From Trueperaceae bacterium (GTDB lineage: Bacteria > Deinococcota > Deinococci > Deinococcales > Trueperaceae), in contig JAXHNB010000002.1 of assembly GCA_034520945.1 (NCBI GenBank), positions 224,001 through 288,000 on the forward strand: a stretch of 64,000 nucleotides of DNA, written 5' to 3'. Numbering within the stretch: position 1 is the first letter of the stretch; each line of letters starts with the position of its first letter. A program made the position numbers and the translations under genes. Under the pieces are notes generated by a model, which did not search any database, had not been told where the DNA came from, and saw only the letters and a list, made by a program, of their open reading frames with translations. Of the stretch, positions 1 to 64,000 are shown piece after piece.

Positions 1-328
1 CCTCACGGGCCGCGGCGCGGTCGGGGGGATCCTCTTCGAGGGCCAGGCGTGCCTGCCGGTCGCCCAGGGGCACGGCGAGGGCGCTGCGGGCGCGGGTCAA
101 CTGGTCCCGGTCGCCCGACAGGGCGTAGGTGTCGAGGGCCTGGACGGCTTCGGCCCGGCCTTTCGACCACTGGCTTTCGGCCGTCACGTAGTTCGTGGCC
201 GCCAACTGCAGGTTGAGCGCCACGGCCGTCACGGCGATCGACCCCCCGGTCACGACCGCCAAGGCGATCAGCCCCAACCGCGGGAGCCGGGCACGGCGCG
301 TCGGCGACGACAACAACGCGCGTCTCAT
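1..328 (-). CDS. Membrane sensor protein, N-terminal part (probable GGDEF/EAL protein or histidine kinase); runs off the window edge
   Basis: Manual translation from ATG 328: TM helix, then YVTAESQWSKG...VPLGDRQARLAL, a sensor motif I recall from diguanylate cyclases and kinases. Confidence 0.6.
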   Translation of the reverse strand, partial: MRRALLSSPTRRARLPRLGLIALAVVTGGSIAVTAVALNLQLAATNYVTAESQWSKGRAEAVQALDTYALSGDRDQLTRARSALAVPLGDRQARLALEEDPPDRAAARE

Positions 329-452
329 CGCGCCGTTCTCACACTAGGTGTGCGCGGATCAAACATCGCCCCCCAAGGTGAACGCAGGATGGGACGGGTC
401 GACGGGCGTGGCCCGATGATACGAGACTGGCGCCTGAGGGGCCGTGCGCGTT

Positions 453-1514
453 TCAGAACAGCCGGGGCTGCTCCACCCGGCCGGGCACCCGGAACGCCGC
501 GGTGGACAGGGACGGCGGGCGATCCAGCCCGTGCTTGCGGCGTGAGAGGTCGAACAGCTGCCGCAGTTGCTCCGCGTACGTCCCGGCGCCCCGCATGCGC
601 GCCCCGAACGTGGCGTCGTTCAGCGCGCCGCCGCGGACCTCGCGAATCCGCGCCAACACCCGGCGCGCACGGGCCGGGTCGCGCGTCTGGAGCCAGGCGG
701 TGAACACCTCCGCGACGGCGCGGGGAAGCCGCAGCATCTGCATGCCGGCGAACGATGCGCCCGCCTCCGCCGCCGCCTCCAGGATGGCGGGCAGTTCCGC
801 GTCGGTCAGGCCGGGCACCACCGGCGCGACGTTCACGCCGACCGGTACGCCCGCGTCGGCCAAGGCCCGCACCGCCGCCAGGCGCCGGGCCGCGCTGCTG
901 GTGCGCGGTTCCATCGAGGCGCGCAGTTCCTCGTCCAGGGTGGTGACGCTCAGCGTGACCGAGACGGCCTCAAAGCGCGCCAACCCTGCCAGCAGGTCCA
1001 GGTCGCGCGTCACCAGGTGGTTCTTGGTGATCACCGACACCGGGTGCCGGAACGCCGTCAGCACCTCGAGGCAGGCGCGCGTGATCCGCTCGCGGCGCTC
1101 CAGCGGCTGGTAGGGATCGGTCACGCCGGACAGGGCGACCGGGGTCGGCGTCCAGCCGGGCGCCGCCAGTGCGCGTTCCAACAGGCGGGCGGCGTCGCGT
1201 TTCACGAACAGCTGCCGTTCGAAGTCCAGGCCGGCCGACAGCCCCAGGTACTCGTGGGTGGGGCGTGCGTAGCAGTAGCTGCAGCCGTGCTCGCAGCCGC
1301 GATACGGGTTCAGGCTCACCTCGAACCCGACGTCGGGACTGTCGTTGCGGCTCAGAACGCTGCGCGACGCGTCTTCGCGCACCTGCGTGGCGGGCCGCAG
1401 GTCGTCCGGCTCCATGGCGTCCGGGTCCGGACGGGATTGCCGCCCGTCGAACCGGTTGGGCGGGTCGTGCGCCGCCCCTCGGCCCTTGGGTCGCGGCCGC
1501 TTCGTCACGGGCAT
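453..1514 (-). CDS. PA0069/Rv2578c-family radical SAM protein (spore photoproduct lyase-like)
   Basis: NPYRGCEHGCSYCYAR (CxxxCxxC), SGVTDPYQPLE and KGRGA..NRF motifs; starts 4 nt downstream of the uvrB stop. Confidence 0.9.
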   Translation of the reverse strand: MPVTKRPRPKGRGAAHDPPNRFDGRQSRPDPDAMEPDDLRPATQVREDASRSVLSRNDSPDVGFEVSLNPYRGCEHGCSYCYARPTHEYLGLSAGLDFERQLFVKRDAARLLERALAAPGWTPTPVALSGVTDPYQPLERRERITRACLEVLTAFRHPVSVITKNHLVTRDLDLLAGLARFEAVSVTLSVTTLDEELRASMEPRTSSAARRLAAVRALADAGVPVGVNVAPVVPGLTDAELPAILEAAAEAGASFAGMQMLRLPRAVAEVFTAWLQTRDPARARRVLARIREVRGGALNDATFGARMRGAGTYAEQLRQLFDLSRRKHGLDRPPSLSTAAFRVPGRVEQPRLF

Positions 1515-1518
1515 GCCC

Positions 1519-3564
<2,046 letters not shown>

Positions 3565-3792
3565 TCCCCCAGCCTACGCCCGGCGTCGAGGATGCGGCGT
3601 CACGTGCCGTGCCATCGACGGCAGTGGACGGCGCCGTGCTACACGGCTGCGCGCCGGCCGGACGCGAGGGGCCGTGCTACCGTGCACCACGATGAACGAT
3701 GCCCGCGCTCGCCGTGCCCGTGCGCCCCGTCGCGCCGTGCGTTGCCCCGCTCCCCTCCGGCCGCGGTCGGCGGTCCTACGCCGAGGCCCGGC

Positions 3793-6495
3793 GTGAAGAC
3801 CTTCTACCTCGTCGACGGGCACGCGCAGATCTTCCGCGCCTACTACGCCCCCTTCCGTGAACTCACCACGCCGGACGGCCGCAACGTCAAGGCCGCCTAC
3901 GTGTTCACGCAGTTGATCGTGAGCCTGCTGGCGCGCCAACCCGACTACTTCGCGGTCGCGTTCGACGTCAGCGACGAGACGACCTTCCGCAAGGCGTCGT
4001 TCGAGGCGTACAAGGACCAGCGGGACAAGGCGCCGGAGGACCTCGGCCCGCAGATGGCGATGGTGCGCGAGATCCTGGACCGCTTGGGGGTGGCCACCTA
4101 CGAGCAGCCCGGCTACGAAGCCGACGACGTGATCGCCACCATCGCCCGCCGGCTGCCGGCCGACGTCGAGCTCCGCATCGTCAGCAAGGACAAGGACCTG
4201 CACCAGATCCTGAACGACCGCGTGGCGCTGTACGACCCCAAGGAGGACGAGGTCCTCCGCGCCGCCGACCTGCCCGGGCGCTTCGGCTACACCGCCGAGC
4301 AGGCGGTCGAGGTGCAGACCCTCACCGGCGACGCGATCGACAACGTGCCCGGCGTGGAGGGGATCGGCACCAAGACCGCCGCCAAGCTGATCGCCACCTA
4401 CGGCAGCGCGGACGAGGTCCTCGCCCACGCCGACGAGCAGAGCCCCAAGCGGCGCGAGAACCTGCTGGCGGCCGCCGAGCTGATCCCCATCACGCGGGAC
4501 CTGGTCACGCTGCACGACGACCTCGACCTATCCTTCGAGCTGAAGGCGTGCCGCACGCCCACCCCCCGCCGCGCCGACGTGCGTGACGTCCTGGAGCCGC
4601 TGGGCTTTCGGTCGTTGCTGGAGCAGCTGCCCGGCGACGGGGACGAAGGCGCCGAGTCCGAGGCGCCGAAGGGGCACCGCGACGATGCCGCCTACCTCAC
4701 CATCACCCGCGAGGACGCCCTGGCCGAACTTACCGCCCGACTGCGCGAGGCGGAGGCGGTGGCGATCGACACCGAGACCACCAGCCTGCGGGCCTGCGAC
4801 GCGGAGCTGCTGGGCGTATCGCTGGCGTTGCGGAGCGGCGAGGCGTACTACCTCCCCGTCCGCGCCGACGGCGAGGAGGTGCTGGGGCAGGACGTCGTGC
4901 TGAGGGCCCTCGCGCCGGTGCTGGAGAGCGACGCCACGATCAAGGTCGGCCAGAACCTGAAGTACGACCTGCAGGTGTTGTGGAACGCCGGCGCGCGCGT
5001 GCACGGACCGATCTTCGACACCATGATCGCCGCGGCGCTGCTCCATCCCGAACGGCGCGGCAACGGCCTCGACGCGCTCGCGAAGGACCTGCTGGGCCTC
5101 GAGCTGATCCCCACCGAACAGCTGATCGGCAAGGGCAAGAACCAGACCCCCATGCTCGAGGTGCCGCTTTCGCAGCTGGCCGAGTACGCCGCCGAGGACG
5201 CCGACGCCACCTGGCGCCTGTACGAGCTGCTCGCCGGCGAGCTGAACCAAGCACCCGACACGCTTCGCGCCCTGACGCGCGACCTCGAGTTCCCGCTGGT
5301 CCGCGTGCTGGCCCGCATGGAGGCGCACGGCGTGCGGCTGGACCTGGATCTGCTGCGAGAGACCGCGCAGCGGCTGGAGCGGCGCCTCGAGGATTTGCGG
5401 GGCGAGATCCAGGAGGCGGCGGGGCGCACCTTCAACCCCGACAGCCCCGCCCAGCTGGGCGAGGTCCTGTTCGACCACCTCGGCATGCGGGTGGTCAAGC
5501 GCACCAAGACCAGCCGCAGCACCGACGCCAGCGTCCTGGAGACGCTGGCCGCCGAGACCGACCATCCGCTCCCCGCCCTGGTGCTGGAATACCGCGAGCT
5601 CGCCAAGCTGCTCGGCACCTACCTGGAGCCCCTGCCCAGCTACGTCTCCGACCGCGACGACCGCCTCCACGCCAGCTTCCATCAGATCGGCGCGGCCACG
5701 GGACGCCTGTCCAGCTCCGATCCGAACATTCAGAACATTCCCGTCCGCACCGAGACGGGCCGCTCCATCCGGCGCGCCTTCACCGCCTCGGCCGCCGACC
5801 GGGTGCTGCTCACCGCCGACTACAGCCAGGTGGAGTTGCGCATGCTGGCGCACCTCAGCCGCGACCCGGAAATGCGCCGCGCCTTCGCAGACGGCCTCGA
5901 CATTCACGCCTTCGTGGCCAGCCAGATCTTCGGCCTGCCGCTGGAGGAGGTCGGCGCCGAGCAGCGACGCGTCGCCAAGACGGTGAACTTCGGCATCGTG
6001 TACGGCCAGACCGCGTTCGGGCTGTCCCGCACCTTGCGCATCCCGCAGGGCGACGCCGCGACGTTCATCGAGGCGTACAAGGAACGCTACGCCGGCATCG
6101 AGAAATTCCTGCAAGACTGCATCGCCTTCGCCGAGGAGCACGGCTACGTCGAGACCTTGCTGGGCCGGCGCCGGCCGGTGCCGGAGGTGCGCAGCCGCAA
6201 CCGCAATCAACGCATGCTGGGCGAGCGTCTCGCCATCAACACCGTGGTGCAGGGCAGCGCCGCCGACCTGATCAAGTTGGCGATGCTGCGCCTGGACGCC
6301 CGCCTGGACGAGGAGGCGCTGGACGCCCACCTGATCATCCAGGTGCACGACGAGCTGGTGTTCGACGTGCACCAGGGCGCGGCCGAGCGGACGCGCGACG
6401 TGGTGCGCGAGGAGATGACCGGCGCGATGACGCTGGACGTGCCGCTGGTCGTCGACGCCGGCACCGGCCCGAACTGGATGGAAAGCAAGGACTGA
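3793..6495 (+). CDS. polA: DNA polymerase I
   Basis: GTG start, LVDGHAQIFRAYY 5'-nuclease, DTETT 3'-5' exonuclease, TGRLSSSDPNIQNIP, DYSQVELR, KTVNFGIVYG, QVHDELV. Confidence 0.97.
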   Translation: MKTFYLVDGHAQIFRAYYAPFRELTTPDGRNVKAAYVFTQLIVSLLARQPDYFAVAFDVSDETTFRKASFEAYKDQRDKAPEDLGPQMAMVREILDRLGVATYEQPGYEADDVIATIARRLPADVELRIVSKDKDLHQILNDRVALYDPKEDEVLRAADLPGRFGYTAEQAVEVQTLTGDAIDNVPGVEGIGTKTAAKLIATYGSADEVLAHADEQSPKRRENLLAAAELIPITRDLVTLHDDLDLSFELKACRTPTPRRADVRDVLEPLGFRSLLEQLPGDGDEGAESEAPKGHRDDAAYLTITREDALAELTARLREAEAVAIDTETTSLRACDAELLGVSLALRSGEAYYLPVRADGEEVLGQDVVLRALAPVLESDATIKVGQNLKYDLQVLWNAGARVHGPIFDTMIAAALLHPERRGNGLDALAKDLLGLELIPTEQLIGKGKNQTPMLEVPLSQLAEYAAEDADATWRLYELLAGELNQAPDTLRALTRDLEFPLVRVLARMEAHGVRLDLDLLRETAQRLERRLEDLRGEIQEAAGRTFNPDSPAQLGEVLFDHLGMRVVKRTKTSRSTDASVLETLAAETDHPLPALVLEYRELAKLLGTYLEPLPSYVSDRDDRLHASFHQIGAATGRLSSSDPNIQNIPVRTETGRSIRRAFTASAADRVLLTADYSQVELRMLAHLSRDPEMRRAFADGLDIHAFVASQIFGLPLEEVGAEQRRVAKTVNFGIVYGQTAFGLSRTLRIPQGDAATFIEAYKERYAGIEKFLQDCIAFAEEHGYVETLLGRRRPVPEVRSRNRNQRMLGERLAINTVVQGSAADLIKLAMLRLDARLDEEALDAHLIIQVHDELVFDVHQGAAERTRDVVREEMTGAMTLDVPLVVDAGTGPNWMESKD

Positions 6496-6538
6496 CCCCG
6501 GCGCCAAGGAGTGCCCAGGAGGGGAGGGGAGGCCCGCC

Positions 6539-7294
6539 ATGTGCGGACGCTACGGACTGTTCCACGACGGCCCCGAGATCGCCGACCTGTTCGGCGCCGA
6601 CATCGCGCGGCTGGACCCGCCGCTGACGCCGCGCTACAACATCGCCCCTACCCAGCTCGCCCCGGTCCTGCTGCCTCAGGACCCGCACGGACGGGGCGAG
6701 GTCGAACGGGACGAGCAGGGGCCGGGCGAGAACGCGCACCGTGACGCGGGTCGCGCGTTCGTCAGCGCCCGCTGGGGCCTGATTCCGCACTGGGTGAAGG
6801 ACCCCGCCACCTTCCGCGCGACGCTGGTCAACGCCCGCGCCGAGAGCGCCCACCAGAAGCCCTCCTTCCGGGACGCCCTGAAGCGCGACCGCTGCGTGGT
6901 GCCGGCCAGCGGCTTCTACGAGTGGCGTGCGCCCGAGGATGGCGGTCGCAAGCAGCCCTACCTGATCCGCCGCCGCGACGGCGCCCCCATGGCGCTGGCG
7001 GGCCTGCACGCCCGCAACGACGCGGCCGCGCCGCACGACAGCTTCACGATCCTGACGACCCGCCCCAATGCGCTGATGGCCCGCCTGCACGACCGGCAGC
7101 CCGTGATCCTGCCGTTGGAGGCGATCCCCGCCTGGTTCGACCCCGCCCGCCGCGACGCCGCCTCCCTGTCCGACCTGCTGGAACCGTGCGACCCAGAGGC
7201 GTTCGAGGCCGTCCCGATCGGCACCGCGATCAACGCCCCCGCGCGCGACGGCCCCGAGGTGATCGCGCCGGCCGGCGAGGCGTTGCGGGTCTAG
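6539..7294 (+). CDS. SOS response-associated peptidase (SRAP/YedK/HMCES family), abasic-site protection
   Basis: N-terminal MCGRY (catalytic Cys2), RYNIAPTQ, NARAE, GFYEW, HDRQP. Confidence 0.93.
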   Translation: MCGRYGLFHDGPEIADLFGADIARLDPPLTPRYNIAPTQLAPVLLPQDPHGRGEVERDEQGPGENAHRDAGRAFVSARWGLIPHWVKDPATFRATLVNARAESAHQKPSFRDALKRDRCVVPASGFYEWRAPEDGGRKQPYLIRRRDGAPMALAGLHARNDAAAPHDSFTILTTRPNALMARLHDRQPVILPLEAIPAWFDPARRDAASLSDLLEPCDPEAFEAVPIGTAINAPARDGPEVIAPAGEALRV

Positions 7295-7447
7295 GGCGCA
7301 GGACCGGCAGGGCGCGGAACGCGCGGCTCCGTTCGTGCTTCACGGCGGGCGTCACGCCGCCGCGGCGCGCCTCCGCCTCGAGCGACGCCGAGCCGCGGCG
7401 TGCCCCAGGGCGCCCCGACGCCGCGCCGAAGCGGCGACAATGACGGC

Positions 7448-9331
7448 GTGCCGCTGACCCGCGACGACCTGCCGGTCCTGCCCCGAAAGCCCGGCTGCTA
7501 CCTGTTCCAGGCCGAGGACGGGCCGGTCTACATCGGCAAGGCGAAGGACCTGCGCGCCCGCGTCGCCAGCCACTTCGGGGCGCCCAGCGGGTCGAAGAGC
7601 CGCTTCGTCACGCGACTGGCCGACCGGTTCGAGTTCATCGTCACCGACACCGAGACCGAGGCGCTGGTCCTCGAGGCCGACCTGATCAAGCGGCACAAGC
7701 CGCGCTTCAACGTCCAGCTCAAGGACGACAAGAGCTACCCGTTCCTGAAGCTCACCGACGAGCCGTACCCGCGGCTGCTGTTCACCCGGGCGCACCGCGA
7801 CGACGGCGGCACCTACTTCGGCCCCTACCCCTCTGCCGGCACCGTCAAGCAGGTCCTGGACCTGGTGAACAAGACGTTCCAGCTGCGCGTCAACAGCGGC
7901 ACGCCGATGCGGCCCCGCACCAAGCCGTGCCTGCGGTTCCACATGGGGCACTGCCTGGCGCCGTGCGTGGGGAACGTGACGCCGGAGGCGTACGCACGCC
8001 GGGTCGAGCAGGCGCGCGCCTTCCTGCAGGGCCGGGTGGCGGAGGTGCTGGGGCAGCTAGAGGCCGAGATGCGCGAGGCGGCGGACCGCTTCGAGTTCGA
8101 GCGCGCCGCGAAGGTCCGCGACCGCATGGAGGCGGTCCGCCGCGTGACCGGCTACGACAGCGAGGTCGCCCGTCAGCCCGGCCTCGACCTCGACTTTCTC
8201 GGCTTCGCGGTGGCGGGCAGCTACGCCATGGTGCAGATGTTCCAGATGCGGCGCGGTCGCGTGACGGGCCGGGACACGCGCTTCCTCCGCAACGCCAAGG
8301 ACGCCGGCGAGGACGAGATCCTCGAGCGGTTCATGGCGGACTACTACCGGCAGGCGACCTACGTGCCGCCGTTGGTGCTGGTGCCCAGCGACGCGCTGGA
8401 CCGGGACACCTGGGAGGCGTTCCTGTCCGAACGGGCCGGCCGCCGGGTCGAGCTGCGCCGCCCCCGCCGCGGCGACAAGGTCGACCTGGTCGACATGGCC
8501 AACCGCAACGCCCGCACCGGCGTGGACGCCGAGCTGGCACGGTTGGAGCGCCGCGGGGACGCGCCCGGCGTCGGCGAGCTGCAGGAGCTGCTCGGCCTGG
8601 ACGAACCGCCGTGGCGGATCGAAGGCTATGACGTCAGCAACCTGATGGGTTCGCACACGGTCGCCTCGATCGTGGTGTTCGAGGGGGGCCGGCCGCGCAA
8701 GAGCGCCTACCGCAAGATGCGGATCCGCGACCTGGACAAGCCGGACGACTTCCTGGCCATGCACCAGGTGCTCACGCGGCGCTTCACCGGCCGCCTGGCC
8801 GAGTCGATGACCGTGCCGGACCTGGTCCTGATCGACGGCGGCAAGGGCCAGGTCTCCGCGGCACGCCGCGCCCTGGAGGAGGTCGGCGTGCGGGTGCCGG
8901 TGGTCGGCCTGGCCAAGCGCGAGGAGACGCTGGTGACGAGCGAGGGACGCGAACTGCTGGTGCCGCTGACGCATCCCGCCCTGCGGCTGCTGGCGTTCGC
9001 GCGCGACGAGGCGCACCGCGTGGCGGTCGGCTACAACCGCAATCGTCGCGGCCGCGCCGGCACGAGGAGCGTGCTGGACGAGGTGCCCGGCATCGGACCG
9101 AAGCGCCGCGATGCCTTGCTGGCGCACTTCTCCAGCGTGGACCAGCTGCGGGCGGCGGGCGAGCCGGAACTGGCCGCCGTGCCGGGCGTCGGTCCGGCCG
9201 CCGCCGCCGCCGTGCGGGCGTACTTCGCGCGGCAGGACGCGACGGCCGCGGGCGAGCCGGGCGAACCCCCCGACCGACCGCACGGCGAGGCCAGCGACGA
9301 GCCCGCCGACGACGCCTCGGTACCGTCGTGA
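7448..9331 (+). CDS. uvrC: Excinuclease ABC subunit C
   Basis: GIY-YIG domain (PGCY..YIGKAKDLR), Cys cluster, IEGYDVS, DGGKGQ, RDEAHR, HhH GIGPKRR; GTG 7448 is the inferred start. Confidence 0.96.
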   Translation: MPLTRDDLPVLPRKPGCYLFQAEDGPVYIGKAKDLRARVASHFGAPSGSKSRFVTRLADRFEFIVTDTETEALVLEADLIKRHKPRFNVQLKDDKSYPFLKLTDEPYPRLLFTRAHRDDGGTYFGPYPSAGTVKQVLDLVNKTFQLRVNSGTPMRPRTKPCLRFHMGHCLAPCVGNVTPEAYARRVEQARAFLQGRVAEVLGQLEAEMREAADRFEFERAAKVRDRMEAVRRVTGYDSEVARQPGLDLDFLGFAVAGSYAMVQMFQMRRGRVTGRDTRFLRNAKDAGEDEILERFMADYYRQATYVPPLVLVPSDALDRDTWEAFLSERAGRRVELRRPRRGDKVDLVDMANRNARTGVDAELARLERRGDAPGVGELQELLGLDEPPWRIEGYDVSNLMGSHTVASIVVFEGGRPRKSAYRKMRIRDLDKPDDFLAMHQVLTRRFTGRLAESMTVPDLVLIDGGKGQVSAARRALEEVGVRVPVVGLAKREETLVTSEGRELLVPLTHPALRLLAFARDEAHRVAVGYNRNRRGRAGTRSVLDEVPGIGPKRRDALLAHFSSVDQLRAAGEPELAAVPGVGPAAAAAVRAYFARQDATAAGEPGEPPDRPHGEASDEPADDASVPS

Positions 9332-11856
9332 GCGCCATGGAGCTGCCCCACGCCGACGGCGCGCCCGGCGACGGGCCCGCCGGCCCGGCCGGGCCGCGGC
9401 CGCCCTGGTTGCGCGCGGCGGGCAGCGAGCTGATCGCCCACCGCCGCCTGGACGGGCGCGAGGGGCGCTTCGAGCCGCTGCCGGACGACCTGCCGCCCAC
9501 GCTCACCCAGGCGTTGGCGGCGGCGGGCGTGACGCGGCTGTACGCGCATCAACGCGAAGCCATCGACGCCCTGGACGCGGGCTCGGATGTGCTGCTCACC
9601 ACCGGCACCGCCAGCGGCAAGAGCCTGGCGTACCAACTGCCGGCGTTGCGCGCCCAGTGGATCGACGAGGGCGCGACCGTACTGGCCCTGTACCCCACCA
9701 AGGCGCTGGCGCACGACCAGGCACGGGCCATGGCGAGCCTGGCGGAGGCGACGGGCCTGCCGCCCGGCACCGTCGCCGCGTACGACGGTGACACGCCGAG
9801 CCACGTGCGGGCCCGCAGACGCGCCGAGGTGCGGACGTTGATCACCAATCCCGACATGCTGCACGCCGGCATCCTGCCGCACCACACCCTGTGGCGCCGC
9901 TTCCTGCGCGGCCTGGACCTGGTCGTGGTCGACGAGATCCACGCCTACCGCGGGGTGTTCGGCGGGCACCTGGCCGGCGTGCTTCGGCGCCTGCTGCGCG
10001 TCGCGCGGCACTACGGCGCCGCCCCGCGCCTCCTGGCGACCAGCGCCACCATCGGCAACGGCGCCGAGCACGCCGCGGCGTTGCTGGGCCGCACGCCGCA
10101 CGTCGTGGCGCGCGACGACGCCCCACGCGCGCCGCGCGAGGTGCTGCTGGTCCGGCCCCCCATGGTCGACCGCGCCCTGGGCATGCGCCGCGCACCGGGG
10201 CAGGACGCCGTCCGCATCGCGGAGGGCCTGGTGCGGGCGGGCCGGCAGGTGCTGGTGTTCGCCGGCTCGCGCCAGGGCGCGGAGGAGGCCGTGCTTCAGC
10301 TGCGCGCCAGCGTGGACGGCGTCCGCAGCTACCGTAGCGGCCTGCTGGCGCGGGAACGCCGCGCCATCGAGGCGGAGCTGCGCGACGGCACCGCCCGCGC
10401 CGTGGTGGCCACCAACGCCCTGGAGCTGGGCCTGGACATCGGCGGCGTGGACGCAGTCGTGATCATCGGCTATCCCGGCTCCGCCGCCGCCTTCTGGCAG
10501 CAGCTGGGCCGGGCCGGCCGACGCGACCGGTCGGGCGTGGGGGCGCTGGTGCTGGGGAGCGGCCCGTTGGATCAGTACCTGGCGCGGCACCCGGAGCACC
10601 TGTTCGGCGCCGCGCCGGAGCGGGCCCTCACCGATCCCGATCACCCGTTGTTGGCACTGGACCACCTTCGCTGCGCCACCTTCGAGCTGCCGGTCGAGCC
10701 GCACGAGCCGTTCGGCGGCTACGGACCGTCCGACGTGCAGGCGCTCACCAGCCAGCTCGAGGCCGACGGCGAGGTGCACCGCGCCGGGGGGCGCAGCTAC
10801 TGGATCGCGGACCGTTACCCGGCGCAGGGGGTGTCGTTGCGCTCAGCCGGACAGGACGACGTGCTCCTTCAGGACGAGCACGGCGTCACGGTCGGCACGC
10901 TGGACGCGCCCAGTGCGCGCTGGATGGCGCACCCGGGCGCCATCTACCTGCACGACGGTCGCCCGCACCACGTCGCGGCGCTGGACCTCGATCAGCGCGT
11001 GGCCCGCCTCGAACCGACCGACGATCGCTTCCTGACGCGTGCCACACGCGAGACGCGCATCACGCCGGCCGGACGCCCGGCGGAGCGGTCGGCGCGGGGC
11101 GCCACCGTGCTTCACGGCGACGTCGACGTCACCGAGACGGTGACCGGCTACCGCCGCATGCGGCGCAGCACGCGCGAGACGCTGTCGCGTCACCGGCTGC
11201 AGTTGCCGCCGTTCACCATGCGGACCACCGCCTACGCCTTCACGCCGCACGAGGACACGGTGGCCGCGCTGCGCGCGGCGGGCAGGTGGAGCAACGACCC
11301 CAACGCTTACGGTCCCGACTGGCCGCGCGTGCGGGCCCGGACGTTGGCCCGCGACGGGCATGCCTGCCGTTCCTGCGGCGCGCGGGAGGGGGCGGGCACG
11401 GCCCTGCACGTGCATCACCTCGTGCCGGTCCGGGCGTTCGCGCGCGCCAGCGAGGCGCACGCCGACGACAACCTCGTCACGCTGTGCCCTGCCTGTCACC
11501 ACCGCGCCGAGCAGAGCGTCCGCGTTCGCAGCGGACTGGCCGCCGTGGCGTACGTGTTGCGCTCGTTGGCGCCCCTGCGCGTGATGTGCGATGCCCGCGA
11601 CCTGGGCGTGCTCAGCGACCCGGCCAGCCCCGTCGCGTCCGGCGCGCCGGCGGTGCTCGTGTACGAGACCGTCCCCGGCGGCGTGGGGTTCGCGGCGGAG
11701 TTGGCCGCGCGGCACGAGGAACTGATCGCCGCGGCGCACGACCTGGTGACGTCGTGCGCCTGCGACGAGGGCTGCCCCGGCTGCGTGGGGCCCGCCGGCG
11801 AGCCGGGCCACGCCGGCAAGGACGAGGCGAGGGCCCTGCTGGCGGCCGCCTCATGA
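9328..11856 (+). CDS. MrfA/YprA/SftH/Hrq1-family DEAH helicase with DUF1998 and an inserted HNH domain
   Basis: TGTASGKS, YPTKALAHDQ, TNPDMLH, DEIH, SAT, ELGLDIG, QQLGRAGR; C-terminal MCD...CACDEGCPGC. Confidence 0.92.
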   Translation: MSAMELPHADGAPGDGPAGPAGPRPPWLRAAGSELIAHRRLDGREGRFEPLPDDLPPTLTQALAAAGVTRLYAHQREAIDALDAGSDVLLTTGTASGKSLAYQLPALRAQWIDEGATVLALYPTKALAHDQARAMASLAEATGLPPGTVAAYDGDTPSHVRARRRAEVRTLITNPDMLHAGILPHHTLWRRFLRGLDLVVVDEIHAYRGVFGGHLAGVLRRLLRVARHYGAAPRLLATSATIGNGAEHAAALLGRTPHVVARDDAPRAPREVLLVRPPMVDRALGMRRAPGQDAVRIAEGLVRAGRQVLVFAGSRQGAEEAVLQLRASVDGVRSYRSGLLARERRAIEAELRDGTARAVVATNALELGLDIGGVDAVVIIGYPGSAAAFWQQLGRAGRRDRSGVGALVLGSGPLDQYLARHPEHLFGAAPERALTDPDHPLLALDHLRCATFELPVEPHEPFGGYGPSDVQALTSQLEADGEVHRAGGRSYWIADRYPAQGVSLRSAGQDDVLLQDEHGVTVGTLDAPSARWMAHPGAIYLHDGRPHHVAALDLDQRVARLEPTDDRFLTRATRETRITPAGRPAERSARGATVLHGDVDVTETVTGYRRMRRSTRETLSRHRLQLPPFTMRTTAYAFTPHEDTVAALRAAGRWSNDPNAYGPDWPRVRARTLARDGHACRSCGAREGAGTALHVHHLVPVRAFARASEAHADDNLVTLCPACHHRAEQSVRVRSGLAAVAYVLRSLAPLRVMCDARDLGVLSDPASPVASGAPAVLVYETVPGGVGFAAELAARHEELIAAAHDLVTSCACDEGCPGCVGPAGEPGHAGKDEARALLAAAS

Positions 11857-13121
11857 GCGACCTGCTGTCGCGCTTGCGGGCCCTCCGTGGCGATCCGGCC
11901 CAGCCCGAGGCCGCCGATCCGTCGCAGGCCGAGGTCGATGTGGGCTTCGAGGGGGCGGCCGCCCAACTGGCGGCCACCGTGGCGACCCGCGAGACCGGCG
12001 TGCACCTGTGGCGCCGCGCCACCCCGACGTGGCGCCACGGCGACGCCCCCGTGGGCGACGCCGGGCTCGGGCCGCTGCTGCGGCGCTGGGCCGAAGCGAC
12101 GCGGGCGCGCGCGGGGCGCGCCGCGTCGGGCTCGCCGGCCTCGCGCCACGAAGGGGCCGCTCCCGAGGCGCCCGAGCCGACCCGCGGTTCTGTCCCTCGG
12201 CCCGAGCGGGTCCTGTACCTCGATACCGAGACCACGGGCCTGGCTGGCGGGACCGGCACGTACGCCTTCCTCGTCGGCATCGGCGTGCACGACACGGACG
12301 GGTTCTCGGTCACCCAACTGTTCATGCCGGGCCCCCAACACGAACCGGCCCTGCTGGACGCGGTCGAGCACGCGAGTCGCGGCGCGGACGCTGTCGTGAC
12401 GTACAACGGCGCCGGCTTCGACCTGCCGCTGCTGCGCAACCGCTTCTTGCTCCACGGCCGTGAGGACCCGTTCGCGCACGCGCTGCAGCTGGACCTGCTG
12501 CCGTTGGCACGCCGCCTGTGGCGGGAGCGCCTGGTGGACTGCACGCTGGGCACCGTCGAGCGCGAGATCCTGGGGGCGCGCCGCGACCACCGGGACGTCC
12601 CGGGCGCCGAGGTGCCCGCGCGCTACGCCGCCTTCCTGCGCAGCCGCGACGCGCGGCCGTTGCGTGGCGTCCTCCGTCACAACCAGGACGACGTCGTCGC
12701 GCTGGCGGCCATGCGCGCCCGCCTGGACGACCTGTTGGCGTCCCGCCGCCCCGCTGCGCCCGACGAGGCGTACGCGCTGGGCCGCCTGTTGGCCCGGATC
12801 GGCGAGGAGGCCCTGGCCCTGCAGCACTTTCGAAGCGTTGCGGCGCAGCGGGCGGATGCAGCCTGGGAGGCGTCGCTGCTGCTGCGGCGGACCGGCCGGC
12901 GCGAGGCCGCAAGGGAGGCGTGGCAGGCGCTGGCCCAGCGGGGCCACGCCGACGCCTGGGTCGCGTTGGCCAAGGACGCCGAGCACCGCACCCGCGATCT
13001 TCATGGGGCCCTCGCGGCCGTCCAAGCGGCCCGATGCTGCGACGGGCCCTGCCGCGACGACCTGGACAAGCGCGAGGCCCGCCTTCGCGCGCGCCTCCGG
13101 GTACGAGGCGAGATGGCCTAG
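11853..13121 (+). CDS. MrfB/YprB-like RNase H-fold DEDD exonuclease with TPR-like C-terminus
   Basis: YLDTETTGLAGGTGT, TYNGAGFDLP, HNQDD; ATG overlaps the helicase stop (ATGA). Confidence 0.88.
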   Translation: MSDLLSRLRALRGDPAQPEAADPSQAEVDVGFEGAAAQLAATVATRETGVHLWRRATPTWRHGDAPVGDAGLGPLLRRWAEATRARAGRAASGSPASRHEGAAPEAPEPTRGSVPRPERVLYLDTETTGLAGGTGTYAFLVGIGVHDTDGFSVTQLFMPGPQHEPALLDAVEHASRGADAVVTYNGAGFDLPLLRNRFLLHGREDPFAHALQLDLLPLARRLWRERLVDCTLGTVEREILGARRDHRDVPGAEVPARYAAFLRSRDARPLRGVLRHNQDDVVALAAMRARLDDLLASRRPAAPDEAYALGRLLARIGEEALALQHFRSVAAQRADAAWEASLLLRRTGRREAAREAWQALAQRGHADAWVALAKDAEHRTRDLHGALAAVQAARCCDGPCRDDLDKREARLRARLRVRGEMA

Positions 13122-13127
13122 GCGGAA

Positions 13128-13706
13128 TCACGGCGCCGCCCCCGCCTCCAGCCAGAACGTGCCGCCGCACCCGCGGTGCCGGTAGGCGCCGGGCGCGTGC
13201 TTGGGCCGCCGGTACAGGCCGACCCGCGTTCCGCAGCGGCGGCACACCAGCACGTGGCGGGGCGGCGCGACGGGATCGCTGCTGCACGTCGCGCGTGGTT
13301 CCGCCCCGACCTCGCGCGCGACCGACCGCCACAACGGTCCGTGGTTCATGGCGCGCCGGCCGTAGCGGGCGTAGGCGACCGCGTGCGCGATCTCGTGGAG
13401 GAGGGTCGCGGAGATCCGCGCGTCGTCCCCGTTCTGCACCAGGTAGCGGCTGAGGCGCACCGTACCCGTGCGCGCCCCCGCCACCACGCGGGTCGTGCCG
13501 AGGGTTCGTTTGCCGCGGCCGAAACCGAACGCCCAGTCGTCCAGCCCATGGTGCAGCATCCGCTCGGCCGCCGCGACCTCGACGCGGCCGAAGGCCGGTC
13601 CGGGCGGCCGGGGCCGAAGCAGGTACACGACGCGGTCGCCATCCCTGAACGGCAGGGGCTGGCGGCTGGTGGGGCCGAGGTCCGCAGGCGGCCTTGAGAC
13701 GCTCAT
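13128..13706 (-). CDS. SprT-like zinc metalloprotease
   Basis: TLLHEIAH..HGPLW and C-terminal CRRC...HRGCG zinc ribbon; TAGCCT-N7-ATG. Confidence 0.85.
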   Translation of the reverse strand: MSVSRPPADLGPTSRQPLPFRDGDRVVYLLRPRPPGPAFGRVEVAAAERMLHHGLDDWAFGFGRGKRTLGTTRVVAGARTGTVRLSRYLVQNGDDARISATLLHEIAHAVAYARYGRRAMNHGPLWRSVAREVGAEPRATCSSDPVAPPRHVLVCRRCGTRVGLYRRPKHAPGAYRHRGCGGTFWLEAGAAP

Positions 13707-13909
13707 GCCGTGGAGGCTACCGCGGGGGCCGCGGGCGGGCGCTGGGCGCCGGGGGGATCGCCGAGACGGACCGCCTGCACCGCCGGTGCCCCCTTGGTCG
13801 CGGGCGCTTCGGATGCGGCAGATGCCGTGCGTGTCGACGCGATCCGCCCAGCACGCCGACACGCCACGCCCCTTCGCGCCTATACTCTGCCCAAGCGGGA
13901 GGAGATGCC

Positions 13910-14818
13910 ATGGCCCCACGACCCGACCCCCCTGACAGCGAGGACGCGCGCGCACTGGAGGAGGCCGCCGCCCAGCTCGAAGCGCACCCCGACTACCGCG
14001 TCCTGCGTCGCTTGCCGGACGATCCAAGGTCCGACGGGCACGGCACCCCCGGAAGGTACGGGTTGTTCGTCGACGTCGAGACCACCGGCTTCGACGCGTC
14101 ACGGGAGGCGGTCATCGAGCTGGCCATGGTGCTCTTCGGCTACGACGCCCAGGGGCGCGTGACGGGCATCGAAGCGCGATTCGACCAGTTGGAGGACCCC
14201 GGCCGCCCCATTCCGAGTGAAATCACCGAGCTGACCGGCATCACGGACGAGGACGTTCGCGGGGCCCGCATCGACGACGGCGACGTGGCGGACCTCGTCG
14301 GACGCGCCCACCTGGTCATCGCGCACAACGCCCCGTTCGACCGCGCGTTCCTCGAGCGGCGCTTCCCCGTGTTCGCGCAGCAACCGTGGGCGTGCAGCGC
14401 CGTCGACGTGAACTGGCGAGGCGAGGGGCTCGAGAGCCGCAAGTTGGAGTACCTCGCCTTCCGCTTCGGCATCTTCTACGAGGCGCATCGGGCTGTCACC
14501 GACTGCGTTGCCGGCGTCCACGTGCTCAGCCGCGAGCTGCCCCGCAGCGGCGTGCCGGCCTTGTCGCGCCTGTTGGCCTCGGCCCGCCGGAAGGACGTCC
14601 GGTTCGACGCCCTCGGCTCGCCGTTCGAGACCAAGGACGCGCTCAAGGCGCGCGGGTACCGCTGGAACGCCGCCGAGCGGTACTGGTGGAAGGAGGTCCC
14701 CGAGGAGGAGGCCGACGCCGAGCGGTCCTGGCTCTCGGCCAACGTGTACGACGGGCGGAGCCGCGCGCGCGAGTCGGTCGTCACCGCCTACGAGCGGTAC
14801 GCCACGCGCCCGGCCTGA
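13910..14818 (+). CDS. DnaQ-like DEDDh 3'-5' exonuclease
   Basis: VDVETTG, AHNAPFD, HRAVTDC; C-terminal FETKDALKARGYRW; SD GGAGGAG. Confidence 0.88.
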   Translation: MAPRPDPPDSEDARALEEAAAQLEAHPDYRVLRRLPDDPRSDGHGTPGRYGLFVDVETTGFDASREAVIELAMVLFGYDAQGRVTGIEARFDQLEDPGRPIPSEITELTGITDEDVRGARIDDGDVADLVGRAHLVIAHNAPFDRAFLERRFPVFAQQPWACSAVDVNWRGEGLESRKLEYLAFRFGIFYEAHRAVTDCVAGVHVLSRELPRSGVPALSRLLASARRKDVRFDALGSPFETKDALKARGYRWNAAERYWWKEVPEEEADAERSWLSANVYDGRSRARESVVTAYERYATRPA

Positions 14819-14834
14819 CGCCAGGCACGACCGA

Positions 14835-14862
14835 GCGGCGCGTCCCCGCGGGGACGCGCCGC
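14835..14862. terminator. Perfect 28-bp GC-rich palindrome, probable terminator hairpin
   Basis: gcggcgcgtccccgcggggacgcgccgc is its own reverse complement; lies just after the exonuclease stop. Confidence 0.55.
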
Positions 14863-14932
14863 GTTCCCCTCCAACGCCGGGACGGGTGTGATAACCTTCG
14901 CAAAACCCCGGCTTGAGCTAGGGAGGTCGTGC

Positions 14933-16015
14933 ATGGAAGAGGAACGGGTCCGGTACCCCAGCGGACGCACCGGAGAGCGAAACGTACACCGTGTCGGCCT
15001 GACGCGGCACTGCATAACCTCCGGTACGATCCAACTTCCCTTCGCCCTCAAGGACGCCTTTCCTGAGGGCGAATTCGTTGCGCACGACGTGCATCGCGAC
15101 CAGGCCATCACCCTCGACTTCGAACCTCCAAGGCGCCTGCACGGCCTCCGCGACCTGTTCGAAGCCCACGAACTCCACGTGAACGATCTGCTGGAGATCC
15201 GCGTCGAAGCCGACACCGTTCGCCTCGCCGCGGTGCAGCTCGCCCGCTACGACGCCCGTTCCCGCGACGACCAGGCAGCCGCCGTCCGGCCCTCGCGCAC
15301 CGCCGACCCGCACCGAGCCGCGCGCCCACGCCACCCCGAGGCCCGGGCCGAGCCCGATGCCTCCCACCTGGGGGACGACGTCGTCGATCGCTTCGGAAGC
15401 GTCACCGTGCGGCGACTCGGCGCGGGCACGGCCCGCCCGCCGGCGGCGGAGACCCTGAGCGACGACGCCCCGCGCGCCGAACGCCCCGAGGAGCCCTCCG
15501 CTCTGCAGGCGCCCAACGACGACCGATCGGTGCAGGAGTCCGCGCCCGTGGAGCTTTACGAGCCCGCCGCGGCGCCCGAACGGGACGCGGGCCCCCTGCC
15601 CCCGGCGTCCTCGCCGTCGCGGCCCTCGGGTGCGCCGGAGGTGGCGCAGGCGTCCCATCGCACCGCCCCGCAGGCCGCGCCCGCCGAGGCCGGGGAGGCA
15701 CGCGTCACGCCCCATGACCTGGCCGAACCCGAGGCCGACGACGCGCAGGCCGAGGACGGCGACAAGCGCCTTCGCGAAGAGTCGTTGAGCCGCGCGGGCG
15801 ACCTGCGGAGTCGCATCGTGCGCTGGCTCCTCGACCCGTCCACGCCGGTCATCGTCCAGTACCAGCACGTCATGCATGCCTTCGATCTTCCGCGCGAGGT
15901 CGTGCACGACGTCATGGCCGGCATCATCGAAGAGCCCCCGCCCACCCTTCGCCTGGCCGAGCTGCGCGAGGGCATGTTCCGCGTCTCGAAGGTCACGGTG
16001 GAACAGGAGGCCTGA
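14933..16015 (+). CDS. Hypothetical protein (globular N- and C-terminal domains, low-complexity linker)
   Basis: SD GGAGG before ATG 14933; coding-like codon use; no family recognised. Confidence 0.7.
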   Translation: MEEERVRYPSGRTGERNVHRVGLTRHCITSGTIQLPFALKDAFPEGEFVAHDVHRDQAITLDFEPPRRLHGLRDLFEAHELHVNDLLEIRVEADTVRLAAVQLARYDARSRDDQAAAVRPSRTADPHRAARPRHPEARAEPDASHLGDDVVDRFGSVTVRRLGAGTARPPAAETLSDDAPRAERPEEPSALQAPNDDRSVQESAPVELYEPAAAPERDAGPLPPASSPSRPSGAPEVAQASHRTAPQAAPAEAGEARVTPHDLAEPEADDAQAEDGDKRLREESLSRAGDLRSRIVRWLLDPSTPVIVQYQHVMHAFDLPREVVHDVMAGIIEEPPPTLRLAELREGMFRVSKVTVEQEA

Positions 16016-16049
16016 GCCTGCGGCCCCTGCCCGAGCGGGCGGTCCTTGC

Positions 16050-17564
16050 TCAGGACGAGCCGCGCGTGCCGAACCATTCGGCGGGCGCGGGGTCGAGGTT
16101 CCAGTAGAGGTGCTTCTCCTCCTGGTACTCGCGGAGGCCGGCGCGTCCCAGCTCGCGGCCGATGCCGCTCTGTTTGAAGCCGCCCCAGGGCGCTTCGGGG
16201 TAGTAGGGGTGGAAGTCGTTGATCCACACCGTCCCGAAGGGGAGGCGGCGCGCCATGCGGACGGCGCGCGTGGCGTCTCGCGTGAACACGCCGGCGGCCA
16301 GGCCGGTCGGGGTGTCGGAGGCCAGTCGGACCGCCTCAAAGTCGTCCGCGAACGTCTCCACGGTGAGGACGGGACCGAAGATCTCCTCGCGCGCGACGCG
16401 GCCGTCGTGCGGCAGGCCGGTCAGGACGGTGGGTTCCAGGAAGGTCCCGTCCGCGAAGCGGGGGTCGGTCGGGCGGCCGCCGCCGAGGACCAGTTCGGCG
16501 CCTTCCTCCTGTGCCAAGCGGACGTAGCCTTCGACCTTGTCGCGGTGCTCGGCGGAGATCACGGGCCCCATCTCGGTCTCATTCTCCCAGCCGAAGCCCA
16601 TCCGGATGCGGCGGGCGCGGTCCAGGATCCGCTCGACCAGCGCGCCTTGCAGGTCCTCGTGCACCAACAGGCGCGAGCCGGCCGAGCACACCTGGCCGGC
16701 GTGGTAGTAGACGGCGTTCAGCGCGTGGTCGGTGGCCAGGTCGAGGTCGGCGTCTTCGAGGACGACGTTGGGGTTCTTGCCACCCAACTCCAGTGCGATC
16801 CGGGTGACGTGCTGCGAGGCGGCGGCGGCGATCCGCCGGCCCGTGACGATGCCGCCCGTGAACGAGATCAGGTCGACGCGTGGGTCTTCGGTCATGGCCG
16901 CGCCGACGGTGCCGCCGGCGCCGGTGACGACGTTGGCCACACCGGCGGGGAGACCCGCCTCCTCCAGCATTTCGCCGAAGCGAAGCGTGCTGAGGGGCGT
17001 GAGTTCGCTGGGTTTGAGTACGAAGGTGCAGCCGGCGGCCAGGGCAGGCGCGATCTTCCACGACGCCTGCAGCAGGGGGTAGTTCCAGGGGGTGATCATG
17101 GCGACCACGCCGAGGGGTTCGTGCATGGTCAGGCTGAGCGCGTCGGTGGGGACGGGGTTCACGTCCCCGCGCGAGGTGCGGATTTCGGCGGCGTAGTAGC
17201 GGAACACCTGCGCGATCTGGTCCATGTCGGCGCGGCTCTCGATCAGCGTCTTGCCGGTGTCCAGCGTCTCGAGCCACGCGAGCTCGTCGGTCTGCTGCTC
17301 GATGGCGTCGGCGACCCGTTCCAACAGGCGGGCGCGGGTCTGGACGGGCGTGGTCGGCCAGGGGCCGTCGTCGAACGCGCGGCGCGCGGCGCGGAGGGCG
17401 GCGTCGACGTCGTGGGCGTCGGCTTCGGGCACCTTTAAAAGTGTGCGGCCGGTGGCCGGATCGAGGGTCGGGCGCGTCTGGCCCTGCTCGGCCGGGAGAA
17501 ACTGGCCGTCGATCTGGAGGGCGGCCTGGGGAAGGCGGGGGGCGGTGGGTCCGTCGGTGGGCAT
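16050..17564 (-). CDS. Aldehyde dehydrogenase (betaine/aminoaldehyde dehydrogenase-like)
   Basis: ITPWNYP, KPSELTP, FTGG, LELGGKNP, AGQVCSAGSR, EEIFGP. Confidence 0.92.
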   Translation of the reverse strand: MPTDGPTAPRLPQAALQIDGQFLPAEQGQTRPTLDPATGRTLLKVPEADAHDVDAALRAARRAFDDGPWPTTPVQTRARLLERVADAIEQQTDELAWLETLDTGKTLIESRADMDQIAQVFRYYAAEIRTSRGDVNPVPTDALSLTMHEPLGVVAMITPWNYPLLQASWKIAPALAAGCTFVLKPSELTPLSTLRFGEMLEEAGLPAGVANVVTGAGGTVGAAMTEDPRVDLISFTGGIVTGRRIAAAASQHVTRIALELGGKNPNVVLEDADLDLATDHALNAVYYHAGQVCSAGSRLLVHEDLQGALVERILDRARRIRMGFGWENETEMGPVISAEHRDKVEGYVRLAQEEGAELVLGGGRPTDPRFADGTFLEPTVLTGLPHDGRVAREEIFGPVLTVETFADDFEAVRLASDTPTGLAAGVFTRDATRAVRMARRLPFGTVWINDFHPYYPEAPWGGFKQSGIGRELGRAGLREYQEEKHLYWNLDPAPAEWFGTRGSS

Positions 17565-17613
17565 GGGGCCTCCTTGCGTCGGACGGGGGCGGGTCCGCGG
17601 GTGCGCGGGTGCG

Positions 17614-18273
17614 TCAGGGGCCGGGCAGCAGGTCCGACAGGGACGTCACGACGTGTGGCGTGAGCTCGCGGAAGGCCGTGGCGGGAAGGTCGCCGAAGGT
17701 GACGGCGACGCAGGTCGCGCCGGCGCGAACGCCGGCGGTGGCGCCTGCGACGCTGTCCTCGATGACCAGGCATCGTGATGGCCGGACCGCCAAGCGTTCG
17801 GCCGCGGCCAGGTAGACGTCCGGATGCGGTTTTCCGTGCGCCACGTCGTCGACCGAGACCCGCAGCGGAACCTGCGTGGCCCAGACGTGCGGCGTCAGCG
17901 TCGCACGGATCGAGGCGTGGGGGCTGTTGGACACGATGGCGCGCGGCAGGTCCGCCTGCGCGACGTGGCGCACCAGGGCGTCGGCGCCGGGGCGTGCGGC
18001 GGCGTGCGCCAGGTGCGCGATGACGGTGTCCTGCAGTTCATGCAGGAACGCGACCGGGTCGGCGCGCAACCCGTACCGGTCGCGGAGGGTGGTGATCAAG
18101 CCGCGGGCGTCCAGGCCGTGCAGCACGTCGCGCGCCTCGAGCGGCAGGGTGACGCCGTGCGCGGCGGCCAGTTCGCGTTCGGCGTCGAACCAGGCCCCTT
18201 CGGTGTCGACGAGGGTGCCGTCCATGTCGAACAGCACCGCGTCGAAGGAGCTGGGGTCCGGCGTGGCCGTCAT
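17614..18273 (-). CDS. HAD-family phosphatase
   Basis: FDMDGTLVD, VSNS, GKPHPD, IEDS motifs. Confidence 0.9.
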   Translation of the reverse strand: MTATPDPSSFDAVLFDMDGTLVDTEGAWFDAERELAAAHGVTLPLEARDVLHGLDARGLITTLRDRYGLRADPVAFLHELQDTVIAHLAHAAARPGADALVRHVAQADLPRAIVSNSPHASIRATLTPHVWATQVPLRVSVDDVAHGKPHPDVYLAAAERLAVRPSRCLVIEDSVAGATAGVRAGATCVAVTFGDLPATAFRELTPHVVTSLSDLLPGP

Positions 18274-19199
18274 CCCTCGCCGGAGCGCGGGTCGATGGCG
18301 TCCCGAAGCCAATCGCCCAACATGTTGATGCCGAGGGTGGTCACGGCGATCGCCAGGCCGGGGAAGATCGCCAGCCACGGGTGCGTCGTCAGGAAGCGGC
18401 GGCCGAGCGCGAGCATGTTGCCCCAACTGGGGACCTCGGGCGGGACGCTCAGCCCCAGGAAGCCGAGGCCGGCCTCGTAGAAGATCATGGCGGAGGTCTC
18501 GAAGGTGGCGAGCGTCGCCAGCGGGCCGATCAGGTTGGGGACCAGATGCCTGGGGATGATGCGGCTGGCGCGCGCGCCCAGCCCCTGCGCCGCTTCGACG
18601 TAGGCGAGGCGTTTGAGCCTGAGCACCTCGCCGCGGGCGACGCGGATGAACACGGGACTGCTGGTCACCCCGAACAACAGGATCACGTTCAGCAGGCTGC
18701 GGCCCAGGATGGTGGCGACGACGATGACCAGCACCAGGTAGGGGATCGACAGCAGCAGGTTCATGAACGAAGTGACGATGGTGTCCAGCCATCCGCCGAA
18801 GTAGCCCGCCAGCATGCCGAGGGTCACGCCGATGGCCAGCGAGAGCGTGACGCCGAGGACGCCGACGAGGAGCGACACGCGGGCGCCGTACACGATGCGG
18901 CTGAACTGGTCCTGGCCCAGCTGGTCGGTGCCCAGGATGTGTTCGGCGGTGCCCTCGGCGTGCCACATGGGAGGAAGCCGGGCCGCCATGAAGTCGCCCT
19001 CGCCGGGCGCGAAGGGGGCGACCCAGGGCGCGAACACCGCGGAGCCGGTGACCAGCAGGACCAGGAACAGGCCGAACAGCCCCGAAGGGCTCCGGCGCAG
19101 GTCGCGGAACAGGCGGCGCGGATGGAACAGGCCCTCGCCGGCGTGCTCTGCGGCACCGATGGGGTCGCCGGCGTCGCGCCTTGCGTCGGGGCGGCTCAC
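18270..19199 (-). CDS. Peptide/nickel ABC transporter permease (DppC/OppC-type)
   Basis: HILGTDQLGQD, EAA loop (YVEAAQGLGA), LGFLGLS..PSWG. Confidence 0.92.
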   Translation of the reverse strand: MSRPDARRDAGDPIGAAEHAGEGLFHPRRLFRDLRRSPSGLFGLFLVLLVTGSAVFAPWVAPFAPGEGDFMAARLPPMWHAEGTAEHILGTDQLGQDQFSRIVYGARVSLLVGVLGVTLSLAIGVTLGMLAGYFGGWLDTIVTSFMNLLLSIPYLVLVIVVATILGRSLLNVILLFGVTSSPVFIRVARGEVLRLKRLAYVEAAQGLGARASRIIPRHLVPNLIGPLATLATFETSAMIFYEAGLGFLGLSVPPEVPSWGNMLALGRRFLTTHPWLAIFPGLAIAVTTLGINMLGDWLRDAIDPRSGEG

Positions 19200-20113
19200 G
19201 ATAGCCTCAGGCGCGGGTCGAGAAGCCCGTACGCCACGTCGGTGAGGAGGTGGATCGAGATCGCGAACAGCGAGATGAAGATCGTGATCGCCTGCACCAG
19301 CGGGAAGTCGCTGTCACGGATGGCGCCTTCCAGCAGCGTGCCCAGGCCGGGCCAGGCGAACACCACCTCGATGTAGACCGAGCCGCCCAGCAGGTAGGTG
19401 AACTGAATGCCGATCACGCTGACGATGGGGATGGCGACGTTGGGCAGCACGTGCTTGAACGACACCAGCCTGCTGGGCACGCCCTTGCTGAGGGCGGTGC
19501 GGATGTAGTCGCTCTTGCGCACCTCGAGCACGGCGGAGCGGGTGAGGCGCACCAACTGCCCCATCCCCGCGAAGCCGAGGGAGACCGCCGGAAGGACCAC
19601 GGAGATGGGCGCGTCCCGGCCGAAGGCGGGGAACCAGCCCAGCTCGACCGCGAAGAACACGATCAGGATCATCCCCAGCCAGAAGTTCGGGATGGTCTGA
19701 CCGGCCAGCCCCACGCCCCGCGCCAGGGCGTCGAGCGAGGAGCCGGGCCGCATGCCGCCGGCCAGGCCGAGGGGAATGGCGACCAGCATCGCGAACGCCA
19801 GCGCGGCGGTGGCCAGTTGCAGGGTCGCGGGCAGGCGTTCGTTGATGATGGCGAGGTTCGGCCGGCGCTGGCGCAGCGAGTCACCCAGGTCGCCCTGGAA
19901 CACGCCGCCCATGTAGTCCACGAACTGGACCGGCAGCGGTCGGTCCAGGCCGAGCGCTTGCGCGAAGGCTTCGCGTTGCTCCGGGGGCGCTTCCTTGGGG
20001 ATCATCAGGCTGACGGGGTCTCCGGTGAGTCGCACCATGAAGAACACCAGGATGAGCACGCCCAGCATCAACAGGACGGACTCGCCGGTGCGGCGGATCA
20101 GGTAGCGGGTCAT
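19196..20113 (-). CDS. Peptide/nickel ABC transporter permease (DppB/OppB-type)
   Basis: GLDRPLPVQF, GDLGDS, PNFWLG, YIRTALSKG, IEVVFAWPGLG. Confidence 0.92.
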   Translation of the reverse strand: MTRYLIRRTGESVLLMLGVLILVFFMVRLTGDPVSLMIPKEAPPEQREAFAQALGLDRPLPVQFVDYMGGVFQGDLGDSLRQRRPNLAIINERLPATLQLATAALAFAMLVAIPLGLAGGMRPGSSLDALARGVGLAGQTIPNFWLGMILIVFFAVELGWFPAFGRDAPISVVLPAVSLGFAGMGQLVRLTRSAVLEVRKSDYIRTALSKGVPSRLVSFKHVLPNVAIPIVSVIGIQFTYLLGGSVYIEVVFAWPGLGTLLEGAIRDSDFPLVQAITIFISLFAISIHLLTDVAYGLLDPRLRLS

Positions 20114-20151
20114 GGGTTCGAGACCGTGAACATGATCATGAACAAGATAGG

Positions 20152-20178
20152 TCGGTCCGGGCGGAGCGCCCGGACCGA
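20152..20178. terminator. Stem-loop between the binding-protein and permease genes
   Basis: tcggtccgggcg-gag-cgcccggaccga, 12-bp stem. Confidence 0.5.
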
Positions 20179-20185
20179 AGCGGGA

Positions 20186-21714
20186 TCAGTCGGCGAAGCC
20201 GACGTCACGCAGGTAGTACTCCTCGGCCGGACGGGGGTTATAGCCCTCCACGTCCTCGTTCACGGCCTCGAAGATGACGGGCTGGTAGAGGTAGATGAAC
20301 GGGGGATCCTCGCGCATGAGGTCGTGCATCTCCTGGTACAGCTCGGCGCGGGCCTCGCGGTCCACCTCGCTGCTCGATCTCCTGGATCAGCGAGGCTATC
20401 TCCTCGTCCTCCCAGGTGTTGTAGTAGTTCCCGGGCATGAGGGCGCCCTCCAGGCGGGGGTAGGCCTCCCCGAACTCCGAAGACCAGCTGTCGACGTACA
20501 TCGGGCCGGTCACGGCGTAGTTCGGCTCGCTCCAGAAGCTGTTGGTGGTCTGGAAGTCGACCTCGACGTCCACGCCGATCTCGCCGAGGTTGCTGGCGAT
20601 GGCCTGGCACACCTCGTTGATGTTGATGTACCCATCCGCCGGGCAGCCCATGGTGATCTCGAAGCCGTCGGGGTAGCCGGCCTCGGCCAGCAGCTCGCTC
20701 GCGCGCTCGGGATCGTACGGGAACGGCTGCATCGTGTCGGGGTCGTAGCCCAGGTTGCCTTCGACGATGAAGCCGGGGGCAGGGTTCGCCTGGCCGCTGA
20801 AGATCGCCTCGATGATGCCGAAGCGGTCCAGGCCGAAGTTCAGCGCGCGGCGGACGCGGGCGGTTCTCGACCGGGCTGCCCTCACCGGCGCCGATGTTCT
20901 TGAACGCCACGTAGTAGACGCGATCGTTCAGGTAGCTGATCACGTCGACGCCGGGCTCCTCCTCGAGCACCTCGACCTGCTCGGCGGTCAGGCGGTTGGC
21001 GATGTCGATGCCGCCGGTCTGGATGGCCGCCATGCGCGTCGAGGCGTCAGGGATGACGCGGTACTCGAGCCGGTCGACGCGGGGGAGGCCCTCGTCCCAG
21101 TAGTCGTCATTGGCTTCCATCACGATCCGCTCGCCGGCGGTGCGCGACACGAACTCGAAGGGGCCGGTCCCGACCGGGTTCTGCGCGAACTCGTCCAGGC
21201 CCACCTCACGGATGTAGTCGGGCGGCACCATGGCCCAGTCGTTGAACACCAGCGTCAGGAAGGTGGCGTTCGGCTCGGCCGTGGTGATGCGGACGGTGTC
21301 GTCGTCGATCGCCTCGACCGAGTCGGCAACGGTGAACGAACTGGCGTAGTCGTTGCTGTCGTCCGACCCGGTCTCCCAGGTGGCGACGACCGACTCCGCG
21401 TCGAACTCCTCGCCGTTGTGGAAGGTCACGCCCTCGCGCAGCTCGAACACGTACTCGGTGCCGTCGTCCGAGATGGTCCACGAGGTGGCCAGCGACGGCT
21501 GAACCTCGCCGTCCTCGTCGATGAAGATCAGCGAGTCGTACAGCGACCAGGCCGCGTTCGAGGCGGTGCGGTCGGCGGTGCGGGGCATGAACAGCGAGGT
21601 CGGGTCGCTGGACAGCGACACGGTCAGGGTCTCCTCCTCCTGCGCGAATGCGAAGGGCAGGACGAGGAACAGCGCGAGGGCTGCGGCGAACCAGGTCTTC
21701 GTACGTCGAATCAA
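20186..21714 (-). CDS. Family 5 ABC substrate-binding protein, with two apparent +1 frameshifts (about 20864 and 20370)
   Basis: Signal peptide, LREGVTFHNG, PVGTGPF; continues in shifted frames as RVRRALNFGLDR and REARAELYQ..YLYQP; span 1529 nt = 3n+2. Confidence 0.85.
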
Positions 21715-21931
21715 GGGAACTCCTTTGCGAATGGTACGAACGCGTGCTCGGCGCTTGCGCGCCGACCGACGCCGGCACGCCCGCCCGAAATTCGGGGTGG
21801 TGGCGAAGGGCGAAGGAACCTGCGGGTCCGTTCACCGGGCGTGACCGGCGTCGGTACGGACGGAAGACACCTTAGCACGTCGGAGGGGACGGCCGGGCGG
21901 ACCGCCGCAGGCCGGGTGGCGGAAAAGGCCG

Positions 21932-23173
21932 TCAGGAACGCGTCAGCGGATGTCCCTCGCCGAAGGCTGGGAGCCCGAGGAGCTCGGCCAGCGTCGCCTC
22001 GACGTCCGCGGCGGCAGCCCCGTCGCGCACGCCGGGCTGCACGCCGGGGCCGCGCGCGATCAGCACGCGCCGGTCGCTGCGGGTGCCCGGGGCGAAGCCG
22101 TGCCCCGAGCGGTGGCGGGAGGGGCCGGTCGCGCCTTCGGTCCCGGCGGGCCGCGGCTCGAACACGTGGCCGGGCGGTGCGACGAACGTCGCCACACGGC
22201 CGCGAACGTCGTCCGGCAGGTGCGTGCCCTCGAGCGGCGTGGCGCCGTGCGCCGCCAAGCGCGCCTCGGCGTCGCGCCGTTCGGCCGGCGTCTCGGCCAG
22301 CACGTACAGCACGCCCCCTTCGGCCGAGGCCGGCATGTCGGGGAGGATGGCGTCGTGGTACAGCGCGCCCTCCACTCGGCCGTGGCCGTGGTCGCTGGTG
22401 ATCAGCACCGTCGCCTCGTCCAGCCGCCCCGCCCGGCGCAGTTCGCCCATCAGGCTGCCCACCAGGCCGTCGGCGTAGGCCAACGACCAACGCGAGAAGG
22501 GGTCGTCGGGTCCGGCCACGTGCTGCACCGAGTCGGGGGTGAGGATTTCGGTGAGAATCAGGTCGGGCGGGGGGTCCTGAAGCGCCAGGCCGGCGCTCCA
22601 GCGCATCATGGTCCGGTCGCCCTCCAGTTCGGCCAGCAGGTAGTGCAGCCGGTCGCCGGCGTACGCGTCCGGCACGTCCGCCGGCAGGCCGGCGCGGTGC
22701 AGCGGCGCCATGCGGCCGGTGGGGTCGTCATGCCGCTGCGTGCGCAGCCAGCCCTCGTCCGCCGGGATGGGGTGCAGATCTCGGGCGCGCTGCAGCATCT
22801 CGCCCGCCCACCAGGGGCCGCGGTAGGCGTGGGCGTCCTCCGGCCGCACCATGCCGAAGCCCATCACGGCCACGTCGAGGCCGGCCTCACGTGCGCGGCG
22901 GGGCAGGGTCGGCACGCGCACGTCGTCGGGGTTGGCATACCGGAAGGCCGTACCGTCCAGGACGAGGTTGCCGTACACGCCGTGCCGCTCGCTGCCGACG
23001 CCGGTGAGGATGCCGGTCCGGCCGGGGAGCGAGGTGGCGGGCACGTCCGCGGCCACGGACGCGACCGTCCGCCCCTCCGCGGCCAGGGCGTGCAGGTTCG
23101 GCAGGTCGGCGGCGTGCTCCGTGAACGCATCGGCCGAGAGGCCGTCGATCATGATCATCAGCAGCGTGGACAT
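21932..23173 (-). CDS. Alkaline phosphatase superfamily protein (nucleotide pyrophosphatase/phosphodiesterase)
   Basis: IMIDGLS, PATSLPG..ILTG, DSVQH, TSDHGH, GHG. Confidence 0.85.
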   Translation of the reverse strand: MSTLLMIMIDGLSADAFTEHAADLPNLHALAAEGRTVASVAADVPATSLPGRTGILTGVGSERHGVYGNLVLDGTAFRYANPDDVRVPTLPRRAREAGLDVAVMGFGMVRPEDAHAYRGPWWAGEMLQRARDLHPIPADEGWLRTQRHDDPTGRMAPLHRAGLPADVPDAYAGDRLHYLLAELEGDRTMMRWSAGLALQDPPPDLILTEILTPDSVQHVAGPDDPFSRWSLAYADGLVGSLMGELRRAGRLDEATVLITSDHGHGRVEGALYHDAILPDMPASAEGGVLYVLAETPAERRDAEARLAAHGATPLEGTHLPDDVRGRVATFVAPPGHVFEPRPAGTEGATGPSRHRSGHGFAPGTRSDRRVLIARGPGVQPGVRDGAAAADVEATLAELLGLPAFGEGHPLTRS

Positions 23174-23214
23174 GCGGGCGAGGGTACCCGCCGGCGGGCG
23201 CGCGGCGCCAGGCG

Positions 23215-24363
23215 TCAGGCGGTGCGGCCGCGCGAGGCGACTGGCAGCACGCGGGTGACCCGGCCGTTCCGGGCCAGCGTAAGGTGGTCGAACAGGTTCA
23301 CCACCGGGCAGATGTGGTTCGGCACGATGGCGACGCGGTCGCCGACCGCCAGCGCCTCGGCGTCGGGTCCTTCCACGACGCCGTGCTCCTCGGAGAGTCG
23401 CGTTAGCACCACGTCGGTCCCGGCGATGCGGCCGTAGCCCCGCGTTGCGCACACGCCGGCCGGACGCGCGTCGGTGGTGAGGCTCTTGCTGCCCGCGTCC
23501 AGGATGGCGCGATCGCCGGTGCGGCTCACCACGGTGGCGACCACGAACGCCGCGCAGCGGTCCAGCCCGCCCGCCAGCCACGCCTGGGCGGCGTCGTGGA
23601 AGATGGAGGTGCCGGGCCGGATCTCGGTGATTCCGTCCAGTAGGGGTACGCCCGCGGTCTGGCTGGGCGTGGAGCCCATGGAGACCACCGGGGGCTGGGT
23701 GAATGCGCCGGTCGTTCGGCCTGCCAGCTCGACCATGCGGTGCTGGGCCTCGCGGTGACGTTCGAAGAGGGCCTTCGTGTCGGGCGCATCGTAGGTGTAC
23801 CCCTCGTAGGTGTACAGCCCCTGCAGGTGGAGGCCAGGGCGTTCTCGCGCCCAGGACAGGAATCCCGGTACGTCCGCGGGCGCCAGGCCGCCCCGCCCCG
23901 CGCCGGTGTCCACCTCCACCCGGACGGCGACGGTCGCGCCCTCGGCCTCGGCGGCGGCGGACAGGTCCTCGACCTGCCGGCGGTGGTCGACCCCCACGAC
24001 GAACGCGATGCGGCGCGCCAACCGCGCGGCCCGCCGCGCGTTGTCGGGCCCGTACGGCGTGTGCGCCATCACCACGTCGTGCACCCCGCCGTCGGCCATC
24101 ACCTCCGCTTCGCCCAGCTTGGCGACGCATATGCCCACGGCGCCACGCGCCACCTGTTCGCGGGCCAGCGCCGGACTCTTGTGCGTCTTGGCGTGGGGAC
24201 GGAGCCGCACCTCCTGCGCGTCGGCGTAGGCCTGCGCTCGGTCCATGTTGGCCCGCATCCGATCCTCGTCCACGACCAGGCACGGGGTGGGGAGGACGTT
24301 CACGGACGTGCCGACCGCGGTCTCCGGCGCGTCGCGGGGTGCACTCGGGTGGTCCGTCGTCAT
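23215..24363 (-). CDS. PLP-dependent D-threonine aldolase/DSD1-like enzyme (alanine racemase fold)
   Basis: LRPHAKTHK, EVDTGAGRGG, GSTP, EIRPG, DAGSK, LSEEHG, PNHIC. Confidence 0.88.
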   Translation of the reverse strand: MTTDHPSAPRDAPETAVGTSVNVLPTPCLVVDEDRMRANMDRAQAYADAQEVRLRPHAKTHKSPALAREQVARGAVGICVAKLGEAEVMADGGVHDVVMAHTPYGPDNARRAARLARRIAFVVGVDHRRQVEDLSAAAEAEGATVAVRVEVDTGAGRGGLAPADVPGFLSWARERPGLHLQGLYTYEGYTYDAPDTKALFERHREAQHRMVELAGRTTGAFTQPPVVSMGSTPSQTAGVPLLDGITEIRPGTSIFHDAAQAWLAGGLDRCAAFVVATVVSRTGDRAILDAGSKSLTTDARPAGVCATRGYGRIAGTDVVLTRLSEEHGVVEGPDAEALAVGDRVAIVPNHICPVVNLFDHLTLARNGRVTRVLPVASRGRTA

Positions 24364-24458
24364 GGTTCGGAATCTACCAGCGCCGTGCCCCGCCGGTCGC
24401 CTCGGGTACGGTGGGCCGAGCCTGCGTGGCCCGTGCCAAGGCCGGAGGGAGGACGCGA

Positions 24459-27218
24459 TTGAAGTCGGGCGGGCGAACCGTGCTGCGGAGCGGGCGTGCG
24501 CCGGATCCGGCTTGGATCCCGGACGGCGCGACGGTCCTCACCCCGCACCGCCGGGCCGCGGCGGCGGTCGGGCACGCGTACCGCTCGCTGGCGCAGCGTG
24601 CGGCCGAGGATCACGCGCGCGCCGGGGGGCGCATCGCTTCGCGCCTGCGTCGGTGGCGCGCCTTGACGGACGCGGTGCGCGCCGTGGCGCCAGAGGGCGA
24701 CGTCGCGGCGTTGCGCGGCACCCTGGAGGCGCCGGTTCGCGAGGCGTTGCGCAGCGGGTTGGTGGACGCGGCGTTGCCCGCGGGGGTGTCCGAGGCCGCG
24801 TCGCGCGCGGTGCGTGTGGCGCGCGCCTACCGCGACGCGCTGGCGGCCGAAGGCGAGATCGACCCTGCGGAGCTGTTCCGGGTCGCCGCCCGCGGGGCCG
24901 AGCACCACGGCGCGCCCGTGGCGTTGCTGGGCTTCCCCGCATTGGACGAGGGGGCGTGCGCCTACCTGGACGTGATCGCCGGGGAGGGGAGCGTGGTGGT
25001 GCTGCCCCCGGAGGAGACGGACACGGCCGCGCGTTTGGCGCGGCTTGGGTGGGTGGAGACCCGCGATGAGCCCGGGGTCGAGGGGTGGACCGTGGGGGCA
25101 CGGTGGGCGGCGCGTTTCACGGGCACGGTCCCGTCCGAGGGGGCGCCACCTCGGTTGCCGGTGGCGTTGCGGGTGCCGTCGCACGACGACGAGGTGCGGG
25201 AGGTGCTGGTGCGGGTGGCCGGCGCGCGGGCGCGGGGCGTGCCGGCCCACGACATGATCCTTGCGGCGCGGGATCCGGTCGCATGGGCGGGCCGGGTGGC
25301 GGAGGTGGCCTGGGAGTTCGGCCTGCCGGTTCGCATGGGTCATGCCGTGGCCGTCGCGGAGACCGACGTGGGGGGCCTGATCGCACTGCTCGGCGAGGTC
25401 GTGCGGCGGGGCGCCCCGTTCGAGCCGACCGCCCGCCTATTGGGCCACCGGCTGGTCGGGGGCTGGGCCGCCGACAGGTGGCGCGAGGTGCGGGGCGTCC
25501 GTCCGGAGGGGCCCGGGGCGTGGACGGCGTTCGACGCGCGGGCGGCGCAGCTGGACTGGCCGTCGGAGGACACGCGCGAGGGGTACGCGCACCGCTTGGG
25601 CGCGGCGCTGACGGCGCTGGACCTTCCCCGCGACGGCCTCGCCCCCCACGACGTGGCCGTCCTGCACCTGCTTCGCCGCGCCGTGGCGGACGCGTGCCGT
25701 CCCGCGGCGCAGCGCGTGGCGCTCGGCACGTTTCTGGCGGACCTCGACGACCTGGCCTCGCTGTTGCGCGTGCGGGCCGCGCCGGTGGGGCCCGCGGGGG
25801 CGGTCGAGCCCGTCGAGTTCGTCGATCTGCAAGCCTTGGGCGGCGCCCGGGTGCCGCACCTGTTCGTGCTCGGCGCCTACGAGGGCGCGCTCCCCGCGCC
25901 GGTGCGGGACGACCCGGTCATCGACTTCGCCGACCGGCGGCTCCTGGCTGGGGCCGGCGTCGACCTGGACGACGCCGCTGGGCGGGCGCGCCGGGAGGAG
26001 GCCGCCTTCGCCGGCGCGCTGCGCGCGGCCGAGGCCTCGTTGACGCTTACGGTGCCTCGCCGCGCCCGCGACGGGCCGCTTCTTCCCAGCCCGTACCTGG
26101 CGCGGCTGGGGCTCGAAGGCGGCGCGCCGCGGCCGGCGCCCGTCCGCCCGCCGGCCAGCGTGGAGGAGTTCCGCCGTGCCCAGCTGCAAGCAGCGCCGGA
26201 GCGAGGGGGGCACGACCCGGTCCTGCGGGCGGCGCATCGGGCCTGGCAGGTCGAGCTGGCCCGGGAGGGCCCCGGGCCCGCCGACGCGCACGACGGGGTG
26301 ACCGGGCGGCCGCGCGATCCGGAGCGTACGGGGTTCAGCGCCACGCGCATCGTGGACCTCGGACGGTGCCCGTTCCGGTGGTTCGCCCGTTACGTGCTGG
26401 GCGCCGAAGCGCCGGAGGAGGCAGAGGAGGCGATCACGCCGCGCCTGCGGGGCCGCTTGTGGCACCAGTCGCTGGAGCGGGCGGGGGCACACGCCCTGGC
26501 GCGGCTGCGGGAACGCGGCGAGGTGCAGGCGGACGGCGCGCCATCGGCGGAGGCGGGCGACCTCGGCGCGCGCCTCCGCGAAGAGGTCGAGGCGCACCTC
26601 CCGCGCGCCTACCGCGCCGCCGAGGCGGAGGCGCGGGTGCCGGACACGCCGGCGTGGCGGCGGCTGCGTGGGGGCGAGATCCGCGCCCTTCAGCGGTTGG
26701 TGCGCAGCGACGCCTTCCTGCGCCAGGGGTATCTGCCGGTCGCCTTCGAGGCGTCGTTCGAGGGAGGGTGGCGTGGACTGTCCGTGGCCGGCGTGGTGGA
26801 CCGGATCGACGCCGGTCCGGAGGGGTTGGAGTTGATCGACTACAAGTCCGGGGCCGGCCGGCCCATGGGGGCCAAGGACGCCTCCGGCTGGGGGAACGTG
26901 GACGTGCAGCTCCCGCTGTACCTCGAGAGCGCGGCCCAGGTGCTGTACCCGGACCGCCCGTTGCGGGGCGCCCGCTACGTGTCGGTCCGGGCCGTGGGCA
27001 CCGTCGCCTCGGCCGAGCCGGGCGCCCGGGAGGAGGCGCTGGACGAGTTGGCGGCGCGCATCCGCGGCCACCTTCGCGCGGGGTCCTATCCGGTCGACCC
27101 CGACCGCCGCAAGCAGGTGTGCCGTACCTGCGACCTGGCGGTGGTGTGCCGCGTCGGGCCGCGCGTCGACCGCAAGCACGACGCGGCGCCCGCTCCTGGG
27201 GCGGGCGAGGGGTCGTGA
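24459..27218 (+). CDS. AddB-like protein: inactive helicase scaffold plus PD-(D/E)XK nuclease with Fe-S cysteines
   Basis: FSAT..LGRCPFRWF, GVVDRID..LIDYKSG, QLPLY, CRTCDLAVVC; TTG start after GGAGG is inferred. Confidence 0.85.
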   Translation: MKSGGRTVLRSGRAPDPAWIPDGATVLTPHRRAAAAVGHAYRSLAQRAAEDHARAGGRIASRLRRWRALTDAVRAVAPEGDVAALRGTLEAPVREALRSGLVDAALPAGVSEAASRAVRVARAYRDALAAEGEIDPAELFRVAARGAEHHGAPVALLGFPALDEGACAYLDVIAGEGSVVVLPPEETDTAARLARLGWVETRDEPGVEGWTVGARWAARFTGTVPSEGAPPRLPVALRVPSHDDEVREVLVRVAGARARGVPAHDMILAARDPVAWAGRVAEVAWEFGLPVRMGHAVAVAETDVGGLIALLGEVVRRGAPFEPTARLLGHRLVGGWAADRWREVRGVRPEGPGAWTAFDARAAQLDWPSEDTREGYAHRLGAALTALDLPRDGLAPHDVAVLHLLRRAVADACRPAAQRVALGTFLADLDDLASLLRVRAAPVGPAGAVEPVEFVDLQALGGARVPHLFVLGAYEGALPAPVRDDPVIDFADRRLLAGAGVDLDDAAGRARREEAAFAGALRAAEASLTLTVPRRARDGPLLPSPYLARLGLEGGAPRPAPVRPPASVEEFRRAQLQAAPERGGHDPVLRAAHRAWQVELAREGPGPADAHDGVTGRPRDPERTGFSATRIVDLGRCPFRWFARYVLGAEAPEEAEEAITPRLRGRLWHQSLERAGAHALARLRERGEVQADGAPSAEAGDLGARLREEVEAHLPRAYRAAEAEARVPDTPAWRRLRGGEIRALQRLVRSDAFLRQGYLPVAFEASFEGGWRGLSVAGVVDRIDAGPEGLELIDYKSGAGRPMGAKDASGWGNVDVQLPLYLESAAQVLYPDRPLRGARYVSVRAVGTVASAEPGAREEALDELAARIRGHLRAGSYPVDPDRRKQVCRTCDLAVVCRVGPRVDRKHDAAPAPGAGEGS

Positions 27219-30169
27219 GTCTCACCGACCGGCAGGCCCGTGCCGTCCGCGCGCGCGGGGGCGTCGCCATCACCGCCGGGGCCGGCACCGGCAAGACCCA
27301 CACGCTGGGACATCGCTACCTCGCCCACCTCGAGGAGGGCCTGTCGCCGCTCCGGATCGTGGCCGTGACGTTCACCGAACGGGCCGCGCGGGGTTTGCGC
27401 GCCCGCGTTCGCGCCTACGCCCGGGCGCGGTTGGGGGAGGGGGACGCGCGCTTGGCGGAGCTGGAGGCGGCCACGATCGGGACGGTGCACGCGCTGTGCC
27501 TGCGGATCTGTCGTGACCACCCGGACGCGGCCGGCGTGCCGCCGGGGGTGCGGATCCTCGATCCGTTGGAGGGCGCTGCCTGGCGGGCCGAACGGCTGGA
27601 GCGCGCCCTGGGGCAGGTGCCTGAGGCGCTGTTCGACGCCCTGCCGTACGAGCGGGTCCGGGACGCGCTGGCCGCGCTGCTGGACGATCCCTGGCGTACG
27701 GAGCGGGCCCTGGCGCACGGCCCCGAGGCGTGGCCGGAGCTGGTGCGGCGCACGCGGGAGGCGGCCCGGGCCGCGCATCTGGACCCGCCTTCGGTGCAGG
27801 AGGCGGTCGCGGCGCTGCGCGGCATGGCCGGGCCCGAGGGGGACAGGGGCGAGGATCTGCGGCGCTCGGTGCTGGCCGCCGTGGCGCGGGCGGGCGAGGC
27901 GTCGCCGGACGACGTGCTGGCGCCGCTGCGCGGGCGGTCGTCCCGGGCGGGGACGCGGCGGGCCTGGGGCGAGGCGTTGGACGAGCTGCGGGCGGCGCTC
28001 GGGGTGGCGTTGGAGGGGCTGCGCGCATGGCGGGACGACCCACGGGCGCACCTGAGTCTCGGTTCGGCCGACGACACCTTGGCGGCGCTGCTTCCGCCGT
28101 TGCGCCAGGGGTACGAGCGCGTGCGCGCGGCGTTGCAGGAGGCCAAGCGTCGCCGCCGCGTCGTCGACTTCGCGGACGTCGAGACGGCCGCGGCCCGGGC
28201 GCTGCGGCGCCCCGAGGTGCGGGCGCACTACGCCGCGCGCTTCTCGGCGCTGCTGGTCGACGAGGTGCAGGACACCAGCCCCCTGCAGGCCGAGATCCTG
28301 GAGGCGCTGTCCGGGTTCTGCCGCACGACGGTGGTGGGGGACGCCAAGCAGAGCATCTACGCCTTCCGGGGGGCCGACGCTTCGGTGTTCCACCGCATGA
28401 CCGACACCGTCGCGCGGGACGGGGGCGAGGCGGTCACGCTCGACCTCAGCTTCCGGACGCACGAGGCCCTGGTCGAGCGCGGCAACCGGACCTTCGAGGC
28501 GTTGCTGGGGTCCGCCCACGAGCCGCTCCGGGCGCAACGCAGCGACGCGCCGCACCGCGGGCCGCACCTTCGGTGGCTGTCGTTCGAGGGCGCCGAGGGG
28601 GCCCCCGCGGGCCTGCGGCGCCTGGCGGAGGCGCACCGCATCGCCGACGAGATCCTCGCCCTCAGCGAGGCCGGGACGCCCGTGCACGACGAGGGCGCGC
28701 CCGGCGGGCAGCGGCCGATCCGCCCCGGCGACGTGGCCGTGCTGGCCCGCACCTGGGCGCCCCTGGACCTGCTGGCGGAGGTGCTGCCGGCGCGCGGGGT
28801 GCCGGCGGTGCACACCGGCGGCGGCGATCTGCTCCAGACGCGCGAGGCGCAGGACGGCGAGGCGGCGCTGCGCTTCCTGGCCGATGCCGAGGACGACGTG
28901 GCGTTGCTGGCCCTGTTGCGTGGGCCGTGCTTCGCGGTGTCGGACGCGGTCCTGGAAGCGCTGGCCATGCGGCAGGCGCCGGAGGCGCCAACACCGTGGT
29001 GGACGATGCTTCGTCGCGACCGGCCCGAGGAGCTGGCGGGGGCGCTGGCGGTGCTGGAGCGCCTGCGGGACGCCGCGACGCACGAAGCCCCGAGTCGGCT
29101 GCTCCGGCGCCTGGATCGCGAGACGGGATGGAGCGCGGTGGTGGCCAATCTTCCCAGCGGGCCCAGGCGGAGCGCCGATCTGGACGGGTTCCTGTCCTTG
29201 GTGCGGGACCTCGAGGCGGGCAACGGCGACGTGTTTACCGTGGCGCGGCGCCTCCGCCGGCTGCGGACGGCGGGCGCCCAGGCGGAGCGACCGGCGTTGG
29301 ACGCGGACGATGCCGTCACGCTGACGACCATCCACCGCAGCAAGGGCTTGGAGTGGCCGTGCGTGATCATCGCGGCGTTGGACGTGAAGCCGCGCGGGGT
29401 CACGCCCGCCGTGCGGACGCATCCCGACTGGGGCGTGGCGTTGCGGGTCGAGGACGCAGGCGACGCCCGTGCCGAGCCGGCCCTGTGGACCTGTCTCGAG
29501 GCGGCTGCCAAGGAGGATGAGCAGGCCGAGGATCGCCGCTTGCTGTACGTGGCGCTGACGCGGGCCGGCGACCAGGCGGTCGTGTCGGCCGCCGGCACGC
29601 AGGGCGCCTACCTGGATCTGCTTCGGCCGGGGCTGGTCGCGGCAGGGGTCGAGCCGGAGTCCGCCCCGTTCGACGTAAACGCCGTGACCTGGCCCAGCCC
29701 CCCGGTCCCTTCCCCCGCGGCCGCCCCCGAGGACGATGCCCTCGCTCGGGCGAACGGCGGGTCGGGCGCGGGTGAGGGGGAGGTGGACGGTCGCGTCGAC
29801 GCGGCGGCGCGCCAGGACGATCCGTGGGAGGTGGCGCGGCTGGTGGTGGACGGACTGGCGCCGGAGTTGGGCGACGCGGTCGAGGCGCTGGCCCGAGCCG
29901 GGGTGCCTGCCCCGGATCGCGACGGGTTCGCACGGCGCATGGCGGGCTCCCGGCGCGGTCAGGAGGCGTGGACGTTGTTGCGCTGGAGCCTGCCGGCCGG
30001 TCGGGTGGTGCTCATGGAGCCGGGCGCCACGGCGCCGGCCGGGACGGAGCACGCCGACGAGGCGGGCGACGAAGAACCGGCGCGCACCTTCGTGGTGATC
30101 GCCGATCCTGCCGCGCCGGGCCGCACGGCCGCCGCGGTCGCCGAGGCGGTGATCGCCTGTCGCGGATGA
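27215..30169 (+). CDS. AddA-like UvrD-family ATP-dependent helicase
   Basis: AGAGTGKT, TFTERAA, DEVQDTS, VGDAKQSIYAFRGAD, TIHRSKGLEWP, LLYVALTRA; GTGA overlap with upstream gene. Confidence 0.9.
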   Translation: MSLTDRQARAVRARGGVAITAGAGTGKTHTLGHRYLAHLEEGLSPLRIVAVTFTERAARGLRARVRAYARARLGEGDARLAELEAATIGTVHALCLRICRDHPDAAGVPPGVRILDPLEGAAWRAERLERALGQVPEALFDALPYERVRDALAALLDDPWRTERALAHGPEAWPELVRRTREAARAAHLDPPSVQEAVAALRGMAGPEGDRGEDLRRSVLAAVARAGEASPDDVLAPLRGRSSRAGTRRAWGEALDELRAALGVALEGLRAWRDDPRAHLSLGSADDTLAALLPPLRQGYERVRAALQEAKRRRRVVDFADVETAAARALRRPEVRAHYAARFSALLVDEVQDTSPLQAEILEALSGFCRTTVVGDAKQSIYAFRGADASVFHRMTDTVARDGGEAVTLDLSFRTHEALVERGNRTFEALLGSAHEPLRAQRSDAPHRGPHLRWLSFEGAEGAPAGLRRLAEAHRIADEILALSEAGTPVHDEGAPGGQRPIRPGDVAVLARTWAPLDLLAEVLPARGVPAVHTGGGDLLQTREAQDGEAALRFLADAEDDVALLALLRGPCFAVSDAVLEALAMRQAPEAPTPWWTMLRRDRPEELAGALAVLERLRDAATHEAPSRLLRRLDRETGWSAVVANLPSGPRRSADLDGFLSLVRDLEAGNGDVFTVARRLRRLRTAGAQAERPALDADDAVTLTTIHRSKGLEWPCVIIAALDVKPRGVTPAVRTHPDWGVALRVEDAGDARAEPALWTCLEAAAKEDEQAEDRRLLYVALTRAGDQAVVSAAGTQGAYLDLLRPGLVAAGVEPESAPFDVNAVTWPSPPVPSPAAAPEDDALARANGGSGAGEGEVDGRVDAAARQDDPWEVARLVVDGLAPELGDAVEALARAGVPAPDRDGFARRMAGSRRGQEAWTLLRWSLPAGRVVLMEPGATAPAGTEHADEAGDEEPARTFVVIADPAAPGRTAAAVAEAVIACRG

Positions 30170-30215
30170 GCGGTACGGTCGGGGCCGCGTTGCGACGGTG
30201 TCGGGTGCGAAGGCG

Positions 30216-30848
30216 TCAGTTGGCGGCGACGCCCTCCCGGGCGCGGCGGCCTTGGACGACCTGCCGCGTGAGCTCGATCAGGCGCCGGGTCTGGTGCTGG
30301 ATGGCGGCGAGGGCTGCGTCGTCCACGCCGCTGCCGTAGGCGGTGACGCTGGTGCCGTACGGGTTGCCGCCGGCGCCGAACACGGCGTCGCCGGTGTAGC
30401 CGGGCGTGACGATGATCGAGCCCCAGTGCATGAAGGTGACGTACAGCGAGTGCAGGGTGGCCTCCTGCCCGCCGTGCGGGTTCATGGCGCTGGTCATGGC
30501 CGTGATGGGCTTGTCGGCCAGCGTGCCCTGCTGCCACAACGGGCCGAGCGTGTCGATGAAGGCGCGCATCTGGCTGGCGGCGACGCCGAAGCGCGTCGGG
30601 GTGCTGAACAGGTAGGCGTCGGCCCACTCCATGTCGTCCGGCGTCGCTTCGGGCACGTCCGCGGTGGCGTCGAGGTGCGCCTGCCATGCCTCCTGCCCGG
30701 CGACGACGTCGGCGGGCGCGGTTTCGGGGGCCTTGCGGAGGCGCACCTCGACGCCGGCCTCGCGGGCGGCCTGCGCCGCCACGGTGGCCATCTGGTGGTT
30801 CAGGCCGTAGGTGCTGTAGTAGACGAGGGTCAGTCGAACGTCGGTCAT
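30216..30848 (-). CDS. wrbA: NAD(P)H:quinone oxidoreductase
   Basis: [33 protein letters not shown]. Confidence 0.9.
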
Positions 30849-30900
30849 GGTACCTCCCGAGATTGGCGGCACGGACGCGGGCTTCGCGTCCATGCGGTGG

Positions 30901-30952
30901 CTTATGAATCGTAAGCCTAGGGAAGGCTACCGGGTCGCTTACGAAGCGTACG
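30901..30952. promoter_or_regulatory. Two dyad boxes (CTTAyG-N3-CGTAmG) between the divergent wrbA and hxlR genes
   Basis: cttatgaatcgtaag at 30901-30915 and cttacgaagcgtacg at 30938-30952. Confidence 0.5.
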
Positions 30953-30995
30953 TAACTTGCGTGACGTGCCGGAAGGCCGTGATAGGATTGCGAAT

Positions 30996-31376
30996 ATGGA
31001 GGGTCCATTCTGCCCGCGCTACCACCACGCGGTCGAGCTGATCGGACGCCGCTGGACCGGCGCGATCCTGCGCGCCATGTTCGCGGGGGCCACCCGCTTC
31101 TGCGAGCTCACCGGCGCCGTGCCCGACCTGTCCGACCGGATGTTGTCCGAACGCCTCAAGGAGCTCGAGGTCGAAGGCATCGTCGTCCGTCAGGTGCAGC
31201 GTGAACCCACCTCCCGGATCGAGTACCACCTGAGCGACAAGGGGCGTGCCCTCGAGCCGGTGCTGAACGCATTGGCCACCTGGGCCGAGACCTGGGTGTC
31301 CGCCCCGGACGCCGACTCCACCGCCGGCGGCGACACCGCGGCCGCATCCGGTCCCGAAAGGCCCCTCCCGCGCTAG
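30996..31376 (+). CDS. HxlR/DUF24-family winged-helix regulator
   Basis: FCPRYHHAVELIGRRWTGAI, SDRMLSERLKELE, EYHLSDKG; TAGGAT-N7-ATG. Confidence 0.92.
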   Translation: MEGPFCPRYHHAVELIGRRWTGAILRAMFAGATRFCELTGAVPDLSDRMLSERLKELEVEGIVVRQVQREPTSRIEYHLSDKGRALEPVLNALATWAETWVSAPDADSTAGGDTAAASGPERPLPR

Positions 31377-31385
31377 GCTCGGGGC

Positions 31386-32414
31386 ATGCCCTACGTCGCA
31401 GACCCAGAACGCTATCAGCGCATCCCCTACCGACGCTGCGGACGCAGCGGCCTGAAACTGCCGGCCCTCTCGCTGGGCCTATGGCAGAACTTCGGGTTCG
31501 ACACCCCGTTCGACCGCGCACGGGAGATGGTCCTCACCGCCTTCGACCTGGGCGTCACGCACTTCGACCTCGCCAACAACTACGGGCCGCCTCCAGGCTC
31601 GGCGGAGGAGCAGTTCGGGCGGATGATGCGGACCGACCTGAAGCCGTACCGCGACGAGCTGGTGATCAGCACCAAGGCCGGGTACGACATGTGGGAAGGG
31701 CCGTATGGTGAGTGGGGCTCACGCAAGTACCTCCTGGCCAGCCTCGACCAGAGCCTGGAACGCATGGGACTCGACTACGTCGACGTCTTCTACTCCCACC
31801 GCTTCGACCCGGACACGCCGCTCGAAGAGACCATGGGTGCCCTGGCCAGCGCCGTCGAGCAGGGAAAGGCGCTCTACGCAGGCATCTCGTCCTACTCCGC
31901 CGCCAAGACGCGCGAAGCGGAACGCCTCCTGCGCGAAAAAGGCGTCCCGCTCCTGATCCACCAGCCCTCCTACTCGATGCTCAACCGCTGGATCGAAGAC
32001 GAACTGCTGGACGCGGTCGAGGAACTCGGGACCGGCGTGATCGCGTTCTCGCCGCTGGCGCAGGGACTGCTGAGCGACAAGTACCTGGGCGAGATCCCCG
32101 AGGACGCCCGAGCACACCGCGCCCCCAGCTTCCTGCCCGACTTCCTGACCGACGCCAACCTGCAGAAAGTCCGGGCGCTGAACGACATCGCGCGCCGCCG
32201 CGGCCAGAGCCTCGCCCAGATGGCCCTCGCCTGGTGCCTCCGCGACCCCCGCGTCACCACCGTGCTGATCGGCGCCAGCCGACCCGAACAGATCCGCGAG
32301 AACGTCGCCGGCCTCGATCGGCTGGACTTCAGCGACGACGAGCTCGCCGAGATCGAGCCGCACGCCACCGACGCCGGCCTCAACATCTGGGCCGCCTCCA
32401 GCGAAGCCGGCTGA
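31386..32414 (+). CDS. gpr: L-glyceraldehyde 3-phosphate reductase (YghZ/MgrA aldo-keto reductase)
   Basis: LGLWQNFG, HFDLANNYGPPPGSAE, STKAGYDMW, HQPSYSM. Confidence 0.9.
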   Translation: MPYVADPERYQRIPYRRCGRSGLKLPALSLGLWQNFGFDTPFDRAREMVLTAFDLGVTHFDLANNYGPPPGSAEEQFGRMMRTDLKPYRDELVISTKAGYDMWEGPYGEWGSRKYLLASLDQSLERMGLDYVDVFYSHRFDPDTPLEETMGALASAVEQGKALYAGISSYSAAKTREAERLLREKGVPLLIHQPSYSMLNRWIEDELLDAVEELGTGVIAFSPLAQGLLSDKYLGEIPEDARAHRAPSFLPDFLTDANLQKVRALNDIARRRGQSLAQMALAWCLRDPRVTTVLIGASRPEQIRENVAGLDRLDFSDDELAEIEPHATDAGLNIWAASSEAG

Positions 32415-32447
32415 ACGCCGAAGCGAACGATTTCGACCTCGAAAACG

Positions 32448-32490
32448 ACGCGTCCGGACCCACGAGCGCCCGCGGTGGGTCCGGACGCGT
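32448..32490. terminator. 16-bp stem-loop between the convergent gpr and moaA genes
   Basis: acgcgtccggacccac-N11-gtgggtccggacgcgt. Confidence 0.6.
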
Positions 32491-32652
32491 GCAAACGGTT
32501 GACGAATGGCGCATACCGAGGTAGATTGAGGATAGAACGAACCAAGCCCCGATACCGAAGGTTGAAACCATCAAGGTCAAGAACATCGCCGCGCATTCGC
32601 GCGGCGCGCTTCGTGTGCGGTCCCTAGCCGGGGCGGCCCTGGTGTGGCGCGC

Positions 32653-33636
32653 TCAGCCCCCGATGCCCACCATGGTACGGCTCCGCATGGTGGGGGCGGT
32701 CACGCCGCTGGCCACCTTGCGGTGGGCCGCGACCAGGAACGCATCGATCACCGCCGCGACCGGATCGTCCGCGCTCAACGCGGCCCGCAGCTCGAACTCG
32801 CGGTCGTGCAACAGGCAGGGGCGCAAGCGACCGTCGCTGGTCACCCGCATGCGGCTGCAGGCGCCACAGAACGGGTTCGACACCGGATCGACGAAGCCGA
32901 TCCGGCCCGCGAACCCCTCCAGTCGGTACAAACGGGCCGGGGCCGACGGATCCGTCGACACCGGCGTCAGCGCGCCCAACGCCGCCTCGATCCGCGCCCG
33001 GCTCTCGGCTCCCGACACGAACCGGCGGTGGTAGTCCTCCGGGTCGGCGTTGTTCAGGTGCATGTACTCGATGAACCGCACATGCCAGGGGTTGTCGCGT
33101 GCCAGCTCGGCCAACGGCACCAGCTGCGCGTCGTTGACGTCGCGGACCACGACCGCGTTCAACTTGATGGGCACCATGCCCGCGCGCTCCGCCGCGTCGA
33201 TCCCCTCCCAGACCTGACGCAAGGTGCCGCCGCCGGTCGCGTCGCGAAACGCGTCCGCCTCCGCCGCATCGAGGCTGATGTTCACGCGATCCAAGCCGGC
33301 CTCCAGCAGCGCATCCAGGCGCCGGGCCAACAGGCTGGCGTTGGTGGTCATGGCCACGTCCTCGACGCCGTAGCGGTGCTTGGCCAGCGACACCATCTCG
33401 GGAAGCTCCTTGCGCAACAACGGTTCGCCGCCCGTGAAACGGACCGACGTGATCCCGAGCTCCATCGCCGCGGCGAGGATGACGTCGACGTCCCGCACCG
33501 TAAGCGTTCCGATCGGATCGGCCGCGCCGTCCCCGAGCGGGTCGCAGTAGAAGCAGGCATAATTGCAGCGCGGCGTCACCGACAAGCGCAGGTCCCGCAC
33601 CACACGGCCATGTTGGTCGACCAGAGAACGTGTCAT
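32653..33636 (-). CDS. moaA: GTP 3',8-cyclase
   Basis: LRLSVTPRCNYACFYC, FTGGEPLLR, FCGACSRMR..RPCL, C-terminal IGG. Confidence 0.95.
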   Translation of the reverse strand: MTRSLVDQHGRVVRDLRLSVTPRCNYACFYCDPLGDGAADPIGTLTVRDVDVILAAAMELGITSVRFTGGEPLLRKELPEMVSLAKHRYGVEDVAMTTNASLLARRLDALLEAGLDRVNISLDAAEADAFRDATGGGTLRQVWEGIDAAERAGMVPIKLNAVVVRDVNDAQLVPLAELARDNPWHVRFIEYMHLNNADPEDYHRRFVSGAESRARIEAALGALTPVSTDPSAPARLYRLEGFAGRIGFVDPVSNPFCGACSRMRVTSDGRLRPCLLHDREFELRAALSADDPVAAVIDAFLVAAHRKVASGVTAPTMRSRTMVGIGG

Positions 33637-34121
33637 CGCGTCTCCTTTTCGGTCTCGGGCCGCGCGGCCCCGGCCGGCGCCGGCACGACCTGGGGCAGGG
33701 TCCACGTCACGAGATCGCCGCGGCGCACCATACCCCCACGGGCCACGCGAAGGTAGACGCCGCGGCGTCCGTACGCAGCTTTCGGCAGGGCCGGATCGAC
33801 CGCGGCCAGCGCCTGGCACACCGTGCAGGCCGAGGCGACCACGGTCCGCACCGGACCCAGCGTCACCCACGTGCCGGCAGGCGGAGCCATGGTCATGCCG
33901 TAAGCGACCACGTTCTCGCCCAGCCGTCCCGCCGTTAACTCGAACCCCTCGGACCGCAATGCCACGTAGCACGCCTCGGGCACCAGCAACAATGCCCGCG
34001 CGGGATCCCTGCCGTGATGCCGGTCGCCACGGGCCCCGCCCGTGTCGACGCGAAGCGCCTCCGCCGGCTCCTTCACGAACCCGCGGCCGGCCGCAAACAG
34101 GTGCGAGACACGGCCGGGCAT
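33633..34121 (-). CDS. MOSC domain protein (YiiM-like)
   Basis: GARGDRH, GRLGENV, CTVC, RRGVYLRV..GG.VRRGD. Confidence 0.8.
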   Translation of the reverse strand: MPGRVSHLFAAGRGFVKEPAEALRVDTGGARGDRHHGRDPARALLLVPEACYVALRSEGFELTAGRLGENVVAYGMTMAPPAGTWVTLGPVRTVVASACTVCQALAAVDPALPKAAYGRRGVYLRVARGGMVRRGDLVTWTLPQVVPAPAGAARPETEKETR

Positions 34122-34353
34122 CAAGCCCGGCGTGGTGCCGACGCGCCGCCCACCGCGACGGTGGGGCGAGCCGACGCGCGGAAACGCGCGCAAAACGGAC
34201 GTCTGGTCATTCGGGCCTCGATCCATGGGCAGGCCGGGCGCCCCCGGCACGGGGCGACGAGACGTGCGAGACGTACCTAAGAGTATGCGACAGCGACCCC
34301 CGCACGTTCAACGGACCGCCGCCGGAGGTCGGTCGCAGGCGCACGCGCTTCGC

Positions 34354-35622
34354 TCAGGAGGCCGCGTCGACGCGCCGCGGCGGGCGGAGCGCCAACGAGG
34401 CCACGGCCAACACCGCCGGCACCAGCGCCGAGAGCAGCAGGACCGGCAGGTAGCTTCCGGACACGTCGCGCCCCACCGCGAACACCAGGGGACCGATCGC
34501 GGTGCCTGCCACGCTGATGGTGGTGGCGAAGCCCTTGATGCTGCCGATGTGGCGGCGACCGAAGTAGTACGCGTACGCCGAGCCGGAGATGGCGCCCTTC
34601 ATGCCCTGCGCCAGACCCACCAGCACGCCGTACACCGGAAGCCACAGCGGCGAGACCCACCCCGCCAGGACCAACGCGCCGCTCAGGAACGCGAGCATCG
34701 CCGCCAACGCGAAGCGCGGCGGCATCCGGTCCAGCAGCGCGCCCGTCCCCACGTTGGCGCCGGCCGTCACCAGGCCCAGGGGCACGAACACCGCCGCCGC
34801 CGTGGCGCGATCCACGCCGCTGACGCCGAGAATGTCGAAGTGGTGAAACACCAACCCCGTCCCCAGCGCCGCCACCGCCACGTCGCCGACCGTCACGAAC
34901 CAGAAGGCGGCCGTCCGTCGGGCCTGCCCCAACGAGAGGTCCATCTCGTCGACCGCATCGGCATCGGTCGGCGTCCGTGGGCGGTGGCCGTCGGGCCGTT
35001 CGCCGTACTCCTCGGGGCGACCGCGGAAGAAGGTCACGCCCAGCGGCACGGCGATCAACGCCACGGCGGCCGCCATCGCCGCGTACGAGGCGCGCCAGCC
35101 GAGCGTGGCGATGAGGCGCTCCAGCAGGGGCGGAAAGAACGCCGTCGCGATCGACATGCCGAGTCCCAACAGGCCGATGGCCAACCCGCGCCGCCGCACG
35201 AACCACAGGTTCACCACGTGCAGCCCCACCAGGCTCAGCGACCCCTGCCCCAGGCCCCGGATCAGCACGAACCCGACCGCCAGCATCGCCAGGCTGGCGA
35301 CGCTGCTCATGTACAGGCACGCCAGCGCGAAGGCGCCGGCCACCACCGCCACGCCGAGCCGCGGCCCGCGCCGATCGACGAAGCGCCCTACGAACGGCAG
35401 CACGAACGAGCCGATCAGGGTGCCGATGGTGTACAGCAGCGACACCGTGCTGCGGGTCGCGCCCAGATCCACCAGGATCGGGTCGAGGAACACCGACACG
35501 CCGATGGTTTGCCCCGGCACCGTCATCATCGTCGTGACCAATGCCGCCGCCAGGACCACCCAGGCGTACGGCACGGGCGAGCGGTCGATGACGCGGCTGT
35601 GGCGTAGGGGGGCGTCGTGCAC
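34354..35622 (-). CDS. MFS transporter
   Basis: About 12 hydrophobic helices, GRFVDRRGPR motif A, YFGRRHIGSI. Confidence 0.9.
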   Translation of the reverse strand: MHDAPLRHSRVIDRSPVPYAWVVLAAALVTTMMTVPGQTIGVSVFLDPILVDLGATRSTVSLLYTIGTLIGSFVLPFVGRFVDRRGPRLGVAVVAGAFALACLYMSSVASLAMLAVGFVLIRGLGQGSLSLVGLHVVNLWFVRRRGLAIGLLGLGMSIATAFFPPLLERLIATLGWRASYAAMAAAVALIAVPLGVTFFRGRPEEYGERPDGHRPRTPTDADAVDEMDLSLGQARRTAAFWFVTVGDVAVAALGTGLVFHHFDILGVSGVDRATAAAVFVPLGLVTAGANVGTGALLDRMPPRFALAAMLAFLSGALVLAGWVSPLWLPVYGVLVGLAQGMKGAISGSAYAYYFGRRHIGSIKGFATTISVAGTAIGPLVFAVGRDVSGSYLPVLLLSALVPAVLAVASLALRPPRRVDAAS

Positions 35623-35750
35623 GAAGCGGGGACTCCTGACGTGAAGCGTGGTGAGGGTCGGGTAGGGCCGGACCGGCCCGCGACCGGCGCGCGACCGCCC
35701 TCGAGCCTACACGGCGTTCCCGGGCGTGCACGTCGCCCGTGGCCGGCACC

Positions 35751-36566
35751 TCACTCGACCGGAACGTAGGCGTCCGCGATCAGTTCGAACGGCCCGCTGC
35801 CGGACTCCGAATAGGAGGTCACGATGACCTCGTACCGGCCGGGCTCCAGCTGCAGGTACAGCGCCGAGTCGGTCGTGCCACCCGCGTCGTCGTTCTCGTC
35901 CACGAACCCGTCCTCGTCGGCGACGGTGAGGATGGTGTCGAACGCGTCCGAGCGGGCGGCGAAGCGGACCAGCATGGCCGCCTCGGACAGCACCACCTCG
36001 AAGCGCCTCGCCGGCCCGGGCTGCGCCATGGGGTGCGGCGCGTCGGTCTGCGCGAGGGTCGCCTCCAGCCTGCCGGGAACGGGCAGGCGCGCCGTGGGAT
36101 CGGTTCGTGCCTCGCGCGCCGTGGCGCGGTAGGAACCGAGGTCTTCGGGTCCGTAGCCGCTAACCACCAGCAGGTGCGCACCGCCGCGTTCGAAGGTGAG
36201 CGTGCCGCGTGGGTTCAAGCCCTCGGGCCCGTCGTCCACGGACGCCAGGACCTCGCCTTCGGGATCGAACACCGTCATGAACGGATCGAAGTCGGCTGAC
36301 GTCACCTCGAGGGTGAGGGCGTCGCCCGCGTCGGGACGTAGCACCAGCACGTCCACGCGCCGGCCGTCCACGAAGTTCTGGCCGTCGTCGCGCGTCAACG
36401 CACCTTCGACGGGTGCGCCCGGCGCCAGGACCGGGGCCGTGACCAGGTAGTAGTGCGGACTGATCAGCGGTCGCTGCGCCACGACGAACGACGCCGCGAG
36501 CGCCAAGGTCGCGAGAATCGGCCAGCAGCGTTGGGTCGTGCGCGTCGTGCGGCTCGATCGGGTCAT
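35751..36566 (-). CDS. Secreted protein with two PPC (pre-peptidase C-terminal)-like domains
   Basis: Signal peptide; repeated S.DFDP..VDD / SDAFD..ENDDAG..G.Y units. Confidence 0.75.
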   Translation of the reverse strand: MTRSSRTTRTTQRCWPILATLALAASFVVAQRPLISPHYYLVTAPVLAPGAPVEGALTRDDGQNFVDGRRVDVLVLRPDAGDALTLEVTSADFDPFMTVFDPEGEVLASVDDGPEGLNPRGTLTFERGGAHLLVVSGYGPEDLGSYRATAREARTDPTARLPVPGRLEATLAQTDAPHPMAQPGPARRFEVVLSEAAMLVRFAARSDAFDTILTVADEDGFVDENDDAGGTTDSALYLQLEPGRYEVIVTSYSESGSGPFELIADAYVPVE

Positions 36567-36802
36567 CGGCAGCCTCCTCTCGGGCCCGTCGCTTGGGTCC
36601 GCCTCGCGGGTTCGTGCGTGTCGGCGGCGGCACCGGCCCGAGGCGATCGTACGATGCGTCGCCCGGCGGGGGGTCGCCTCGAAACATGCCCCCGACGCCG
36701 CCGGCGTTAGCCCCGTCGCGGCGCGGGGCGGGGGCGGGTGGTACGCTCTTCGCTCGGAACGAACGGTTCATCTTCGAACGTCTCATCCCTGGGAGGACCC
36801 GC

Positions 36803-37882
36803 ATGACGCGATTCGCCGGCCCGATCCTCGCCTGCCTGTTGGCCCTGCTCCCCACTGCGGTGGCGCAGGACGACGCGACCTGGACCTGCCCGGAGGGGTT
36901 CGAGGGGGAGCGCCTGTCCGTGTACAACTGGACCACCTACATCGCGCCGGACACGATCCGAAACTTCGAGGAGGCGTGCGGCGTGGAGGTCACCTACGAC
37001 ACCTACCCCACCGACACCGACATGGTGGCCCGCATTCGTCAGGGCAACCCGGGCTACGACGTGGTGGTGCCCAGCGACGTGAACGTGTACCTGATGGTCG
37101 AGGAGGGGCTGGTGGAACCGCTCGACCACGCCCTTCTGCCGAACCTCGAGCACATCGATTCCACCTTCCTGGACCTGCAGTTCGACCCGAACAACCGCTA
37201 CACGGTGCCGTATCAGTGGGGCACGGTCGGACTCGGCTACGACGTGAACGCCGTCGGTCACGAGATCGAAGGTTGGCGCGACATGTTCGCCTACGACGGC
37301 CCCGTGTCGTGGCTCGAGGACGTGCGCGTGATGATGGGCGTCGGCCTGCTCCTGTTGGGCGAGGATCCGAACACCGGCGATCCCGAGGCGATCGACGCCG
37401 CCAAGGAGCACCTGATCGACAACGGCGACAACGTGGTGTACATCAACCAGGACGACGGCCAGGAGGTGTTGTTGCGCGGCGAGGCCGACATCGTGGTGGA
37501 GTACTCCGGCGACATCTTCCAGATCATGGAGGAGTGCGACTGCGATGATTATCGCTACGTGATCCCGGAGGAGGGGACCAACTTCTGGGTCGACAACCTG
37601 GCGATTCCCGTGGACGCGCCCAACCCCGAGCTGGCCCACGCCTTCATCGACTACGTGTTGGACCCGCAGGTCTCGGCCGACATCGCCAACTACACCGCCT
37701 ACGGCAGCCCCAACGCCACGGCCATCGAGAACGGCCTGATCGACGAAGACCTGCTGAACAACCCCGGCGTGTACCCGTCCGAGGAAACGCAGGAGCGCAT
37801 GTTCGAGGTCGTGCAGGACAGCGAACTCGAACAGTTGTACAACGACGCCTGGGACGAGATCAGGATTCGCGTCGGCCGGTGA
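36803..37882 (+). CDS. potD: Spermidine/putrescine ABC substrate-binding protein
   Basis: VYNWTTYI, GYDVVVPSD, PYQWGTVG, IPEEGTNFWVDNLAIP; SD GGAGG. Confidence 0.88.
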   Translation: MTRFAGPILACLLALLPTAVAQDDATWTCPEGFEGERLSVYNWTTYIAPDTIRNFEEACGVEVTYDTYPTDTDMVARIRQGNPGYDVVVPSDVNVYLMVEEGLVEPLDHALLPNLEHIDSTFLDLQFDPNNRYTVPYQWGTVGLGYDVNAVGHEIEGWRDMFAYDGPVSWLEDVRVMMGVGLLLLGEDPNTGDPEAIDAAKEHLIDNGDNVVYINQDDGQEVLLRGEADIVVEYSGDIFQIMEECDCDDYRYVIPEEGTNFWVDNLAIPVDAPNPELAHAFIDYVLDPQVSADIANYTAYGSPNATAIENGLIDEDLLNNPGVYPSEETQERMFEVVQDSELEQLYNDAWDEIRIRVGR

Positions 37883-39060
37883 ACGTCGCCGGTGCGCCCC
37901 CCCGGCCCGAACGCCCGGGACAGGGAAGCACGGACGGCGCCGCGCGGGCCACCCCCGCGGTCGAGCTGCGCGGGCTGGTCAAGGAGTTCCCCGGGCCGAG
38001 CGGGGGGGAGGGCGTGCGGGCGCTCGACGGGATCGACGTGGACGTGTCGGAAGGCGAGTTCTTCGCGCTGCTCGGCCCGTCGGGCTGCGGCAAGACCACC
38101 ACGCTGCGCATCATTGCGGGGTTCGAGGCTCCCACCGCCGGGGAGATTTTGATCCGAGGACGGCCCGTGCAGGGCGTGCCCCCCTTTCACCGGCCGGTGA
38201 ACACCGTGTTTCAGGATTACGCGCTGTTCCCCCACATGAACGTGCTTCAAAACGTCTCGTTCGGGTTGCGCATGGCGCACGTGCCGCGCGCGGAGGCCGA
38301 GGCGCGCGCCGCCGAAGCGCTGGAGATGGTGCGGCTGCCCGGCGCCGCCCGCCGCAAACCGGCGCAACTCTCGGGCGGTCAGCGCCAGCGCGTCGCGCTG
38401 GCCCGGGCGCTGGTGAACCGCCCGTCGGTGCTGCTTCTCGACGAGCCGCTGGGCGCGCTGGACCTGAAGCTGCGCAAGGCGATGCAGTTGGAGTTGGCAC
38501 AGCTCCAGCAGCAGGTCGGGATCACCTTCGTGTACGTGACGCACGACCAGGAGGAGGCGCTCACCATGTCCGACCGCGTGGCGGTGATGTCGGAGGGCCG
38601 CATCCATCAGGTCGGCCCTCCGGCCGAGGTGTACGAGCGGCCGCGCGACGGGTTCGTCGCCGACTTCATCGGGGAGACCAACTTCCTGGATGGCACGCTT
38701 GATGCGCGCGAGGGCGGGCGCGGCCGCGTGCGGCTGTCCAGCGGTCGGAAGCTGGTCGGCGAGGTGCGCAGCGACGGGCTCGAGACGGGCGCCGCGGTGC
38801 GGCTGGCGATCCGGCCCGAGAAGCTGGCCCTCCACCCGCGCGACGGGCACGCCGGTCCGGGCGACGGACTGGCCCGGCTCGACGGCGCCGTCGAGCGGGT
38901 CCACTACCTCGGCACGGACACCCGCTACCACGTTCGCACCGACGACGGCGTGGTGATCGTGCGCGCCCAGAACCGGCACGAGGGCTTCGCCGACGCGTTC
39001 CGGGCGGGCGACCCCGTGCGCGTTCATTGGGATCCCCGGCACGCCAGCGTGCTGCGGTGA
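37879..39060 (+). CDS. potA: Polyamine ABC transporter ATP-binding protein
   Basis: GPSGCGKTT, FQDYALFPHM, LSGGQRQR, LLLDEPLGALD, TOBE domain. Confidence 0.92.
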   Translation: MNVAGAPPRPERPGQGSTDGAARATPAVELRGLVKEFPGPSGGEGVRALDGIDVDVSEGEFFALLGPSGCGKTTTLRIIAGFEAPTAGEILIRGRPVQGVPPFHRPVNTVFQDYALFPHMNVLQNVSFGLRMAHVPRAEAEARAAEALEMVRLPGAARRKPAQLSGGQRQRVALARALVNRPSVLLLDEPLGALDLKLRKAMQLELAQLQQQVGITFVYVTHDQEEALTMSDRVAVMSEGRIHQVGPPAEVYERPRDGFVADFIGETNFLDGTLDAREGGRGRVRLSSGRKLVGEVRSDGLETGAAVRLAIRPEKLALHPRDGHAGPGDGLARLDGAVERVHYLGTDTRYHVRTDDGVVIVRAQNRHEGFADAFRAGDPVRVHWDPRHASVLR

Positions 39061-39082
39061 GTGGGACCACGGAGGCCGGGGC

Positions 39083-40009
39083 ATGATCACCGTGGTGGGA
39101 AGCCTGAACCTGGACATGGTCGTCCGCGTGGACCGCATGCCGGATCCGGGCGAAACCTTGCTCGCCCGCGGGTACGCCGAACACCACGGCGGCAAGGGCG
39201 CAAACCAAGCCGTCGCTGCCGTGAGGGCGGGCGGACGCGTGGCGATGATCGGCCGCATCGGACGGGACGAGGCCGGCTCGCGCCTCCGGGACGGACTGGC
39301 GTCCGACGACATCGACGTTGCCGAGGTTCGGACGGTGGAGGCGCCGACGGGCCGCGCCCTGATCGAGGTGGACGCCGCCGGCCAGAACCGCATCGTGGTC
39401 GTGCCCGGCGCCAACGCCGCGTGGACGGCGGACGACCTGCCGGGCGAGGCGCTGATCCGCAGCGACGTGATCGTGCTGCAGCGCGAGGTGCCCGACGACG
39501 TGGTGGCGGCCGCGATCCGACGGGGGGCCGCCGCGGGCCGGCGGACGGTGCTGAACCTGGCGCCGGCCGGCGCGATGCCGGACGACGTCCTCGCCGCCTG
39601 CAGCGTGCTCGTGGTGAACGAGTCCGAGGCCGCCTTCCTGGACGGCTGTGCGGCGGACGACGTCGCGGCCGATCCGTTGGGCGCCGCGCGCCGTTTGGCG
39701 TCGCGCGCCCTGGGGGACGTCGTGGTGACGCTCGGGGCGGACGGCGCCGTGCACGCGGGCGCCGGCGGGGAGGGACGCATCGAGGGATTCCCGGTGCACG
39801 CCGTGGACACCACCGCGGCGGGCGACGCCTTCGTCGGTGCGCTGGCCACCCGTTTGGACGAGGGCGCCGTGATGGGCGAGGCCGTCCGGTTCGGTTGTGC
39901 TGCTGGTGCCGAAGCCGTCACACGCGAGGGGGCGCAACCGTCGCTTCCGGATCGGGCGGCGATCGAGGCGCGCTTGGGTGGAGGCGCCCCTCTCTCGCGA
40001 CCTGCCTGA
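39083..40009 (+). CDS. rbsK: Ribokinase (PfkB family)
   Basis: VGSLNLD, GGKGANQAVA, NESE, DTTAAGDAF. Confidence 0.88.
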   Translation: MITVVGSLNLDMVVRVDRMPDPGETLLARGYAEHHGGKGANQAVAAVRAGGRVAMIGRIGRDEAGSRLRDGLASDDIDVAEVRTVEAPTGRALIEVDAAGQNRIVVVPGANAAWTADDLPGEALIRSDVIVLQREVPDDVVAAAIRRGAAAGRRTVLNLAPAGAMPDDVLAACSVLVVNESEAAFLDGCAADDVAADPLGAARRLASRALGDVVVTLGADGAVHAGAGGEGRIEGFPVHAVDTTAAGDAFVGALATRLDEGAVMGEAVRFGCAAGAEAVTREGAQPSLPDRAAIEARLGGGAPLSRPA

Positions 40010-40028
40010 GCATGGCCTGCTTGTGAGT

Positions 40029-40290
40029 GTACGCCGCAACGTCGCCACCCACGGCGGACGACTCAGCGACCGCGCTTCGAGTGCGCAGTGGAACGCGGAC
40101 CGTGCCGTGCGGCGTCCGAAGGTCGTGAAGCTGGTGGCGAATCCGGCCCTGCGGTAGTACGTGCAAGAGCGCGTCTCGCACGAGGCGAACTCCCAGGCGC
40201 ACTACGTGCAAGCCGGGGGCGCGCCGAAACGCGAGCTGACCGCGTGCCTCCGCCCCTTCAGGGCGCCACGCCAACGACGGATCGGAAAGG
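40029..40290 (+). mobile_element. IS30-family transposase remnant with an in-frame stop and an internal deletion
   Basis: One frame reads RRNVATHGGR..RASSAQW..RRPK..L.AN.ALR*YVQERVSHEA..A.YVQ.GGAPKRELTACLR, matching two normally separate IS30 segments as I recall them. Confidence 0.7.
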
Positions 40291-40357
40291 TCCGTAGGGC
40301 ACGGGACTGGAGCGGTAGGAGATTCGCACTGGAAGCGGCATGAGCTTCTCGGGTCTC

Positions 40358-40591
40358 TCACGGTGCTTCCTCGTCACCCAATGGAAGATGCAACAGCCGT
40401 TCGCTGCGCCAGACCCGGACGATCCTCAGCCGCTGGGGATCGCGCCGGTACACGATGCGGAAAGGCGGGTGGATGAGTTCCCGCAGGAAGGGTTGATCGA
40501 ATTCGGGCACCCCTTTCTCCGCATACCAAGCCTGCGCCGCCTCCAGGTCACGGAGTGCAGATTCGGCGAAACTGATGCCCGTCCGGGGTAT
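40358..40591 (-). pseudogene. RelE/ParE-family toxin pseudogene (start ATA, internal deletion)
   Basis: Manual translation IPRTGISFAESALRDLEAAQAWYAEKGVPEFDQPFLRELIHPPFRIVYRRDPQRLRIVRVWRSERLL; directly follows the antitoxin. Confidence 0.8.
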
Positions 40592-40595
40592 GGCG

Positions 40596-40865
40596 CTACT
40601 CGAGGCCGAGCCGCGCCCTGGCCTCGTCGAGGGAAACCTCGCGCCCCGCCTCTAGGTCCGCAAGGCCCGTGACCGCCGCCCGCATGAAGTCCCGTTCTTC
40701 CTGGGCTTTCTCGTAGTCGCCAAGCGACTGGATCACGGCGACACCCCGTCCCCGGCTGGTGAGCAGCACGGGGCGGTGGACCTCGGTCGCATGCTTCACG
40801 ACGCGGCCCGGATTCACCTTCAGATCCGTCAGGGGAACCAGATCCTGAGAAAATTTGATCGTCAT
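40596..40865 (-). CDS. Phd/YefM-family antitoxin
   Basis: MTIKFSQDLVPLTDLKVNPGRVV..RPVLLTSRGRGVAV; SD GGAGG. Confidence 0.9.
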   Translation of the reverse strand: MTIKFSQDLVPLTDLKVNPGRVVKHATEVHRPVLLTSRGRGVAVIQSLGDYEKAQEERDFMRAAVTGLADLEAGREVSLDEARARLGLE

Positions 40866-41204
40866 GACCGCCTCCACACAAGACCTATGATCAGCACCGA
40901 ACATTCGCACCTGGTATCGGACCTCGTAAGGGCCACGGAGGGTCATTGCGGTCGAGGTGCTGTACGCCGGACCTTCGCAAGCCCGCCGTCGGTGGGTCAA
41001 CCTTGGGCCTGATCGCCATGCTCTGCCCGGGTGGGTCTGGCGGCGTCTTCGGGACCGGCCCGTACGTCGGCGCCGTACTGGGGGTGCCGGCAAGCGAGGC
41101 TGGCGCGTCCGCGGCCAGCGCGCGAATGTCACTATGCGCGTGAGACACGCACATTCAGAGTCGGACCTCGATTTCGCTTCCCGAAGCCGGTCGATCCACA
41201 CCGC

Positions 41205-41465
41205 TTACATGGATACCCCAATCCTGCCGATGCGCACCCGCCACACCTCGGCCCCGGATTCGAGGGCTGCCCAGGTGAACTGGCCCTCGAGCTCGGCCGC
41301 GAACGGGTAGTAGAGCGGCTTCGGGCCGTGATCGTTGACGAGCACGAACGCTTGGTTCGGCTTCAGGGCTTGGAACGTCTCGAAGATCAGCTCGTGGCGC
41401 CTGGCCGGCGCGAAGCTGCGAACGTCCAGCGGTACGTCCTCCTGCGGACGGCCAGCGTCGCTCAC
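41205..41465 (-). CDS. DUF2249 domain protein
   Basis: LDVRSFAPARRHELIFETF..F.LVNDHGPKPLYY..W.VRIGR. Confidence 0.8.
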   Translation of the reverse strand: MSDAGRPQEDVPLDVRSFAPARRHELIFETFQALKPNQAFVLVNDHGPKPLYYPFAAELEGQFTWAALESGAEVWRVRIGRIGVSM

Positions 41466-41840
41466 GTTCGGGGTGGACCCTCGGGCCACCCAGCTGACGC
41501 TCCCTTGCGAAGCACCAGCCTGACGCCATGCGTCAATTGCTCGGTGCGAATCCCCACGCCCCGCTCCTCGAGCTCTGGGGATAGGAACACCGGCGCGCGG
41601 TCGTTGTAGACCTCGAGCACCCGCATCATCGGCTCGGGCGGAGCGAGGCCGCGATCGTTCAGCGACCGCGAAGCGTCGGGCCAATCCTCGTCGTCACCCT
41701 GGACAGCGCCGCCCCCCTTGTGCCGTTGCTCGGGTGCCTCGCTGGGCTGCACGCCGGCGCGGGGACGGAACATCACCTGCCAGTCCCCCTTGCAGGTCGT
41801 CACGGACGTCGAGATGAACGACGTCTTCGCTTCCCTCCAT
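41462..41840 (-). pseudogene. Tandem DUF2249/TusA-like gene, deleted and frameshifted
   Basis: MEGSEDVVHLDVRDDL, frame break to GDWQVMF, then RGLAPPEPMMRVLE joined directly to VYNDRAPVFLSPELEERG. Confidence 0.6.
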
Positions 41841-41920
41841 CGAGTTCGCCTCCATTCCTCATGCGCGAGCGGAGTGCGTTGGGTCGGCCGGGCCGTCCCA
41901 CCTTGGCTCCCCCGGCGACA

Positions 41921-42814
41921 TCAGCCCCGGTCCGTACGCCGCTGCAACAGGAGCGACATGCTCACCAGCACGATCGACGCCAGGATCATCAGCGCGCTGA
42001 CGGCGTTGATCTCCGGCGGGACGCGCTGCTTCAGCAGGCCGTACACGAACAGCGGCAACGTCGTGGTGCCCACGCCGGCGGTGAAGAAGGTGATCACGAA
42101 GTCGTCGAGGCTCAACGTGAACGCCAACAGCGCGCCCGCCAGGATGCCGGGCGCGACGCCGGGAAGCGTCACGCGCCAGAAGGTCTGCAAACGGTTGGCG
42201 CCCAGGTCCTGCGCTGCCTCCTCCAGACTGGGGTTCATGCCTTGCAGGCGGGCCCGCACCGTGATCAGCACGAAGGCGATGTTGAACGACACGTGTCCGA
42301 TGATGATGGTGGCGAAGCCGGTCACGAAGCGGTGGCCGCTCACCAGTTCGATCGCTTCGAACGCGATGCGGAAGAACACCGCCAGCGACACGCCCTGCGT
42401 GATGTCGGGGATCACGACCGGCAGGTAGTACAGCGCGTCGAAGGTGCGCCGGCCGCGAAAACGCCCGCGGGTGACCGCCAGCGCGAACGCCGTGCCGATG
42501 GCGGTCGCCAGCACGGTGGAGACCGTCGCCACGAACAGCGAGTTCCGCACGGCGGAGAGGAGAAGCTCGGTGCGGAACGACCCGGGACCCGCGCCGTTCA
42601 GCGAGCCTTCGAACAACCCGCGGTACCACCGCAACGAGAAGCCGCGCCAGACCGAGACGCTGTCGGCGTCGTTGAACGAGAACACGATCAGTACCACGAT
42701 GGGGAGCCACAAGAACGCGTACACGACCCATGGGACGAGGTTCAGCAGGGCGCGGCCGACGCGGCGGCCGGCCAGGTCGCGCGCCAGGGCGCCCGGGCGT
42801 TCAGCGGGTGTCAC
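41921..42814 (-). CDS. potC: Polyamine ABC permease
   Basis: FSFND..W.GFSLRWY, LEEAAQDLGA, LAFTLSLDDFVIT, PEINA. Confidence 0.9.
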   Translation of the reverse strand: MTPAERPGALARDLAGRRVGRALLNLVPWVVYAFLWLPIVVLIVFSFNDADSVSVWRGFSLRWYRGLFEGSLNGAGPGSFRTELLLSAVRNSLFVATVSTVLATAIGTAFALAVTRGRFRGRRTFDALYYLPVVIPDITQGVSLAVFFRIAFEAIELVSGHRFVTGFATIIIGHVSFNIAFVLITVRARLQGMNPSLEEAAQDLGANRLQTFWRVTLPGVAPGILAGALLAFTLSLDDFVITFFTAGVGTTTLPLFVYGLLKQRVPPEINAVSALMILASIVLVSMSLLLQRRTDRG

Positions 42815-43655
42815 GCGTCCCCCATCGCGCGTAGATCAGGACGCTGACGAACACCAGGACCAACAACACCATCGACACGGCCGAGCCGAGGGGGATGTTG
42901 CCGCGGCCGCCGTACTGGGTCTGGATCAGGTTGCCGATCATCAGGCCCTGCGTGCCGCCCATCAGGTCGGGCGTGAGGAACGCCCCGACGCTGGGGATGA
43001 ACACCAGGATCGAGCCGGCCACGATGCCGGGCATGGTGAGGGGCAGCACCACGCGGCGGAAGGCGCGCCAGTCGTTGGCGCCCAGGTCGTACGCGGCCTC
43101 GACGAACCGGAGGTCCAGGCGGCCCACCGACGCGTAGATCGGCAGCACCATGAACGGCAGGTAGCCGTAGACGAGCCCCAGAACCACCGCCCCTTCGGTG
43201 AAGAGGAACCGGATGGGCTCGTCGATGAGCCCGGCCCGCTGCAGCAGGCCGTTCAGAAGGCCGTCTCGCTCCAGCAGGGTGATCAGCGCGTAGGTGCGGA
43301 CCAGGAAGTTGGTCCAGAACGGCAGCAGCACCAGGAACAGAAGCACCATCCGCACCCGTGGGTCACGGCGCCTGGCGATGAAGTACGCCAGCGGGTAGCC
43401 CAACGATAGGCACAGGACCGTGCTGAGCAGCGCGAACCACAGGGTCCGCCACAAAACGGTATCGAACACGGTCAGCGTGCGGACGTAGTGCTCCAGGGTG
43501 GCGGGCGGTACGGGGACGCCGCCTGTACCGCGCGACAGGAAACTGGACACGGCGACGAAGGCGAGCGGCAGCAGGAAGAACACGATCAGCCAGGCGACGG
43601 CGGGCGACGCCAACCAGGCGGCCCGGCGTCGATCGCGTCGGGAAGGGTCGTTCAC
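42801..43655 (-). CDS. potB: Polyamine ABC permease
   Basis: LPFWTNFLVRTYA, YLPFMVLPIY, EAAYDLGA, P.LMGG..MIGNLI; GTG 43655 is the inferred start. Confidence 0.9.
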   Translation of the reverse strand: MNDPSRRDRRRAAWLASPAVAWLIVFFLLPLAFVAVSSFLSRGTGGVPVPPATLEHYVRTLTVFDTVLWRTLWFALLSTVLCLSLGYPLAYFIARRRDPRVRMVLLFLVLLPFWTNFLVRTYALITLLERDGLLNGLLQRAGLIDEPIRFLFTEGAVVLGLVYGYLPFMVLPIYASVGRLDLRFVEAAYDLGANDWRAFRRVVLPLTMPGIVAGSILVFIPSVGAFLTPDLMGGTQGLMIGNLIQTQYGGRGNIPLGSAVSMVLLVLVFVSVLIYARWGTRDTR

Positions 43656-43935
43656 CGGGCCAGCTTCCCCGTGAGGCGCATGGGGTCCGAGAATACCCCA
43701 CGCCTCGCGGCGCGGCGACGCGCCGACGGTGCCCCGTAAGGTCCGGAGCCCCACCGAGGCCGGGCGTGTGCTAACATACGTCCCACACGGCTACGAAGGA
43801 GCGTGAAAGCTTTCGAGCGACCCTACGGCGCGCGGTTCGACCGGAACGGATTCGTTCCTCGGCCGCGGTCATCCCGGCCCTCGTTCCCCGGTGGGGCACG
43901 CGCGGGCCGCGCGCGGGGCGCCCGTGGCGACATCC

Positions 43936-44664
43936 ATGCCGACCTCCGACGAATCTTCGCGAGCGACGAACGACCCGCCGCTGCCGTTCCACGTCGTGCG
44001 GACGGAACCGCGCCACGCGGAGGCGGTTGCTCGCCTGATGCGGCGTGCGCACGGCATCGGCGATGATGAGCCCTGCCCCAGTTGCCCCACGCCGGCGATG
44101 GTGCTGAGGCAGGTTCAGCGCTTTCCCGACGGGCAGTTCGTGGCGGTCAGCGAAGGCGATGACGACGAGGTGATCGGCGCGGGTACGTTGATGCGCACCG
44201 ACTACCCACCGACGGCACGTCCGTTGCCCTGGCTCCGCATGGTGGGGGGTCTGAGCCTCCGGAACCACGACCCGAACGGGCGGTGGTTGTACGGCGTCGA
44301 GCTGGTGGTGGACCCCTCCGCCCAGGGCCGCGGGGTGGGCAGCGCCCTGTACGAGCGACGACTCGCGCTGGTGCGCGAACTGGGGCTTGCGGGCATGTAC
44401 GCGGGCGGCATGCTGAAGGGGTATGCCCGCTATCGCGACCGGATGTCCCCGCGCGCCTACGCCGAGCGGGTGCGACGGGGTCAAATCGACGATCCCACCG
44501 TCAGCATGCAACTCAGGCGCGGCTTCGAGGCGGCCGGCGTGATCGAGAATTACGAGGACGACGACGAATCGGGCCACTGCGCCATGTTGATCGTGTGGCG
44601 GCCCGAAACGGCCGAGACCGAGAAGCATACGCGCCGCGGGGCGCGACCCAAGCCGACGGCCTGA
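43936..44664 (+). CDS. GNAT N-acetyltransferase (YkwB-like)
   Basis: FPDGQFVA, NHDPNGRWLYG, V.P..QGRGVG..LY, DPTVSMQ..GF. Confidence 0.85.
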   Translation: MPTSDESSRATNDPPLPFHVVRTEPRHAEAVARLMRRAHGIGDDEPCPSCPTPAMVLRQVQRFPDGQFVAVSEGDDDEVIGAGTLMRTDYPPTARPLPWLRMVGGLSLRNHDPNGRWLYGVELVVDPSAQGRGVGSALYERRLALVRELGLAGMYAGGMLKGYARYRDRMSPRAYAERVRRGQIDDPTVSMQLRRGFEAAGVIENYEDDDESGHCAMLIVWRPETAETEKHTRRGARPKPTA

Positions 44665-44676
44665 GGGGATGCGCGA

Positions 44677-45444
44677 TCACACGCCGGCGTCACGCGACCG
44701 GCGCGCCTCGTCCCGTGCGAGCGCGTGCGGCGCCAGGGCCGCGTCCAGGTCGCGTTGCGGTCGGCATAGGCCGAAGCCCTGCCCTAGGGCGATGCCGAGG
44801 GCACGAAGGTTGGGCACCACGGCCGGGTCCTCGATCCCTTCCGCCGTGAGGCGCATCCCCGCCTCGGCCAGGCGCCGCACCGCACGTCCCGACGCGCCCC
44901 ATGGCGCCAGCAGCACGTCCTCCACCACGCTTCGGTCCAGCTTGATGCCGGCGACGCGAAGGTTCCGGGGGAAGCGCACGGGCAGGTCGGCGGGCCGGAC
45001 GTCGTCCAGGAGCACCTCGATGCCGAGCTGGGCCAGGTACGTCACCGAGGCGGCATACGAAGACAGGTCGGGGATCCGTTGCTCGGTCAGCTCGACGCGC
45101 AGGCGGCGCCGGATTTCGGGCCGGAGCGCGCGGAGGCGGCGACTGGTGGAGGGGAGGGCCAGTTGGACGGGCGACAGATTCAAGTGCAGCGGTGGGGCCG
45201 TCGGGTGCGACGCCAACAGGTCCCCCAGGGCGGCGACGCCGTAGCGGGTGAACGCGTCGAGGCCGTCGCCGTGCAGGATCGGGTCGAGGAAGTCGGCGGG
45301 GCCGCGGACGGTTCCGTCCGGTTTGGGCCAACGTACGAGCGCTTCGAGCCCGTCGATGTGGCCGGTCGCGAGGTCCACCACGGGTTGAAGATGAAACGTC
45401 AGCTCGTGAAGGTGGGGGCGTTCCCGGGGATCGGGAGGGAGCAT
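44677..45444 (-). CDS. Stand-alone EAL domain protein (c-di-GMP phosphodiesterase-like)
   Basis: LQPVVDL..EALVRW, NLS, ELTE, LDD, IKLDRS, AEGIE, QGF. Confidence 0.85.
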   Translation of the reverse strand: MLPPDPRERPHLHELTFHLQPVVDLATGHIDGLEALVRWPKPDGTVRGPADFLDPILHGDGLDAFTRYGVAALGDLLASHPTAPPLHLNLSPVQLALPSTSRRLRALRPEIRRRLRVELTEQRIPDLSSYAASVTYLAQLGIEVLLDDVRPADLPVRFPRNLRVAGIKLDRSVVEDVLLAPWGASGRAVRRLAEAGMRLTAEGIEDPAVVPNLRALGIALGQGFGLCRPQRDLDAALAPHALARDEARRSRDAGV

Positions 45445-45553
45445 GTCTTCGCCCTTTCCGGGGCGTGATCGGCGCGTGCGTTCATGGCCGTGAGGGCATG
45501 GCCACGGCCGCTGGTCGGACCAGCGGCCGTGTTCCGGAGGTGTACGGTCGGGA

Positions 45554-45907
45554 TCAACCCACGTCGGGGATCACGACCGAGCCGCTGCCTGCCAGGAGCT
45601 CGTCGAGGTCGAGGCTCCCCACGTCCGGAATCACCACGGACCCGCTCCCCGCGAGCGAAGGCGCCTCGAGGGGCGCGGCCCCCACGTCCGGGATGACGAC
45701 GCTGCCGCTGCCGGCGTGCAGGTCCGTGTCGTCGCTCGAGGTCGTCCCTACGTCGGGGATCACGACCGAGCCGCTGCCCGCCGTGCTCGGCGCGGTGGCG
45801 TGATCCGCACCCGTGCCCAGGGCCAACGCGAGGCCGATCACGAGTACCGACACCAGGACGAACAACGGGGCGACGAACTTCGGAAGCTGCAGCGTACGGG
45901 TCATCAC
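45554..45907 (-). CDS. Secreted multi-core peptide precursor (4 x AGSGSVVIPDVG)
   Basis: SD GAGGAGG; signal peptide; four identical 12-aa cores encoded with synonymous-only differences. Confidence 0.9.
   Translation of the reverse strand: MMTRTLQLPKFVAPLFVLVSVLVIGLALALGTGADHATAPSTAGSGSVVIPDVGTTSSDDTDLHAGSGSVVIPDVGAAPLEAPSLAGSGSVVIPDVGSLDLDELLAGSGSVVIPDVG
45557..45781 (-). repeat. Four 36-nt coding repeats with 24, 27 and 30-nt variable linkers
   Basis: Repeats at 45746-45781, 45680-45715, 45617-45652 and 45557-45592. Confidence 0.9.
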
Positions 45908-46158
45908 AAGGTCCTCCTCGGGAAACGCGGACGTGTGGGCCGGGACGGGTATGCCCCGTGACCTTCACTCGTCCGCAGCCTAGTGCGACCCGATTTAATC
46001 TCCGCCTAAGCCCGAGGCCCCGAGGCCTTGGACGCCGGTTGGCCGCGCGGCGCCTATCGTCTGGAGAAGCAGCGCGGGTCGCCTGCCACACCTCTTGAAC
46101 CGTCCGCCCGCATGCGCCGTGCCCGATCTCGTCCTCGACGTCTCGAAAGGACCTCTCC

Positions 46159-46338
46159 ATGACCCGAACCGAAGCGCTTCACCGCCTCCGAGGCACCTGG
46201 CGATTCGAACTGCGCGCCGGACGCGTGCGCGTCGCCGACCTGTCCCTGCTCCGCGCCCTGGACGCCGATCTCGGCGAGGCGCACGGCGAGGCCGCCACCG
46301 GGGACGGACGCGCCGCCACGACCTCGTTGGCTGGCTGA
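46159..46338 (+). CDS. Small hypothetical protein (59 aa), not in the ORF track
   Basis: AAAGGA SD then ATG; MTRTEALHRLRGTWRFELRAGRVRVADLSLLRALDADL...; GC3-rich codons. Confidence 0.5.
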   Translation: MTRTEALHRLRGTWRFELRAGRVRVADLSLLRALDADLGEAHGEAATGDGRAATTSLAG

Positions 46339-46399
46339 CCCCCCCGCAGCGCCACCGCGGCGCTCACCCCCGGCGGCTTCGCTCCCGTATGCTCGGGGT

Positions 46400-48865
46400 G
46401 TGTGGACGACGCGCATTCATGAGGCGCTGGCCTGCGACGCCGGCCCCCACCTGCTGTTGGGGGGCGAAGCGTACGGTGTCCCCTACCTGATCGAGGATCT
46501 CGGCCGCGACGCGAAGCTCGCCTGGATGCGGGCCACGCCGGCCGATCGGGACGATGCCGTCGCGCAAGGCAACCTGCTGGCGGAAGCGGTCAACCGCGCC
46601 GTCGGGGGGCAACTGCTCGCGGGCGCGTTGCCGTTCGCGTATCAACTCCGGGTGCTCCGTCACCACCTGGTCGACCTGGCGCCGCTCACGCTGGCCCTGT
46701 CCGAAGCGCAGCACGCGGCCGCGTTGGCCCGCGCGCTGGCCGAGGCCCACCGGCCCGGCCTGTGCGTCCTCCTGGATGCGTCCGAGCGGATCCCCGACCT
46801 GCACGTCCACGAGATCCCGCCCGAGGTGCTGGCGTTGCGCCGCGACGAGGCGCGCGCCTTGGCGCCGCACGGCCTCAGTGATGCCACGGTCGAGCAGTCG
46901 TGGCGCACCAGCGGGGGGCGGATGGCGGACTTCCTGGTGCGCGTGCTGCGCGCCGCCCGGATGCCCGTCCCGACCCTTCCCACCCCAGACGCGCGCGTCC
47001 TGCCGCCCCAGGAGGCGCGGAGCGAGGATCCCGGGCGCGTCGTGCGGGCGCTGGTCCGCGAGCGCCGCTTCGTCGAAGCACTCGAACTGGCCGTCATGGC
47101 CCAGCCCGACGCGGTCGAAGGGCTGTTGCGGGAGGCCGGCCCGGCCTATCAGGAGCGGGGCCTCCTCGGGCGGCTGCACCTCCTGCTCTCGAGCCTGGAC
47201 GCGCCGCACCGCACCGAGGAACGCGTCCTCGAATGGCGGCTGGTCGCGGGGTTCGCCGCCCATGATCTCGACGTGGTCCCGGAGGTCGACCGCCACCTGG
47301 CGGCCTTCGACGCGCCACGCCTGCGCGCACGCCGCGCCGGCCTTCTGCCGCCCGAAGAGGCGCGGAAGATGGCGCGGGAGGCGCTGCACGGCCTGCGGGA
47401 CCCCTTGACGCTGTTCCAGGCGGGCCGCTTCGCCGAGGACGAGGCCGAGGCCGCCGACCTGCTGCTGGCGTCGGTTCGCGTGGCGGAGGATGAGGGCACC
47501 GCCTACGACGTCGTCCGCAATGCCGGCATGCTCGGTGAGCGCTACCTGCACGACGGCCGCCTGGACGAGGCGGCCACCTGGTTGGAATGGGCGTTGGACA
47601 CCTACGCCCGCAAAGGGATCCAGGACGGCAGCCGCCGCTTGCGCATCTTGAACGACCTGGCGGTGGCGCGGCTCCTCCTCGGGGCGTCGGCCGGCCTTCG
47701 CATGCAGCTCGAGGAGGCCCAACGTTCGCTGGAGGGCATCCTGCCCAGCTTGGCGCTGCTGTTCCGAACCACCCTGGCCGACATGGCCCGTGCCGCCGGC
47801 CGCGAGGACGAGGCGCACGAACTACTTGTGAGCGTGCAGGAGGGGGCCCCACGCAGGCTTCGGGCCCACTTCGCGCTGCCGTGGGTGCTGCACTGCCTGC
47901 GCCGGGGCGAGATCTCCGCCGCGCAGCAGGCGGCCCGAGAGGTGGAAGCCCTCTCCCGCGTGGACGGCGGCACCGTGCGTGCGCCGGCCCGGATCGCGAT
48001 GGCGGTGATCGCCTCCGTGACCGCACCGGACGACCCCGACACGCGGAGTGAGCTCCTGGCCGCCATCGATGCGCCGCACCTGCAGCTCGAGCAGGCCGTC
48101 ATCGGGGGCTGCGCCGCCCTGGCGGCCGGTGCGGCGCTGGACGACGTGCCGGTCCGGGTCGGGCGGGTGCTGCGCCGTGTGCCGGACGCCATGCTGGAGG
48201 CGTTCTGCACCGGGCCGCGCACGGCCCGCGTGGTCCGCTCCGCCGTGCGCGGCGACCGCGCGCCCCTGGTCCTCGCCTTCGCCGCCGACGGGCCGCCCCG
48301 GGCCCGACTGGACGGCGAGCCGCTCGAGCTGAGCGGGCGCCTGTTCGAGGTGGCCCTGATGCTGACCCTTCACCCCGACGGGCTCGGGGACGAACGGTTG
48401 CACGACCTGCTGGTGGGGGACGGCGGGGCGTTCGGGCTGAGCGCGTTGCGGACCCACGTGAGCCGCCTGAGGGCCCGGGTGCCTATCAGCCGCGCGCCGT
48501 ACCGCTTCGAGGTTCCGGTCGAGACCGACGTAGGCGAAGCGCGGGCCCTGCTGGCCCGCCGCCGCGTCCGCGAAGCCATGGCGTGCGCCCCGGGGCCGAT
48601 GCTTCCAGGTAGCGACGCGCCGGGCGTGGAGGCCGTGCGCGAGGAGTTCGCGGAGGAACTCCGCCAAGCGGCCCTGGCCAGCGGCGACGGCGAGGTGCTG
48701 GTCGAACTGGGCGACCGCATGCCGCACGACCTGGAGATCTGGGAGGCGGCGTTGGGCGCCCTGACCGACGGCGACGCCCGCGTGCCGTTGATCAAGGCGC
48801 GGATCGCGCGGCTGCAGCGCGCCTACGACCTGCCCGGCGCGCCGTGGGCCGATGCCCATGCCTGA
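46400..48865 (+). CDS. Large helical-repeat (TPR-like) transcriptional regulator with C-terminal wHTH/BTAD-like region
   Basis: Ala/Leu-rich helical repeats; LHPDGL..LH..L..SALRTHVSRLR..PYRF..TD..GPMLPGSDAPGV; TATGCT-N6-GTG. Confidence 0.7.
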   Translation: MWTTRIHEALACDAGPHLLLGGEAYGVPYLIEDLGRDAKLAWMRATPADRDDAVAQGNLLAEAVNRAVGGQLLAGALPFAYQLRVLRHHLVDLAPLTLALSEAQHAAALARALAEAHRPGLCVLLDASERIPDLHVHEIPPEVLALRRDEARALAPHGLSDATVEQSWRTSGGRMADFLVRVLRAARMPVPTLPTPDARVLPPQEARSEDPGRVVRALVRERRFVEALELAVMAQPDAVEGLLREAGPAYQERGLLGRLHLLLSSLDAPHRTEERVLEWRLVAGFAAHDLDVVPEVDRHLAAFDAPRLRARRAGLLPPEEARKMAREALHGLRDPLTLFQAGRFAEDEAEAADLLLASVRVAEDEGTAYDVVRNAGMLGERYLHDGRLDEAATWLEWALDTYARKGIQDGSRRLRILNDLAVARLLLGASAGLRMQLEEAQRSLEGILPSLALLFRTTLADMARAAGREDEAHELLVSVQEGAPRRLRAHFALPWVLHCLRRGEISAAQQAAREVEALSRVDGGTVRAPARIAMAVIASVTAPDDPDTRSELLAAIDAPHLQLEQAVIGGCAALAAGAALDDVPVRVGRVLRRVPDAMLEAFCTGPRTARVVRSAVRGDRAPLVLAFAADGPPRARLDGEPLELSGRLFEVALMLTLHPDGLGDERLHDLLVGDGGAFGLSALRTHVSRLRARVPISRAPYRFEVPVETDVGEARALLARRRVREAMACAPGPMLPGSDAPGVEAVREEFAEELRQAALASGDGEVLVELGDRMPHDLEIWEAALGALTDGDARVPLIKARIARLQRAYDLPGAPWADAHA

Positions 48866-48877
48866 GCAGGGGCGGCC

Positions 48878-50317
48878 ATGAGCTGGCACGAGAGTTACGT
48901 CGGTCGCGTGCTCGAACCCGACTACCGGTTCGCGGCGCGGCACCTGGCGCCCCACCTGTTGGATGCGCTGGCGGCGCATCTGCGGACGGTGGCCGACCTT
49001 CCCATCGCCCAGGCGCCCGCGGCGCGCGCGCAGATCCGTGCTGCGCACCAGGCGCTCCTGCGTTGGCACGACCGGCCGCTGCCGGACTTTTCACCGGAGG
49101 TGCCCGACGCCTTCTTCGCCGTCTACCGGGCCCTCGAGGAGGAGCTGGGCGCGGCCAGCGCCGGTTGGTTGCGGGTGGGTCTCTCCCGAAACGACCTCGA
49201 CATGACGGTGTACAAGTTGCGGGCGCGGGCGCAGGCGTTGCAGTTGGGGGGCCGGCTGCTGACGCTGCGCGCCGCCGTGCTGGAGCAGGCGGAACGTGGG
49301 ATCGACACGGTGCTGATCGCCCAGACGCACCACCAACCGGGCCAGCCCACCACGGTGGCGCACTATCACCTGGCGATCGCCGCGTTGGCGGCGCGCGACA
49401 CGGCGCGATTGCTGGACGCCTGGGTGCGCCTGGATACCTGCCCGATGGGGGCGGCCGCGCTGGCGGGCAGCAGCCACCCGCTCGACCGCGCCGCCACCGC
49501 GCGGCGTCTGGGGTTCGCCGCCCCGGTCGAGAACACCTACGACGCGGTCGCCGCCAGCGATTGGGGCGTCGAGCTGGTCGGCGTGGCCCAAAGCGTGGCC
49601 TTGAACGCGTCGAGGTTGGTGTGCGACCTGTTGGCCTGGACCGCGGCGGGCTGGTACCGGCTGCCGGACGCGCTGGTGCAGGGCTCGTCCATCATGCCGC
49701 AGAAGCGGAATCCCGTTCCGCTGGAGCACGCACGGGCGCGCTTCTCGCGCGCGGCCGGCGCGGCGCAGATGGTGGCGTTCAGCAGCCACAACATCCCCTT
49801 CGCCGACCTGAACGATTTCGGTCCGGACCTGCAGGGCACGTTGCAGACGCAGCACACGCAACTGCTCGGTGGCCTGGACCTGCTTCACGCCTGCGTCCGC
49901 GAGGGGCGGTTCGACACCGAGGCGCTGGCCGAGGTGGCGGCCGCCACCGACACCAGCGCCACCGAACTGGCGGACGAACTGGTACGGCGCGCCGGCATGG
50001 ACCCTGCGGCCGCCCAGGGCGTGGTCGGCCGGATGGTGAGGCGAGCCGGGGCGGAGGGGCGTTCCGCGGCGTCGCTGGGGCCCGACGACCTCGAGGCGGC
50101 CGGAGGTCCGCGGGTGGAGGCCGAGATCGTCCGCGACGCGCTCGACCCCGCCCGTTTCGTGGCGCGCCGCGACGGCCTGGGTGGGCCCGCGCCGACGTCG
50201 GTGCGGGCCCAGCTGACGCGGGCGCGCGAGGCGCTGGATCGCGATCGCGCGCGCTTGGCGGGTCACGAGGAGCAGGCGGAGGCGGCACGACGCGAACTGC
50301 GTACGCCCTGGTCGTGA
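48878..50317 (+). CDS. argH: Argininosuccinate lyase-like protein (fumarase/ASL superfamily)
   Basis: SRND, THHQPGQP, CPMGAAALAG, GSSIMPQKRNP. Confidence 0.75.
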   Translation: MSWHESYVGRVLEPDYRFAARHLAPHLLDALAAHLRTVADLPIAQAPAARAQIRAAHQALLRWHDRPLPDFSPEVPDAFFAVYRALEEELGAASAGWLRVGLSRNDLDMTVYKLRARAQALQLGGRLLTLRAAVLEQAERGIDTVLIAQTHHQPGQPTTVAHYHLAIAALAARDTARLLDAWVRLDTCPMGAAALAGSSHPLDRAATARRLGFAAPVENTYDAVAASDWGVELVGVAQSVALNASRLVCDLLAWTAAGWYRLPDALVQGSSIMPQKRNPVPLEHARARFSRAAGAAQMVAFSSHNIPFADLNDFGPDLQGTLQTQHTQLLGGLDLLHACVREGRFDTEALAEVAAATDTSATELADELVRRAGMDPAAAQGVVGRMVRRAGAEGRSAASLGPDDLEAAGGPRVEAEIVRDALDPARFVARRDGLGGPAPTSVRAQLTRAREALDRDRARLAGHEEQAEAARRELRTPWS

Positions 50318-50325
50318 CCCCGGCG

Positions 50326-50937
50326 TCAGGTTCTGCCGCGTGCGCCCGGGGTCAGTCGCGCCGGGGTCGCCGCGCCGGCCGGCAGCTCCACCACCCCGCC
50401 GGGCAGCGCGAGGTGCGTGACGCGCACGTCGTGGGGGGCCAAGGGCAGGGATGCGGCCAGCAATTCGGGGTGAGCCACGCCCACCCGTGCGGCGTCGGGT
50501 CGCGCCTCGGCCAGCAAGCGGTCGTAATGTCCGCCGCCGTAGCCGAGGCGTCCCCCCGCGCGGTCGAAGGCGAGCCCAGGCACCAGGAACAGGTCCACCT
50601 CCGCGGCGAACACCCGCGGCGCGTCGGCGGGCGGCTCCAACATGCCGAAGCGGTGACGGGACGGGGCGCCCACCAGACGGTGCAGCGTCAGGGGCCCGTC
50701 GCCTGCCGCCATGCGGGGTGCGACCACCCGCGCGCCGTCTTCGAACAGTGCCGACAGGTCGGCCTCGCTGCCGAACGCCAGGTACACCGCCACCGTGCCG
50801 GCCGCGTGGTAGGGCGCCCAGGCGCGTAGCGCCTTCACCACGGCGGCCGACCACGCGGCGTGGTCCAGCCGCCCGCGCGCGTCGCGCGCTGCGGCGCGCC
50901 ATGCCTGCTTGACGGCGGCGTTCGGGTCGGGACGCAT
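50326..50937 (-). CDS. 5-formyltetrahydrofolate cyclo-ligase
   Basis: FGMLEP, LVPGLAFDRAGGRLGYGGGHYDR, PHDV. Confidence 0.93.
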   Translation of the reverse strand: MRPDPNAAVKQAWRAAARDARGRLDHAAWSAAVVKALRAWAPYHAAGTVAVYLAFGSEADLSALFEDGARVVAPRMAAGDGPLTLHRLVGAPSRHRFGMLEPPADAPRVFAAEVDLFLVPGLAFDRAGGRLGYGGGHYDRLLAEARPDAARVGVAHPELLAASLPLAPHDVRVTHLALPGGVVELPAGAATPARLTPGARGRT

Positions 50938-51023
50938 CGACGGCGAGCCTACCGCCGGCCGCAGCCTCGCGGACCGTGTGCGGCGCGACCCGCCCCGAGG
51001 GGGCGCGGCCGCATACTCTGCGC

Positions 51024-51455
51024 ATGGCCCGAACCAGTGAGACCACCGTGCACCAGCTCGTCGACAAGCGATTCGTCGGCATCACGCCCGACGGCATGCG
51101 CGTCATGATCGATGGCGAGGCCGAGGCGCAGACCGGGATGCGGCCCATGCAGCTGTTGCTCAACGCGGTCGGGGCGTGCGCCGGCTACGACATCGTCGAG
51201 ATGCTCCGCAAACGGCGCTTGGAGGTACGCGGCTACGAGATCGAACTGCGGGGCGACCGCGCGGAGGGCACGCCCAGTGGCTTCACCCGGATCCACGCGC
51301 GCCACCGGTTCGACGTGCCGGGTCTGGACGAACGAACCGCGCGCCGCTTCGCCGAGTTGGGGATGACCAAGTACTGCTCGGTCGCCGCCAGCCTGAAGGC
51401 CGACATCGACGTCGAGGTGGAGCTTCTGCACGAGCCGGCCCCCACGGGCACATGA
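51024..51455 (+). CDS. OsmC-family protein
   Basis: RPMQLLL..GACAGYD, KYCSV. Confidence 0.88.
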   Translation: MARTSETTVHQLVDKRFVGITPDGMRVMIDGEAEAQTGMRPMQLLLNAVGACAGYDIVEMLRKRRLEVRGYEIELRGDRAEGTPSGFTRIHARHRFDVPGLDERTARRFAELGMTKYCSVAASLKADIDVEVELLHEPAPTGT

Positions 51456-51482
51456 CGCGCGGGGGTGCCGGACGGGGTCGGC

Positions 51483-51731
51483 TCAGGCTTGGAGTGGACC
51501 GCTGCCCCCGCTCTCGGGCTCGCCTTCGCCCGACACGCCGGCCGCGAACCCCGATTGCAAGCCCATCAGGTACCCGAGTTTGAGCATGAACAGGAGCGTG
51601 TCGACGTCGCCGGCCGCGACGCGCTCCTCCACGTAGGCGCGCGTCCCTTCGGGCAGGTCGATGGCGTCGATCCGATCGGCGTGTTGGGCCTGCATCTGTT
51701 CCAAGAAGGCCCGAATGGCGTCCTTGCTCAT
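51483..51731 (-). CDS. ddrH: DdrH-like protein (Deinococcota DNA-damage response)
   Basis: LPEG...GD..LLFMLKLG..G.Q.GFAAG...LQA pattern resembles Deinococcus DdrH (from recall, not searched). Confidence 0.55.
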   Translation of the reverse strand: MSKDAIRAFLEQMQAQHADRIDAIDLPEGTRAYVEERVAAGDVDTLLFMLKLGYLMGLQSGFAAGVSGEGEPESGGSGPLQA

Positions 51732-52111
51732 GGACCCCCCTCCAGCCAAGACACGATCGCCAGCGCCGTGCCCAGGTTGGTGGCCAACGGGACGCGGTGC
51801 ACGTCGCAGATCCGCAACAGGGCGCTGACGTCGGGTTCGTGCGGTTGCGCCGTCAACGGGTCGCGGAAGAAGATCACCGCCGCGATGCGGCCCTCGGCGA
51901 TGCGGGCACCGACCTGAAGGTCGCCGCCCTGCGGGCCGGACTGCACCCGTTCGATGTCGAGCCCCGTGCGTTCGCTCAGCACCCGCCCCGTCGTGCCGGT
52001 CGCCACCAGGGCGTACGCCCGCAGCACGTCGAGGTGATCGTGCACGAAGGTGGCGAGGTCCGGCTTTTTGGCGTCGTGGGCGATGAGGGCGACGGCCTTG
52101 GCGGCATTCAT
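51728..52111 (-). CDS. mgsA: Methylglyoxal synthase
   Basis: ALIAHDAKK, ATGTTG, SGPQGGDLQVG, FFRDPLTAQPHEPDV..RICDVH..ATN. Confidence 0.95.
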   Translation of the reverse strand: MNAAKAVALIAHDAKKPDLATFVHDHLDVLRAYALVATGTTGRVLSERTGLDIERVQSGPQGGDLQVGARIAEGRIAAVIFFRDPLTAQPHEPDVSALLRICDVHRVPLATNLGTALAIVSWLEGGP

Positions 52112-53691
52112 GTGTCCGAGTCTAGCCGTTCGACGCGCACCTCGCCGCGGCGCGCGTCCAGCAGCCACACCTCGTCGCCGGGGCGGGCTTGGGCCAGGCG
52201 CCACAGGTCGCGCGGGTCGACCACCGCCGGTTTCGGGTAGCCGCCGGTCCGGCCACGGTCGGCCAGCAGCACGATCGGACGCCCGTCGGGCGGAATCTGG
52301 ACCGCTCCCCACGGCGTGCCGTCGCTCTCGATCTCCTCCCCCTCCCATGGAACCGGCGGGCCGTCCAGTCGGGCCCCGGTCCGGTCCACGCCATGGACCC
52401 GGAACGCCGTCGACACCAGGGCATCGAACGCCCGCGGCGCGTACTGCGGGCCCGGATGCACGTGCACCGCCACGCGCGCGGAGTAGACCGGCCGACCCGG
52501 ATGGGGCAGCGGGGGGCCGGTCCCCGACGCGTCCAGCGGGAGGACGTCGCCCGCTTGCACCCAGCGGCCCGATCCCCCCGCGCCCGCGCGGACGTCGGTG
52601 GCGTCGGACCCGCGCCACTGCTGAGCCCGGTACCCGCCGCCCACGGCCAGGTACGCCGTCCGCCCCGGCACGGCGGCGTCGGGGATCAACTCCAGGACCG
52701 CCCCCGCCGGCCACGCGAAGGCGCGCCAGCTTCGGATCGAGGCGCCGTCCAACGTCACCGATACGCCCCCTCCCGTCACGGCGGCCGTCAGATCGACCTC
52801 GCTGCGCAGCGCGATCGGTTGCCCCAGCACCTCCAGGGCGGCCCGGTGCGCCGGGTTGCCGACCATGCCGTTGGCGGCCTCCAACGCCAGCGGATCGAGG
52901 GCGCCGGCCTGCGCCAGGCCGAGATGCCCGCCCCCCCACCGTGGGCGTCCCTGCAACGAGGCACTGCCCGGCACGGCGCCCACGACCTCGAGGTTCGGCC
53001 CGTCGGCGCCAGCGAGCACGCCCTCGCCCGGGTCGCGGACGGGCGCGCTGCGCAGGGCGTCGATCCCGACAGGCTCGAAGACGACGGTGTCGCCGGCGCC
53101 CAACCACGCGGGGTCGTCGCGCCAGGGGTCGAACAGGGGGGCGTCGGTCCGTCCCAGCACCCACCATCCGCCCGGGCTGGCGCTGGGATAGATGCCGCCG
53201 CGGCCCGCCGCGATGGCCACCGCGCCGGCCGGCATCCGCGAGGCCGGCCGGTCGCGGCGCGGAAGGTGCAGAGCCTCCGGCAGGCCCAGCAGGTAGGGAA
53301 AGCCGGGCGTGAAGCCGATGAAGGCCACCGTCGGCCGGTGTGCCGCATGGCACGCGACGACCTCGTCGAACGGCATGCCGAGCCGGGCTTCGAGGGCCTG
53401 GGCGTCGGCATCCTCGCCGTACGCGACGCGCACCGTCCGCGTGCGGCCATGCGCCGCGTCGCGAGGCAGCGCGGCGGCGCGCTGGAGCCAGGCCCGACGC
53501 GCGTTCGCTGACAGCGTCGGTCGGTGCTCGACCGACAACGAGGTGAATCCCAGAACGAGATCGCGGATCTCCGGCGGGGCGGTGGCGGCGAGCCGCCTGC
53601 GAAGGTCGGCCAGCCGCTGCGAGGTCGCCGGCGAAGCCGGACCGTCCTGCTGCAGCACCGAGGCGTACGGCCCGGTGGTCATGAGCTTCAC
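52108..53691 (-). CDS. 5-oxoprolinase PxpB-PxpC fusion (urea amidolyase-like)
   Basis: FIGFTPGFPYL, GIYPSASPGGW.VLGRT, QGRPR.G, GAVQIPPDGRPIVLLADR..TGGYPK; TACAAT-N7-GTG. Confidence 0.88.
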   Translation of the reverse strand: MKLMTTGPYASVLQQDGPASPATSQRLADLRRRLAATAPPEIRDLVLGFTSLSVEHRPTLSANARRAWLQRAAALPRDAAHGRTRTVRVAYGEDADAQALEARLGMPFDEVVACHAAHRPTVAFIGFTPGFPYLLGLPEALHLPRRDRPASRMPAGAVAIAAGRGGIYPSASPGGWWVLGRTDAPLFDPWRDDPAWLGAGDTVVFEPVGIDALRSAPVRDPGEGVLAGADGPNLEVVGAVPGSASLQGRPRWGGGHLGLAQAGALDPLALEAANGMVGNPAHRAALEVLGQPIALRSEVDLTAAVTGGGVSVTLDGASIRSWRAFAWPAGAVLELIPDAAVPGRTAYLAVGGGYRAQQWRGSDATDVRAGAGGSGRWVQAGDVLPLDASGTGPPLPHPGRPVYSARVAVHVHPGPQYAPRAFDALVSTAFRVHGVDRTGARLDGPPVPWEGEEIESDGTPWGAVQIPPDGRPIVLLADRGRTGGYPKPAVVDPRDLWRLAQARPGDEVWLLDARRGEVRVERLDSDT

Positions 53692-53707
53692 GTGCGACAT
53701 TGTATGC

Positions 53708-54529
53708 GTGAGCATCTCTCTGGCCCCCATCCGAATCGGCCCGGTGGCGCTGTCCGGCGAACGCCTGCTGGTGGCCGTTGCCGTCCTGGCCGCCCTGGTG
53801 TGCGTCGAGCTGGTGGCGCGGCGGCGCGGCCGCGACGCCGACTGGGCGTGGACCGCCGTGATCGTAGGTCTGCTGGCCGCCCGCTTGGCGTGGGTCACGG
53901 CCCACCTTCCCGCCTACCTGGCGCGCCCGCAGGAGATCCTGTTCGTGTGGCAGGGAGGGTTCACGGCGTGGGCGGGCGCCCTTGCCGCGGTGGCGTGGGC
54001 GGTGGGGCGGTCGTGGCGCGCACCGGGGCCACGCATCCGCGATCTCCTCCCCGGGTTGGCCGCGGCCGGTGCGGCCGGCGTCGTGACGTTGGCCCTTCTC
54101 CCCGCCGAACCGGCGCCCCCGAGCCTGGACACGGTGCGGGCGCCGCTCACCTCGATGTCGGGCGAGGTGGCCGCTCCGGCCGATTGGGTCGGCCGGCCGC
54201 TGGTGGTCAACCTGTGGGCGACCTGGTGCGGCCCCTGCCGTCGCGAGCTCCCCATGCTGATCGAGGAGCTGGAGGCGCGGGAGGGGATCGACCTCGCGCT
54301 GGCGTCCCAGGGGGAGGCGCAGGGGACGGTCGCGCGCTACCTGGAGGCGGAGGGGTTGGCGGCGCAGGCGGTCTGGTTGGATCCCGAGCAGGCGTTGTCG
54401 AGGGCCTACGGAGTGGTGGGGTTGCCCACCACGCTGTTCGTGGACCGATCGGGCGAGGTTCGACGGGTCGCCTTCGGCGAGCTGAACCGCGCGCGGCTCG
54501 CGGCCTCTCTGGGGGCGCTCGGGCCGTGA
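53708..54529 (+). CDS. Lgt-like membrane domain fused to TlpA thiol-disulfide reductase
   Basis: GLLAARL..WQGGF..AG TM segment; VVNLWATWCGPCRRELP, GLPTTLF. Confidence 0.85.
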   Translation: MSISLAPIRIGPVALSGERLLVAVAVLAALVCVELVARRRGRDADWAWTAVIVGLLAARLAWVTAHLPAYLARPQEILFVWQGGFTAWAGALAAVAWAVGRSWRAPGPRIRDLLPGLAAAGAAGVVTLALLPAEPAPPSLDTVRAPLTSMSGEVAAPADWVGRPLVVNLWATWCGPCRRELPMLIEELEAREGIDLALASQGEAQGTVARYLEAEGLAAQAVWLDPEQALSRAYGVVGLPTTLFVDRSGEVRRVAFGELNRARLAASLGALGP

Positions 54530-54560
54530 ACGCCGGCGGGGCTCGGCGCCGCGGGCGGGG

Positions 54561-54590
54561 TTGACATGCTCTCGGCCGCAGGTATAGACT
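54561..54590 (+). promoter_or_regulatory. Sigma70-type promoter of the 23S-5S-tRNA operon
   Basis: TTGACA at 54561-54566 and TAGACT at 54585-54590. Confidence 0.75.
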
Positions 54591-55430
54591 CCTTTTTGCC
54601 GCTCGCGAGAGTGGCGCGAACGATGACAAGCGAAGACGAAGCGAGACATCCGCGCTCAGACGATCTTTTTGCCGTTTTCGGCCGATCGGATGAGCGTAAG
54701 CGCAAAGCCGGATTTCGATCCGGAACTGCGCGTCCAACTCTTAGTACTTGCGACCGAGAAGGTTACGTTACTAAGGGCGCACGGTGGATGCCTTGGCACT
54801 CGAACCGATGAAGGACGTGGCTACCTGCGATAAGCCTCGGTGAGCTGGAAGCAAGCTTTGACCCGGGGATGTCCGAATGGGGAAACCCACGCGAGCGAAC
54901 CTCGCGTACCCATGCGTGAATCCATAGCGCATGTGGAGGGAACCCAGGGAACTGAAACATCTTAGTACCTGGAGGAAAATAAAGAAAACTCGATTCCCTT
55001 AGTAGTGGCGAACGAAGAGGGAACAGCCTAAACCGCCTCCTACGGGGGGCGGGGTCGTAGGACCGGCAACGTGGACCGGAATGCCTAGTCGAAGCGCACT
55101 GGAAAGGCGCGCCAGAGCGGGTGATAGCCCCGTAGACGAAAGGCGTGAAGGCCTAGCCGGCACCTGAGTAGCGCGAGCCACGTGGAATCTCGCGTGAATC
55201 CACGGGGACCACCCCGTAAGGCTAAATATTCCGAGTGACCGATAGCGAACCAGTACCGTGAGGGAAAGGTGAAAAGCACCCCGTGAGGGGAGTGAAATAG
55301 TACCTGAAACCGTGCGCTTACAAGCAGTCACAGCCCTATGCCCGTCTTCGGACGGGAACGGGTGGTGGCGTGCCTATTGAAGCATGATCCTGCGACTTAC
55401 TGACAGTGCCGAGTTTAAGCCGTTAGGCGG

Positions 55431-55463
<33 letters not shown>

Positions 55464-56731
55464 CAGGCGCTGTTAGTAGACCCGAAACCGGATGAGCTAG
55501 CCATGGCCAGGATGAAGCTCCCGTAACAGGGAGTGGAGGTCCGAACCCGTTGAGGTTTAAAACTCTTGGGATGAGCTGTGGTTAGGAGTGAAAAGCTAAC
55601 CGAATCCGGAGATAGCTGGTTCTCCCCGAAATAGCTTTAGGGCTAGCCTCGGGGGTTCACCGTTGGTTGTAAAGCACTGATTGGGCTAGGGGGCCCACCA
55701 GCTTACCAAACCCTGTCAAACTCTGAAGGCCAACGGTTCATACCCCGGGAGTCAGTCCGTGTGAGCTAACTTTCACGGACAAGAGGGAAACAACCCAGAC
55801 CGCCGGTTAAGGTCCCCAAGTCATGGCTGAGTGGAGAAGGATGTGGAGACGCTAAGACAGCTAGGAGGTTGGCTTAGAAGCAGCCATTCCTTGAAAGAGT
55901 GCGTAATAGCTCACTAGTCGAGCGTCTCTGCGCCGAAGATGATCGGGGCTAAGCCATGCACCGAAACCGCGGCAGTGCAGCCAAGCTGTACTGGGTAGGG
56001 GAGCGTTCCGTAGGCCGTCGAAGCGGTACCGCAAGGAGCCGTGGAGGTATCGGAAGTGCGAATGCAGGAATGAGTAACGATAAGAAGGGTGAGAATCCCT
56101 TCCGCCGAAAGCCCAAGGGTTCCTGAGCAAGGGTCGTCCTCTCAGGGTTAGTCGGGACCTAAGGCGAGGCCGAAAGGCGTAGTCGATGGACAGCAGGTCA
56201 ACATTCCTGCACCACTTTCGTGGAGCGATGGGGTGACGCATTAGGATAGGCCAACCGGAGCCACGGTCGAGCCCGGCGGCGTGCGAAGCCAGGGAGGATA
56301 GGCAAATCCGCCTCCCGTGTTGGTGACGTACGTCGGGAAGGCCCTACGGGGCTGATAACTGGTCGAATCCACGGTGCCAAGAAAAACCTCTAAGTGTCGA
56401 AGCGAGAGTGCCCGTACCAAAACCGACACAGGTGGGCGAGTGTAAGAGCACTAAGGCGCGCGAGAGAACTCTGGTCAAGGAACTCTGCAAAATGGCCCCG
56501 TAACTTCGGGAGAAGGGGTCCCACGCGTACGGTGATCATTCGTGATTGCCGGAGGTGGGCACAGTTAATTGGCTCCAGCGACTGTTTACCAAAATCACAG
56601 CACTCTGCGAACCCGAGTAGGGGATGTATAGGGTGTGACACCTGCCCGGTGCCGGAAGGTTAAGGGGAGGCGTGCAAGCGCCGAACTGAAGCCCCGGTGA
56701 ACGGCGGCGGTAACTATAACCGTCCTAAGGT

Positions 56732-57357
56732 TAAGTAACGCTAGCCTTAGTAAAACCGAACCATATGCGGGAAACTCCTCGAAAACCGTCCGGTACTCGC
56801 CGATGCTTCGGCAGTAAAAATCCGGCGGACATGGGGACGATCCGCAGGGAAGACTTGGTGAAGATGCCAAGAACCCTCAGAGACCATACGTTCGGGATCG
56901 ACGGGTGAAGCTCGACAGCCAATGGGTGGTCGGGTTCGTGGATGGCGAAGGGTGTTTTCACGTCGGGATTGCAACGCATGCCGACATGGCGGTGGGACGA
57001 CAGGTCCTGCCCGAATTCACCGTCGTCCAGCACGAGCGCGACGTCCAGGTGTTGCACGCGCTGAAAACGTTCTTCGGCTGCGGCGTGGTTCGAAGCAACC
57101 ACGGCGAGCGAATGGCGTATCGCGTGCGCACGTTCGAGCACCTGCACGATGTCATTGCCCCGTTTTTCATGAAGCACACCTTGAAGACGATGAAGAACGT
57201 CGACTTCAGAAAGTTTCGACAGGTGTTGCTCGCGATGAAGGACGGTGAGCACCTGACGCCGGAAGGCGTCGACAAGATCCGCCGATTGGCGGCGGAGATG
57301 AATCGTGGTCGATCAAGATAGAGTCCGGCCCTCCTGGAAACAGGATGGGATGAACCG
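56732..57357 (+). mobile_element. Group I intron at 23S position 1931 (626 nt)
   Basis: Interrupts CCTAAGGT^AGCGAAATTCC; P1 ctaaggU/Gccttag; P10 cgct/agcg; P3 ccgaac/gttcgg; P tgcggg, Q atccgcag, R tcagagac, S aagatagagtcc; ends in G. Confidence 0.95.
56905..57321 (+). CDS. Single-motif LAGLIDADG homing endonuclease (intron-encoded)
   Basis: WVVGFVDGEGCF motif, F.VVQH..D..VL, FFGCG.V, PFF; 138 aa; stop overlaps the S element. Confidence 0.93.
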   Translation: MKLDSQWVVGFVDGEGCFHVGIATHADMAVGRQVLPEFTVVQHERDVQVLHALKTFFGCGVVRSNHGERMAYRVRTFEHLHDVIAPFFMKHTLKTMKNVDFRKFRQVLLAMKDGEHLTPEGVDKIRRLAAEMNRGRSR

Positions 57358-57473
57358 AGCGAAATTCCTTGTCAGGTAAGTTCTGACCTGCACGAATGGT
57401 GTAACGACTGGAGTGCTGTCTCGACCAGAGACTCGGTGAAATTGAACTGGCCGTATAGATGCGGCCTACCCGC

Positions 57474-57505
<32 letters not shown>

Positions 57506-57658
57506 ACAGCTTGATGTTGGCGTTTGGACCGATCCGTGTAGGATAGGTGGGAGACTGGGAAGCCAGGCCGCTAGGCTTGGTGGAGTCATTGGTGAAATAC
57601 CACCCTGATTGGTTTGGCCGTCTAACCTGCGCCCGTTATCCGGGCGAGGGACAGCGTG

Positions 57659-57690
<32 letters not shown>

Positions 57691-57832
57691 CAAAGCGTAA
57701 CGGAGGCGCACAAAGGTTCCCTCAGCACGGTCGGAAATCGTGCATAGAGCGTAAGGGTACAAGGGAGCTTGACTGCGAGACATACACGTCGAGCAGGGAC
57801 GAAAGTCGGTCCTAGTGAACCGGTGGTACCTC

Positions 57833-57886
<54 letters not shown>

Positions 57887-57994
57887 ACCGCCCGAGAGTT
57901 CACATCGGCGGCGGTGTTTGGCACCTCGATGTCGGCTCGTCATATCCTGGGGCTGGAGAAGGTCCCAAGGGTCCGGCTGTTCGCCGGTTAAAAT

Positions 57995-58046
<52 letters not shown>

Positions 58047-58160
58047 GTGGGCGTAGGAAAACTGAGGAGAGCTGTTCCTAGTACGAGAGGACCGGAATGG
58101 ACGCACCGCTGGTTTCTCGGCTGTTCCACCAGGGGCATATGTCGAGTAGCTACGTGCGGA

Positions 58161-58195
<35 letters not shown>

Positions 58196-58389
58196 GACTC
58201 CAAGATGAGTTTTCCCACCTCCTCGTGAGGGTAAGTCCCCCGGTAGACCACCGGGTCGATAGGCCGGGAGTGTACGCACGGCAACGTGTTTAGCTGACCG
58301 GTACTAATCGGACGAGGACGTAACCTTTTTTGCAATCATCCTCGAGTTGGATGGCGTTTCGCTTCGTCTTCGCATTGTCACTATTTGTT

Positions 58390-58512
<123 letters not shown>

Positions 58513-58563
58513 ATTTTGCGAACGGAAGGCACCGACCCTGCGGGTGGGTGCCTTCTCGTCCTC

Positions 58564-58639
<76 letters not shown>

Positions 58640-58650
58640 GAACGGTGATA

Positions 58651-58677
58651 GGGGCCGCCCGCGAGGGCGGCCCCTTT
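58651..58677 (+). terminator. Rho-independent terminator
   Basis: ggggccgccc-gcga-gggcggcccc-ttt. Confidence 0.8.
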
Positions 58678-58707
58678 GCCGTGTCGGGTCTCGGACGGCG
58701 TTTGGCG

Positions 58708-59734
58708 TCAGCCGGCCACGCCCGTTCGGGACGGCGGCGAGGCGGGGTGCCACGAATCCAGCGTCGCCTTGTAGTTCGCGCGCGTGAATGCCTCCTCGTC
58801 GCGCATTCCCTTGCGGCTCATGCTGCCGCGCAGCTGCGCCGCCGACACGTACTCGTTGTCTTCCAGCCACGCACGCATGTCGGCTTCGATCGCCGCGAAG
58901 CGCTCGGGGCCGTTGCGGAGGATCTCCGAGGTCAACATCGTCACGCTCGCGCCCGCGGCGATGCCCTTCAGGGCCGTTTGGGCATCGTGCACGCCGCTGG
59001 TCAACGCCAGGTCGGCGGGAACGAGGCCGTGCAGCAAGCCGATCCAGCGCACGCCCAGGCGCGCCTCCTCTGGCGTCGACAGGGCAAGGCGCGGGCGTAC
59101 CTCGAGGGCGTCGAGGTCGATGTCCGGCTGGTAGAAGCGGTTGAACAGCACCAAGGCGTCGGCGCCGGCGTCGGCCAGGCGGTCGGCCATGCGCATGGTG
59201 GCGCTCCAGTACGGCGAGACCTTGACGGCCACGGGGATCGACACCAGCTCGCGGACGTCGCGAAGGACACTGGCGGTGCGATCCTCGATCTCGGTGCCGG
59301 TGACGTCCGGGTCGGTGGGCAAAAAGAACACGTTCAGCTCCAGCGCGTCGGCCCCCGCCTCCTCCAGAAGCGTCGCGTAGCGCGTCCAGCCGCCCGGGGT
59401 GGCGCCGTTCAGGCTGGCGATGACCGGGACGTCGACGGCCTCCTTCGCACCGCGAAGCAGCTCGAGGTAGCCCTCGGGACCGGGCGAGCGCTGCGGCGTC
59501 GGCACGTAATCCAACGCCTCGGCGAAGCTCTCGGTTCCGTACGCCAGGTAGTGGTCGAAGGCGTCCTGCTCGCCCTGGATCTCTTCCTCGAACAGCGAGT
59601 GCATCACGATGGCGGCGGCGCCCCCGTCCTCCAGGCGGCGGAAGCCGTCGGGCTCCTTGGTCAGCGGCGATGCGGAGGCCACCAGCGGGACTGGCCAGGT
59701 CCAGGCCGAGGTACCGGGTACGTAGGTCGATCAC
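58708..59734 (-). CDS. Dihydroorotate dehydrogenase-like protein, +1 frameshift near 59688
   Basis: IDLRTRYLGLDLASP then LVASASPLT in the next frame; SLFEEEI, PVIASLNG, LELN, VKVSPY, LFNRFYQPDIDL. Confidence 0.85.
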
Positions 59735-62700
59735 GAGGTGGCTCCCTTCGTGCCGGTGTCGTCTGCGTCGGCAGGGGTGTCGGATGGGTCGTGGGCCGCC
59801 ATGCGCTCCAGCGCGGCCCAGCGTTCGTCGACGGCGTCCTGCGCCGCGTCGAGAAGTGCCTCGGCTTCGTCCGGGGCCGTCATGCGGAGCATGCGGTAGC
59901 GGTTCTCCTTCAAGGCGTACTCCCGGAAGGGGATCTTCGGCGGGCGGGAGTCGAGCTTCAGCGGGTTGGCGCCTTCCTCGGCGCGTCTCGGGTCGTAGCG
60001 GAACAACGGCCAGTACCCGCTGGTGGTGGCGAGTTTCTGCTGTTCCATGCCCTTGGACATGTCGATGCCGTGCGCGATGCAGTGCGAGTAGGCGATCACC
60101 AGCGACGGACCGGGGTAGGCCTCGGCCTCCAGCAGCGCACGGACGGTTTGCCCGTCGTTCGCGCCCATCGCGATCTGCGCGACGTAGACGTGCCCGTACG
60201 ACATCGCCATGCGCCCGAGGTCCTTCTTGGGGGTGCGCTTGCCGCCGGACGCGAACTTCGCGACCGCGCCCAGGCCGGTGGCCTTCGAGGCCTGTCCGCC
60301 GGTGTTGCTGTACACCTCGGTGTCGAGGACCAGCACGTTGACGTCCTTGCCGGAGGCGAGCACGTGATCCAAGCCGCCATACCCGATGTCGTAGGCCCAG
60401 CCGTCGCCGCCCACGATCCACACGTCGGTCCGGACCAACGCGTCCGCCAGGGCGTGAAGGTCGCGGGCCACCGGATCGTCGCGCCCGGCGAGCTTCGACT
60501 TCAACTCGCGCACCAATTCACGTTGGCGGGCCAGCGACGCCTCGTCCGCGCCGGCAGCGGCGTCGAGGGATTCGGCCAGCTCGCCGAGCCCCAACTCGGG
60601 ATCGCCCAGCAGGCGCCGCGCGTGCGCGGCCTGGGCGTCGATCGCCATCCGCATGCCCATCCCGAACTCCGCATTGTCCTCGAACAGCGAGTTGGACCAG
60701 GCCGGGCCGCGCCCTTCGGCGTTCTTCGTCCACGGCGTGGTCGGCAGGTTGCCGCCGTAAATGGACGAACAGCCGGTCGCGTTCGCGATCACGCTGCGGT
60801 CGCCGAACAGCTGGCTGAGGAGCTTGACGTACGGCGTCTCGCCGCACCCGGAGCAGGCACCGGAGAACTCGAACAGCGGCTCCAGCAGCTGCACCGACTT
60901 GACGTCCTTGAACGCCATGCCGTCGTGCCGCGGCACCTGGGGCAGCGACAGGAAGAAGTCCCAGTCCTTGCGCCCCTGCTCGCGCCGGGGAAGCTGCGGC
61001 TCCATCATCAGCGCCTTGCGGCCGACCTCGCTCTTGTCTTTGGCGGGGCAGACCTCGGCACAGAGCGTGCAGCCGGTGCAGTCCTCCACGGCGACCTGCA
61101 GGGTGTAGCGCACATCGCCGGCATCCTTGAAGCGTGGGGCCGCGTGCAGGAAACCGTCCGGGGCCTCCTCGAGCGCCTCGGTGGGGGCCAGGGTGGCGCG
61201 AATGGTGGAGTGCGGGCAGACCAGCACGCACTTGCCGCACTGGATGCAAATGTCCGGATCCCACACCGGGATCTCCTGCGCCAGGTTGCGCTTCTCGAAG
61301 CGCGCGGTGCCCACCGGCCAGGTGCCGTCCTCCGGCAGCGCCGACACCGGCAGCTCGTCGCCGCGATCCTCGAGCAGGACGGAGGTGACGTCACGGACGA
61401 AGTCCGGCGCGTCCGGCGCGACGGTGGGCGGACGGGCGGCGCCGAAGCCGTCCGTCGCCGGGAATCTCCACGCGCGCCAGGTGGTCGGTCGCGGCGTCGA
61501 CGGCGGCCAGGTTGCGGCGCACGATCGCCTCGCCGCGCGCGCCGTAGGTGGTGCGGATCGCTTCGCGGACCTTCGCGAAGGCGTCCTCGCGCGGCACCAC
61601 GTCGGTGAGCGCGAAGAAGCAGGCCTGCATGATGGTGTTGATGCGCGGCCCCAGTTCCATCTCCTCCGCCAGCGCGTCGGCGTGAATCGTCCACAGCGTC
61701 AGCTCGCGTTCGCGAATCACGCGCTGCGCCTCTTCGGGAAGGTGTTCCCACACTTCACTGGCCGGGTAGGGGGCGTTGATCAGCACCGTGGCGCCGTGCG
61801 CGGCCCGGTCCAGCACGTCGTAGCGCCAGAAGAAGTCGAACTGGTGCACGCCCACGAACTCGGCGCGGCCGATCAGGTAGGCGCTGCGGATCGGGTCGGG
61901 CCCGAAGCGCAGGTGGCTGATGGTGCGCGCACCCGCCTTGCGGGAGTCGTACACGAACGAGCCTTGGGCTTCGAGGCCCGCCTCCTCGCCGATGATCTTG
62001 ATGGTGTTCTTGGCGGCGCCGACGGTCCCATCCGACCCCAGGCCCCAGAACACCGCCCGACGGACGGTGTCCGGCTCGATGTCGAGCGTGTCGTCGTACG
62101 TCACGCTGCTGTCGGAAAGGTCGTCGCGGATGCCCAGCGTGAGGCGGCCGCGCGGACGTTCCTCCGCCATCTCGGCCAGCAGGCCCACCAGCATGGCGGG
62201 GGTCAGTTCCTTGGAGGAAAGCCCGTAGCGCACCCCGATGGCGCGCGGAGGGCTGCGCGAAGCGTGGCGCCTCGGCGTGCGCGTCCTCGTGAAGGGCGGT
62301 CTGCACGTCCTGCAGCAGCGGTTCGCCGGCCGAGCCCGGCTCCTTGGTGCGGTCCATCACCGCCAGCATGCGGGTGGTGTCGGGCAGGGCGGCCAGCAGC
62401 CGCGCGCCGTCGAACGGGCGGAACAGCCGCACCTTGAGCACGCCGACGCGTTCCCCGCGTGCGTTGGCCCACGCCACCGTCTCGTCGGCGGTGTCGGCCG
62501 CCGAACCCATCACGACCAGGACCCGATCGGCATCGGGGGCGCCGACGTAGTCGAACGGCCGGTAGTGCCGGCCGGTTCTGGCCGCGAAGGCGTCCATGGC
62601 CTCCTCGACCACGTCGGGCAGCGCGCGGTAGAGGGGCTCCACGCGCTCGCGGGACTGGAAGAACACGTCCGGGTTCTGCGCCGTGCCGCGCAGCACCGGC

Positions 62701-63335
62701 CGCGCGGGCGTGAGCGCCCGGGCGCGGAAGGCCCGGATGTCCGCCACGTCGATCAGCGCGCGCAGGTCGTCTTCGCTGACGAGGTCGACGCGGTGCACTT
62801 CGTGCGAGGTGCGGAACCCGTCCATCACGTGCACGAAGGGAATGCGACCACGTAGGGTCGCCGCCTGCGCGATCGCGGCCAGATCGTGCGCCTCCTGCAC
62901 CGACGCGGCGAACAGCATCGCCACGCCGGTGGCACGTGCCGCCATCACGTCCGAGTGATCCCCGAAGATCGACAGCGCGTGCGTCGCGACCGAGCGGGCC
63001 GCGACGTGGATCACCGCCGGGGTCAGCTCGCCGGCGATCTTGTAGAGATTCGGGATCATCAGCAGGAAGCCCTGGCTGGCCGTGAAGGTGGTGGTCAGCG
63101 CACCGGTTTGAAGCGAGCCGTGCACGGCGCCGGCGGCGCCGCCCTCGGCCTGCATCTCCTGCACCGTGGGGACCGAGCCGTACAGGTTGGGGCGGCCCTG
63201 CTGGGCCCAGGCGTCCGCGAGCTCGCCCATGGGCGAGGACGGGGTGATGGGGTAGATGGCGACGACTTCGTTCAACGCGTAGGCGACGTGCGCCACCGCC
63301 TCGTTGCCGTCGATGGTTCGAACGTTCGGTGCCAT
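59731..63335 (-). CDS. nifJ: Pyruvate:ferredoxin/flavodoxin oxidoreductase, two +1 frameshifts (about 62250 and 61461)
   Basis: YPITPSSPM, TTFTASQG, GLGSDGTVG, CIQCGKC..CP, CTGC..C..CP, GACSGCGETPY, GGDGWAYDIG. Confidence 0.93.
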
Positions 63336-63484
63336 GCGGCCTCCCGCCCCCGGCAGGCTCGATTCGTACCTCTGAGCCTACGGCCGGCGCCGCGGGGGCG
63401 GTAGGGATGAACGTCCGGCGGTGCGAGCCAAAGCGGCCGGTCTTCCGGTGCCCCGGATGACGGGCGGCCGCGTCGCCCCGGCCG

Positions 63485-64000
63485 TTACTCGCCCGGCGGG
63501 CCGCCCTGACGCTCCATGCGGTCCAAGCCTTGGTACACGCGCACGTTGGTCCATACCGCCTGCAGGTACTCGCGCGTCTCGAGCGCGTCGATCTCGCGAA
63601 GCAGGTCGTCCTTGTCGCGGCGGACCTCCTCGCCGTCGTACAGCCGGCCGATATAGCCCTGCCCCCGGTTGTAGCTGGGGACGACGAGTTCGAGGTCGCC
63701 GCGGAAGTAGTCACGCAGCCAGCCCAGGTAGTGGGTGCCGTAGCGAATGTTCGTGGCCGCGTCGAACGGATCGCCGGGGGGCTCTTCCTGGAGTTCGGCG
63801 ATCCAGTCCCAGGTGGAGGGCATGACCTGCATCAGTCCCTGCGCGCCCGAACGCGACACGGCGCGGGGGAAGAACGCGGATTCCTGGCGCATGACCGCCC
63901 ACACCAGTTCCGGCGGGACGTCGGCCTCCTTGGCTTCGGCCCGAACCAGACCCTCCCAGGCCCGCGGCCAGGCAAGGCGCCAGGTGCGGTACTGGCGACT
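63485..64000 (-). CDS. Lytic transglycosylase (SLT domain), C-terminal part
   Basis: AVMRQESAF, GAQGLMQVMPST, NIRYG..YL, SYNRG.G, ETREY. Confidence 0.88.
   Translation of the reverse strand, partial: SRQYRTWRLAWPRAWEGLVRAEAKEADVPPELVWAVMRQESAFFPRAVSRSGAQGLMQVMPSTWDWIAELQEEPPGDPFDAATNIRYGTHYLGWLRDYFRGDLELVVPSYNRGQGYIGRLYDGEEVRRDKDDLLREIDALETREYLQAVWTNVRVYQGLDRMERQGGPPGE

Follow-up and report, generated by a model that had tools for sequence, protein, structure and literature searches.

Which kind of element interrupts the 23S rRNA gene described here, and can it be expected to splice and to move? In the window, that is, the whole 64-kb stretch of DNA that was analysed, the gene is broken by an insert which the first-pass annotation had taken for a mobile group I intron with an intact LAGLIDADG endonuclease. 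The analysis leads to the same view; very probably the insert is a genuine mobile L1931 group I intron, which splices and which encodes a homing endonuclease. As such it is a well-preserved member of a known and widespread intron family with a textbook mechanism, and two rare substitutions in the ribozyme core are the sole unusual points of the intron. For annotation, the intron accounts for the 626-nt "gap" in the only 23S rRNA gene of a Deinococcota genome.

The interrupted 23S rRNA gene

The interrupted gene shares an operon with a 5S rRNA and a tRNA gene:

54761..58327, + strand: 23S rRNA gene, single in the genome (RF02541, 2724.8 bits, full length 1-2925)
56732..57357, + strand: group I intron of 626 nt after U1931 (E. 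coli numbering), with terminal G at 57357
58393-58509, + strand: 5S rRNA (RF00001, 105.6 bits), 3′ of the 23S rRNA gene in the same operon
58564-58639, + strand: tRNA-Gly(GCC) (ARAGORN), 3′ of the 5S rRNA in the same operon

One insert in domain IV, of about 629 nt in the model alignment, breaks the otherwise continuous alignment of the 23S rRNA to RF02541. As read directly from the sequence, the last bases of the 5′ exon are CCTAAGGT, ending at 56731, and the 3′ exon opens with AGCGAAATT / AGCGAAATTCC at 57358. With rrlH of E. coli K-12 (2904 nt; gene start L115:760, motif start L115:2683) as the numbering reference, position 1931 falls on the final T of CCTAAGGT, and the intron-exon boundary lies between U1931 and A1932; the reading of the junction and the numbering together bear out the earlier claim of an insertion exactly after U1931. 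A search with the general group I model, which the first-pass annotation had named as one way to check its proposal, agrees: RF00028 (Intron_gpI) matches 56699-57347 (E 1.2e-10 in the 64-kb window), and its 53.1 bits lie above the gathering score of 50. The margin over the threshold is only 3 bits, in part because the general model mis-draws P1 into helix 69 of the exon.

Anatomy of the ribozyme

The helices of the intron were located as follows:

P1, 56725..56750, + strand: exon CTAAGGT (56725-56731) paired with GCCTTAG (56744-56750), the internal guide; splice-site pair U56731.G56744
P10, + strand: CGCT of the P1 loop (56739-56742) paired with AGCG of the 3′ exon (57358..57361), 4 bp
P3, + strand: CCGAAC (56756..56761) paired with GTTCGG (56890-56895), 6 pairs, 5 of them compensatory, 100% paired
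P4, + strand: 56766-56771 paired with 56841-56846, part of the P4-P5-P5a-P5b domain (56766..56846)
P5, + strand: 56776-56780 paired with 56833-56837, same domain
P5a, + strand: 56786-56793 paired with 56822-56828, all 7 pairs with compensatory changes
P5b, + strand: 56796-56803 paired with 56808-56814, adjoining an A-rich internal loop
P6, + strand: 56847-56849 paired with 56874-56876, 100% paired
P6a, + strand: 56854-56858 paired with 56867-56871, 95.4% paired, all 5 pairs compensatory
P7, + strand: GAGACCA (56880..56886, A56881 bulged) paired with GAGTCC (57321-57326), pseudoknot with P3
P8, + strand: ATCGAC (56897-56902) paired with GTCGAT (57308-57313), span 56897..57313, endonuclease gene in the loop
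P9.0, + strand: GG (57327-57328) paired with CC (57355-57356), 100% paired, both pairs compensatory, enclosing P9
P9 hairpin, + strand: 57329-57336 paired with 57341-57349, GAAA loop at 57337-57340, 89-97% paired

Conservation of this structure was assessed in an alignment of 79 sequences (the window, the copy L004 of the same genus, and 77 further loci), of which 78 are distinct. The whole P1-P10 structure has 17 helices with 72 pairs; of its 5591 pair cells, 94.8% hold standard pairs, while only 28-48% are paired in controls in which the 3′ partners were slid by 1-3 columns; since the structure was drawn from one of the aligned sequences, this comparison favours the unslid version as to the percentage paired, though not as to the count of compensatory changes. 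Changes on both sides are seen in 42 of the 72 pairs, mostly in P3, P5a, P6a, P9.0 and P9, and the observed measures were reached by none of 500 shuffles.

The U-G wobble in P1, the P10 pairing, the P3/P4/P7 core motifs and the terminal G, which the first-pass annotation had picked out, are all in place and all reappear in the relatives. P1 is paired in 100% of the 78 distinct sequences, each of which (78/78) has the U.G at the splice site; P10 is paired in 87.6% of the cells across the intron family, and G57357 is invariant in the alignment. The core helices pair and covary across the 79 introns, those of the P4-P5-P5a-P5b domain (P4, P5, P5a, P5b) being paired at 93-100%. In P8 the inner pairs are 100% paired, with covariation, and the outer pairs, in a poorly aligned region, 76-85%. 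Between P1 and P3 the direct reading shows that P2 is absent.

Two rare substitutions in the core

At only 2 of the 120 ribozyme columns conserved at 90% or more does the window depart from its relatives. One is position 56839 in J5/4, a G where 76 of the 79 sequences have A; the other is position 56885 in P7, a C where 74 of 79 have T (U). J5/4 is the region which docks the wobble pair of the splice site. In P7 the first four pairs (G-C and, beyond the bulged A, G-C, A-U and C-G) are canonical and near-invariant (78, 78, 77+1 and 78 of 78), and G56882-C57325 stands at the position which we take to match the guanosine-binding pair of other group I introns.

The impression of non-canonical pairs in P7, likewise voiced in the first-pass annotation, could be traced to the fifth and sixth pairs, which in the window are C56885.A57322 and A56886.G57321. 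At the fifth pair, 73 of 78 sequences have U-A; the five with a non-standard pair are those of the window and its congener, of G315, of a Thermopetrobacter and of one Planctomycetota locus. The sixth is U-A in 56 sequences and has the A.G alternative in 21 of 78, a G on the 3′ strand being invariably accompanied by an A on the 5′ strand. In an alternative register, bulging of A57322 would yield C56885-G57321. The last six codons of the endonuclease gene traverse the 3′ strand of P8 and J8/7, and G57321 is both the first base of the 3′ strand of P7 and the final base of the TAG stop codon (57319-57321; most relatives have TAA), a base which is thus under double constraint.

As far as can be predicted from the alignment, the substitutions at 56839 and 56885 could weaken self-splicing. 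It is conceivable that purifying selection keeps the endonuclease, in a genome whose sole 23S rRNA gene is already occupied, because it is needed for splicing as a maturase; P7 (C.A next to A.G) would then be weakened in the sub-lineage of the window, G010, G315 and Thermopetrobacter, and J5/4 (56839) is changed, among these, in the window alone. Dependence on a LAGLIDADG maturase has been demonstrated for some fungal mitochondrial introns. We consider such a dependence very unlikely here; if true, a bacterial rRNA intron would have been caught shifting from a selfish element to a host-dependent ribonucleoprotein.

The endonuclease

The loop of P8 carries one gene:

56905..57321, + strand: LAGLIDADG homing endonuclease gene, 138 aa, GTG start, uninterrupted, single motif (PF00961)

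That this reading frame would be uninterrupted and lie in the P8 region had been proposed before and holds at these coordinates. The protein matches PF00961 (LAGLIDADG_1) over residues 9-107 with 79.1 bits against a cut-off of 23.1 (E 5.2e-22); its best match among solved structures is PDB 5gkk_A (E 9.7e-50, residues 2-136), and with solved LAGLIDADG enzymes aligning along its whole length the fold can be taken as settled. The LAGLIDADG motif reads VVGFVDGEG (residues 8-16) with the acidic residue present, and E15 is presumably the catalytic residue, as in solved relatives. All 58 residues that are conserved at 95% or more among 85 relatives are retained (58/58), GFVDGEG included. Pairwise dN/dS of the endonuclease against its relatives is 0.07-0.24 with a median of 0.127 (48 of 81 pairs, those with unsaturated dS); the reading frame is under purifying selection. 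On direct reading no strong ribosome-binding motif is seen 5′ of the GTG start, and translation from the rRNA precursor is assumed. The gene is one of those protein-coding genes which gene callers skip.

With regard to the target, the intron-less site has 4 of 11 symmetric pairs about the insertion point, and centres close by reach no more than 5 of 11; as the symmetry is no better than at neighbouring centres, recognition of the site by a homodimer gains no positive support from it. The endonuclease is a further candidate meganuclease against a universally conserved 23S site, and an unusual specificity is not suggested.

Host genome, copy number and reads

The genome, which consists of 10 contigs with 3.47 Mb and is 97.4% complete at 5.13% contamination, holds one 23S rRNA gene, one match to RF00028, and one 16S rRNA gene, the latter on another contig. 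As the 23S rRNA gene is single, ribosomes can form only if the intron is taken out, and from this we infer that it is spliced. The exons are 96.4% identical to the 23S rRNA gene of a genome of the same genus, 93.0% to that of a metagenome-assembled genome (MAG) labelled "Trueperaceae bacterium" and 92.4% to that of one labelled "Deinococcota bacterium"; the two MAGs (G319 and G326) belong by genome-wide kinship to the family of the window (f1). Identity to the loci of all other phyla is 79% or less. The host is a member of a Trueperaceae-like family of Deinococcota, and the probable Deinococcota origin of the 23S rRNA gene that had been supposed at the outset is thereby supported.

In DNA run X1 a short-read contig (681 nt, 1 difference) covers both exon-intron junctions; read depth there is 19.5 on the intron versus 25.9-28 on the lineage-specific parts of the exons. 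X1 is maybe the sample from which the window was assembled and is hence not independent; despite the possibly shared sample, a contig across both junctions argues against an assembly chimera. A run of a second study (X3) contains a close relative of the intron across both junctions. Ribosomal RNA genes are often mis-binned in metagenome assemblies, and the contamination reported for this one might raise the suspicion that the interrupted 23S rRNA gene is foreign to the genome, as an assembly chimera or a binning error. We find this scarcely credible, as, besides the short-read contig, the identity of the exons to the same genus and family stands against it, and so does the position of the gene, which is followed by about 5.7 kb of further sequence before the 3′ end of the window, a stretch that starts at contig base 224001.

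Six RNA runs were found, each with only 0.12-0.16 of the sampled words. In the two of them that were examined (X16 and X21), no ligated-exon RNA attributable to the organism was found; in both, conserved exon segments are covered to a huge depth, the intron and the lineage-specific parts of the exons hardly at all. In one contig of X21, three other letters link 56731 to 57361, and the shorter side has only 28 letters; it was rejected as evidence of splicing, because the intron-less 23S rRNA of any other organism would give the same. Another contig of X21, with a low depth of 2.7, extends over the 5′ junction, differs at 2 positions and may stem from precursor RNA, DNA carry-over or a relative.

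If the insert were excised without ligation of the exons, or retained, a fragmented or expanded 23S rRNA would result, similar to that known from RNase III-processed intervening sequences elsewhere. The RNA data just described, in which splicing was not observed, and the two rare substitutions in the core would fit such a fate, which we nevertheless hold to be highly improbable in view of the complete, covarying group I core with its splice-site U.G, P9.0, P10 and terminal G. Further, known intervening sequences sit in variable helices; here the insertion breaks a single-stranded stretch of domain IV that is conserved universally, and where 626 unspliced nucleotides would be hard to reconcile with a working ribosome. 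Splicing of the intron with ligation of the exons is thus the reading we retain.

Distribution among bacteria

A search of species-representative genomes gave 177 relatives of the endonuclease, and the best 80 of these were examined as loci. Of the 80, 77 have both junction motifs with 616-712 nt inserted between them, and the loci belong to about 16 phyla; two loci (L081 and L084) show the 5′ junction only and one (L052) neither. Among these best 80 of 177, the endonucleases at the same site are 63-75% identical to that of the window. In a metagenome protein collection of 5.8 billion clusters, 4384 clusters match the endonuclease at E <= 1e-20, and most of the 120 clusters listed are exactly 138 aa long; the endonuclease of the window itself is absent from this collection, where the closest match listed is 77% identical. 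Haugen et al. (2007) call bacterial rRNA introns very rare in their printed account (PMC1995217), as did the first-pass annotation for introns in bacterial 23S rRNA genes. In sequence data this rarity is not upheld; the relatives in genomes from about 16 phyla and the thousands of metagenomic clusters contradict the older statement.

Within the phylum, 364 genomes of six families (f1-f6) were surveyed. Close orthologues of the endonuclease (66-75% identity) are encoded in 9 of the 127 other genomes of f1, and none was found in the other five families among the 364 genomes searched. The uninterrupted 23S site was found as follows:

f1: 36 of 127 genomes
f2: 39 of 125 genomes
f3: 7 of 23 genomes
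f4: 46 of 68 genomes
f5: 2 of 19 genomes
f6: 0 of 1 genome

The remaining genomes were unscorable, mostly for rRNA genes missing from draft assemblies. The pattern of the uninterrupted site matches none of the nine f1 genomes that bear the endonuclease orthologue. Three further members of f1 (G282, G268 and G309) carry L1931 group I introns of 257-278 nt without an ORF, that of G282 matching RF00028 with 76.1 bits. An L1931 intron is therefore present in 12 of the 48 other scoreable f1 genomes, nine times with the gene and three times without it. In the copy of the same genus the frame of the endonuclease is open and 9 of the 58 conserved residues are changed. The family f1 holds every stage of the homing cycle, i.e., the empty site, the intron with its gene, a decaying gene, and the ORF-less intron; the coexistence of these states agrees with the gain-and-loss cycle quoted in the text of Haugen et al. 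(2007) (PMC1995217). The family could serve for studying this cycle of homing introns in free-living bacteria.

The novelty in the phylum that the first-pass annotation had suggested is to be divided accordingly: in the open-access literature searched no published description from Deinococcota was found, but the element is already present in the genomes of at least 12 other Deinococcota species.

The same survey bears on the mobility of the element. The intron might be fixed and splicing, with an endonuclease that no longer drives homing and persists as an inactive relic or in another role, for instance as a maturase that helps the ribozyme to fold, so that the element is immobile here. The sole 23S rRNA gene is already occupied, leaving the enzyme without a target in its own cell; moreover, the gene is decaying in the same genus and has been lost altogether in three members of f1, and a protein helper could offset the rare changes in J5/4 and P7. 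Opposed to these points are the 58 conserved residues which the endonuclease of the window keeps, that of the LAGLIDADG motif with its acidic side chain among them, its low dN/dS, and the empty target sites available in 36 of 127 other f1 genomes. Loss of mobility is therefore possible but rather unlikely, and a mobile intron with a homing endonuclease remains the preferred reading.

Descent of the endonuclease

A quick maximum-likelihood tree of 85 endonucleases (138 columns) is poorly resolved; still, host-phylum labels are strongly clustered on it (28 changes versus 57.4 when shuffled). Seven of the ten f1 endonucleases form one group (SH-aLRT 93), beside which those of the window and its congener branch in an unresolved fork; the f1 endonuclease of G350 is placed elsewhere, with a sequence from Gemmatimonadota. 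Constraining nine f1 endonucleases to one clade is not rejected (p-AU 0.87), and the constrained tree surpasses that of the short free search by 30 log-likelihood units; G350 was left out of the constrained clade after inspection of the tree, which weakens the test. The tree neither shows nor excludes a recent horizontal arrival of the copy in the window, an element which the first-pass annotation had called a marker of horizontal transfer.

Proposed course of splicing and homing

In the most probable course of events, the intron would be transcribed within the 23S precursor, and the RNA would fold to a P1-P10 ribozyme that has the P3/P7 pseudoknot and an extended P5 domain but lacks P2. A free guanosine held by P7 would then attack the 5′ splice site marked by the U.G pair, and the terminal G57357, placed by P9.0 and P10, would next occupy the place of the guanosine. 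Joining of the exons would re-create CCUAAGGU-AGCGAAAUU, a universal segment in domain IV of the 23S rRNA. The LAGLIDADG protein of 138 aa, whose gene lies in the P8 loop, is most likely homodimeric; the homodimer would cut intron-less 23S copies in the DNA of other cells, and repair would copy the intron in (homing).

Relation to known L1931 introns and LAGLIDADG enzymes

L1931 introns with single-motif LAGLIDADG genes have been described from Simkania, three Thermotoga species and two Synechococcus strains (Haugen et al. 2007; PMC1995217). As far as the published description goes, the intron of the window shares with them the site, the approximate size (654-700 nt there, 626 nt here), the LAGLIDADG gene with one motif, which lies in a peripheral loop and whose reading frame extends into the core, the lack of P2 and the complex P5 (PMC1995217). 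According to that description it is set apart by the phylum of its host and by a protein of 138 aa as compared to 143-167 aa (PMC1995217). The nearest named stand-ins for those introns among the best 80 of 177 loci are three Chlamydiota MAGs (L060, L072 and L079), with 63-69% protein identity.

Insertions at 1931 with LAGLIDADG_1 genes have also been reported for the 23S rRNA genes of CPR/Patescibacteria (Tsurumaki et al. 2024; PMC11270868). These have the site and the Pfam family of the endonuclease in common with the window; in contrast to the one insertion in its 23S rRNA gene, several insertions per rRNA gene are usual in the CPR bacteria, according to the text (PMC11270868). Among the best 80 of 177 loci, one close relative with 70% identity (L054) is labelled Patescibacteria. 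Deinococcota are mentioned nowhere in the main text of that paper (PMC11270868). A search of the open-access literature found no published L1931 or 23S group I intron from this phylum, in agreement with the earlier statement that none had been described; Deinococcota are therefore a phylum to be added to the printed host list of L1931 introns.

In Archaea, group I introns at LSU/1931 were found by means of the GISSD IB4 model (Nawrocki, Jones and Eddy 2018; PMC6125680). They resemble the intron of the window in the site and, some of them, in the presence of LAGLIDADG genes, and differ from it in the domain of life (PMC6125680). The subgroup labels given to L1931 introns in the two texts also differ: Haugen et al. 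(2007) describe them as "very similar to IC1" but without P2 (PMC1995217), while the archaeal ones were matched by the IB4 model (PMC6125680).

At the level of the protein, a full-text search of the open-access literature found no paper on 5GKK, the entry for the closest solved structure; 5gkk_A is a "putative homing endonuclease" of 170 aa, with which the protein of the window aligns over residues 2-136. Each half of the enzymes of the I-SmaMI / I-OnuI / I-PanMI family aligns with the whole protein of the window. Unlike the protein of the window, which has one domain, its solved relatives of the I-OnuI type are monomers made of two fused domains, and their targets are asymmetric. I-CpaI, from the chloroplast LSU rRNA gene of Chlamydomonas pallidostigmatica, is an L1931 single-motif LAGLIDADG enzyme which cuts the intron-less site, as the enzyme of the window would do in a bacterium rather than in an organelle.

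Neighboring introns in 23S rRNA genes

Besides introns that carry an endonuclease gene, Deinococcota harbor ORF-less L1931 introns of 257–278 nt (genomes G282, G268 and G309), and G282 has an additional endonuclease gene farther downstream within the same 23S gene. Introns at about L1917, that is, after the helix-69 motif upstream of L1931, are found in five genomes of the window's family and in one of another family (f3); their LAGLIDADG genes share just 30–34% identity with the window's endonuclease.

Deinococcota loci with other 23S introns
L096 and L102: genome G282
L097: genome G268
L101: genome G309
L098: genome G304
L099: genome G345
L100: genome G188

Among the 80 related loci (the best 80 of 177 endonuclease relatives), about 17 also have an extra insertion that ends directly before ...AACGGTCCTAAGGT: L007, L010, L017, L027, L036, L039, L047, L050, L054, L059, L061, L063, L064, L070, L075, L077 and L083. 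It lies at or near L1917 and precedes the L1931 junction by about 14 nt, so that a 14-nt exon remains between the two introns; the window's 23S gene has no insertion at or near L1917.

Two unpaired core positions of the L1931 intron, in J7/3 (window position 56887, column 382 of the intron alignment) and in J8/7 (57318, column 852), change together across the family. Of the sequences with a G in J7/3, 18 also have a G in J8/7 and one (L009) has an A there; any other letter in J7/3 is accompanied by an A. A tertiary contact could account for this joint variation, as could shared descent; column 852 doubles as the third base of an arginine codon.

Transfer, decay and empty sites

The endonuclease of G010, a genome of the same genus (loci L094 and L004), retains an open frame, yet 9 of the 58 family-conserved residues are changed, and it sits on a long branch (0.9) of the endonuclease tree; it looks like a decaying copy, the window's copy being intact. 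Three pairs of metagenome-assembled genomes with different phylum labels carry identical or nearly identical endonucleases, indicating either very recent transfer or mis-binned rRNA contigs.

Endonuclease pairs across phylum labels
L081 and L084: Omnitrophota and Bdellovibrionota
L034 and L059: Chloroflexota and Thermodesulfobacteriota
L068 and L076: Omnitrophota and Planctomycetota

In X1, the metagenome run in which the window is best represented, five contigs show an uninterrupted ...GACGGTCCTAAGGT fused straight to the 3′ exon (loose ends at window position 57358); therefore, L1931 is unoccupied in other members of the community, and these empty sites are potential targets for homing.

Arrangement of the rRNA genes

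The 23S gene of the host genome is located apart from its 16S gene.

rRNA genes of the host genome
54761–58639 of the window, contig C2: 23S, 5S and tRNA-Gly(GCC), a single unit
86379–87903, contig C5 (L116): 16S, the sole copy in the genome

Such unlinked 16S and 23S-5S genes are typical of Thermus and Deinococcus.
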